Source: Eledone cirrhosa (lineage: Eukaryota). Taken from it: 64,000 nucleotides of DNA. Under the pieces are notes generated by a model. The model saw only the letters and a list, made by a program, of their open reading frames with translations. It had not been told where the DNA came from and ran no database searches. The stretch is taken from contig OZ024741.1 in the NCBI GenBank assembly GCA_964016885.1, forward strand, positions 37,200,001 through 37,264,000, written 5' to 3'. A program made the translations under genes and the position numbers. Below, in pieces: positions 1 to 64,000 of this stretch (position 1 is the stretch's first letter; every line of letters begins with the position of its first letter).

Positions 1-2372
1 TATATTGTACCATAACGCCACCTGTAGTAAGCAATAAATTCCCCTTTCAATTCACGGAAACTGACTGCTATTCGAATTCTAGGAAAATTGTGTTACTACT
101 GCTATCGTACTAACTGACCTTACCGAGAAACTGGCCAATCATGAGCGAGTTCAGATATCGGTCGATAACGTCATAACTCTTAACTGATCACTTCAGTTCG
201 GCAAACTAGCGTGTCCTCTCAGTGAGAGAATTTTTACCGAACTGAAGTGATCAGTTAAGAGTTATGACGTCATTCAAAGTAAGAGACAACCTGACAGCAT
301 GTTTTTGGAGCATAATTATCACGGCATATCTTATAATATCTCATGGTCCCAAAACGTCCTGTGAATATTGCTGATGCAGATCGAAAGGCCACACGCATGA
401 GGAAGAGCCTGACTTTGGAGATAAAGCTGGACATTTTGAAAAGGAAGGAACAGGGGCAAGGCATGTCCGCCATAAGTCGTAACTTAGGCCTAGCCTAGTC
501 TACAGTCTGGACTGTTTTAAAAAATAGTGAGGCTGTTAAAAAAGCTGGGGAGAATGCTACGAGTCTACAGAGTAAATTGTTGACCAAACATCGTGAGCCA
601 ATTATGGATAGGGTGGAAAGGTTGCTCAAAATTTGGACCGACAACCAAAATCGTCAAAATATGCCTCTGTCTTTAAATGTAATCAGTGAGAAAGCATTGT
701 CCATTATTGACAGGCTCAAGACTGAAATGAGGGTAGAGGATTTTGTATTCAAGGCAAGCAAAGGATGGTTTGATAAGTTCAAATGACGTTCGAGTCTTCA
801 CAACATAAAAGTTACAGGTGAGGCTGCCAGTTCCAACAAAGAGAGTGCTGAAAAATTCAAGGCAGAGTTAGAGAAATGCATTGCAGAGAAGGGGTACAGC
901 AAAAAACAGGTTATTAATTATGATGAAACAGGACTTTATTGGAAAAAGATGACCAGTAATACTTATATTGACAAGGAGGAGAAAAGTGCGAAGGGGTTCA
1001 AAGCCTCAAAGGACCGCGTTACTCTGTTACTTGGAGGGAATGCAGAAGGAGATTTAAAGCTAAAGCCACTCATTATCTACCATTCTGAAACTCCAAGAAC
1101 ACTCAAGGGGTTACTTAAGCAATACCTACCAGTGATATGGAAGTCTAATAAGAAGGCATGGCTGATCACTTCAATTCACCAGGATTTTTTCACCTCATAT
1201 GTCACCAACCCTTAAGGAATATGCATTAGCTAACAACATTGCCAACCATTTTCTGCTATTAATGGACAACGCCCCCAGCCACCCACGGGCAATAGAAGAC
1301 TGGTCAGAAAATATTGAGGTTTTGTTTCTCCCCCCAAACACCACAGCTCTCATTCAGCCGATGGATCAAACAGTCATCAAAACATTTAAGGCATACTACC
1401 AGCGGAGAACCATGCAGCAGCTGATAAAGGGCACAGATGGGCCTGACAAGCCCACGATCAGGGAATGGTGGAAATTGTACAACATCAAGCACGGCTTAGA
1501 CAACATCAAGGCATCTTGGGAAGAAGTGAAGCAGTCTACCATGAACTTGGCCTGGAAGTAATTATGACCCGCATGTGTGAATAACTTCCAAGGCTTTGCT
1601 GAGGACATTGGTGCGATAAAAAGAGATATTGTAAATCTCTGCCATAGAGCTGGCTTCGATGGTGTTAATGATGATAATGTGCAAGACCTTTTGGAAAGCC
1701 ACGCTGAACCACTTTCCAATGATGAACTCATAGAACTAGACATGGCGATACAGGAGACAGAAAAAGAAGGAGAGGAGGAAGAAGAACCTGTGCGTAGCTT
1801 GGACATAAAAACTCTAAGAGAATGTCTCGGGAGTATCGAAACAATCTTAGAAACCCTGAAGGAGCATGACCCCAACCCTGCTAGGAGCAGCAAAGTGGCT
1901 CAAGACGTCGAGAAAAGCATCAAGATTTACCAAGATATGTATGAAGCCAAAAGAAACACAGCCAAACAGTCCTCCATCTACTCTTTCTTCGAGCCAGTCA
2001 CACCTGCCAACCGTGCTACAGCTGGCCCTTCAACATCCACTGCAGTCAACGAGTTTGTTGGTTTTGAGCCTCCCACATCACCCTCATCCTCCCCTGCCAA
2101 CTCAGCCCAAGATGAGTAAGGGCTGAAACCTATACTGACCCTTAGCCTCGGGAGGGACAAATGAAGAGGCACATCACCTGATGGACTATGCGGCATGTGT
2201 AAGGTAAGTAAATAAAAAAAAAACATTTCTTTTCTGTAGGGATGACTTTTTCGATGTACTGGAATGCATCCCTCCCTATCTATTTCATGTTATAATGGGT
2301 TCTTTATACGGTAATTCGATACACGGTAAGGGTTTCAGGAACGCATATATACCGTATATCGAGGACTCACTG
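1..2372 (+). mobile_element. Tigger/pogo DNA transposon, decayed; left end lies outside the window
   Basis: Contains the transposase pseudogene. The right end finishes ...GAGGACTCACTG followed by TA, typical of Tc1/mariner-pogo. Confidence 0.9.
343..2119 (+). pseudogene. Tigger/pogo transposase pseudogene (HTH-psq, CENP-B HTH, DDE)
   Basis: Motifs RKSLTLEIKLDIL, FKASKGWFDKFK, NYDETGLYWK, KDRVTLLLGGNA, LLMDNAPSHP and FLPPNTTALIQPMDQ. Stops at 496, 784 and ~1559; frameshift near 1210. Confidence 0.92.
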
Positions 2373-2531
2373 TATATATATATATATATATATAAGTTTA
2401 TCCCGGGTAACCACTGTAAGTACTCAATACATAGCAAAGTATAAATATTTAATATTGAAATGGCTTCTACAGGACTAGAACTGTTTCATTCAGGAGAAAT
2501 CATCAGGGCATCCACTGTATATATATATATA

Positions 2532-2716
2532 CAGTGAGTCCTCGATATATGGTATATATGCGTTCCTGAAACCCTTACCGTATATCGAATTACTGTATAA
2601 AGAACCCATTATAATATGAAATAGATAGGGATGCGTTCCAGCACATCGAAAAAGTCATCCCTACAGAAAAGAAATAATGTTTTTTTTTTATTTACTTACC
2701 TTACACATGCCGCATA
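2532..2716 (-). mobile_element. Inverted copy of the terminal ~185 bp of the Tigger right end
   Basis: Near-identical reverse complement of ~2187-2372, bounded by (TA)n. Confidence 0.85.
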
Positions 2717-2739
2717 TATATATATATATATATATGTAT

Positions 2740-2822
2740 AAGATGTCCCCTAAAAATGTATACACACTTCTTCAACAGCATTCTAATAAAAATGTATATA
2801 CATTTTGGGGGGACACCCTATA
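2740..2822. mobile_element. Small TcMar-type MITE; related copy at ~39432-39550
   Basis: Imperfect TIRs (GATGTCCCCTAAAAATGTATACACA / TGTATATACATTTTGGGGGGACACC) in TA context. Confidence 0.55.
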
Positions 2823-3217
2823 TGTACATATATGTGTGTGTGTATAAATTTATGCCTGTATATATACAGTACAGAGGTTACTGAGACTAAATATTTTAGT
2901 TTATAAACATGAAAACATGTAGAATATATATTTCTCTGTAAATTGAAGAAAATGATAAACAACTTTGATCAATATATAGACCTAGTTGGGTTCCTCATTA
3001 GAAGGTATATATATCATCCAAACAATCACAAGGAAATACGTCACTGACGGGCTTATAAACCCTATTGTTTATAGTACTATCCTGAAATGGGTATACTAAT
3101 TCGCATATGAGTAGTTAAGACATGTATTATATTGTGCTTTAAACAGTAAAATTGGCCTCACACTTTTCCTTTAGCCTGCTGATAGCCATGAGGAAGAACC
3201 AATAAATGAGGCAAAAT

Positions 3218-3347
3218 CTCCTCCTCCTCCTCCTCCTCTTCCTCCTCTTCCTCCTCCTCCTCCTCCTCCTCCTCCTCCTCCCCCTCCTCCCCCTCCTCCT
3301 CCCCCTCCTCCTCCTCCTCCTCTTCCTCTTCTTCCTCCTCCTCCTCC
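3218..3347. repeat. (CCT)n microsatellite
   Basis: Seen directly; explains the poly-E ORF. Confidence 0.95.
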
Positions 3348-3499
3348 AGCAATTCTTTATTTAGGCATTCAACCACATATCCGTAATATCAGAGCTGTGA
3401 TCTCTCAATTTGGAGAAGTAACAGCTCTACTTGGAGTCACTCCCTGATCGCCAAGCTATGTACTTTATTGAGTAACATTACTCCAAAGACCCTTCAGTG

Positions 3500-4285
3500 G
3501 AACCCTGTTTCAGCCGCTTGTATTTACAATCGCATTTTTTTTAGTTATTTCCCAAGATTTATGACCATAGGTAAGGCTAGGTAGGAACACTGAATTGAAG
3601 ATAGTGAATACCTCACTTTTTCTGATGACTGCATGCTGAAGTAGGCTCATTATTGCAAAAGGGTGGTGGATTGGCAGTATTGGTAGAGGGTCAGACGCCA
3701 TGCTTTGCAACATAGAGGTACGGCCCTTTATGATATGAGTTCAAATGCCGCCAAGATTAACTTTTTCCTTTCATCCTTACGGGGTCGATAAAATAAAGTA
3801 CCAGTCATGCACTGGGTCGATTTAATCGACTTTCCCCTCCCCAAACATTGCTGGCCTTCTGCCTATACTAGAAATCATTATTGTATAAGCTTCAGCATTT
3901 TTTACATTTAATTCAGCCTGCTGCCTTCCACCACTCATGAAAACGGCCTTGAGATACTTGAATTTCTCCACCTGCTTCAATGTAACTCCACTCACATGTA
4001 GAATACACTGCACATGCTTTCTCAAAAGGACGAATATCTAAGCCTTCATGGCACTGATTTTCATTGCTGCCGTGCAGCACTTGGCAGCAAGCCAAAGTAG
4101 TTCATGTTGTAGATCACCTTCTGATGAGTTAAGTAGCACCATGTCATCTGCAAATATCAGCCAATTTTCTGGTGACGGGAGATGGGATTTGAAACAGGTA
4201 CCACAAAGAATCCTATCTGTCTGTTTAATAATTCCACCAACCCACCTTTATTTATCGATTTCAAAAGGACGAAAGGCATAGTTGA
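3500..4285 (-). mobile_element. Old LINE (RTE-like) RT fragment interrupted by a SINE
   Basis: Minus-strand remnants VTLKQVEKFKYL and SVFLPSLTYGHKSW, plus a degenerate xADD motif near 4140-4155. Confidence 0.6.
3662..3880 (+). mobile_element. SINE family 1; other copies at ~4520-4665(-), 5860-6048(-), 14010-14180(+), 33270-33410(+), 62470-62660(+)
   Basis: Shared GGCAGTATCGGTAGAGGGTC head, B-box-like GAGTTCAAATCCCG and core CTTTGCCTTTCATCCTTACGGGGTCGATAAAATAAAGTACCAGT. Confidence 0.8.
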
Positions 4286-5430
4286 TTTTGACAGGATTTG
4301 AATATCAGAACAGAGAGAACCAGAACAAATGTATGTTTGCATGAACTTTTAACTTCTAATGGAGTGCCATAGGGACCATACAGTATGTCTTGAGTACTTT
4401 AAACCTAGCAGAGACCATCCCCTCTCTAGATTTGAACACAGTTGATTTCTTCCAAAAAGGCGGGGAGAGGACAATGAGAAAGAAGTGAGAAAGAGATATA
4501 GAGAAAGAATGGAGTCCAGTACTGGACTGGTACTATTTTTTATCAACCTCAGAAGAATGAAAGGCAAAGTTGACTTCAGTGGATTTTGAACTCTGAGCGC
4601 AGAGAGCCAAAATGAACATTGTAAAGCTTCTATCTGATGCTCTAATGATTCTGCCAATTAGCCACCTCTGGAATAAATACCAAGGCAATGTGATTCTCTA
4701 ATGACTCTGCAAATTCACCAAAACATTTTAACTAACAGTGATATGTATGAAAACCCAGTCTAGATTTCATTCACACCATGTCGTGTCAGCCAAAATATGT
4801 CAGTCAACAAAGTCACCATTTTTAGTTACACAATAACTGTGTTAGTGAACTGGAAATATAACAGAAATTCTCCTCCAATTGCTGCTAACATATCTCATGA
4901 ATCAGAACAGAAAAAAATAATAATGATAATAATCTGTTCACCATTACACCAACTGACCCACTAACCAACTTTGGTTCTTTGTGAAAAGTGATCTTTGTTA
5001 ACTCTTTGGCTTGTGATATATTCCTATATTTCTGCTTTGTTAAGTGTCAGTATCTTAATTCTTTTATTACCATATTTCTAATGAAAGACTGTCTATGATT
5101 TTCAAATAATTTTAAAAGTAACCAAGAATTTGGAAAGATTTAGTAATATAACTAACTTTCTCATCATTAAGCTGGTGTTTGGAATATAACTTAACAGAGG
5201 TTCTTATACGAAATTATGTTGAAATTTTAGGGTTACTGTTAGGGTAGTTTCAGTTTGATATCAAAAGGGTTCGCATGTAACTAAATCTCACCCCCTATTC
5301 ATATATATATATATATTATATATATGTGTGTGTGTATATATATATGTATCAATACTAATGTTTTTCCTATCTATATTTCACTTCCTACCTCGAGATTTCC
5401 CTTTGCATTGTTGTGGCTTTCTTAAATACG

Positions 5431-5473
<43 letters not shown>

Positions 5474-5480
<7 letters not shown>

Positions 5481-5640
5481 AGAGTTGGGGCCCTATGGCT
5501 GAGCTCTTGCTGTTTCAACAGCTAGTTCTAGACAGGAACAAGCTGTTGAAATGGCAAGAGCTCAGCCGTAGGGCCCCAAATCTTTATAATATAACCATAC
5601 TCTGCTACCTAAAGTATTGAGTACTCTGTACTGGTCTAAC
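5474..5640 (+). repeat. Long hairpin (~50 bp arms), probably a Penelope pLTR fragment with an inverted 5' junction
   Basis: TATTATAAAGAGTTGGGGCCCTATGGCTGAGCTCTTGCTGTTTCAACAGCT is matched by its near reverse complement. The right arm reads as a hammerhead 3' half: GAAA-TGGC..GCCG-TA. Confidence 0.6.
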
Positions 5641-6872
5641 TAGTGGTTTAATAATGTTGAATAATGGTCTAACTAATGGTTCTAGACTGGTTCTATCCTG
5701 ATTTATATATATGTATGTATTTGTGTGTGTGTGTTTGTTTGTGTGTGCATTTGTTTGTTTGCGTGTGTGTGTGTGTGTGTATATTTATGCATGTGTGTTT
5801 GTTTGTGTGTGTGTGTGTGGTTCTTTGTTTGTGTGTGTGTGTGTGTGTGTGTGTTTATTTAATAATTGTTTCTACTTTTGGCACAAGGCCAGCAATTATC
5901 CCAGTACATTACTGGTACTTTATTTTATCGACCCCGTAAGGATGAAAGGCAAAGTTAACCTCGGCGGGATTTGAACTCAGAATGGCAAGGGCCGTAACTC
6001 TATGCGTCAAAGCATGGTGTCCGACCCTCTACCGATACTGCCAATTAATAACTGTAGATGGTACTAATACATGCACTTGTTGCTACTACTTGGAGTGATT
6101 CCAATAGGAAGTATACTCTTCACGTGGCATCAGCATGTTTGTAGTCAGCAAAGTGTTTACATTATACATGAAAGAATGAAGTTTCACTTTAAAATATATT
6201 TATTCAGTGTCAAACGTAACACATGTTTTGCAGATGATCGACTCTAGGTCTTAATCAATATGATAGACTCAACTACAGTATTGATCTGGTCGTTTGATGT
6301 GTAGATTTGAATCAAAATTTTGTTATTTATATATATTTGATATTTATATATCCTGCAAGTGTGCAGGTGAAACTCTGAGTAACAAAGCTCACTGCTTATC
6401 CATAATAAGTGTGTATATATATGGGATAACAAGTTTTCGTTTTAGGCAATGCAGTTAGAGGTTGTGAGTGCTCTGTACTATGGATAGTCTTAACATACGG
6501 TGTTGTTTGACTCAACAAGAGGTTTCCTTAGTTGGGTAGCAAGTTTGCGAGAATTCTCATGCAGGTTATTCTTGGAGTAATAATAGTGAAAGAGTGACGA
6601 ATAACATGGTCGGCTGTACAAAAAGGTTTTATTTACAGTATTAACAATTGTTTCATTGATCAGGTGAGTCTAAAGGCCGCTGATCACTCGAAATTGCGTC
6701 ACTCGATCTTAAATACAGAAAAATGTTGCTGTATAGGAAAGTAGAGGAAAGGACTATAAATGTCAATAAATGAAAGAAAAAGTAGGGAAAAAGCAAGGAC
6801 TGTTAGGTCATGGAAGAAAGGGAGGAGAAAGGGGAGAGGATGATGGGCTCTATGTCTAAGCGAGGCAGTGTT

Positions 6873-7067
6873 TCAGCTGCACCACATGGACAATACTGCA
6901 GAGGCATTTCTGCAGACAATGGCCAGTAACACCCGCTGAAACAGCCACCACACCACGCGGGGCTCCTTCCTCAGATTGGCTGCTGACATTCCAATATTAC
7001 AGAGAAGTCTGCCAGTACAGGGTCCGAGGACACCTGAGGTCTCAACAGTGACAGGTATTCCGAAAAG
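6873..7067 (-). mobile_element. CRE-like (RLE-encoding) non-LTR retrotransposon C-terminal remnant
   Basis: Manual translation: LFGIPVTVETSGVLGPCTGRLLCNIGMSAANLRKEPRVVWWLFQRVLLAIVCRNASAVLSMWCS*. This fits the P..vETxG..G ... EPR...wLfQRlslAi.rgNA pattern. Confidence 0.7.
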
Positions 7068-7865
7068 TATTTAGGAATCAAACTTCAAGTAAATAAATCT
7101 CATGGGTTATATAAATGCAGACATACAGCGAACATGAAAAATGCTGGCATTTTAGTCTTCTAACACATGTTTTTACAAATATAAGCAGAAAAATATTTTT
7201 AAAAAAAGAAAATATTGAAGAACTCTGTAGAATGTGGGAACATATGTAAGCAAGATGTCACTCCCTCCCCCAGCCTGTCTAAAAGGTTAGTAGCTCCATT
7301 TAAGTACTGGCATGGCCTGTGATGACACATCCAACACTTGTTAGCAGGGAAAATAAACATTATATGATGATGATGATGATGATGAAGGCGTATGGCTCAG
7401 TTATTAGAGCAAAGGGCTTACAATCAGGAGGCTGTGAGTTTCATTCGCTGACCAGATGATGCATTGTGTCCTTAAACAAGACACTTTATTTCACATTGCT
7501 CCAGTTTATTCAGCTGTAGAAATGAGTTGTGACATCACTGATGCCAAGCAGTGGCAGTAGTAGTAGTAGTAGTAGTATCAGCAGCAGCGGAAGTAGCAAC
7601 ACCAGCAGCTGCTGCAGCAGCAGCAGTAGTAGTAGTAGTAGTAGTAATTCTTTAGTCATGGTGTCGGTGGTGGTGGTGATGCCAACAGTGGGTGGGGTAA
7701 AGTAGGGGGGGGGGGTAAGTTTTGCAGACATGGAAGAAATAAACCATGTTGTTGAAAAATATAATCAACAACAACAAAACTTAACACTAGACACCTGTTG
7801 GTGGATACCACCTAAGGAATTATATTATATCATGGTTTTCTCATCAAAGACGTTGTTGTTGTCGA

Positions 7866-7905
<40 letters not shown>

Positions 7906-7994
7906 GGTGGTGGTGGTGTTGTTGTTGTTGCGAGAAAAATAACATTTAGGAATAGAAAAGAAAATGTGAGAAAATAATTAAATGAAAATTAAAT

Positions 7995-8168
7995 CAACAA
8001 CAGTAACAACAACAACAGTAACAACAACAACAGTAACAGCAACAACAACATCAGTGACAACAACAGTAACAACAACAACAACAATATAACAACAATAACG
8101 ATAACAGTAGCATCAATAACAGCAACAACAACAACAACAATAACGATAACAGTAACATCGATAACAGC

Positions 8169-8201
<33 letters not shown>

Positions 8202-9327
8202 ATAACAACAATAACGATAACAGTAGCATCAATAACAGCAACAACAACAACAACAATAACGATAACAGTAACATCGATAACAGCAACAACAACAACAACA
8301 ACAATAATGATAACAGTAACAACAACAACAGCAACAACAATAACGATAACAGTAACAACAACAGCAACAACAACAACAATAATGATAACAGTAACAACAA
8401 CAACAACAGCAACAACAACAACAATAATGATAACAGTAACAACAACAACAACAGCAACAACAACAACAATAACGATAACAACAACAACAACGATAACAGT
8501 AACAACAACAACAGCAACAACAACAACAACAACAACAACAATAACGATAACAGTAACAACAACAACAATAACGATAACAGCAACAACAACAACAGCAACA
8601 ACAACAATAACAGTAACAACAACAACAACAGCAACAACAATAACGATAACCGTAACAACAACAACAACAACAACAATAACGATAACAGTAACAACAACAA
8701 CAACAACAACAATAACGATAACAGTAACATCAATAACAGCAACAACAACAATAACAGCAACAACAACAACAATAACAGCAACAACAACAACAACAATAAC
8801 GATAACATTAACAACAACAACAACAACAATAACGATAACAGTAACATCAATAACAGCAGCAACAACAACAACAACAACAATAACGATAACAGTAACAACA
8901 ACAACAACAGCAACAACAACAACAACAATAGCAGCAACAACAACAACAACAATAACGACAGCAGTAACAACAATAACAATAACGATAACAGTAACAATAA
9001 CAGCAACAACAACAACAATAACAATAACGATAACAGTAACATCAACAACAACAACAGCAACAACAAAAGCAACAACAATAACGATAACAGTAACAACAAC
9101 AACAGCAACAACAACAATAACGATAACAGTAACATCAACAACAACAGATACAGCAGCCACAACAACAACAATAACGATAACATTAACAACAACAACAACA
9201 ACAACAATAACGATAACAGTAACATCAATAACAGTAACATCAATAACAGCAGCAACAACAACAACAACAACAATAACAGCAACAACAACAACAACAATAA
9301 CGATAACAGTAACAACAACAACAACAG

Positions 9328-9358
<31 letters not shown>

Positions 9359-9965
9359 AGCAGCAACAACAACAACAACAACAATAACGACAGCAGTAAC
9401 ATCAACAACAATAACGATAACAGTAACAATAACAGCAACAACAACAACAATAGCAATAACGATAACAGTAACAATAACAGCAACAACAACAACAATAACA
9501 ATAACGATAACAGTAACATCAACAACAACAACAGCAACAACAAAAGCAACAACAATAACGATAACAGTAACAACAACAACAGCAACAACAACAATAACGA
9601 TAACAGTAACATCAACAACAACAGATACAGCAGCCACAACAACAACAATACAACAACAACAATAACAGATACAGCAGCAACAACATCAATAACAACAACA
9701 GCAATAGATATAGCAGCAACAACAACAATACAACAACAACAATACAACAACAACAATACAACAACAACAACAATAACATCAATAACAAAAACAACAATGA
9801 CAACAGCAGCATCAACAACATCGACAATAACAAACAACAACAGCAATAACAACAACGACAACAATAACAACAAGCTACATAAAAAAACAACACCAATAAC
9901 AACAACAATAGTAATAATGATGACATCATTAACAACAGCAACAACAACGACAGCAACAACAACAA
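7995..9965. repeat. Degenerate (AAC)n expansion with AAT/GAT/AGT/AGC variants and higher-order duplication
   Basis: Seen directly. The block AAAAGCAAC...GATACAGCAGCCAC recurs at ~9065 and ~9542. Confidence 0.95.
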
Positions 9966-10236
9966 TCCTATCACCAAAACCTTATTTTCCATCTCAGTAT
10001 CATTCTGAGAATACATTTTAATTTCTTTAAAACAATTCATTTTCATGTGTGTCTGTATTTATGTATGTGTGTATGTATATATGCATATATACATACACAC
10101 ATATATATATATATATATATATACATACATACATATACATACATATATATGCATATATATATACATATACATATACATATACATATATATATATACATAC
10201 ATATATATACATATACATATACATATATATATATAT

Positions 10237-12186
10237 AGTTGCTGAAATACTGAAAGCACCTGGATCGGTGGGACACACTATGGTCTCCCAGATAGTAAAC
10301 CAAGTCATACAGAATGGGGTTATACCAAATGACTGGCGTAGCAGCATCATCATTAATTACTACAAGGGTAAAGGAGATGCCTTAGATAGGGGTAACTATA
10401 GAGGCATTAAATTAATTGACCAGGTCATGAAGGTCACAGAAAAAGTTATAGCGCAACTAATCAGAGAGCGAATTGATCTAGATGAAATGCAGTTTGGGTT
10501 TGTGTCAGGTAAAAGTACCACAGACGCTCTTTTCCTTGTACAACAACTTCAGGAGAAGTACCTAGCTAAAAGTAAACCCCTATACTTAACTTTTGTCGAC
10601 TTGGAGAAAGCCTTTGATAGAGTCCCCCGCTCGATTATCTGGTGGGCTCTTAGAAAACTAGGTATTGATGAATGGCTCGTGAGAGCTATACAAGCCATGT
10701 ATAAAGAAACAGTCAGCAAGGTTAGAATTAACAATGAATATAGTGAAGAGTTCAGCGTAAAAGTCCGTGTTCATCAGGGCTCTGTCCTTAGCCCATCCTA
10801 TTTATTATTGCCCTTCAGGCTATAAAAGAGGAGTTCAAGACCGGCTGCCCATGGGAAGTTCTATATGCAGATGATCTAACGCTCATAGCCGAATCATTGG
10901 CTGAACTAGAGAAGAAATTCCAAACATGGAAGCATGGCCTAGAACCAAAAGGCCTTAAAATTAACTTGTCTAAGACTAAAGTTCTAGTATGTAGGAAGGA
11001 AAATAGGGCACTGGTCCCCTCTGGGAAATGGCCATGCTCAGTGTGTAGGAAAGGAGTAGGCAGAAACTCCATTTTATGTCCCAAATGCAAAGTATGGGTG
11101 CATAAAAAATGTAGTGGGATCACAGGTAAACTAACCAAGAACAGATTTTATATGTGGCCGGTGTTCAGGTGCAATAAGTAGTAGCAAGTGCTCACAGGAT
11201 ACTAGCTCGTTCCATTGCCCAGATGGTTTTATAGAAATAGTAGACACCTTCCGCTACGAGCAGTGGTGGTGGGTGCTCTGAAAGTACAGTAGCTAGAGTC
11301 AGAACAGGATGGAAAAAGTTCAGAGAGCTTATACCACTATTGGCCGCTAAAGGTTTCTCCCTAAAAATGAAAGGCAGACTGTATGATGCCTGCATACGAA
11401 CAGCAATGTTACATGGCAGTAAGACCTGGGCATTGTGTGCAGAGGATCTGCGCAGACTGGAGAGGAACGAAGCTTGCATGCTCCGTTGGATGTGTAATAG
11501 TAATATACGTGAACGGCAAAGCATAAATGAACTAAGTGAGAAATTAGGAATAAGAGGGATCAGATGCTGTTTACTCGAGAGAAGACTACGTTGGTACGGT
11601 CACGTGATGCGCATGAAAGACGATAGCTGTATAAAAAAATGCAGGGCGATTAAAATAGACGGAAGCTACGGAGTAGGCAGACCCAGAAAAACCTGGGACG
11701 ACTTGATAAATTCTGACCTTACACACTTACACCTCTCCAAGACAATGTCACTGGACCGAGATCTTTGGCGCTACGCAGTAATACAGAATACCCGCCTTGC
11801 CTAAGTACAAAGCAAAACCTACAGTCAGTAGGCACCTCCTAACCAAAAATACACCCCCACTCCACACTACTCTTTCCCGCACCCCCATCTACACCTAAAG
11901 TTATGTCAGTGCCACAATATCCAGTCCAAACTAAACAAATGAGGTCGTGTAGGTGTCACGACAAAAAAACACACAGTCCACGCTGTAATGTGGCCGTGTA
12001 GGTAACACGGTAAAAACCTCCCAGTACTCACTGTAAACGTGGTTGGTGTTAGGAAGGGCATCCAGCCGTAGAAATTCCGCCAGACAGTCCTATACGAGCA
12101 AGACAACCAATCTTGCGTCACGTGGGACAACTCCCGTGTAACCCATGCTAGCGTGGAAGATAGACGTTAAATGACGACGATGATGA
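10237..12186 (+). mobile_element. 5'-truncated RTE-clade LINE (RT with PHD-like finger, 3'UTR, (GAT)n tail)
   Basis: [37 protein letters not shown] and RRLRWYGHVMR motifs; several frameshifts. Confidence 0.93.
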
Positions 12187-12220
12187 TATATATATATATG
12201 AATATATATATATATATATA

Positions 12221-12785
12221 TCATCATCATCATCACCGTTTTACGGCCGTTCTTCCACACTAGCATGGGTTAGACAGGTTGTCCCGTTGTGGGCAGTGTC
12301 TGGTCGGCTGACCTTGTCTTGCTCATACAGGAACTGATTCTGGCTTGATTTCTACAGCTGGATGCCCTTCCTAACACCAACCTCATTTACAGTGAGTACT
12401 GGGTGCTTTTTTTCCGTGGTGCCTACACGTCCACTTTACAGTGTGGGCTGGGTGCTTTTTTGCCGTGGCACCTCCACGACCACTTTGCAGTGGGAGGGGG
12501 TGGTGGCATATTGCCTATATTGCTTCAGCTTCGGCTTGTACCCGTGGGGGGCTCGGGTCTTCTGTATTACTGCGTGACGCCAGAGGTCACGGTTGTGTGT
12601 CATCGCCTTTGAGAGGTGTAATTGGTTAAGATCAGCTTTTATCACCTCATCCCAGGTCTTCTTGAGTCTCCCCACTCCACGGTTTCCATCGACTTCTAGT
12701 GCTCTGCACCTTTTTATGCAGCTGTCATCCTTCATACGCATCACATGTCCATACCAACGCAACCGCCTCTCCTGCACACAGCATT

Positions 12786-12788
<3 letters not shown>
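12221..12788 (-). mobile_element. RTE LINE 3' fragment, tail-to-tail with the previous copy
   Basis: QERRLRWYGHVMRMKDDSCIKRC; 3'UTR motif GGAAGGGCATCCAGC; (GAT)n tail. Confidence 0.9.
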
Positions 12789-12849
<61 letters not shown>

Positions 12850-13120
12850 GTATATATATATATATATTTTTTTTTTTCCTCTCTCTATATATATTTCTCT
12901 CTGTTTCTTTACATGTAGTTCTTCTCTTTATCTACCTTTCTATATATCTCTCTATTTAGTCACATGCATTTCTTCTTTTTCTTCGTTTCTCTTTCTTTCT
13001 TTCTTTCTCTCTTTCTTTTTACAACTGTCCACAATATTTTTTACTGCCAAATCAACCTCCCAAATGCAAGGTGATTGAAAGGTATGTCGCATCTATTTAT
13101 TTATAAGACTGTTTATATTG

Positions 13121-13186
13121 TATTTTGTCTGAAGAAGGCATAACATATTGTTAATATGATATCCCTGAAATATATATAACGAAATA
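13121..13186 (+). ncRNA. Minimal type I hammerhead ribozyme motif in a solo Penelope pLTR
   Basis: Stem I TATTTTGT/ACGAAATA, core CTGAAGA, stem II, GAAA, palindromic TATATA stem III, UA cleavage site. Confidence 0.72.
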
Positions 13187-13314
13187 AATATGGTTTTATA
13201 AATATAGTTTCCATTTATTTAATATCATAAATATACTCCAAATACTTGTTGAGTGCTTTTATATCAGTTATAAATATTTACTCGTTGTTAACCCAACAAT
13301 TTAAATATAACTTT

Positions 13315-13467
<153 letters not shown>

Positions 13468-13846
13468 TATATACATATATATATACATATACTCACACAC
13501 ATATAAACATATATATTGACACCTAGAAATACGCAAAAATTAAAAAACAAAAATACCTGTAACGTTGTTAATTAAATTCCAAGATTTTCAAATTAAAAGA
13601 AATTCTATTTATTTATTTATACAGCTATTCTTATTTATTTATCATCATTTATTACAATTATTGTTATTTTATTTTTATTATTGTTGTTGTTATTGTTATT
13701 ATTGTTGTTGTTATTATTAATGTTGTTGTTATTGTTATTATTGTTGTTATTATTGTTATTGTTGTTGTTATTATTGTTGTTGTTATTACCATTATTGTTG
13801 TTGTTGTTATCATTAATATTATTATCATCATTATTATTATTATTAT

Positions 13847-14007
13847 TGTCCCCTACATGCTGGCCCTTGTGGCCAATAAATGAAATCATTATTATTATTG
13901 TCCCCTACATGCTGGCCCTTGTGGCCAATAAATGAAATCATTATTATTATTGTCCCCTACATGCTGGCCCTTGTGGCCAATAAATGAAATCATTATTATT
14001 ATTATTA
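13847..14007 (+). repeat. Three tandem 52-bp Tx1 3'-end units
   Basis: TGTCCCCTACATGCTGGCCCTTGTGGCCAATAAATGAAATC(ATT)n at 13847, 13899 and 13951; matches the Tx1 termini at ~15110, ~15286 and ~21316. Confidence 0.85.
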
Positions 14008-14182
14008 TGTCAGAGGGCGGTGGATTGACAGTATCGGTAGAGGGTCGGACGCCATGCTTTGCAGCATAGTTACGTCCCTTTACGGACTGAGTCAAATCCC
14101 GCCGAGGTTGATAAAATAAAGTACCAGTAATAATTGCTGGCCTTGTGCCAAAAGTAGAAACAATTATTATTGTTATTATTGT

Positions 14183-15150
14183 CTTCAGGCGCTCACTGCC
14201 CTCTGCCAGCTGGGCACCAGTATCGGCGTTCTATAGAGGACTAGTGGAGGGGAAGAGCGACGACGTTCTCAGAGAGATCCTGGGCGTCGAAGAAGATCAG
14301 CTGTTGCTCTCTTCCGGAGAACTTTCAGCCCAGGGCCTATGGATAACTACCAAAAATCCCTGGCCTGGCAGTGCTACCGGGGAGCGCTGCCGATTCGAGA
14401 TAAGCTCTTCAGGCACGGAAGTGCCGTCAGCCGAGCCTGTCCGAGATGCGCGCAGAGCGACGAAACCATCGTGCACGCACTCGTTCAGTGCCCGAGCATT
14501 GCTGACTTGTGGAGCTATGTCGAACAGTTGCTGTCGCGTGTAGGACTGATCCGGTTATCGACTGAGTCCATTGTGCAGATGGTCTCGCCGTCTTCCTTCG
14601 AAGAGGAAGGGCAGGCGGTTTTCATCTGTCTGGTGGCCATAGCGAAAGAGATTGTGTGGTGGACAAAGTTGAAAGGGTTAAAGACAGATACTCTCCTCTT
14701 CGGCGAATCCCTGATTAATTTTTTCAAGTTTCACTTGAAGAGGAAAATCAGAGTGGAGAGGCAAGTGCTGCTTTCTAGCAAGTTTGTTGAAAGGTGGGTG
14801 AATGTAGCGAGAATGGTCCGAGTGAATATACGTCTGTAGTTTGAGGAATGGGAAAAAATTGAGAGAGGGCGCTTGCCCTGGTGGTCAGGGTGGCCGTGGT
14901 CTTTTGTGTGGTTTTCGCCACGTGTAACCCTCGGAGGTTTCCCCCCCTATTGGGGAATTTTTCATTGTTTCAATTTTCATTTTTATTGTTTATATATATA
15001 TATATGCTTCTATGTCCTTTTTTTTCTTTTCTTATATAAATAATAAAAATCTTTACACGCACAAAACCTGTACCGTCCTGTGCCGCCTGTAATGTTTTTC
15101 TTGATGTCAGCCCTTGTGGCCAATAAAGAAATCATTATTATTATTATTAT
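14183..15150 (+). mobile_element. 5'-truncated Tx1-type LINE (ORF2 C-terminus and 3'UTR)
   Basis: CPRCAQSDETIVHALVQC zinc knuckle; homologous to 20440-21370. Confidence 0.9.
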
Positions 15151-15335
15151 TTGTTATATTTGTGCATAGTTTATTTTATATTCTTATATCTTCATTGTTA
15201 AATTAGTCTTGCCATTGTGCATTTTACTCCACCTTATTGTAAACCCCCACTGTCCCTGTCTTTGTATTGTTCCCTACATGTCGGCCCTTGTGGTTAATAA
15301 ATGAAATCATTATTATTATTATTATTATTATTATT
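15151..15335 (+). mobile_element. Tx1-type 3'UTR fragment
   Basis: Ends CCCTACATGTCGGCCCTTGTGGTTAATAAATGAAATC(ATT)n. Confidence 0.75.
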
Positions 15336-15636
15336 GAATGCTATGGTTGACGGAGGCTCGGCTCTGTAAGGTATTGTAAATTTTGAACGCTATAACAATT
15401 GTAAATTGTTTAAAACTTTAACGAACTTGTAGACAAAAACACCCTCCTCCTCGTGAGAGGGGTCTTTCTGCCCGTTATTTGGCCCTTCGGGGTTAAATAA
15501 CTGCTTATTGGGGTTTTGTGCCCAATATTTATTTTAAACAAAAAAAAAACAATATGGCTACGAAAAAGAATTTTCATAGGTCACTCCACTCATTCCGTCT
15601 TCTTCTTCCTCAATCGTCACTACAGCAGAGAGAAGA

Positions 15637-17654
15637 TTGTCTCTCTCCCTCCCTTCTTTAAATGTGTCTCTCTCCCTCCCTTCTCTTTCGCAAGCGACGA
15701 CAAAAAAGAAAAGTCTCGTGCAAAGCGTGCAAGATTTCTCCACGACGACGACGACAACGACGAAACAGGTGTGCGGGAAATACGAAAACCCATTTCATTC
15801 GTCTGACGTCAGGAATAATAGCAGTAGCAGCCGTAATAACAACAGCAACAGTGACAATGAAATCAACAGTAGCAGCCGCAACAGCATCACCAGCAGCATA
15901 AACAACAACAGCATTAGCAGCAGCAACACCAACAACAACCACAGCAACAGCGGCGGAGGCAGTAGTCGTAGTACCTGCAGCAACAACAAAAGTAACAGCA
16001 GCTCTGACGACAACAACAACAACAGTAGCAAAGAAAAACCAATCTCGTTTGCAGGTATCGCAAAGAACCTGGAAACAATCCTCATAACAAATGAGGAATT
16101 AGAGGAAGCGAAGAAGATGGTGACAAAGACTGGACACCGAGCAATCTGCAAGGCAGCGGAAACATTTTTCGAAACCCAACAGCACTGTACGGTCACGTAC
16201 CGTACAGTAAGTACAAAATCCCGTAGGGCTGAAAGAGCCACAGAGGCTCAAATACAAAAAGCCTTGGGGTCTGTGTGGCTGCGGAAAACACACATCATCC
16301 GAGGCAAAAAATATGCCACCGTAGACGTACTTTTTGCCACACCCCAGGAGGCAAAGGCTCAATCCGTAGTGACCCTAAGGAGCGAGGAAATGGTGTTGGT
16401 GCCCTCCTACTGCGGGCAAAAAATTGTGAGGGTCAAACTGACCCCCCCCCTCCCGGGATGGCCCCTTCTTGGCTGGCCGCGTCTGTCCTCGTCGGAATCG
16501 AGGACAAAACAACTGTACTGCAAGTACAGAAAAAAGTAAGAGAAGATTGGGTCGGCACCTCCATTGAGATGTTAATCCAAACCAACCAGGAGTGCATCGA
16601 AGCTATCCCGGATGTAATAGACTTCGATAACGGCACTCAACTGCCCATAAGTGTTGAGGGCAAACGCCCGAAATGCTTTCGCTGTGGATCGAAGACTCAC
16701 CTCAGGGCCTTCTGCAACGAGAAGACCCTGAGAAAGGAGAAAACCCCCCTCCTTCCGAAACCGGCTCCACGGCTACCAGCAACAGGACAAGCGGCAACCA
16801 GGAACGATAGGTCCGTGGCACCCATACCCACGCCACGGAAATCAAAAACAGCAGCAGCAGTGGAAATATTAACAACAACAACAGCAATACCAAATGCAGC
16901 TGCAACAGACACTCCAATGCAAACATCACCAACAACAACAAGTGAAAGAGTGGAGCTGGTACCCCTCCCCGACCTCACAGAATCAGACATGGAGTGTGAG
17001 GTGGGAGAGGGATGGCAAAAGGTCGTAAGAAGGCACAAACGCAGAAACAGCGCATCGTCGCCTTTGAAAAGGGAGGAAAGAAATGAGAAAAGGGTAAAGT
17101 CTACTGCAAAGAGACTCACAGCAGCAACACCACCAGCACCATCACCACCCACACTAGCACCACCATCACCACCGGCGAAAACCCCACCGCCAACAACACC
17201 TTCAACACCACCACCACAAGCACCAACATCGCAAACACAACAACAAAACACACACACCCAGCAACAACGACAAGAAAATAGCAGAACCACACCCAACCCC
17301 CAGAAAAACAAATGCACGGCAATAAATACACACAACAAGAAACTAATGACTTACATAATTGAACACACAGACATTTCACAACACGACTACATAATACCAG
17401 CACCAATCAAAACGCCAACTAACATAAGACTGCTAAAAATAGCACAGAAACAATACACAAACATTAAAACGAAATTCCCCAACGCAGTTGGTGATTTCAG
17501 GGACCTAGGAGGAACTATCAATCGAAGATTATATTCAGACATACTCATAGAAGAGCCGACGACCAGCCGAAGGGACGATTCAACGGACCCTTCACCAGAC
17601 GATCAAGTGAAAAGGGATGTAAAAACCATCCCTCCTCTACGAAAAGTACGGTAA
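15637..17654 (+). pseudogene. Tx1 ORF1 (gag-like) with a frameshift in the poly-C run near 16445; true start uncertain
   Basis: CFRCGSKTHLRAFC zinc knuckle, GWQKVVRRHKRR and a Pro/Thr-rich tail; two overlapping ORFs join at the C-run. Confidence 0.8.
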
Positions 17655-17689
17655 GTGGTCTTTCCCATCTTTTCCACTCTATTTTAAAC

Positions 17690-20600
17690 ATGACCTCACT
17701 CAGAATAGGCAGCATAAATGCGCGTGGCTTGGGGTCGTCATGGAAGCAGGGTCACCTGCTCAACGACCTCATGTCACTAAACATAGATGTAGTGGCCATC
17801 AGCGAGACCAGAATCTCCGAAGCACGGGCCTTCGCACCGATCTTCGGCGGCTACGATGTGTACGCATCTCCCAGCCGTCCTGGATCGGGGGGTGGAGTTG
17901 CTGTGCTTTTTCGGAGAGGTTTGGATCTCGCCATACGGGCCATCTTCCTGGACCCAGAGGGTAAGCTGGTGGTGCTGGACGTGACCAGCGGAGACGGGCA
18001 AGCTTTCAGGCTAATGGCCGTCTATGCCCCGACAGGAGCAGGGCGGCCTGATTTCTTCCGGCGTCTGGAGACCTTTCTTGGAACGTCCCGCTCTTTAGCG
18101 TTAGTGGGCAACTGGAACGGGATCTTAGATGCACACTGGGACTGTGTGGGATTAGCGGATAGGGGTGGAGGGTGCAAGAGCCTCACCAACCTGCTCAGGC
18201 GTTTTGAACTGTCTGACAGGTACCGATTGGATTTCCCGAATGTGCCAATGTGGACTTGGACAAATCGCATAGGGTCATCCAGATTATATCTAGATAGAGT
18301 ATTTTGTAGGGAAATAGATAGGTCTAGCATAGGCTGTCCACAATTCAAGATAGTCAGCTACACGGACCACAAATTCGTGATCTGTGTGCTTGACTTAGAT
18401 AGGCTTCATAGACGAGGACCCGGCTACTGGAAGCTAAACGCGTCCTTACCAGCGCGCAAGGCCTACAGAGACCGGATTAGCGAACTAGTTAAGCGGGCGT
18501 TGACGGGGGCCATCGTCAACAACAAGTGGTGGTTTGCTCTGAAAAGAGCGATTACAATAGAATCCATTAGGTTTAGTAAGGCTTTAGCAATAGAGAAAAA
18601 TAGAGCAGAGGGAGAACTAGTTAGAAAATTAGACGAGGCGCTTAGCAAAGGCATTGCGACCGACGTGCTTGCGGCGAAATGGGCCCTTGACCAATTCTTC
18701 AATGCAAAGCACGAAGGCTGCGTTGTCAGAGCAAGGGTGCGTGCTCTCAGACACGAGGGGACGAAAGTCGTTCAATGGGCCCGAGTGGCGGAGGCGCGTC
18801 GTGGCAACAAAGCCACGATCCGGTCTTTGGTGGACCACGACGGGCGCATGCTACTCGATCCCGGGCAAATGTGTGAAGCTTTTCAGCGACACTTCGCTCA
18901 GCTGTTCGGGGGCAGCGGTGGGCCGGGTCGAGGGATGGACTTTAGTGTCTACCTCGACGGACTGCCGCGGCTCTCGGCCACTGAGACGAAGTGTTGCGAA
19001 AAGCCGATAACAGCCGCTGAAGTAAGGGAGGCAATGACTGGCTGCACAAGGGGTAAATCGCCTGGTTTGGATGGTCTGCCCTATGAACTTTACGTACAGA
19101 TGCCAGACTTGTTCGGAGGCCTCTTGGCGGACGTCTACTGCAACTGGCAACAGAACGGGAGAATTCCCAGTTCTGTGAGCCGAGGAGCGGTGGCACTGCT
19201 GAGAAAGGACCCGAACAAGGGGGATAACATAGATAATTTCCGGCCCATAACTCTGCTAAACACAGAGTTCAAGATTTTGGCCAAGGTGCCAGCAAATAGG
19301 TTGGCGCTTGTCGTTGGTGGTCTGGTGGGAGAGGCGCAGACATGCGCCATTCCCGACAGATCCATCCACGACAACCTCCTCCTCATGCGATACATCGTAG
19401 AGAGGGTAGCTAAGGAACCTGGCACGGGTGGGTCCTTGATCAATTTAGATCAGTCGAAAGCTTTCGATAGGGTCGACCATCGTTACCCAGCGGCAGTCCT
19501 GAGGGCGGCTGGCTTTGGGCCCGTCTTCAGAGGCTGGATCGCTGCCATGCACAGCGACATCTGCTCTGTGGTGAGAGTGAACGGTCACCTGTCGGAACCG
19601 TTCAACATCATGCGCTCGGTCCGCCAAGGATGTCCCCTCTCGTCCCTCTTGTACGTATTGACTCTCGAGCCATTACTGCACAAACTGGAGACGTTGAGGG
19701 GCGTCCCGCGCGAACTAGGATGCGGAAGATCCGTGTCAGCATATGCGGACGATGTCACCGTAGTGGTGTCGAACGCCAAACACATCGAGGCGATCGGCAC
19801 TACACTAAGAGAATACGAAGCGGTGACAGGAGCAATGATCAACCAGGAAAAGTCAGTGGGCCTGCAGCTCGGCACCTGGAGAGGCAGGTCCATGCCGTCC
19901 AACAGCGTCGTCGGACGCTGGACGGACGGACCGGTTAAATTGCTAGGGGTCTGGTTCGGTCCGGACCTCCAGACGGACAAAAACTGGGACGAGGTGACGA
20001 GCAGGGTGGCTTCTCTCACCCAGAAATGGGCGGAGAGGAAGCTATCCCTGAAAGGTCGAGCGGAGGTGGCTAACACGTACATCGCGTCTGTCATCTGCTA
20101 CCGCCTGACCGTCGTACCATGTCCTAAGCCTCGCCTGACTGCGCTGGAGCGTTTGCTCTTTCGCTTTTTGTGGAAGGGACGCACTCCGATGGTCAGGCGG
20201 CCCATCTGTTGTCAACACCCGCTACGTGGAGGGCTGGGCATGCCGTGGCCGATGATGCGCAGGCACGCGCTCAGACTACGACATCTCCACCTCTTCCTCG
20301 ACGGTGATCAGGTGTGGTCGCCGTTTGCTAGACACGTATTTCCCCAGCTCGTTTCCTTGACGGAGCTGAAGTCCTGGGTCAAGCGAAGACCGAGAGGGAG
20401 CGCCTGGAGACCGGCAATGTGATCGGTGGCAATGTGATCGGTGGAAACTCCACCTCGGCGTTCTATAGAGGATTAGTGGAGGGGAAGAGCGACGACGTAC
20501 TTGGGGAAACTCTAGGCGTCGACGAAAATCAACTAGCCAATCTCTTCGGAAGAACTTTCGGGCCAGGGCCTATGGACAACTTCCAGAAATCTCTGGCCTG

Positions 20601-21087
20601 GCAGTGCTACCGAGGAGCCTTGCCAGTTCGGGATAAACTCTACAGGCATGGAGGTGCCGTCAGCCGGGCATGTCCGAGATGCGCGCAGGGCGACGAAACC
20701 GTCCTGCACGCACTCGTCCAGTGTCCGAAAATTGCTGACTTGTGGGTTTATGTCGAACACCTGCTGTCACGTTTAGGACGGATCCGGCTATCATCTGAGT
20801 CCATCGTGAGGATTGCCCCGCCCTCCTCCTTTAGCCGGGAAGGGCAGGCAGTTTTTATCTGTCTGGTGGCCATGGCGAAAGAGATAGTATGGTGGACACG
20901 TTTGAAAGGGCTGAAGACGAGCACTTACCTCTTCGGTGATGCTCTGATTGACTTTTTCAAATTTCATTTGAAAAGGAAAATCAGAGTAGAGAGGGAAGTG
21001 CTCTCTTCCCAGCATTTTGTTGAAAGATGGGTGAGAGAAGCAAGAATGGCCCGAGTGAATGGGTCTACTCTGAGTATATATCTGTAA
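17690..21087 (+). pseudogene. Tx1 ORF2 (AP endonuclease, RT, zinc knuckle), broken near 20420
   Basis: IGSINARGL, AISET, YLDRVF, TDHK, GYWKLN, KSPGLDG, NFRPITLLN, DQSKAFDRV, RQGCPLS, YADD and CPRC..HALVQC. The EN GDFN motif reads GNWN. There is a 15-bp duplication with a frameshift at ~20412-20441. Confidence 0.93.
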
Positions 21088-21336
21088 ATTAAAGGTGGAA
21101 AACTGGGAGAGGGCACTTGCCTTGGTTGTCAGGGTCACTGTGGCCTTTTACTGGGCTTTCTCCACAAATGTCCCTCCGAAGTCTCCCCCCTATTGGGGAA
21201 TTTTTCATTGTTATTTTTTTGTTACATCCTCTGTTTTTGTTTTTTACACGCAGAAATGCCCATTTGTACCGTACTGTATTGTCCTGCACTGTCCTTAATG
21301 TCTACTTTATGTAAACCCTTGTGGTTAATAAAGAAA

Positions 21337-21376
<40 letters not shown>

Positions 21377-21524
21377 ATTTAAAAATCTGTGAATGTTAAT
21401 TATATTGGAATTGTAATGATATAAAAAATACAAGAGTTTTGTGTTGAAATTAGAATCAGCAGTGAAATAACTTTTACTGATGCTCGGATTTTTTCCTTGA
21501 TTTTGGCCATTAACAGCAATTTTT

Positions 21525-22285
21525 ATGTGTCTGTGTGTGTATATCTGTGTGTGTCTGTGTGTGTATGGCTGTGTATGGCTGTGTGTGTCTGTGTGTGTGT
21601 GTCTGTGTGTGTGTGTCTGTGTGTGTCTCTGTGTGCATGGCTGTGTATAGCTGTGTGTGTCTGTGTGTATCTGTGTGTGTCTGTGTGTGTCTGTGTGTGT
21701 CTGTGTGTCTGTGTGTCTGTGTGTGTCTGTATGTGTATGTCTGTGTATGTCTCTGTGTGTATGGCTGTGTATAGCTGTGTGTGTCTGTGTGTGTCTGTGT
21801 GTGTGTATGTGTGTGTATGTGTGTGTATGTGTGTGTATGTGTGTGTATGTGTTTGTCTGTGTGTGTCTGTGTGTGTCTGTGTGTGTCTGTTTGTGTATGG
21901 CTGTGTATGTGTGTGTATATGTGTGTGCCTGTGGCTGTGTGTGGCTGTGTGTATGTGTGTGTATGTGTGTATGTGTGTGTATGTCTGTGTGTGTCTGTGT
22001 GTGCCTGTGTGTGTATGTCAGTGTGTGTCTGTGTGTGTATGTATGTGTTTGTGTCTATATGTGTATGTGTGTATATGTGTGTATGTTTGTGTGTCTGTGT
22101 GTGTATGTGTGTGTATGTATGTTTTTGTGTCTATGTGTGTATGTGTGTATATGTGTGTACGTCTGTGTGTATCTGTGTGTGTCTGTGTGTGTGTTTGTGT
22201 CTATGTGTGTATGTGTGTATATGTGTGTATGTGTATATGTATATATGTATATATGTATATATGTGTATGTATGTGTGTGTGTCAT
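21525..22285. repeat. Degenerate (GT)n/(GTGTCT)n tract
   Basis: Seen directly. Confidence 0.95.
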
Positions 22286-22464
22286 TGATTAAGTCTGATA
22301 AAAGTGTCAAACCTTTTTTTCAATATCAAAGACTGTGGTTATGGATCTTGTGATACATTAAATGTTAGCTGTTGGTTTCTCAGTTCAGAATGTCTGAGAA
22401 ATAACCATCTGCAGTAATTAAGGGTCTGTTACATAAATTCTACACACACACACACACACACACA

Positions 22465-22830
<366 letters not shown>

Positions 22831-22877
22831 AAGATATATATATATATATTATTGGCAACATGACCCTCCCAAAGCAT

Positions 22878-22956
<79 letters not shown>

Positions 22957-23079
22957 TTATTCCGGGTTGAATTGGAGGTAACCACAGTAAGTAAGGTACT
23001 CAATACATTGCAGAGTATAAAAGTTTTAATATAGAAGAGCTTCTATAAGAGTAGAACTGTTTCATTCATGAGAAATCAT

Positions 23080-23179
<100 letters not shown>

Positions 23180-25542
23180 ATATATAAGATCAAAAGATGG
23201 TTAAATGAGTTCCATGTATTTTATTATGCGCATTTTAAAAACAAATATCATCATGCAATAACATTTGTGTTTTCATCAGATAAAATATGAGGACATGATA
23301 TGAAGGTTAAAAACACTGGCCTATATTACCCTTACCATAAAAACAATGAGAACCTAAATTATGTTAATTATAAATCTAACCACCCTACTAATATTAAGAA
23401 TGCTATAGTTAGTAATATTGGAAAAAGAATATCTAACCTATCTTCTAATAAAAACATCTTCGATGCTAACGCCAATTACTATAATAACGCGCTTTCTAAA
23501 GCCGGCTATCCTGATAAAATCAAATATAATAAAGAAACAAATTCTAGAAAATCTTACAGTAGAATAATTAATCATGATCATTCCAATAACCTTAATAAAA
23601 GACCTAGATACAAAAACATAATCTGGTATAATGCTCCTTTCTCCATCTCTATTAATAATAATATTCCTAAATTATTCTTTAGTGCCTGAAATAAATGCTT
23701 CCCTCCCTCACATATCTATAGTAAAATATTTAACAAACACACTATAAAATTTTCCTATTCAACATCCTCCAACATTTCCAACACAACAATAAAATACTAA
23801 ATACTAAATCTCTTCCTTCCAACACTGAATGTCATAATAATAGTAATAGTACTCCCGACCTCATTGTAAACCCTAGGCTAATTTCTGCAAACCCAAATAC
23901 AACGTCAAACACAACTTCGCTAAATGTTCTTAATCCCATTCTAAATCAAGAAACTATTATTCCTATCGCAAATAACTTCTCCAATCCAATTCCTTCTATA
24001 GATAACACTAGGTCACTCGTTAATAATCTCTCTAATTGCAATTGCAATTGCCCTGCTAAAAATAAATGTCCTCTCAACAACCATTGTCTTGATTAAAACT
24101 TAATTTACGAATGTAAAGTTATAACTGACACCAATTCCTTCACCTATTTTGGCTCCACTTCCACCTCCTTTAAAGCTCGTCTTTATAATCATCATTCGTC
24201 TTTTAAATATAAACTTAAAAGAACCAACACGGCTCTCTCAGAACTCATATGGTCCTTGAAAGACAAAAATATTAAATATAACATCTCTTGGAAAAAGGTT
24301 TCTTCTGATGTTCCATACTTGAACAGTTCTCTATCCAAGACTTGCAATCTCTGTCTGAATGAAAAATTTACCATTATATCTAATTTAGATTCTATAATAA
24401 ATAGACGCACTGACTTGTTTTCTCTCTGCTTGCATAAATTCCACAGAACTTTCCATAAAGTATACAGCTAATATCCTAAACTTTATCAATTCAGAATCCT
24501 TTTCTCAAAGGCACATATATATATATATATACTTCTTTAAAAATATACCCATCTTTCTACCTTATTTCAAAGTTATTTATCATATTCTATATCATTCCTA
24601 TTCATCACTTCTCTTTCTTCCTTTTCCTTTTCTTTTCATTTGCTTTTTCTTTTAATTTCTAACCCCTAATCTGTACCTTTTCTCACTGTGCCTAACATAG
24701 AATCAATTATTAAACATACACTATATTCTTACTTTATATCACCTTGAAAAAATCCTTCGTAAACATAAACATTTTTTTTGACGTTAGATTATTCATCCTC
24801 TATTCATTATTTTTTTCTCACTTTCATCTAACTTATTCATGCTCATCTCACAATATATCCTTACTTACATTACTTCTGTGTTTTTTTAATAATACATATC
24901 AACATTTTCTTTCCATCGCACATATTATTAAACCCTTAAAATTATTCTTAATACATATTAACATTTTCTTTCCATCGCACATATTATTAAACCCTTAAAT
25001 ATTATTCTTAATACATATTAACAATTTCTTTTCATCGCACATATTATTAAACCCTTCAATATACAAACCTTAACTTTACATTATTTTTCTCTTCGTTATT
25101 TTTCTCTTCGTTAATTTTCAAATTCTTTTAATTTATACATTATCTTCCAACGGTTTTTCAACCTCTCTATGTAAAACAATATATTTTTCTCAGTTATAAA
25201 AGCTATCTCTCTCTCTCTATCAGCCATCTCTCCTCCTATCTCATCCTTCCTCATTATACTCCCCCCCTCCACTTTTTACTCTCATCTCCTCCTCTTTTTC
25301 ATCCTTTCCAACCTCCCCCCCCCCTCAAAAAAATTTTCCCCAATATCACACATCAATCTAAAACTACTTTTCATATGTTGATTTAAAACTGCACTATCCA
25401 CAAGTGTTTTTAACCTTCATATCATGTCCTCATATTTTATCTGATGAAAACACAAATGTTATTGCATGATGATATTTGTTTTTGAAATGCGCATAATAAA
25501 ATACATGGAACTCATTTAACCATCTTTTGATCTTATATATTA
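23180..25542 (+). mobile_element. Penelope-like element 1 (5'-truncated, inverted pLTR)
   Basis: YVNYKSNHP, IIWYNAPFS, CNC..KNKCPL..HCL, LIYECKV..YFGSTSTSFKARLYNH (GIY-YIG-like) and CNLCLNEK. 23180-23315 is an inverted copy of ~25403-25540. Confidence 0.88.
25433..25503 (+). ncRNA. Minimal type I hammerhead ribozyme motif in the PLE1 pLTR
   Basis: Perfect 8-bp stem [24 protein letters not shown], long stem II, GAAA, TGCGCA palindrome, UA site. Confidence 0.8.
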
Positions 25543-25765
25543 TGTATACTCCAGTCCTACAAACTGTAGAGTGCTTCTTATCTGATATCTGCATTGCTTT
25601 ATTGTACTACAATAAAACTCACCTCCTACATATATATATATATATATATATATGCATATACACACACACATATATATATATACATACATATATATATATA
25701 CACATATATATATGTATATATAAATGTATGTATGTATATATAAATGTTTGTGTATATATATATAT

Positions 25766-28700
25766 AAGGAAAAAAGATGAAATCGAAAATGCAACTGGAG
25801 TCTTTTTTTCTTTAAATATATATTTATTTGGTTCCTTTACCGGTTTCGCTTTTGCTTTTCAAAAGTAAAATTGAGATGGAGGATTTGTGGTTTTTCTCAC
25901 ATCTGGTTGGTCTTTGAATTTTACTTCTGTTTTATATGGAAAAACGTTGCTTGAAATGCCAGGTTTTTAGAGAAGTAATTTGGTTGGTTGGGGAATAAGT
26001 ATAATAAATTTTGCGCCAATTCGCGTTACAAAGTTCTTATTACATTTGTCTTCAAACAAAGGGCGGGCTCAGGTTGTTTTTTCATATATGAGTGAAGTTT
26101 GGTATGTTGATGCAGTCACGTGAATAAGCACATCAGCTTTCGCGCCAGTTTGTGTTTGAATTGCATTTTTCTTGAAAAAAGTGGCTCACGAAGGCTTTTT
26201 TTTTTTTTTTTTATAAATGTAATTTGATTGGTTATAAATGAAATTATGACTGTCACGTGAACAAGTACATTAAATTTAGCGCCCGTATTTTGTGACTTTT
26301 TTTTATAGCCATTTAGAGAATTTTGTGCCAAACAAAAGATAATGGTCAAGAAAAAGGGATGGAGAGATTTGTTCTGAGTATGACTGATGTGCTGAAATGT
26401 AATTTGATTGGTTATAAATGAATTATGACTGAACAAGTACATTAAATTTCACGCCTGTATTTGGGAATTTATTTTGTAGCCTTTTAGAGAATTTTATGCC
26501 AAACAAAAGATATTGGTCAAGAAAAAATGGGATGGGAGAATTGTTCTGGTTCAGTGAATATGGCTGGTGCGCTGCGGTGTCAGAATTCAGACTTTCTATT
26601 GAAATAAAGAAAGTAGAGATATGTATGTTTATTTGTGTGCTTGTGTGTGTGTGTAGGAAGATGATTCTATTAGTAGAAATGGGGGAGGGAGTTGTGTGTG
26701 TGTATGGGTGTTATGTGTGTGTGTGTGTATGTGTGTGTGTGTGTATGGGTGTTATGTGTGAGAGTATGGTTAGCATGTTTAGATGGAGAGAATATATATA
26801 TTTTTTTTGTGTGTGTGTGTAGGAAAATGATTCCGTTAGTAGAAATGGCGGAGGGAATTATGTGTGTGTGGGGGGTGTGGTTAGCATGTTAAGGTGTTAG
26901 AGTATTAACTATGTTAAGGTATTTAGTTCTGCTTTTTATTTTCTAAAGTAGGTGTTATGTATGTGTCTGTTTGGATGGTTAGCATGTTATGGTCTTGACA
27001 TAATGTATATTAAACTATATTTAATGCTGGTCTATATTTTTGAATAAACATATTTTCCTTATTTATTCGCATTTGTTCTGTTGTATTGTCAGCGCAAAGA
27101 TAAAATGGGAAGACTTTGAATTTGGGTGTCTTATTACTTGCGCATATGTCTAGATGTGCACTTAGTGGTATCTGTCTCGTGGTTGGATCTCGTAATTGTT
27201 GGCGATGAACTGTCATTCTGTTTCTGAGTGTGAGTTTCGTTTGTCCTATATAATCTTCATTGCATCCTTTACATTTAATGGCATAAAGTAGATTTTTTGA
27301 TGAGCAAGTGAAGTGATTTTTTACAGCAAAATTTTGTCCTGATTGAAATATATACGTGTTGCCTTCAATGAGGTGAGTGCAGGTTCCACAATTAGAGCGA
27401 CCACATTTTTTGACAGTTGGTTGTGGGTTTGTGGTAGGTAATTTGGCATTGGTGGGTAATGTTTTTAGTGATTTCGGTTGTCTTTTGCTTTTGATTATTT
27501 TGTGTGTTTCATTCTTGGGTCTTGTTTCAATAGTGGGATGTTCTTGTGAATATTGTTGTAAGCTTCCGCATTTCTTGGGTTGTGTGTTGAGATATATGAT
27601 AAAATATTGGATGTACCTTGAATTTGTTTCTGTTTTCATAATTCATCAATGCCTATTGCTTTAGCCCTTTCTATTCCATTATTTATTAGTAATGGTGGGT
27701 ACTGTCTTTTGAGTAGAATTTCCTTTAATTCTTGAAGTCTTTTATTTCGCATTTCATAATTGGAGACAAAATTGTGCAAATTCTTCTTGCTAGGTTAAAA
27801 GGGATGTTTGTTTTCGTGTGCTTTAGACGGTTGGAAGTGAATAGCAGACATTGTTTGGAATCTGTTGGTTTGTAGTGTATGTCAGTTTCAATATTTGTGT
27901 CTTTTTTTAAGATTAAGATGTCCAGAAATGGGAGTTGATCTTGGCTGTATTCCACTGTGAATTGGATGTGCTTATTGATGCTGTTAATTAAATTTTTGAA
28001 ATCATGTAGTTGGTCGAGTCTATGAGACCAAAGAATGAGACAATCATCCAAGCAGTGTTTCCAATTCTCTGATAAATATTTGTGGAAGTTCAATCCGTAT
28101 TTTGATTTGGACTGTTCATATATCTGGACTTCTAAGTTGGCATAAGTTGGAGCGGCTTCTGTACCCATCGCAGTCCCCGATATTTGCTTGTAAGTACTGC
28201 CATCGAAATCAAAAAAGTTGTTCTGTAAAATAAATTTTAATCCGTTGGTGATGAAGCTTTTTTCTATTCTGTCAGGTATCTCATTGGGATATTTCTCTAA
28301 CCAGAATCCTATTGCTTCTAGTCTGTATTGGTGTGGGATCGTTGTGTAGAGATTCACTACATCGAAAGACACAATAATAGTGTCGTTGTTGACTAAGCAA
28401 CTTTATAGACATACTACTAAAACCAATTCTCAAACACATACCAAGCCTTGTAAGAGACGATCTGGACCTCTTAACCACCTCCCCAAACATGTCAACAACA
28501 AACAAATTCAAAAACATTAAATTCACATTTAATGTACTTGTTCACGTGACAGTCATAATTTCATTTATAACCAATCAAATTAAATTTATATAAAAAAAAA
28601 AAAAAGCCTTCGTGAACCACTTTTTCAAGTAAAATGTAATTCAAACACAAACTGGCGCGAAAGCTGATGTGCTTATTCACGTGACTGCATCAACATACCA

Positions 28701-29102
28701 AACTTCACTCATATATGAAAAAACAACCTGAGCCCGCCCTTTGTTTGAAGACAAATATAATAAGAACTTTGTAACGCGAATTGGCGCAAAATTTATTATA
28801 CTTATTCCCCAACCAACCAAATTACTTCTCTAAAAACCTGGCATTTCAAGCAACGTTTTTCCATATAAAACAGAAGTAAAATTCAAAGACCAACCAGATG
28901 TGAGAAAAACCACAAACCCGCCATCTCAATTCTATTTTTGAAAAGCAGAAGAACTTCGAAACCGGGAAAGGAACGAAATAAATGTATATTATTTTTTAAA
29001 AAGACTCCAGTTGCATTTTCGATTTCATCTTTTTCCTTATACTTTCACTCGTGTAGGACACCTCGGTTATTTTTCATTTTGTAAAAAAGCCTCACTTTCT
29101 AA
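25766..29102 (-). mobile_element. Penelope-like element 2 (RT, Cys linker, GIY-YIG; Neptune-like) with ~520 bp inverted pLTR
   Basis: SFDVVNLYT, YKQISGTAMG, APTYANL, LDDCL, LPFLD, CGRSNCGTC and NLLYAIKC..YIGQT..RNRMTVH. 25766-26290 is inverted at ~28510-29040. A solo pLTR piece lies at ~52310-52525. Confidence 0.9.
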
Positions 29103-29109
29103 TATATAT

Positions 29110-29110
<1 letters not shown>

Positions 29111-29159
<49 letters not shown>

Positions 29160-32150
29160 TTTACGTCCGCTTTTCCTTTTCCCTGCTTGCAAGGGTTGGA
29201 GGGGTCCTATTCAGCACAGCATCTCTCCACTTTTCACGGTCCTTCATCATCTCCTCAGTGAGTTTCAGTGATCTGAGGTCTGCTCTCACCACTTCCGTCC
29301 ATGTTTTATGTGGTCTACCTTTACTGCGTCTTCCTTCTACTGGGATTTCTTGGCACTTCTTTACCCAGCGGTCATCCTCCATGCGCATCACACGTCCATA
29401 CCATCTCAGCCTTCTCTCCTGCACATCACAACTTATCCCTCTTATACACAGTTTCTTTCGCAACTCATCTATGCTTGGTCATTCACGCACATTGACATTG
29501 CACATCCAACAGATCATACTTGCTTCATTTCTCTCCAGCCTCTGCAGTTGCTGCCCATGTCTCACTACCATGCAGCATCGCGGCTCCTCACACAGGCATC
29601 ATATAACCGTCCTTTTGTACGCAGGGAGGAACCCTTCTTTGTCAACAAAAGAAGTAGCTCCCTAAACTTCTTCCAACCCGTCCTTATTCTAGATACTATG
29701 GCCTCGGAACACCCCCCTCCCATGCTAATCTAATCACCTAGGTACTGGAAGCTATCAACCACTTCTATAGAATCCACCTCATTGAAAAAATGTGTCTATC
29801 ACTGCGATTACTACTGCCAACTTTCCCTGTACATCTACTGCATACGCAGTTTTCCCTACCTGTTAGTTTGCCTGCTATCCCACTACATCTCTTGTGTACC
29901 CAAGATCTGCATTGCATACATTGTATGGAATTTATGCCTATTCCTTTCCTACATATAGAACATGGCCATTTCCCTGATGGAAGAGTATTGTCCTCTCTTC
30001 TACTTATCAACACTTTTGTCTTAGCTATGTTCACTCTCAGTCCCCTTGATTCCAACTGCTGTTTCCATAGCCAGAATTTATACTCTAGCTCCTCTACTGA
30101 TTCTGCTATAAGACCCAGATCATCAGCATAGATAAGTTCCCACGGGCATCCAGTCTTAAACTCCTCTGTTATGGCTTGGAGGACTATAATGAACAAGAGC
30201 TGGCTGAGGACCGAACCCTGATTACACCTACTTGTATCTGGAATTCCCCACTAAACTCCATACCTACTCTCACTTTACTGATGACAGATTGGGACCACCA
30301 GATGACAGATTGGGTACCCTATCAAAGACCTTCTCTAGGTCAACAAAAGCTAAGTATAGTGGCTTATTCTTCTCTAAGAACTTCTCTTGTAGTTGCCTCA
30401 CTAAGAAGAGGGCATCTGTTGTACTTTTCCCAGGCACAAAACCAAACTGCATCTCATCTAATTTTCCCTTTCTCTAATCAGTTGTGCTAATATTCTCTCT
30501 GCCACTTTCATAACCTGATCCATCAGCTTTATGCCCCTATAATTGCTCCTCTCTAGAGCATCCCCTTTACATTTGTAGCAATTTATGAGAATACTGCTGC
30601 ACCAATCTTTGGGTATGACACCGCCTTATATAGCTTGATTGATGATGCGTGCAACCAATTTAATGCCTACTTCACCTGATGCCTTCAGCATCTCAGCAAC
30701 TATCCCCGACGGTCCAACAGCCTTACCATTCTTCATTTCTTTAATTGCCTCTTGTACCCTATATTCGTCAATCCCTGTTGGGTCTACTGGGGGTAATTTT
30801 TTTCTGTCCTATTCATTCTCCACATTCATCAGTCTCTCATAGTGACTTTTCCATGCCTCCTTTTTCTGATCATTCGTGACACTAAGTACACCGGATCATT
30901 CCTGACACACTTATCTCCAACAACATCCTGATTTGCACTGACACATTGCCTTGCAATGTGGAACACTGCACTTCTCTGATCTTCCTGTCGCAGAACATTG
31001 GCAAACCTCCTACTCTCAGCCTCCCTCCGTGCTAAGTACACCTGTCGTCTAGCTTCTCTCCTAGCGGCTGTGTATCCTTCCCTACTCCCACCCTTTTTCC
31101 AAGCCTTCCATGCCAGTCTTTTGTCTCTAATGGCCCTATCTACCGTGCTGTTCCACCACCAGGTCACTCTCTGTCTGGTTGAAGCTCCTCCCTAACCAGA
31201 AGTTTCTTCAGTAGCCTGCAGTAAGAAATTCCAGTTATCATCTATGTCATACAACTCTAAATCGTCTTCTTTTTCGTCATACACGTCTTGAAGGGCTTTG
31301 CTAAATTTATATTTTAATGAAAGGTCTTTTAACTTCCAGACCTTTCTTTTCCACACCTTCCTATATGTCTCATTCTTTCTATTGCTTATTGAGATGTCAC
31401 TAACGACTAACCTATGCTGTGGGGTACATTCTTCCCTAGGGTATGCCTTGGTATTTGACACCATCTGCCTGTCCCGCTGTCTAACTAGCAGGAAGTCAAT
31501 CTGGCTTATGTGCTCGCCTGATTTGTAGGTTATTAGGTGGTTGGTAGGCTTCTGGAAGTTAATGTTGCAAATGGTTAGTGCATTTGCATCACAAAATTCA
31601 AGAAGCCTCACTCCTTCTTCATTTCTTGAGCCGTATCCATCCTGGATCTGTCCAACATGTCCATTGAAGTCTCCTGCTAGCATAACGATGTCTCTGTCCT
31701 CTGTCATTGAGGCTGTTTGTAAAAGTTGCTTGTAAAAGCAGTCTTTCTCTTCTTTACCTAGGCCTGCCTGGGGAGCATAGGCAGAGATGATTGTCAGTAG
31801 TCTCTTGCTTACAACTAATCTAAGCTTAATTATTCTATTACTAACTCTAACTACCTCTATTGTCTTATTGATCCACCTCTCAGCCAGTAATATGCAGAGG
31901 CACCTCTCCATCTCACCTCTTACACGCAGCCCACATCCACATGCCTTCTCTCCAGCATCTCCACTATCTCACCAGATCTACCTGTTAGAGTGCCAACATT
32001 AAGTGTGGCAACTCTGAGATGCGATGTCTCGTTCTTTTTCCTGTTGTATGATTGCTTGATGACGGTCATGGGGTTCTCGCACATGGCCGCACCAGCCACC
32101 CCACTACTGTGCGCAGCCCTAACAGGGTTAGTGTTATTGCCGTTTACGCA
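29111..32150 (-). mobile_element. RTE LINE, near full-length with internal deletions
   Basis: LRVATLNVGTL, ISAYAPQ, GDFNGHVG, QIDF, QHRLVV, TWWWN, YADDL, PHD-like finger, RRLRWYG and a (GAT)n tail. Confidence 0.92.
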
Positions 32151-32318
32151 TATATATATATATATATATCAGAAGATCTCGTTAAGGGTGAAAGCAGCGA
32201 TTCTTTGCTTAAACTTTAATCTGTTATTTTAATAAATAAATATATATATATATATTTATTAAAATAACATAATAATATCGAGCCCTCTTTGGATTTTAGT
32301 CTTCAAATTTATTATTAT

Positions 32319-32350
<32 letters not shown>

Positions 32351-32355
<5 letters not shown>

Positions 32356-33070
32356 AGTATGTATGTATACGTACATACATATATGTATACAGACGTACAG
32401 TAGCATGCATATATGTATATATACATATATATACATACAGGTACACATACATATATGTACGTATCAGTTTAGCGGACGTTTATTATAACGCCCGCTTTGT
32501 CCGTTTGTAAACAAGCGGACAGCCTGAATTTATGCCGTACGGTGTTAAGGCAACCACGTCACCTTTTTGTTCAACACTGACACAGGAACGATGTACCAGT
32601 TTCAAGCTTCTTAGCTATCATCAGCACCGTATACCCTTCTGCCAGATGGTTGAACGTTCGAAAGTATATACTTTCCTTATGAAAATTAACGGCTGAGCAG
32701 CCTAATTTGCATATCGAGTGAGTTCAGTCGGCCAGGCGCACCGAAAACGATAAGTTGTAATAGAATGAAAACGAATTTTCATTTCTCACTCTTAGTACGG
32801 CACTTACTTAAATGTAAGTATGTATGTATACGTACATACATAAATGTATACAGACGTACAATAGCATGCATATATATATATATATATATATATACATACA
32901 GGTACACATACATATATGTACGTATCAGTTTAGCGGACGTTTATTATAACGCCCGCTTTGTTCGTTTGTAAACAAGCGGACAGCCTGAATTTATGCCGTA
33001 CGGTGTTAAGGCAACCACGTCACCTTTTTGTTCAACACTGACACAGGAACGATGTACTAGTTTCAAGCTA
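32351..33070. repeat. Tandem duplication, period ~461 bp (about 1.55 units)
   Basis: 32351-32608 is almost identical to ~32812-33069. Confidence 0.9.
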
Positions 33071-33085
33071 TATATACATATATAC

Positions 33086-33125
<40 letters not shown>

Positions 33126-33132
33126 ACATAGA

Positions 33133-33206
<74 letters not shown>

Positions 33207-33860
33207 GTCTGTTTGCTTATTTGTTTCTCTGATAATTTTCAATTGATTTCAGTAGAATATATCTGATATTGTGGATTGGCAGTATCGGTAGAGGGTCAGA
33301 CACCATGCTTTGACACATAGAGTTACGGCCCTTGCCATTCTGAGTTCAAATCCCGCTGAGGTTAACTTTGCCTTTCATCCTTATGGGGTCGATAAAATAA
33401 AGTACCAGTCATCATGACCATCTTCATCATCATCATCAACATCTTCATCATCACCATCTTCTTCATCATCATTCCCATCATCATCAACATTATATTCCTG
33501 ACTATCTTCTTCTTCTTCTTCTTCTTCTTCTTCTTCTTCTTCTTCTTCTTCTTCTTCTTCTTCTTCTTCTTCTTCTTCGTCATGATCATCGTTATGTCTG
33601 TTTTCCATGCTGACATGGATTGGATGGGTTGTCACAGAAAATCATGTCTTGCTCATACATTCTATATTTTACAGAGTACTCTTGGGTCCCAAATAGTAAG
33701 GAGCGGGAGTGGAAAATTGATAATTTTTCTAGGGTGTCTGTCGATTTTTTTGATAACTAGAATTAGTCGTTTAGTTTACATATTGAGACTCCAGCCCATC
33801 CCATTTATTTTATAACATATGGAATTTCTTGTAATATACTTGTAGGCACATATATATGTA

Positions 33861-34197
33861 GGCACATGGCTTAGTGGTTAGAGCATTGGCCTTGCAATCG
33901 AAAGGTTATGAGTTCAATTCTCAGACCGGGTGATGTGTTGTTTCCTTGAGCAAGACACTTTATTTGACATTGCTCCAGTTTACTCAGCTGTAGAAATGAG
34001 ATGATAGGGGCTGGGGTCCCTATCATTCCACTGCAAAGTGGTCGTGGAGGTGCCACGGCAAAAAAGCACCCAGCACTCACTGTAAATGAGGTTGGTGTTA
34101 GGAAGGGCATCCAGCTGTAGAAATCAAGCCAGAATCAGTTCCTGTCCCACCCTTGCAAGCAGGGAAAAAGCGAACGTAAAATGAAATGAATGAATGA
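33861..34197 (+). mobile_element. SINE family 2 (tRNA-derived head, RTE-derived tail); copies at 47083-47420(+), 47424-47707(-), 47709-47792(-), 51110-51423(+), 60994-61333(+); older heads at ~7385 and ~34335
   Basis: A-box TGGCTTAGTGG and B-box GAGTTCAATTC; the tail matches RTE 3'UTRs in this window. Confidence 0.88.
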
Positions 34198-35046
34198 ACG
34201 AATATTTCTTTTGTCATGTATAAAGAAAATAATATACTTTTTTAATGTATAAAGAAAATTAATTGTTGCAGGAATGCTACCACTTAACCCTTTAGCATTT
34301 ACATTACTCTATATTTACTATTGCGAATCCAGAGCTGGATTCGCAATCATGAGGTCGTGAGTTCGATTCTTGGACCGGCCGATGCGTTATGTCCTTGAGC
34401 AAGACACTTTATTTCATGTTGCTACTTCTACTTGGAGTTGCGACCGATAGATAGTATTAGCAATTGGAAAAACCAACAGAAACATTGTTTCCTCGGTCTG
34501 ATTTGACGAAAGTCGATCGACAATTTTTTTTAATATTGTATTTTCACAGTAAAGGCTTTATCTCATAATTATTTCACATTATATTGAACCTATGAGATTT
34601 TGATGTTGTTTATTTTTCCCAAGATAGATTAGCAAAATTTAATAAGCAGGGGGGGGGGGCACGTCAATTATTCGAGACCAAAAATTACTGGATGAATTTT
34701 ATCATGGCTTCAGCACTATCATTTTCAACTATCATGGCTACAGCATACCATCATGTTAACACTACTACTTTACAGAGTGTATGGATTGCAGTTTATCATG
34801 GCACCAGCACTAGAGAGGTTATTATGTCTTCAGCAAGACTGAAGAGTCCTCTCTACCCAGTATAGTGCCAGTTCGATCATCAGAAAGTGTGTGAATGGGA
34901 GTGTTTATCACTTCTGTTTTCTTCAGATTTGACATTGCAGGTAGTGATATTCTATATTTCATGTAAGCATGTAAAAAAGTAAACAGATATAACAAAGCAT
35001 ACAACACAGTACATTGGAGAAATATATTAGTTTAACGCTTGAAATA

Positions 35047-35146
<100 letters not shown>

Positions 35147-35387
35147 ATGTGTGTATATATATATATGTTGTTTTGACATCTGTTTTACCTTCTATATATA
35201 TAATTAATGTAAAGGATGATGTGCTCATTCCCAGAGATGCTATTAAATAGCTTATAAAATAGGGTGAAGACCTTTAAAAGACAGGAAAAGAAGTTGCTAT
35301 TGGATGCTATGAGGAATTGAACTCCATATCTCCAAGATACCAGCTAGGTGCTTTAAACCATTAAGCTAAGGGACCTTTTATCATCTT

Positions 35388-35604
35388 TTAACCCATTAGC
35401 ATTTCCATTACTCTATATTTACTATTATATTTTCATGGTAAAAGCTTAATCTCACATAATTATCTCACATAATATCAAATCTATGAGATTTTGATATAAT
35501 TTATTTTGAGAACAATACTTTAACATCAGTATGAGCGGCTGGTTATAGCCGGTTTGAACAAAAAGATGTGAGAGAATTGGCTGGTTTAAATGCTAAAGGG
35601 TTAA
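35388..35604. mobile_element. piggyBac-type MITE; same family at 63328-63555, partial at ~34284
   Basis: TTAA-CCC(T/A)TTAGCATTT ... AAATGCTAAAGGG-TTAA. Confidence 0.8.
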
Positions 35605-35943
35605 ACTAGATAGTTGAACAACAGCTTTATATATACTCTCATTAATATTCTACTAAATTAAGGTAAGACTTATAACCATATCAGCACTCAATATAGTGTT
35701 GATATGAATATCTCATTGAAGTAAAGTGATATCTTATTACATATCGCTGAGTATTCAAAAACTGCTCAGTCAGAAATATAATGTTGAACAATGAAACAAA
35801 TAAGACAAAGTTTAGTAGTTAATTAATCCATTGTTTTATGGTTGTTATCGATATTCTGACTAATTGATAGGAGTTGAAACAATCATAAAACAATTAATCA
35901 ATTAACTACAAAATCTTGTCTTATTTGTTTCATTGTTCAACAT

Positions 35944-36378
35944 TACACACACACACACACACGCACACACACACACATACACACACACACACATACACAC
36001 ACACTCATACACACACACTCATACACACACTGATACAGACACACACACTCACACACACACACTCATACACACACACACTCACACACACTCACACACACAC
36101 ACTCATAAACACACACACTCACACACTCATACACACACACACTCACGCACACACACTCACACACACACACACTTCCTGACACTCATACACACACACTCCC
36201 TCACACTCATACACACATACACACACACACACACAAACACACGCACACTCATACACACACATGTACACACAAAGACACACACACTCATGCACACACACAC
36301 ACACACACTCATACACACACACACACTCATACACACACACACTCACACACACACACTCATACACACACACACACATAT
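35944..36378. repeat. Degenerate (CA)n tract; a similar one lies at 45545-46185
   Basis: Seen directly. Confidence 0.95.
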
Positions 36379-36871
36379 ATGTATGCAAAAGGCAAACAGA
36401 AATAACAAAGCAAACGACACTGTACAATGAAGAAATAAATTATTAGTTTAATGTTTGATATAGTAGGAGAATAGTATTAACGTTTCAGACGCTAGTCCTT
36501 CATTAGAAGAAAGAATGAGAAATGAAAGAAGAAATAGAAAGATTGAGGATATGGGCAGTGGTTGAAACAGGAAAAAAAATTTTGAGAGAAAAATAACAGG
36601 TCCATTGATGTTCCCATCTCTTGGAAAACTGTTGATGTTGGTGCTTTGAGTATGATATATATTTTTAGTAAAGGTGATGATGGAGTGCGTCTATCTGAAA
36701 TGGAAACAAAAAAACATTTTGTATATAGAGCTGTATGTGTGCACATGCGTATACGTGTATGAGTAACATCATCATCATTGTCATCATTTTAACATCTGCT
36801 TTTCTTGCTAGCAATGGTTGCACGGGTGTACAAAGACTAAGACAGTACTGAAGTGGGGCTACCGATATATA

Positions 36872-38195
36872 CAGTGTTGTGCATAATTCAGAGACTACCC
36901 CAATAATTTTATTAGGTTAAGTTAATATTGATAAGTTATTGGATAAAAATAGTTTATCATTACAAACATACAACACAAAGCATTATGCTACAAATTGTCT
37001 ATCCCAAATTAGTAATTTGTTTGATGGCCTTTAGCAGCAATTACTGCAGCAATTCTGTGAAGCATTGATTCCCCCAAGGAGGCACAATATTCAGGACTAA
37101 TGTGTTGAGTCCATTCAGTAAGAATTTTTTGTTCTAAATCAATATTTGAGCTGGGATTTAGCTTGGCAACTTTGACTTTCATCAATTTCCAACAGTTTCA
37201 ATTGGGTTTAAGTCAGGACTTGAACCTGGCCAAGATGCCATCACTTTAATACCAGATTCTCGAAAAATTAGTTAATGGTTTTTTCTCTATGGCAAGGAGC
37301 ACCATATTGTTGACATATCTTGCAACCAGGCCTCTCCATCCATAATGGGACCTTTTGTCATATGATTTCTAAATACATGTATGAATTCACAGCCTTTCCT
37401 GCTGGAATTATGGTCAGTACAGCTCGTCCCTTTATGCTTATTGATCCCCAGATCAGCAATGATTGTGATTGTTTAACTGTCATTATGTCAAATCTACAGG
37501 TTTGACATAATGAGAATTATAACAATGTCCAGATGGTCATCTTACATGGTGATTATAAGGGACAAGTTGTCTAATTAATGTTCTATCACTAAACATTACC
37601 TCACCCCCATTTAACAACAGTCCAGTGATGATAAGTGTTGCAGAACAACAGACGGTCCTTGATGTTTTTATTTGAAAGTTGAGGCTTGGCAGCTGGCGTA
37701 AAAGTCCGAAGTTTAAAGTCCTTAACACAGCGTCGTTGGATGGGAGAAGATGATATGTTTGTGTCCTGAGGAAGTTGGACTTGGATATATGAGCTGGAAG
37801 CAGTTGGATTTGACACTGCAAATATCATGTGGTCTGTTTGAACACTTGTCGTGCTTGACTTTCCAGGCCACTTGTTTGGGTTAAGAGTGCCTGTTGTTGC
37901 ATTATGGGCAAGTGTTTTTTTAACACCAGTCTTAGATATACCCAATCGTACAGACATTTGGCACTGGAAATAGCCTTCCTCATGAAGAAGGATGATATTT
38001 GCACATTTTTTGCTTGAAATGGCAGCCATGCTTTATATATGAAAGAATGCTATATATATGAAAATACAACAAATAATGTGATTGGTTGACAAATGTACAA
38101 TGATTAAAAAAAAATTAAGTGTGATGATATTTGCATGCTTGTGTGTGTGATATTAAGTTAAAATGCAGGCGGTCTCTAAATTATGCACACCACTG
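36872..38195 (-). mobile_element. Tc1-family transposon with both TIRs and a decayed transposase
   Basis: TA-CAGTGTTGTGCATAATTCAGAGAC / GTCTCTAAATTATGCACACCACTG-TA. N-terminal HTH ORF at 38029-37601, followed by VMFSD, QQYGAPCH and WPGSSPDLNPIE remnants. Confidence 0.92.
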
Positions 38196-39554
38196 TATAT
38201 ATGTGTGCGTGTATGTATACACATGTACACATACATACATATATATATATATATAGATGTATGTGTGTATGTGTGCATGAACATGTAAGTGTATATTTAT
38301 ATATATAGTTAATAATCAAGTAGCTTTACTTTGCATTTGTCAAGCTGGAGAAAGTCTTTGACCCTCTGTCATATGAAGGGTATTAGGAAAGTTAAGAGTT
38401 GATGAATTGATTTGAGAAAATAGTTGAAGCTATGTCATGATGAGGTGTTGTGAGCAAGGTAAGGAATTGACAGTTATGCTATGGGAACTTTAGTACAGGG
38501 CAGATGTTTCCAAAGACATAGATTTTATCCCCCTATTACTCAACCTTGTCTTTCAGGCAATAACACACAAAAGCAGGACTGGGTGTCCTTGAGACTGGTG
38601 AGATTAATGGGGTTAATGGTGGCAGCGCTTAGCTTAAACATCTATAGGTTTAAGTTTGCAGGAAAAACATGCACTGGTAGAGAAATTTCAATGGTTTAAA
38701 CACAGTGATGTAACTAAAGTGTGTACCAGTCAGGAGTGGACCTTAAGTTTTCCCAAAACCCCTTTCTACAAAACCCAACACAATGCACATCAAAAGTAAC
38801 CCAAATCACACCCCTCAAAAGATCTACACTAATTTATCTAAAGGTACAGTTCATCTACAACAATTCTTCTACAAAAACAATGAATTAACTACATAGGTTA
38901 ATTTTGCAAGTCAAAACAAAATTTAAAACCCCTTTAGTTACCAATCCGGCCAAAACCAACTATGAAATAAAACCACCAATTTTAAAGGTTTCCAATTTAA
39001 ATTAAAATCTTCCAGCATAATTTTATACAAGAACCTTATAATATAAGGTTCTACATTAAATTACTATCTTACTAATGAAATAATTGATAATTTTAGTAAA
39101 TCCCTCAAATTTCTTCATTAATTAATTGAAATAGAATATATTTCATTGAAAATATGGTCATGAAAGGTTAAATGAAGAGTTATTATTCCAGTGTGAGTAA
39201 AAAAAGATGAATATCTCTTTAAAAAACTTCCCTCCAAGTTCCTTAAATCTAACCCTAATGTAAATGAATTGTAAGTAAACTATCGTAGATGATGCATAGA
39301 AATGCACCCAGCCTAATTTTGTAAAGTGGCAGTAAGAATCAGCAGGACCTAAATAAAAACTAAGCAAATATTTGTTGGATATGAAACAACATAAATTTAA
39401 ATGGGAGACAAAACACATCTATATATATATATACAGAGTGTCCACCAAAAATATATGCACAATTTTATTACCTGTACAGGCAATATTTATTAGAATGCTG
39501 TTGAAGTATGTATATATTTTTTGAAGTATGCATATATATATACACCCTGTGTAT

Positions 39555-40235
39555 ATACGAACATGCCAGACAACAACACGACGGTAACATAGACAACATA
39601 GAAATTAGAATAATATCTAAACATAGAAATGACCCAGCAGATAGGCAAATCAGAGAGGCCAGCGAAATAGAACTTAGAAGGCCAAGGCTAAACAGAAAAA
39701 AAATGAATGGAATAACAACAACACCCAAACAAACAATACTGACCTAAGAGAAGTACAAATAAATAAATAAATACATACACAAGCACAATAATAACAAACA
39801 CATATAAACACACACTAGTAAACTAAGATAGAATACAATAACCAATACACAGTCACCCAAACACGAACACACATCAAACACTATACACACACGCAAATGC
39901 ATGCACAGAGAAGACAAAAAAATAAATAAATAAATAAATAAACAGACTAAATAAAGATGGCGTAGACATACAATACAACGGAGGAAACATAATAGCACCA
40001 CTGACGATGTTGCAGATGTACAACGAAAGAACTTTGTTAGACTATATATATGTGTTTGTGTCTATATTATATCAGTATTTTTTACCGTTGGTCAGTCAAT
40101 GGTAACATTGAGGACCAAATAAATTAAATTAACCGATATAAAAGACACAGAAGCGAAAACCAACCAAACTGTGAGTGTGTTCTGTTATTAATTCTGGCAA
40201 TATTATTACACAAATATGACCTTCCCCAAGTATAA
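39555..40235 (+). mobile_element. 3' fragment of the PLE3 family
   Basis: Near-identical to ~50290-51010. Confidence 0.88.
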
Positions 40236-40781
40236 TATATATATATATAATAAACAGAAATAAAATCAGAGGAAAAAAAGCCACTGGGGAAAATGTAACA
40301 TATTTAAATAGAAAAAATCTATTTAAAAGGGTGGAAATTTATATCTATAAAAGATATAAGAAAGAAAAACCACTGAAAACATTTAAATTCTGGTTTAAAC
40401 TATTTTTTTCTGAGCCATGTGAGACTTTTTTATAACATTTTACCTATTGTTTTATTTCTGTTCATCTCTCTCTCTCTCTCCACAATACACACATACACAT
40501 ACACACACATACATACACACACATACACACATACGCACACACACACACACACATACAAGCACACACACATGCACTGACACGAGATATGGACTCTAATTAT
40601 ACTATATTGGACATTTATATGTTCTATACAATTAACTTCAGACATTACAATATTAATTAAGTTTATTAGTTTTAGGCAAAATGAGAAATAGGATTTAAAA
40701 AGATGGTTTATGTGATTCTACACTTAGAAATTGCCATTTCAAATGAAGAATGATCATGTCTTTAATTTTTTTCCTAACACA

Positions 40782-41478
40782 ATCATAAGCAAACTGAAAG
40801 AAAAACATAGCACAAGAGGAATTAGATGTAATGTGCAAAAGAGAAGACTGCGCTGGTATGGACATGTGATGTGCATGGAAGATAACAGTTGCATAAACAA
40901 ATGCAGAGAAACTCCAGTTGCTGGGACCTGTGGAAGAGGTAGACCCGAGAAGACATGAGATGAGGTTGTGAAGACCGACTTTAAAAAAACTAAATCCTAC
41001 AACAGAAATGACTAAAGACCACAAGGGCTAGCGCTTTGTGGTGCTGAAGAAGACCTGACCTGCAACATACAATGTGGCCTGACTTCACCCCCACCTCCAT
41101 CACTGGTCACTAACAGCAGTCCTCAACACCACTACAACTCCTCACCATGCACACCACATGCCCCCTCCCCACAAACGTTCCTAACTGCTGCCCCCTTGTG
41201 AAGTGGTTGGTGATAGGAAGGGCATCCAACTGTAGAAAGCCTGCCAAACAAAGGCTTGGGAGGACCCTCAGTTGGATCAAAGACATGACAACTTCCCCTG
41301 TGCACTTGGTAGAATGTGAGACCATACATAAGTGAGACAATAGATCCATGGCTTGGCTGGGGGGTCAGTAGCCACCACCACCACCACCACTTCAGTACTG
41401 ACTTAATCTATGTAGACCCATCAAACCCTTGCTAGCAGGGAAAGTGGACATTAAAACAACGATGATATGATGATGATA
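40782..41478 (+). mobile_element. Older RTE 3' fragment
   Basis: RGIRCNVQKRRLRWYGHVM..GRGRPEKT; 3'UTR motif GGAAGGGCATCCA. Confidence 0.85.
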
Positions 41479-42484
41479 ATACATAGTAACAGCACTAACA
41501 CAGTGGGATTCAGAATAAAGGCATTTATGAACCTATATACAATATATTTACATATGATAAACATACATTTAATCCCCCTGTGAGTATTTTAAGCTGTGAT
41601 CATGTCACAGCTACCAGTAAGAGCAGTGGCGCGCATGCATTTCATTGTTGCTACAGTTCATCAACAGCTGCTTAATTAAACCTGGATGCTGAGATATGAA
41701 AAACAATATATATAACCTAATAGATTTTGTAAACTAACTATTTTTGATAAAAACTCTTTTAGATATAGGGCAAACTTGACTGGGTAGTATTAACCATTTG
41801 GATACCAAACTGGCTGAACCTATTTAACTACAGTTAACTTACATGTTTATTATATCTTTGCATCTTAGTGTCTATGTGTATGTGTATGTATTAATTGGTT
41901 GATTGGAAGATTCATTAGAGCATCAGATCAAATGCTTTTTTTAATATTTGTTCCAGCGCTCTGTATTCTGAGTTGAAATCTTGCCAAAATCTACTTAATT
42001 TTTCAACCTTTCAGGATCAATAAAAAAAGAAGAACTCTCCCTATCATCATCGTTTAACATCCATTTTCCATGCTAGAATGGGTTAGACAGGTTGTCCCAT
42101 TTGAGGTAAGTTGGGTCAGGTGACCATGTCTTGCTTATATAGGACTGTTTCTGGCTAGATTTCTACAGCTCAATGCCCTTCCTAAACCAAAGTAGTTATA
42201 TATTGCTTTCTCCCTGAGCTATCATATCCTGGATGTCTGACTAGGTGGAAAAGTCCATGGGGTGTCTGGGCATCACAAGCCATTAACGAAAGCATGCTAC
42301 ATTCTACCAAGCCAATCACAGTTGTGAGTGATGGCCAAATGACTGGAAGCCCTATCTGATGCCAAACTATAGTTTAATTTTAAGTATATACTGCAGAACT
42401 GCTATGATATGGGATATATTGTTTATGTGGGACATAAACATATGTTACAACTTAATTATAAGGTAGCCATGTGAAGACACATTT

Positions 42485-42533
<49 letters not shown>

Positions 42534-42560
42534 CACTCATTTATTATGTCTAAGCAGTGT

Positions 42561-42613
42561 GTCCTGTTACTCTGGAGTTTCACCTGTACACTCGCAGGAT
42601 CATCAGGCAAGAC
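42561..42613 (-). ncRNA. Hammerhead ribozyme-like motif in a PLE pLTR fragment; 3' half of a relative at ~6350-6390(+)
   Basis: Minus strand reads GTCTTGC-CTGATGA-TCCTG..CAGGT-GAAA-CTCCAGAG-TA-ACAGGAC. Confidence 0.62.
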
Positions 42614-42691
42614 TTGTCTGATGATAAATGAATATTTAAACTCTACTTTAGTATTGAGTACGTTTTTTTCATGTCTGTCAATAGCACATGA

Positions 42692-42753
<62 letters not shown>

Positions 42754-43307
42754 AAAAGGTAAACAGAAATAACAACACAATCGGTACAGTATATGGAAGG
42801 AATATATTAGGTTAACGCTTGAAATAGCAGGAAGAGAGTCTTCACGTTTCGGACGCTAGTTTGAAGGGATGGGCGGGGTGGAATTGGAAAAAATGTCTTT
42901 AGATAAAAATAACAGGTCCATTCAAGTTGCCATCTCTTGGAATATATATAATTATTATGGTTACTTGGTGTGGCTCCGTTGTAGTAACTAACCTTAATAG
43001 TTATATTAAAACTTTCCCTACAGACATGAGTTAGATATTTCTATCAAGTTATTAACACAATATATATGTGTGTGTAGGGGGGCGGGGGGTATGTTTGTAA
43101 TATATATATATGTATCTATATATCTATCTCTCTCTCTGTCTCTCTCTATCTCTCTCTCTCTATATATATATATATAAGCAAAGAGATATTTCATTTGTTG
43201 GTAATTCAACAAATATATTTATAACAGATTCGAAGCACTCGACAAGTTTTCTGGAGTATAATATCAATGATATTAATAAATGGAGACTATATTTATAAAA
43301 CCATATT

Positions 43308-43368
43308 TATTCTATTATATATATTTCAAGGGTACCAAAACTTTGGTACACTCTCATCAGATAAAATA
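43308..43368 (-). ncRNA. Minimal hammerhead motif in a solo pLTR related to the 13121 copy
   Basis: Minus strand reads TATTTTAT-CTGATGA-GAGTGTACCAAAGTTTTGGTACCCTT-GAAA-TATATA-TA-ATAGAATA. Confidence 0.78.
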
Positions 43369-43439
43369 CAAAATTTGTTTTATAAATAGTGACATACCCA
43401 GGAATCAGACCTTAATGGTTTAAGTTCGGAACTTGATAC

Positions 43440-45060
43440 CCTTGCTGACTGTTTCTTTATACATGGCTTGTATAGTTCTCACAAGCCATTCATCGACACC
43501 TAGTTTTCTAAGAGCCCACCAGATAATGGAGTGGGGGACTCTGTCAAAGGCTTTTTTCAGGTCTACAAAAGCTAAGTATAGGGGTTTACTTTTAGCTAGG
43601 TACTTCTGAAGTTGTCGTACAAGGAAAAGAGCGTCTGTGGTACTTTTACCTGACACAAACCCAAACTGCATTTCATCTAGATCAATTCACTCTCTGATTA
43701 GTTGCGCTACAACTCTTTCTGTGACCTTCATGACCTGGTCATCATTACGGACACACTTCTCCCCGACAATATCACGGTTTTCCTTGATACATTGTCTAGC
43801 AATCCTGAACACCTTACGTTTTTGGTCCTCACGTTGTAGAACATGCTTGAACTTTCTATCCTCTGCTTCCCTTTTTGCAAAGTACACTTGTCTCCTAGCC
43901 ACTTGATAGTCTTCTTTACTTCCCCCATCCTGCCATACTTTCCAAGCCTGCTTTTGGGCCTTGATTGCCTCCTCCACCTTACTGTTCCACCACCAAGTTA
44001 CTCTCCTCCTGCCAATAGGTCTGCTCCAGCCACAGATTTCATCCGTCGCTTTCAGCAAGTTCACTTTCAAGAAATCCCACTGTTCCTATATATTGTACGT
44101 CTCTAATTGCTCTTCCTTATTGTCAAAAGCATCAAGTAATAAGCTTTTAAATTTGCCACTGACTATGGGGTCCATCAACTTCTATATTTTTCTCCTCAAA
44201 GTAGTCCTCCTCTGTCATCGAGTACGTCTATTCCTGACTATGAGGTCACTAACTACTAGGCTATGTAGGGAGGTGCATTCTTCATGGGGGAGGGATTTAG
44301 TGTTTACAACAGACACTTTGTCACGTCTTCTGTAAGGATATAATCTATCTGGCTGGCGTGTTCCCCTGATCTATAGGTGATCAAGTGATTGTCTCATTTT
44401 TTGAAGTTTGAGTTAGAGATAGTTAGGTTATTAGTGTCACAGAATTCCAGGATTCTGAAGCCTTCCTCATTTCTATTACCAAACCCATAGCCTCCATGGA
44501 TTCCGTCATAGCCATCACTATGTTGTCCAATGTGACCATTTAGGTCACCAGCAATAATTAAGTAGTCACTGTTGGTTATTTGGGAGGTAGTGAGCATTAG
44601 CGACTCATAGAACCTGTCTTTTATAACGTCAGGTAGACCAGATTGGGGTGCATAAGCGGATATTATTGTCACAGTAGTTCTATTTAGAAGTAATCTTATT
44701 TCAATTATTCTGTCATTCACTCTATTTACATCAATTACCTTATCTACCCATTTTTCAGCTAGCATAATTCCTACTCCACCCGGTCGGTTGTCATTTCCCA
44801 TCCAGAAAAGTTTATAGCATCGTTTTTTACCCACGATGAATCTAGCAGACCCACCCCTCCACCTAGTCTCTTGAACACAACAAACATCAACTTCCTTACG
44901 TTCAAGCATCTCTACAACCTCATTTGAGCGACCTTTCAATGTGCCTACGCTCATAGTACCAACTCTGAAGTTGGGTGGGTGAAATGGATGGGTTGGAGGG
45001 GCAGGGAGGGGTGTGGGAGACGGAATTATGTTGGTCATTCATGTCTGAAATAAAGAGGGG
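43440..45060 (-). mobile_element. RTE LINE 5' portion (APE and start of RT), 3'-truncated and internally deleted
   Basis: FRVGTMSVGTLKG, VCCVQETRW, ISAYAPQ, GDLNGHIG, VTWWWN and FVDLKKAFDRV. Confidence 0.9.
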
Positions 45061-45590
45061 TCCTTGCATTCTCGTCCTGCAGCAGGAGGTGAATTTATCT
45101 TTATCTGTGACATTGTCATTGAGTGTTTAGACTTTCCAAATTCCGCAGTCAACCTAGCAGACTGAAAATCAACCAGGTCTAAACTTAAGGAGTAATAACC
45201 GAGGTGGTAGCTTTGCTATACAGATTTGTAAGAGAACTGACTATAAACCGCTGAGTTATGATTGGACCAAATAACAATGGTGGTGAGTGGGGGTGGGAGG
45301 ACGAGAAATGGGTAACTTTAGAAGAAGGTTAGTTTTTAGGAAGGGTCCAACCAGAATGAGGCATATTATTAAAAAACATGTAAAATATTAATTGAAAATC
45401 CCAGAGAAAAAGGAGAGATTAGAATTCTAGACTGGCATAAATAAAAGTTTAAAACACTGTTCATCAAATGGACTACAGAAAAATGGAAAGACAGGTGTTT
45501 TGCTTACATTTCTCAAATTGACAAATCGTCCATACACAATCGTCCATACACAAACACACACATGCACTCACACATATCCACACAAAGACT

Positions 45591-45621
<31 letters not shown>

Positions 45622-46121
45622 ATATTTACACACACTCACACAGACACTCACGCACACATACAGACACACATACACACACAAACACCATCACACACACACT
45701 CACACAAAGTCCCACACACAGTCACATACACACACACACAGAGTCACACACAGATACACACACGCACACAAACACTCACTCATACTCACACACAGTGACA
45801 CACACTCACACACACTCACTCACATGCACACAGTTACACACACAAACACTCACACACACAGAGACACACACACAGACACACACACACACACACTCACACA
45901 CACTCAATCACACACAGTGACACAAACACTCACACACACACAGAGACACACACACATACACACATATATACACACACACTCAATCACACAGTGACACAAA
46001 CACACACACTCACACACACTCAATCACACACAGTGACACAAACACTCACACACACAGAGACACACAATAACAAACACTCACACACACACAGACACACACA
46101 CACACACTCACACACACTCAA

Positions 46122-46187
<66 letters not shown>

Positions 46188-46725
46188 TTTGTTAGGACTG
46201 TCTTTGCATGTCAAGCGAAATTCTTAGGTTGAGAGGAGGGAGAGAAATGGCAGTAAAGCTTAGTTTCCAATTGCTGTGGACCACTTAGTGTTACAGTGTC
46301 AGCTGCTGCTGAAAGATGGTAGGTCATGCTCATTAATTGATGTAGGGGGGACGAGGAGGTAGATGGTAGTCTTTGTGTACAGAGATGGGGTGGGTGGTGG
46401 TGGTTGGAGGAGGGGTGAAGAACAAACACTGTTTACACAAGCATACACACACATTCATAGACAAATGCACACATGCACACTCACTCTTAAACACATGCAC
46501 ATAGATACACAAACGCGCACATGCACACTCACTCGTATACACACATGCTTATACATACACAAACGTACACATGCACACTCACTCGTATACACACATGCAC
46601 ATACATACACAACCGCACATATGCACACTCACTCGTATTCACACATATACATGTATATATGCATGTGTGTATATGTTCATTTATTGTCTGCTTTGTCCAT
46701 GCTAGTATGGACTGGATAGTATGTA

Positions 46726-47084
<359 letters not shown>

Positions 47085-47798
47085 AGGCACATGGCTTAGT
47101 GGTTAGAGCATTGGCCTCGCAATCGAAAGTTTGTGAGTTCAATTCTCAGACAGGGTGATGTGTTGTTTCCTTGAGCAAGACACATTGCTCCAGTTTACTC
47201 AGCTGTAGAAATGAGATGATAGGGACTGGGGTCCCTATCATTCCACTGCAAAGTGGTCGTGGAGGTGTCACGGCAAAAACCACCCAGCACTCACTGTAAA
47301 TGAGGTTGGTGTTAGGAAGGGCATCCAGCTGTAGAAATCAAGCCAGTATCAGTTCCCGTCCCACCCTTGCAAGCAGGGAGAAGTGGACGTAAAATGATGA
47401 TGATGATGACATGATGATGATATATCATCATTTCATTTTACGTGCGCTTTTCCCTGCTTGCAAGGGTGGGACGGGAACTGATTCTGGCTTGATTTCTACA
47501 GTTGGATGGCCTTCCTAACACCAACCTCATTTACAGTGAGTGCTGGGTGCTTTTTTGCTGTGGCACATCCACGACCACTTTGCAGTCGAATGATATGGAC
47601 CCCAGTCCCTATCATCTCATTTCTACAGCTGAGTAAACTGGAAACAACACATCACCCAGTCTGAGAATTGAACTCACAACCTTTTGATTGCTCTAACCAC
47701 TAAGCTATAGGGATCCCAGTCCTATCAGCTGAGTAAACTGGAGCAATCACCTGGTCAGATAATTGAACTCACAACCTTTTGATTACAAGGTTATATAT

Positions 47799-49638
47799 AT
47801 GCAGTTCGGGTTTGTGTCAGGCAAAAGTACCACAGACGCTCTTTTCATTGTACGACAACTACAGGAGAAGTACCTAACTAAAAGTAAACCCCTATACTTA
47901 GCTTTCGTCGACTTGGAGAAAGCCTTCGACAGAGTCCCCCGTTCCATTATCTGGTGGTCTCTTAGAAAACTAGGTGTTGACGAATGGCTTGTGAAAGCTA
48001 TACAAGCCATGTATAAAGAAACAGTCAGTAAGGTTAGAATTAACAACGAATATAGTGAAGAGTTTAGCGTAAAAGTTGGTGTCCATCAGGGCTCTGTTCT
48101 TAGCCCCCTACTATTTATTATTGGCCTTCAGGCTATAACAGAGGAGTTCAAGACCGGCTGCGCATGGGAACTCCTATACGCAGATGATCTAACGCTCATA
48201 GCTGAATCAATGACCGAACTAGAGAAGAAATTCCAAACATGGAAGCACGGCCTAGAATCAAAAGGCCTTAAAATTAACCTGGCTAAGACTAAAGTTCTAG
48301 TTTGTAGGAAAGAAAATAAGGCGGCGGTCCCATCTGGGAAATGGCCATGCTCAGTGTGTAGGAAAGGCGTAGGTAGAAACTCCATTTTATGTCCCAAATG
48401 CAAAGTATGGGTGCATAAAAGATGTAGTGGGATCACAGGTAAGCTAACTAAGAACATAGATTTTACATGTGGCCGGTGCTCTGGTGCAATAAGTAGCAGC
48501 AAGTGCCCACAAAATACTAGCTCCTTCAACTGCGCAGAGGGTTCTATAGAAATAGTGGACAGCTTCCGTTACCTGGGTGACAAAATCAGCAGTGGGGGAG
48601 GGTGCTCTGAAAGTACAGTAGCTAGAGTCAGAACTGGATAGAAAAAGTTCAGAGAGCTTATATCACTATTAGCCGCTAGAGGGTTCTCCCTAAAAATGAA
48701 AGGCAGGTTATACGATGCCTGCATACGAACAGCAATACTGCATGGCAGTGAGACCTGGGCATTGTGTGCAGAGGATATACGCAGACTAGAGAGGAACGAA
48801 GCTTGCATGCTCCGCTGGATGTGCAATAGTAATATACGTGAACGGCAAAGCATAAACGAACTAAGGAAAAAATTAGAAATAAGAGGGATCAGATGTTGTT
48901 TACTCGAGAGAAGGCTACGTTGGTACGGTCACGTGATACGCATGAAAGACGACAGCTGTATAACAAAGTGCAGGGCAATAAAGATAGACGGTAGCCACGG
49001 AGTAGGCAGACCCAGAAAAACATGGGACGAGCTGATAAATTCCGACCTCACACGCTTACACCTCTCCAAGACAATGTCACTGGACCGAGACCTTTGGCGG
49101 TACTCAGTAATAGAGAAGACCCGCCTTACCTAAATACAAAGTAAAAACCTACTACAGTCAGTAGGCATCTCTATCAAAACACCCCCCCGTCCCACCACCT
49201 CCACCCCATCCACACCGCCCCTTTCAATGTAAAGTTATGTTGGTCCCACAACATCCAGGCCGAAACAAATGAGATCGTGTAGGTGTCATGACAAAAAACA
49301 CACAGTCCACGCTGTAAATGTGGCCGTGTAGGCAACACGGTAAAAACCTCCCAGCCCCACACTGTAAATGTGGTTGGTGTTAGGAAGGGCATCCAGCTGT
49401 AGAAAACCCGCCAGACAGTCCACGCTGTAATGTGGCCGTGTAGGCAACACGGTAAAAACCTCCCAGCCCCACACTGTAAATGTGGTTGGTGTTAGGAAGG
49501 GCATCCAACTGTAGAAAACCCGCCAGACAGTCCTATGCGAGCAAGACAACCACTCTTGCCTCAAGTGGGAAAACCCCCGTCCAAACCCATGCAAGCGTGG
49601 AACACGGACGCTAAACCTGATGATGATGATGATGATGA
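47799..49638 (+). mobile_element. 5'-truncated RTE LINE, same family as 10237; 3'UTR has a ~120 bp tandem duplication
   Basis: QFGF..., YADDL, C4HC3 finger, VDSFRYLG and RRLRWYGHV; single stop at 48639. Confidence 0.93.
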
Positions 49639-49649
49639 TATATATATAT

Positions 49650-51010
49650 ATGGGAGGGTCATATTTGTGTAATATTGCCAGCATTAATAACAGAACACAC
49701 TCACTGTTTGGTTGGTTTTCGCTTTTCGCTTTTCGCATACAGTTCTCTGGCTACAACCAAAGAGACAGAGTCAGAGTATACGAAGGAGCCATGGAAAAGT
49801 ATAAGACCCTCATAGAACTGGACATGAAAGGAATTTGCCCATTATACAGGAGCAAATCATGGAATAGCTTAGATAGGGCTAGACATAAGATAGGGAAAGC
49901 CACCTCATGGTACGACAACCAGAGATACCAGAGTGTCATGTTTGTGGATGCTACTCCTGGAGGGAAATTAGCTAACCAGTGTAGAAAGGCCCTGAGAAAG
50001 ACCCACTTAAAGATTAAGGTGGTAGAAAAGCCAGGAACCACCATAAAATCCCTGATCAGCAAAACCAACCCTTTTAAGAAAACCCACTGTACTAATAGGA
50101 AATGTATCATATGTAAGGTAAACCCCCGGATAAACTGTAAAACTAGAAACGTAGTCTATAGCATAAGATGTACAGAGGGTACTTGCAGAAACATGACTAC
50201 AACATACATAGGCGAGACAGCTCGTAGCATAGGTGAAAGGATAGACCAACACTGGGGGGAACTAAAAGGACGAAAAAACGGGTCAGTACTATACGAACAT
50301 GCCAGACAACAACACGACGGTAATATAGACAACATAGAAATTAGAATAATATCTAAACATAGAAATGACCCAGCAGATAGGCAAATCAGAGAGGCCAGTG
50401 AAATAGAACTTAGAAGGCCAAGACTAAACAGAAAGAATGAATGGAATAACAACAACACCCAAACAAACAACACTGACCTAAGAGAAGTATAAATAAATAA
50501 ATAAATAGATAAATAAATAAATAAATACATACACAAGCACAGTAACAACAAACACATATACACACACACACTAGTAAAGATAGAATACATTAACCGATAC
50601 ACAGTCACCCAATCACGAACACACATCAAACAAAACACTATACACACACGCAAACGCATGCGCAAAGAAGACAAAATAAAATAAACAAACGAACAAATAA
50701 ATAAATATATAAACAGACTAAATAAAGATGGCGTAGACATACAATGTAACGGGAGGAAACAATAGCACCACTGACGATGTTGCAGATGTGCCACGAAAGA
50801 ACTTTGATAAACTATATATATGTGTTTGTGTCTATATTGTATCTGTATTATTTTTGACCGTTGGTCAGTCAATGGCAACATTGAGGACCAAATAAATTAG
50901 ATTACCGATATAAAAGACACAGAAGCGAAAAGCGAAAACCAACCAAACAGTGAATGTGTTCTGTTATTAATTCTGGCAATATTACACAAATATGACCCTC
51001 CCCAAGTATA
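49650..51010 (+). mobile_element. Penelope-like element 3 (3' part with open GIY-YIG frame, inverted pLTR)
   Basis: CTNRKCIIC..NVVYSIRC..YIGETARSIGERIDQH..HARQQH..RQIREA. 49651-49735 is inverted at ~50920-51004. Confidence 0.9.
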
Positions 51011-51071
51011 ACAATATTTGTTTCGACACACGATTTCATATAAAAAACCTCGCAAAACTAATTCATCACCG

Positions 51072-51112
<41 letters not shown>

Positions 51113-51530
51113 CTTGTAATCAAAAGGTTGTGAGTTCAATTCTCTGACCAGGTGATTGCTCCAGTTTACTCAGCTGTAGAAAAAAGATGATAGGACTGGG
51201 ATCCCTATCATTCCACTGCAAAGTGATCATGGAGGTGCCACGGCAAAAAAGCACCCAGCAATACTGTAAATGAGGTTGGTGTTAGGAAGCGCATCCAGCT
51301 GTAGAAATCAAGGCAGAATCAGTTCCCGTATGAGCAAGACAAGGTCAGCCAACCGGACACTGCCCACAACAGGACAACTCGTCTAACCCATGCTAGCATG
51401 TAAAAACGTTGATGATGATGATGCTATATATATATTTATATATATGTAAAAGATAAACAGAAATAACAACACAATCGGTACAGTATATGGAAGGGGTATA
51501 TTAGGTTAACGCTTCATTATATTTATGTAT

Positions 51531-52203
51531 ATCATCATCATCATCATCGTCATTTTATGTCCACTTTTCCCTGCTTGCAAGGGTTGGACAGGTCCTATTC
51601 AGCACGGCATCTCTCCACTTGTCACGGTCTGTTGTCATCTCCTCCACGAGCTTCAGCGGTCTGGGGTCTGCTCTCACCACCTCCGCCCATGTTTTTTGTA
51701 GTCTTCCTCTACTGCGTCTTCCTTCTACTGGGATTTCTTGGCACTACTTTACCCAGCAGTCATCCTCCATGTGCATCACATGTCCATACCATCTCAGTCT
51801 TCTCTCCCGCACACCACAACTTATCCCTCTTATACACAGTTTCTCTCTCAATTTATCTATGCTTGGTCGTTCATGCACATTGATATTGCACATCCTACGA
51901 AGCATGCTTGCTTCAATTTTCTCCAGCCGTCACATATCCTCCACAGTTGCTGGCCATGTCTCACTACCATGCAGCATCGCGCATCTCACACAGGCATCAT
52001 ATAACGGGCCTTTCGTACGCAGGGAAAATCCCTTCTTTGTCAACAGAGGAAGCAGCTCCTTAAACTTCTTCCAACCCGTCCTTATTCTAGATAATATGAC
52101 CTTGAAACACCCCTTACCATGCTAATCTGATCACCTAGGTACTGGAAGCTATCAACCACTTCCATAGAACCCACCTGCATTTGAAAAATGTGTCGATTAC
52201 TGC
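51531..52203 (-). mobile_element. RTE 3' fragment (family of 29111)
   Basis: High similarity to 29160-29810. Confidence 0.9.
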
Positions 52204-52232
52204 GATATATATATATATGTATATATATGTTA

Positions 52233-52315
<83 letters not shown>

Positions 52316-52522
52316 GTGAGGGTTTTTTTTACAAAATGAAAAATAACCGAGGTGTCCTACACGAGTGAAAGTATAAAGAAAAAGAGATGAAATCGAAAAT
52401 GCAACTGAAGTCTTATTTTTTTTAAAAATATATATATTTATTTGGTTCCTTTACCGGTTTCGCAGTTCTTCTGCTTTTCAAAAGGTGAGTTGAGATGGAG
52501 GGTCTGTGGTTTTTCTCACATC

Positions 52523-52560
<38 letters not shown>

Positions 52561-52570
52561 TACATATATA

Positions 52571-52608
<38 letters not shown>

Positions 52609-52618
52609 TACATATATA

Positions 52619-52651
<33 letters not shown>

Positions 52652-52679
52652 CATCATCATTTTACGTCCGCTTTGATGA

Positions 52680-52724
<45 letters not shown>

Positions 52725-52730
52725 TATATG

Positions 52731-52818
<88 letters not shown>

Positions 52819-52832
52819 TATATATATACAAA

Positions 52833-53690
52833 CGAGGTGGGTCAGAAAAGTTCCAGGACTGATGTCACAAAAGATTTATTTCAAACCCAAACTTCACACT
52901 GGGAGTTTTCTCCTTCAAAGTAATCCCCTGGAGTCTAATGCCCTTTTCCATCCTTTACTGCCATGCTTGCATGCACTCCTGGAAGGATTCTTCTGGGATC
53001 CTCAACGTCTTCAAAATGGGTCCCCTCCGGGTCGTACTCGAAGATCCATGACTCATCACCGGTGATGACTGTCCCTAGCTACTCTGGTTCGGTTTCAAGA
53101 CGCTTGAGGATATCCTGGCACACTTGCATGCGTCGACGCTTCTGGTCATCGTTCAGCAGTTTTGGCACCATCTTCGCGCAGACTTTCCGCATGTCCAAAT
53201 CTTCAGTGAGAATCTTCCAGATGCTGTCCCGATTCATGCCCAGCTCATTTGCCGTCAGTCGAACAGTCAGCCGACGATCGCTACGCACCATCTGCCTGAC
53301 GCGCTCAACGTTCACCTCAGTCCTGGTTGTTGAGGGCCTTCTGCTCCTGGGGGTCATCTTCCACGTCCTCGCGTCCTTTTTTAAACCTCTTGCACCCTCA
53401 AAAACACATGAGCGTGACATCGTCTCATCTCCATACACTTACTGCAGCAATCCCAGTGCTTCTGACGGAGTTTTCAAGTTTGTTCGTTGCTCTGTGCTCA
53501 TTGCTTGACGACCTGAAACAGAGGACATGTATATAAAATTATGAAGAAAAAAGTTTGATCGCTGCAGAGAGCTAAGATTACAGTTACATACTCCAGGGGG
53601 ATTACTTTGAAGGAGAAAACTCTTGTGTAAAGTTTGGGTTTGAAATAAATCTTGTGTGACATCAGTCCTGGAACTTTTCTGACACACCGT
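52833..53690 (-). mobile_element. Internally deleted mariner with ~100 bp TIRs
   Basis: 52833-52934 is inverted at ~53590-53690. ORF contains YGDETMSRS, RPSTTRT, DRRLTVR, RKVCAKMVPKLL and VITGDESW. Confidence 0.9.
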
Positions 53691-53691
53691 G

Positions 53692-54428
53692 TACGTCCAT
53701 TCTTCCATGCTAGCATGGGTTAGACTGGTTGTCCAGTTGTGGGCAGTAGCCGGTCGGCTGATCATGTCTTGCTCATATAGGAACTGATTCTGGCTTGATT
53801 TCTACAGCTGGATGCCCTTCCTAACACCAACCTCATTTATAGTGAGTGCTGAGTGTTTTTTTCTGTGGCACCTACACGTCCACTTTACAGTGTGGGCTGG
53901 GTGCTTTTTTGCCGTGGCACCTCCATGACCACTTTGCAGTGAGAGCGGGTGGAGGCATATTGTCTATATGCCTCAGCTTCGGCTTGTACCCATGGAGGGT
54001 CGGGTCTTCTGTATTACTGCGTGACACCAGAGGTCACGGTCATGTGTCATCGCCTTTGAGAGGTGTAATTGGTTAAGGTCAGCTTTTATCACCTCATCCC
54101 AGGTCTTCTTGAGTCTCCCCATTCTGCGGCTTCCATCGACTTCTAGTGTTCTGCACCTTTATGCAGCTGTCATCCTTCATACACATGACATGTCCATACC
54201 AACACAACCTCCTCTCCTGCACGCAGCATTTGATTCCCCTTATGCTCAGTCTCTCTCTCAATTCGTTTATGTTCTGCCGTTCACGTATATTACTATTACA
54301 CATCCATTGGAGCATGCAGGCTTCTTTTCTTTCTAATCTAAGCAAGTCTTCTACAGACAGCGCCCAGGTCTCACTACCATGTAACATTGCTGTTTGTATA
54401 CACACATCATATAGTCTGCCCTTCATAT
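53692..54428 (-). mobile_element. RTE 3' fragment (family of 12221)
   Basis: MKGRLYDVCIQTAMLHGSETW..RRLCWYGHVM and 3'UTR. Confidence 0.9.
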
Positions 54429-55463
54429 CCTAAACGGACGGTAGTCCGTTTAGTAATATTGTTGTGGTCGTGTTTTCGTTGGCAATCGTCTGTTTACGAC
54501 AGTACAGCGCGGCTCTACTTTATTTAACTTAGATAAAACTTATATGAGCATGAACAGTAGATCATTACGCATCTTTTGGCTTAAAAATCTAGAAATTTGG
54601 TCCAGCGGGAAAAAGTTTATAATCAAAGTTTGCTGATAAGTCTTGTGTTCAAGTGAGTGAGTAGTAAGCGTGACGCTGTGTGCATTTGATGCATCTATGA
54701 GAATCGGCCCGAGATAACAAGGGGAGGTAATTACGAGTCTCTCTCTCTCTACGGGGTCATCCAGAAATGACGAATTTTTTTCGCCGGAACTCTTGTGATT
54801 GATTGTGATTACGTTAGTCAAATGTATAGTCAAATCGCCGAATCCCCTCCTCCTAATTGACTACGTCATTTCTGAACGGCCCTACTTGCGTCAGTGTGAA
54901 ACATTACTTCACTTTTCACTGCTAAAATGCTTTTTAAATACTTCGTTAATAAAAATTTATGTTTATTATCAAAGCTATTTTTTGTACCAATCTATCAATA
55001 GTTTGCGAAAATATAGGTAAACATGTGAGTTAAATTTATTTTAATCACATCGATCGCTTTGTCGCACCGACTGTGACACTGTCTGACTGTCTGTCTGACT
55101 GACACCTTTGTCGGACCGACACCTTTGTTCAAGCGGACAACTTTGTGTCACTGACACCTTTGTTCGTGCCGGCATCTCTGCGAAACACCGATGACAACAA
55201 CCAGACCAAAATTTCACTTCATTCTTCATTCTTCTTCAAGACCGATCGCCGACCGATCGTATCGGTTGCTCTTCATATACCAGGTATTCAACAGATAGTT
55301 TGCACTTCTAGTATTATTAACAGTCGTGCGATTTTTTGTACCGATAGGTGCGAATAGTGCGCTATATTTTTGAACCGATAGGTGCGAATAGTGCGATGCG
55401 ATAGGTGCGAATAGTGTACAATATTTTCTGAGATTTGCATCCACTAATTTCGCTTAATTAAAA

Positions 55464-58400
55464 ATGATGTTTCGCCGCTTTTTGATCGGCTTATTCATTT
55501 TTTCCATGGCACGGAAATGGAGTATTTCCATTTCGAATCAAAACTTTTCACTAAAATCGGGCAATTGGACTGATCAAATTCACATTCATGCCAGTTTTTA
55601 CAAATCCAAAAAACGAAATTATCCTATTTCCAATCAGAAATATAGAACGCGCGCGTTAATCTTATCATTACTCATAATCGGTTGTGTCGAATTAAATCCT
55701 GGACCTGAATTTGAATTCAATGAGACTGACAAAGATCAAAACATTGATAATGAGAATGAAAAACGGAGAAAAACTGCAATTAGGAATAGGGAGTACAGAC
55801 AACGGAAAGCTCCAGAAATAAGAGAAAAAAGACAATCAGACGAAGCAAAATTTAAAAATAAGGCATGGCAAAAAGCATATAGACTGAGAAGAGGCGATGA
55901 GGGCAAAAGTCAGGAGGCATCGTATCAAAAAGTGGGCAGACTGAGGGCAGGTGATGAGGGCAAAAATCAGCATGCCTTGAATCAAAAAGAGCACAGAGTG
56001 AGAGCAGGCGATGAGGGCAAAAGTCAACAGGCATTGTATCAAAAAGCACACAGATTGAGAACAGGAGAAGAAGGAAAAGAAAAAGATGCCAGATATTTTT
56101 CACATTATTATTTTACAAATGCATGGTTGATACAACAAAAACACAAATTTTTGTACAGAAAAAAACGAATTCAACGATTTAAAGACATTCGCATGCAAAG
56201 GGAAATCATGTTACACAAATTCACAAAATCATATTTTGCTTCGAAAAAAGAAAAACCAAAAACTCGGGCACAGTATAGGAAGAAATTCAAACAGGGCCCT
56301 GAAAAAGTTTCCAAAATCTACAGAGAAGCACAGGGAATTCGAAATTTCATGTTTAATGAATTGAAAAAAACAATGGCTTCAGTTTATGCACACATCAAAT
56401 TAGCTAAGAAGGAGGGGTTGACTGCATACTGGGGGGAAATATTTTACCATACTTTCACAAATGAACACTTTCTATTCCCAAAAAGTAGAGTTGATTATTT
56501 TCCTCTAACACAACTTGAAAACCACAAATTTCTGACTGATGACTGTCCAACAAATGAGTGCAGGTGTAAAGATGGTGATGAGCCAAGTGAGGGAGGTGCA
56601 CAAGGAGAGGGAGGTGAGCAAAGTGAGAAAGGTGCACAAAGAGGGGGAGATGAGCCAAGTGAGAAAGGTGCACAAAGAGGGGGAGATGAGCCAAGTGAGG
56701 GAGGTGCACAAGGAGAGAGAGATGAGCAAAGTGAGAAATGTGCACAAAGAGGGGGGGATGAGCCAAGTGAGAAAGGTGCACAAAGAGGGGGAGATGAGCC
56801 AAGTGAGGAAGGCAAGCAAAGAGGGGGAGATGAGCCAAGTGAGGGAGGTGCACAAAGATGGGGGGGTGAGCCAAGTGAGAAATGTCCACAAAGAGGGGTA
56901 GATGAGCCAACTGATGGAGGTGAGCAAAGTGAGACAGGTGCACAAAAAGAGGGGGGTGAGCAAAGTGACCAGGAAGATTTTGATGGCAGAAAATGTACAG
57001 AACTTCTGACTTTGGCTAGATTGTGCAAATTTGGTCCCCCATCAAATTGCCCAGATCCCACTGCACGTCTAAAGCTAGCTAAACGAATGCACAAGGCCAT
57101 ACATGAACTTTCACCTGATTTGACTGTGTCCCAAATTCGGAAAAAAATGGAAATCTTTGAGCAGTGTAAAGGATTCCATAGGGACAACATCTATTGCATA
57201 GGACAGTCTGACTGCACATATGGACTTGAACTGATTCGAAGTATGGCTCCTCACTCTCCTCGCATCCGTACACTTCTGAGATGTGTGTACAAAGTGAGAT
57301 CAGTCTGTGTCTGGCTAGATTCCTATGACATTTCAATCTTGGAAGGAAATTGGTCAATGTTTGATGATCTAGTAAATCCCCAAAACATGTCCGACAATCT
57401 GCTAAGCCGTTTGAATGAGATAGTGGAAAATGAAAATGAGAGCTTGCATTCAGAATCCTCAATCATGGCCAATTTTGCATCCATTATCAAACATTTTAAT
57501 AAAGAGATTAAAAAAATGAAAATCAACTCCTGTGACATTTGCAAACAACGAGAATTAGATGCTAAACTCAAAGTCTGGGAGGATTGGAGCCCTTTGACAA
57601 ATCCCTATCTCCTGGAAACCATTCAACAAAACTACTCTCTACGATGTACGATTTGCTCTACATGTAGAAATAGTCTTGTCAAAAAGTCGATACCATCATT
57701 GGCTTCAATCAATGGCCTAGAAGTGGTCAAAATTCCAAATGTGTTGTCAAAGTTGAACATGTATGAGCAGATTTTGATCCAAATGGCCAAATGCTTCATC
57801 AATGTCATTAAATTGTCACCCTATCGTTTCAAAGGTGCACCATCAGATCTAGTAGCTGCTATTAAAGGAATAGCAACTCACATGCCACTACCAGTAGAAA
57901 ACACAATCAATCATGTAATGAAAAAAACTTCCATCGAATCAAAATGATGCATTTGAAATAATTGTTGATAGTCTTCCAACTAAAAAGGGCACAATTTGGC
58001 GATCGCTAGTGAATATGCAAAATGTCTTTGATGCCTTGGAGTGGCTGAAAAACAACAATGACATTTACAATGACATTTTGATAGACAGAACCACAAATTT
58101 AGAGGACATTGTTACATGCACCGGTGAAAATGTTTCCATCAATTTTCCACACATTCTCACACAAACTGGTGCTGAAACAGTCTATGAACACCATACTATA
58201 CAGCAAATCAAGCCTGCACTCCCAAATCAAAAGGACCTTGAACTGTTTCGCATGAAACGAGTTGAAGGTACTCTTCTTCCGGACAATGATCCAAACCAGG
58301 ATCTGATATGCTTCCCCCACTTATTCCCTAAAGGAAAATTTGGAATGATGCACATGAACAGACCCCATGGTAGAGTAAAGCCATACATGTTCATCAGAAA

Positions 58401-59358
58401 CAGACTCAGACATGAGGACCCCCGCTTTCGTAGAGACATTCAGTACATTCTCTACAATTTGGACAAGGCTGACAAAAGAGCACTAGATTCTGGCATTTAT
58501 GCCGTAATGAAATCACTCAAAAGTCCAAAATTGACACTTGCTCAATTTTATAAAAGATTGGAAGCCAATGATGAACAATTGGAAAGTGGTTTGTCAATGA
58601 TGATGGCGAATGTTCGTGGAACAAAGCCATTTTGGGAACGCAAGTGCTCCGACTTGAATGCCATAGATGAGAAATTCGGTCCTGCCCATTTGTTTATCAC
58701 TCTTTCATGTGCTGAATACTTTTGGCCAGTCTTGAGGGAATTTTTGGAAAAACTCAATAAAGACATTGCAAATGTTGAAACAAGGCCGATAGGGAATCTC
58801 TGTGCAAATGATGTTGTGGCTGTCAGTGAGTACTTTCACCATCGTTTTAGTGTTGTTTTTCATGATGTAATTTTAAATAAAAAAGGCCCATTTGGGGAAA
58901 TTATTCATTACTTTTGGCGACTCGAGTATCAACAACGTGGTGCCCCTCACATTCACCTTAAAGCCTGGGTTCGGGACAATGTAATTTTTGACAAAGATCC
59001 TAAAGAAAAAATCAAGCAATTTATTGAACGCTGCATTACTTGCCGGCTACCATCCCCTGTGGCCAGCCCAAACTTGGCAAATCTCGTTAGACGGTTCCTA
59101 GTCCATACTTGTGGCAAAGCATGCTGGAGAATAGTGGGGAGAGGGAAAAATTTGCGTAAAAAATGCCGTTTTGGTTTTGCACATGCAGTGGGGCCATTTC
59201 GATTTTTCTCAGTTTCTGAAAGTATCAAATCACGAAAAAATGGTCAAATCAGTCAAATGTCACTAAAAGCCAGGTGGTCGATAACAACTTCTATAAGATT
59301 AGTTACATGCTCACACATTGGATCACCTCTCATCAATGGCATTGGGTGTCTGAGATAA
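55464..59358 (+). pseudogene. Helitron RepHel N-terminal and Rep region; one frameshift at an A7 run (57921-57927); truncated before the catalytic Tyr motif and helicase
   Basis: CSTCRNSL..KSIPSLASINGL..LNMYEQILI, ALEWLKNNN, CFPHLFPKG, DPRFRRD, NVRGTKPFW, LFITLSCAE (motif 1), RLEYQQRGAPHIH (HUH) and HTC..CRFGF. Confidence 0.9.
56575..56970 (+). repeat. In-frame 36-bp minisatellite (~11 x GDEPSEKGAQRG)
   Basis: Seen in both DNA and translation. Confidence 0.92.
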
Positions 59359-59612
59359 TCGTGGAGATAACTGATGAAGTCACAAATGAAGTAATGGTCT
59401 TCCAGTGTGAACAACTCCCTATATCCATTGATATATGTGATGGCTTCCGATTCATAGGTGCATTTTATGAGGAATTCCATGCATCCGATTTTCAGTGATT
59501 CAATGGGCATTTTATCAGAGATGATAAGGTATTTGACCACGTTTTGCTTTGTAAGTAAATTGGAGAGAATCACTGCAGTCAAAGTCATTTCTTTGCATGG
59601 GTTTTTGTTCAT
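59253..59612 (-). CDS. Small ORF or exon with a BACK (SPOP-type BTB C-terminal)-like signature
   Basis: ILSNLLTKQNVVKYLIISDKMPIESLKIGCMEFL fits LxxxNVxxxLxxADxxxxxxLKxxCxxFI; it is preceded by acceptor-like TTTAACTTTTTAG. Confidence 0.5.
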   Translation of the reverse strand: MNKNPCKEMTLTAVILSNLLTKQNVVKYLIISDKMPIESLKIGCMEFLIKCTYESEAITYINGYRELFTLEDHYFICDFISYLHDYLRHPMPLMRGDPMCEHVTNLIEVVIDHLAFSDI

Positions 59613-59885
59613 TCTAAAAAGTTAAAATGATAAAGTATTACTACTATATAACTTACATCTATTGTTGTAACACCATTGAAATGCACAAGTTTCACCAATT
59701 CACTATTATGCACTAATCATCTCAAATGCATTCATGATTTACTAGCTTTGTCATTAAGCCAGTTGCCTCAACTAGATTGCAATTATACTCAAAAGAACTT
59801 TAAAATGTCAATCACTTGTCAGTAATTCACTATGATCATTTAATTATTAGATAGTTGTTGCTTGCATTGCCTTAAAAAATAGTAG

Positions 59886-60939
59886 ACCAGATAGAAAAAT
59901 GCGTACAGCAAAAAAAAGTAATATTGTTGGAATATAAACCTTTAAAAATACAGGACAAGAAACTAAAATAAAACTTTAAAAGAATAGGACAAGAAACTAA
60001 GATAAAACTTTAAAGAATTGGACAAGAAATAAAAAATTTTACAATAATATTAGTGGCAAAAGTTTTTTATTCGTTTCCTGTGCTATGTCCCAGTATCTTG
60101 ATTAGTGCATAATAATTGTCATGTTCTCATTGTGCGTTGCCCCTGAGCGGTTGGTTGGGGTTGGTTGGCTGAGCAGTTCTGCTCCGTCAGAATGACCATT
60201 GCAAGAAGAATTGGCCGATGCAGCTGCAGGTCTCCTCCAAGAATGCACTTTTGGTCCCGCAACACCAGACGAAGATGGAGAAGATGACCGGGACAAGATG
60301 TCGACTCTGACCACCGACTACGGCACCTCCCTCAACCACCGGTCCTCTCTCCCTCTGTCCCGTCATCCCTCCAGTCCTCCTGCTCCCCCTTCCTGTACCA
60401 GAAAGCTGTGGCACGCATTCATCTGGACTGCCGGACTTGAACTCAAGGACAAGATGCAAGGAGAAGATGGACGGGTTGGTCAAGATCAAGGATGAGCGGG
60501 ACGACAAGACCGTCCGCTGCTGCTCAAGATCTGTGCTCATGGGCCCATGGGTCCATTCACATTATGCATGACACATGAGGCGTGTTGCCGAATGATGAAA
60601 TAGGGGTATGGTTATGGCCCAATTGGTGTTCAAACCAGGATCAAATGATCCCTCCCGGTCTGACGACGACCTCTGAATGTGGAACCCAGAGCCTATGAAT
60701 GTGGAACTCGATTTTTTACCAATAAAAATTTTGCCACTAATATTATTGTAAAATTTTTTATTTCTTGTCCAATTCTTTAAAGTTTTATCTTAGTTTCTTG
60801 TCCTATTCTTTTAAAGTTTTATCTTAGTTTCTTGTCCTATTCTTTTAAAGTTTTATTTTAGTTTCTTGTCCTGTATTTTTAAAGGTTTATATTCCAACAA
60901 TATTACTTTTTTTTTGCTGTACGCATTTTTCTATCTGGT
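59886..60939. repeat. Inverted repeat (arms 59886-60070 and 60721-60939) with ~35-bp subrepeats, enclosing a GC-richer 650 bp segment
   Basis: Near-perfect reverse complement; three GGACAAGAAA-containing subunits on the left and four on the right. Confidence 0.9.
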
Positions 60940-61448
60940 ATATATAATAATGAAATTATATATATTATTATATGAAATTATATATATTATTATATGGCTT
61001 AGTGGTTAGAGCATTGGCCTTGCAATCGAAAGGTTGTGAGTTCAATTCTCAGACCGGGTGATGTGTTGTTTCCTTGAGCAAGACACTTTATTTCACATTG
61101 CTCCAGTTTACTCAGCTGTAGAAATGAGATGATAGGGCCTGGGGTCCATATCATTCCACTGCAAAGTGGTTGTGGAGGTGCCATGGCAAAAAAGCACCCA
61201 GCACTCACTGTAAATGAGGTTGGTGTTAGGAAGGGCATCCAGCTGTAGAAATCAAGCCAGAATCAGATCCCGTCCCACCCTTGCAAGCAGGGAAAAGCGG
61301 ACGTAAAAATGATGATGATGATGATGATGATGATATATATATTCTAAATAAATTAAATTAAATTAAATTAAAAGAGTCATGTCCGAGACATGCACTATAT
61401 CCACTGTAGAATAAGCTCAAAGATTCCAATGAATAGATCCAAGCATTT

Positions 61449-61876
61449 TATATCAACTAGAAATTGATTGACATATATATATATATTTAAAATAAACACA
61501 TGAAACAATCACAGGGGATAATTTGTAAAGTGTGTAAACACACACAGCTAGCTAAGTAACTAATTAAAGTTTAACTAGATCTTCAAATATTACCTTTTAA
61601 AAAATGATTAATCCTCCTTGTATATATTTCATTAAAGAAATATATTTCACCGTTAATCCGTCAAGTCACAGTAGTCAAATCTTAGATCTTTAATGAAATA
61701 TATACAAGGAGGATTAATCATTTTTTTAAAGGTAATATTTGAAGATCTAGTTAAACTTTAATTAGTTACCTACCTAGCTGTGTGTATTTACACACTTTAC
61801 AAATTATCCCCTGTGATTGTTTCATGTGTTTATTTTAAATATATATATATATGTCAATCAATTTCTAGTTGATATA
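61449..61876. repeat. Foldback with ~190 bp arms and a ~48 bp spacer
   Basis: 61449-61638 is a near-perfect reverse complement of ~61687-61876. Confidence 0.9.
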
Positions 61877-63074
61877 TATATATATGCATATATATTTATA
61901 TCTATCTATCTATATCTCTCTCTCTATATATATATATATATCCAGGGAGTGTAACGTGGAGTTACTGTAGGTTCACCCGGGTGAGCACTCGATGTTTAGG
62001 TTCACTTCAGTGTCGAGGTGTAGAGCTAGACAGTGTATTATAGTGAAAAGATAACAAGGACGATTGGTTACTCCTTCATTACATTTATTGGTTGGTGATG
62101 CGCGTTTCGCTCACCTCCTACATATATATATATATATAGATATAGATATATACATACACACATATAATTTAGGCTTCAGCTGTGTTCTTGTCTCATGCAA
62201 AATTATGAACATTTAATTGTCTGTTGATGATGATGAGGATGGGGAGAAGAGGAGGAGGAGGGGAGAAGAGGAGGAAATTGGAGAGAAATGGCTAAGTTTA
62301 GGCTATAAATATAGCAGGGTCTCACATACTGTGTGAGCTGAACAATGTTGTTCAATTGAGATTATCATACCAATTAATAGATAAAAACTCCCTGTAGGTA
62401 TTTATTGTTGTTTTTATACTTGTTTCAGTCAGTAGATTTGAGCCAGACAATTATTATTTACTCTAATAGGGCGATGAATTGGCAGTATCGGTCGAGGGTC
62501 GGATGCCGTGCTTTTCAGCATAGAGGTATGCCCCTTTATGGTCAGAGTTCAAATCCCGCTGAGGTCAACTTTGCCTTTCATCCTTACGGGGTCGATAAAA
62601 AAAGTACCAGTAATATACTGGAATAATTGCAGGCCTTGTTCCAAAAGTAGAAACAATTATTTACTCTTATCATCCTATAAGGATTTAGCAGAGAATATCT
62701 AAAAGCAAGCTTGTTAATTCAAATGTTTATAGTATCTTTAGTAATCAAGGGAAAATTTGTAGTATTAGAGTAAAGACTTAATTTTTAGTATGATGTGCTG
62801 TTTTGTACTTTTGTCTCACTAATGCAGTTTCATGTGAAACAGGACGTTAAGAGTTAACTCTTAACATCCTATAATGATTTAGCAGAAAATATATAAAAAC
62901 AGACTGGTTAATTCAAGATGTTTATAGTATCTTTACTAGTGGAGAGAACATGGTGAAAATTTGCAGTATTAGACTAAAGATTTTTATTTTTAATCTGATT
63001 CAGTCATAGTGTTGTTAGGTGCCTTTTAAGAATGTTTTGTTAATGTGGCTTTGTGTAGTACAGACCATTACGTG

Positions 63075-63312
63075 TTAATCCTTTTAATACCAAACTGCCT
63101 GAAAGCATCCCTGATTCTATGAATCGAAACTATTTGTTTTAATGTATCATAGAACTAGGAATGGTTTTATCTAAAAACGTTCCATTGTAATTTTATAGGA
63201 GAACCTTTGTTAAATTATGTTTCAAACACCAACTTCATAATAATTGTTTTCAAAATGATTTGAAAATCATAAGCAATGTCGTACATTAGAAATATGGTAA
63301 TGAAAGGGTTAA
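63075..63312. mobile_element. Second piggyBac-type MITE family; relatives at ~5056-5272 and ~38925-39172
   Basis: TTAA-TCCTTTTAATACCA ... TGGTAATGAAAGGG-TTAA. Confidence 0.65.
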
Positions 63313-63624
63313 AAAGCAGATCCACTTTAACCCTTTAGCATTTAAACCGGCCATATCAGGTCAGAATTCTCTCACCTCTTTCTGTTCAAACCGGCTGTAA
63401 CTGGCCCCTCATACTGACTTTAAGGTATTGTTCTCAAAATAAATAATATCAAAATCTCATAGATTCGATATTATATGAGATAATTATGTGAGGTAAAACC
63501 TATACTGCGGAAATACAATAGTAAATATAGAGTAATGTAAATGCTAAAGGGTTAATCTGTATTGTCCAAAAATTTTGATCAACTCATTTTATTGGAGTTA
63601 TTTTTCTTTTTCTAAATGTTTATT

Positions 63625-63806
63625 TACTGTACATACTCGGATATAAGGAAAAGAATTGATGGTAGAAAGAGGTCGGCTTATATTCAGGGTCAATATTTTG
63701 ACAATTTTCACCAACTTCAAATTCTATGTGAATAAGTTTTGGATTTTTGTCGATTTCTCAGACATAAAATAGTAGGGGTCAGCTTACATTTGAGTATATA
63801 TGGTAA
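63625..63806. mobile_element. TcMar (Tc2/pogo-like) MITE
   Basis: TACTGTACATACTCGGATATAAG ... CTTACATTTGAGTATATATGGTA imperfect TIRs. Confidence 0.6.
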
Positions 63807-64000
63807 TATTTATGATATTATTTCTGTTGAAGCTGTCATTAGAATGTAGGATGGCAAGTTATTATGAGCCAGTAGTTTATTGGTTACACTGTATATTTAG
63901 TCTTCAGGGATGAACTCTTAACATCCTATAATGATTTAATGAAAAAAAATCTAAAAACGGATGTGTTAATTCAAACATTTACATTACCATTACTTGTGGA

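Follow-up and report, generated by a model that had tools for sequence, protein, structure and literature searches.

A conserved 2A-like peptide near the start of a Helitron transposase in Eledone cirrhosa, with a predicted role in StopGo translation

One family of rolling-circle transposons in the genome of Eledone cirrhosa, here called family A, carries a conserved 2A-like peptide near the start of its Helitron transposase (RepHel), where a StopGo event would probably separate a disposable leader from the transposase and would probably also dampen transposase output. Skipping is, with good confidence, the predicted main function of the peptide, and some form of ribosome recoding or attenuation is predicted with high confidence; with four Leu at positions −19 to −10, reduced output and clean skipping are equally likely. 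The peptide lies in a stretch of 64,000 nucleotides (assembly GCA_964016885.1, contig OZ024741.1, positions 37,200,001 to 37,264,000 of the forward strand), referred to below as the window. Translated from the ATG at 55464, residues 60–81 read YRTRALILSLLIIG-CVELNPG/P, where the slash marks the predicted skip site, or YRTRALILSLLIIGCVELNPGP as an unbroken string, with EFEF next; the G80 codon is 55701–55703 and the P81 codon 55704–55706. The first-pass annotation had recognised the motif, which stands, at residues ~61–81, a span that translation moves to 60–81. Coordinates of the peptide and of the element that surrounds it are given in Table 1.

Table 1. Features of the Helitron copy and its 2A-like peptide (window coordinates)
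Feature	Position	Strand	Basis or remark
Entire Helitron copy with an internal deletion; protein of the HLE2 group, ends proto-Helentron-like	54428..60938	+	Alignment of copies
5' terminal 10-bp hairpin (54430–54453) and 12-bp subterminal inverted repeat (54453–54464)	54430..54464	+	Copy comparison
Leader upstream of the predicted skip site, beginning with a hydrophobic 11-mer	55464..55703	+	80 aa from Met1
N-terminal RepHel ORF, 827 aa, DUF6570 at residues 740–819, ended by a frameshift	55464..57947	+	Pfam
37-residue block Y53–D89, identical between subfamilies	55620..55730	+	Ranks second in length among the identical runs of the 827-aa ORF
2A-like peptide, made up of a basic stretch, a Leu/Ile-rich helix, G at p11 and the core CVELNPG/P	55641..55706	+	Translation, motif comparison
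Core CVELNPG/P	55683–55706	+	Predicted skip between 55703 and 55704
Coding tandem repeat, GGDEPSE-type, missing from the sister subfamily	56570..56968	+	Copy comparison
RepHel segment with Rep (HUH); its junction with the 3' end is at 59244	57922..59244	+	Helitron_like_N, E 1.6e-26
3' region: fold-back 59883–60074 vs 60724–60942, right inverted repeat 60895–60906, terminal CTGG 60935–60938	59883..60942	+	

The octamer CVELNPGP conforms to the core definition (D/G/C/N)(V/I)ExNPG/P. The chance of such an octamer is about 7e-6 per 827-aa ORF of the same composition, and NPGP occurs once across the six frames of the 64-kb window. Upstream, RALILSLLIIG is in register, as judged by inspection, with nine canonical 2A-like sequences (an L-rich helix ending in G at p11); its LLIIG stretch resembles the L-rich LLLLSG class described in the consulted part of PMC12846837, and a Leu occupies position −14 (counted, like the four at −19 to −10, from the peptide sequence). 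Published work holds that a Leu-rich nascent helix and the core octamer together stall the peptidyl transferase centre, the chain then being freed with no stop codon involved. That literature counts L-rich upstream motifs with a terminal G among the recognised 2A classes, the core is (D/G/C/N)(V/I)ExNPGP, and Cys stands at p12 in 85 of 2,465 viral octapeptides (PMC12846837, in part). Tested p12=C variants were >95% active in their native viral context (PMC12846837, in part), which weakens the earlier caveat that, with Cys in place of the consensus Asp, activity may be low or absent; since p12=C is among the StopGo variants published as functional, the caveat falls, subject to the dependence of activity on context. 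According to sections of a recent preprint, three to six Leu at −19 to −10 go along with a drop in protein abundance, the majority of the retrotransposon 2A-like peptides tested fall in reduction classes (70% for ORF1p, 59% for ORF2p), and any 2A-like phenotype was seen in only 821 of 3,271 non-viral 2A-like peptides (bioRxiv 10.64898/2026.06.17.732966). Retrotransposon 2As are described as lying 40–80 aa from the start (PMC3708506, in part), a range that includes the Helitron peptide at 80 aa.

We propose that the nascent peptide, a class-A 2A near the start of the transposase, would likely lead the ribosome to skip the Gly–Pro bond G80/P81. The skip would release the leader, the freed transposase would begin PEFEF, and the 2A would likely lower the amount of transposase made. 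The leader probably has no job of its own, as its pN is about equal to its pS (0.184 and 0.168 over leader residues 15–50, window copy against L036, a copy of the sister subfamily A2), and the benefit to the element may lie in self-restraint of transposition or in ridding a nuclear enzyme of its hydrophobic leader. Leader length is uncertain, varying by start or subfamily: 80 aa from Met1, 66 aa from a second Met (Met15, at 55506, which is the only Met seen in one sub-branch), or 131 aa in A2. A candidate splice acceptor is located immediately upstream of 55638. In both subfamilies the leader opens with the hydrophobic 11-mer (mean hydropathy 2.5–3.0; the 2A helix scores 3.1), a stretch that resembles a signal peptide at 55464–55511 of the window and is present twice in frame in A2. 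Upstream of the ORF, the sub-branch comprising L026, L027, L028, L029 and L035 has the region 54677–55480 replaced by other sequence with long tandem repeats, and lacks Met1; L026 and L032 bear a second 5' terminus inserted inside Rep.

The Helitron that encodes this peptide is delimited by copies that align from 54425–54427 to ~60942, with a start A/TC, an end CTGG/T (CTAG/T in A2) and flanks that differ between copies. In the stem of its hairpin, A2 has a compensatory C-G/G-C swap. The pair of 12-bp repeats at 54453–54464 and 60895–60906 constitutes short (sub)terminal inverted repeats, a trait of HLE2 elements, and the union of Rep (HUH), PIF1 helicase and DUF6570 in one protein, with the helicase read from sister copies, is another; DUF6570 and UCH are described as marks of the HLE2 group (PMC11417382, in part). 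Helitron_like_N sits in the next frame (57922–59358, Pfam), the frame break near 57920–57927 being one extra base in an A run. A deletion has removed the PIF1 helicase and UCH domain from the window copy; in other copies both follow beyond 59244. The window copy is dead because it has lost helicase and UCH and suffered the one-base frameshift. The placement of a 2A at the N-terminus of a Helitron RepHel, as first annotated, is upheld, with the correction that RepHel is not producible from this copy; the 2A claim concerns active masters of the family. The 2A frame runs on into DUF6570 and Rep in L036, with the peptide in frame within a longer ORF.

The ends of the element are unusual, with TC, the hairpin and the 12-bp repeat at the 5' side and, at the 3' side, a fold-back of ~190 bp, the partner repeat and then CTGG. 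The 5' stem-loop, A-T insertion and CTAG-type end appear to resemble those of proto-Helentron / HLE2-reverse elements. Assignment to the canonical Helentrons was rejected on the presence of UCH in place of an AP endonuclease, the A/TC...CTRR/T ends and the 5' hairpin, against a T-T insertion and a 3' stem-loop. In families A and B, RepHel ends in UCH (a USP-type deubiquitinase), which is read in frame with the helicase C-terminus (L036:8065–9585; L039:2786–9475). Elsewhere in the window, 47763–49133 holds an adjoining decayed RT-plus-PHD retrotransposon, and 49515–50492 holds a 325-aa frame lacking a Pfam match, which looks like a Penelope-type endonuclease end.

The evidence that the peptide matters to the element comes from a comparison of copies across the 3.0-Gb genome, which holds at least 40 copies of the family (40 matches among the 40 scored of 193 candidates); a Rep search yielded 67 matches among the 150 scored of 974 candidates, from several families. 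The A2 subfamily (L036, L037), 85% identical over an 80-aa Rep query, carries the identical peptide. Between the window copy and L036, residues 56–81 show 9.0 synonymous differences and no nonsynonymous one (pS 0.47, pN 0), and the regions downstream of the 2A have a pN against A2 of 0.08–0.12; a Fisher test on residues 56–81, a span chosen after the motif was known, gave p = 3e-4 against residues 82–370 and 3e-5 against the leader. These values indicate that the peptide is under purifying selection, and recent sequence exchange between the subfamilies is excluded because pS is high. Identity between the subfamilies continues for eight residues beyond the predicted skip site. Zero amino-acid change is found in 50 of the 653 26-codon windows of the N-terminal ORF, which fall in four blocks, the 2A block and three others. 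As judged from sequence comparison, conservation is evidence of function, but because those three other N-terminal stretches are equally invariant it does not say which function.

Of the 26 distinct loci of family A that were read, 21 keep the core in frame (12/16 and 9/10 by subfamily), and the remaining five bear single-copy substitutions or indels. A 40-aa peptide query gave 53 genome matches of 82–100% identity, and at the 26 distinct loci read the sequence belongs to a Helitron copy. Some 30 further matches have an open frame of ~221 aa, and seven of eight such loci stop matching the full-length A2 copy shortly past the 2A, as would be expected of non-autonomous derivatives keeping leader and 2A. 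In these short A2 derivatives (L071–L078; ~30 places), the ~221-aa frame is made up of the leader and 2A plus a brief tail. A fully intact ORF was not seen in family A: both long A2 copies share a stop within the helicase (TAA at L036:8062–8064 and the equivalent in L037), followed by a 507-aa open frame, and this shared stop would reflect either descent from a defective master or stop bypass. Three contig runs of one sample contained the same subfamily variants only.

Beyond family A, the same position can be examined in two further families of the genome. Family C (L045, L057) is decayed, 42–67% identical to family A in RepHel pieces and separated from it by a Rep path distance of 0.53; at the same place, both of its copies read HKSHALI.LML.II, then an expanded G run, then (V)QSNPGP, with Q for E and the frame broken by the G run in both. 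Three further loci, L047, L052 and L081, cluster with family C; in L047 and L052 the N-terminal region is missing or unreadable. With its synonymous-only divergence from A2 and its recognisable counterpart in decayed family C, the motif proves to be conserved in related Helitrons, a point on which the first-pass proposal had been left to stand or fall. Family B, the sister clade, has intact ORFs of 2087–2245 aa and no NPGP in any frame at the six loci read, including ~2.7 kb upstream; the peptide is therefore dispensable in a close relative, unless an exon lying farther 5' encodes one. Several intact ORFs of 2230–2245 aa with near-identical Rep scores occur among the family B copies L038–L043, which look young. 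In a quick tree of 87 rows (78 distinct proteins of 131 eligible from the database plus genome loci; SH-aLRT, without bootstrap), family A and the family C group join with an SH-aLRT of 94, under the starred level, and family B is their sister. The grouping of A with C suggests that the 2A was inherited by descent in these families.

A search of RepHel proteins for the motif, recommended when the peptide was first noted, found the strict core upstream of Rep in four of 270 relatives, against 0.0025 expected, all in other lineages; the 270 comprise overlapping sets of 24, 120 (the best of 376) and 150 (the best of 4440), and 266 of them are without the motif. The fraction may be an undercount because predicted proteins often lack their true N-terminus. 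If only relatives with 900 or more residues ahead of the Rep motif are counted, the figure is 4/80, the other 76 being without the core. The core stands at residue 88 in P0112, ahead of a Herpes_teg_N domain, and near residue 445 in P0118, P0124 and P0134; in P0124 an SGNH/GDSL domain precedes it and STPR repeats come after, with DUF6570, OTU, Rep, PIF1 and endonuclease further along. All four proteins lie far from family A in the quick tree, on which the 2A label requires four changes, at least three of them forced by starred branches; three changes are compatible with one gain and two losses. Loose NPG matches in P0027, P0147 and P0170 lie within the protein body and outside any 2A context, and were left uncounted. 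The initial Rep search gave 24 relatives, many of which look N-terminally incomplete, and none with NPGP, and a weak search of longer proteins with the 60-aa 2A region gave nine candidates, none at E <= 10. L098, the sole genomic match to a suspected 2A-less relative, was set aside as a short chance match with no Helitron similarity.

The genome also holds 2A motifs of other kinds. The degenerate DNA pattern Gx(V/I)(E/Q)xNPGP has 68 matches, against 0 for the reversed control, comprising 46 in family A, one in family C, 16 of the GD(V/I)ExNPGP type and five others. A PHD finger follows the 16 GD(V/I)ExNPGP-type matches where these were read, and 2A-PHD is a known retrotransposon layout (PMC3708506, in part); the copies are decayed, with only weak RT matches nearby. 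Two decayed repeat families (L086–L093, L095–L097) have GDVESNPGP or GDIEINPGP directly before the PHD finger, like retrotransposon 2A-PHD starts. The five others (four GxIQSNPGP and one GRVQTNPGP) were dropped as short frames with no Helitron similarity. Searches of the leader by blastn and tblastn against 16 of the 21 non-Helitron motif loci gave no significant match, the best (E 0.09) covering the core only. The concern that the N-terminal segment might be a LINE fragment fused in frame thus finds no echo in these 16 loci beyond the core itself, and recent capture of the 2A from a retrotransposon is not supported by these comparisons.

How far do these observations favour skipping over other uses of the same residues? 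The strongest competitor, itself unlikely, is that the peptide is mainly a stall or attenuator helix, at which ribosomes would pause or fall off, lowering total transposase and seldom restarting cleanly. The Leu count lies in the range tied to reduced abundance, a Leu stands at −14, retrotransposon 2A-like peptides mostly belong to the reduction classes, and self-restraint has already been proposed for L1Tc; however, the core matches a variant whose skipping exceeds 95% (>95%) in viral contexts, and the skipping and reduction classes hardly differ in sequence, so that this explanation overlaps with the preferred one. Less probable is retention of the stretch for another job of the full-length protein, as a signal, membrane anchor or dual-targeting element, with skipping partial or absent. 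A hydrophobic 11-mer at the leader start in both subfamilies, a 2A helix of comparable hydropathy, identity that reaches D89 and the existence of 2A-like signal sequences, e.g. in sea urchin (PMC4981915, in part), would all suit such a role, but a generic signal does not need an invariant VExNPGP, and the hydrophobic N-terminal stretch varies in sequence and precedes the first Met in one sub-branch.

Equally improbable is that the peptide is an inert passenger, either a 2A-bearing retrotransposon fragment captured in frame or a chance match. Helitrons do capture sequence, 16 of the 68 pattern matches belong to other 2A-bearing repeats of the 2A-PHD type, and family B manages without the peptide; yet the synonymous-only divergence largely refutes an inert passenger, family C has its motif at the same place, the leader is unlike the 16 other motif loci beyond the core, and the per-ORF chance of the octamer is very small. 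Ancient capture followed by use is possible, in which case the peptide would not be inert. StopGo separation of the leader from the transposase, combined with reduced output, is the reading we prefer.

The control of transposase in Helitrons is poorly understood. Searches of the literature found no report of a Helitron 2A, with most subscription journals outside their coverage. The main text of PMC12338488 contains neither 'helicase' nor 'transpos', and its four supplementary files contain none of 'helitron', 'PIF1', 'GCVE' or 'IIGC'; PMC10288884 mentions helitron and 2A peptide once each. The 2A/StopGo mechanism itself is known from RNA viruses and retrotransposons, and the novelty lies in its setting, a Helitron transposase, while the system as such is of a familiar kind. 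With a selected 2A in a DNA transposon, StopGo reaches a new class of element. We lean slightly toward the broader reading that rolling-circle transposons gained StopGo several times independently, processing and rationing their transposase in the manner of a viral polyprotein; the lineages concerned would be that of family A, that with the order leader-2A-Herpes_teg_N, and the SGNH-2A-OTU-endonuclease Helentron. On that broader reading, if true, no translational recoding control would have been described earlier than the 2A for a eukaryotic DNA transposase, and a cellular genome would provide natural Cys-type 2A peptides. The short peptide is directly testable in standard reporters, and the 2A-less sister family B offers a natural comparison for the proposal that the 2A restrains transposition.

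Among systems already described, and as far as the consulted parts of the sources extend, the ends and domains of the element appear to resemble those of proto-Helentron / HLE2-reverse elements (PMC4067079, PMC11417382, PMC5148889), which would have in common with it DUF6570, the lack of an endonuclease, a 5' stem-loop before the left inverted repeat, a 3' CTRR and A-T insertion, UCH being a known HLE2 cargo; unlike them, the Helitron starts with TC and not TT and has a long 3' fold-back, and those parts make no mention of a 2A. The sea urchin 2A-like signal sequences (PMC4981915) are likewise hydrophobic N-terminal 2A-like peptides, but they form the very N-terminus of a host protein, whereas in the Helitron the 2A lies 60–130 residues in. 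With viral StopGo/2A peptides of L-rich motifs 2/6 or class A (PMC12846837, PMC12338488) the Helitron peptide shares the core, G at p11 and the L-rich upstream hexapeptide; unlike these, it does not stand between two polyprotein domains, and its upstream product would be a short, fast-drifting leader. The 2As of APE-type non-LTR retrotransposons (L1Tc, Ingi, CR1, L2, Crack, Rex1; PMC3708506) are alike in their location in a mobile-element ORF at 40–80 aa, a Leu-rich helix followed by GxVExNPGP, patchy occurrence among relatives and a proposed role in self-restraint. The Helitron peptide differs from them in its rolling-circle DNA transposon host, in the DUF6570-Rep-PIF1-UCH order downstream in place of APE-RT, and in the Cys at p12.
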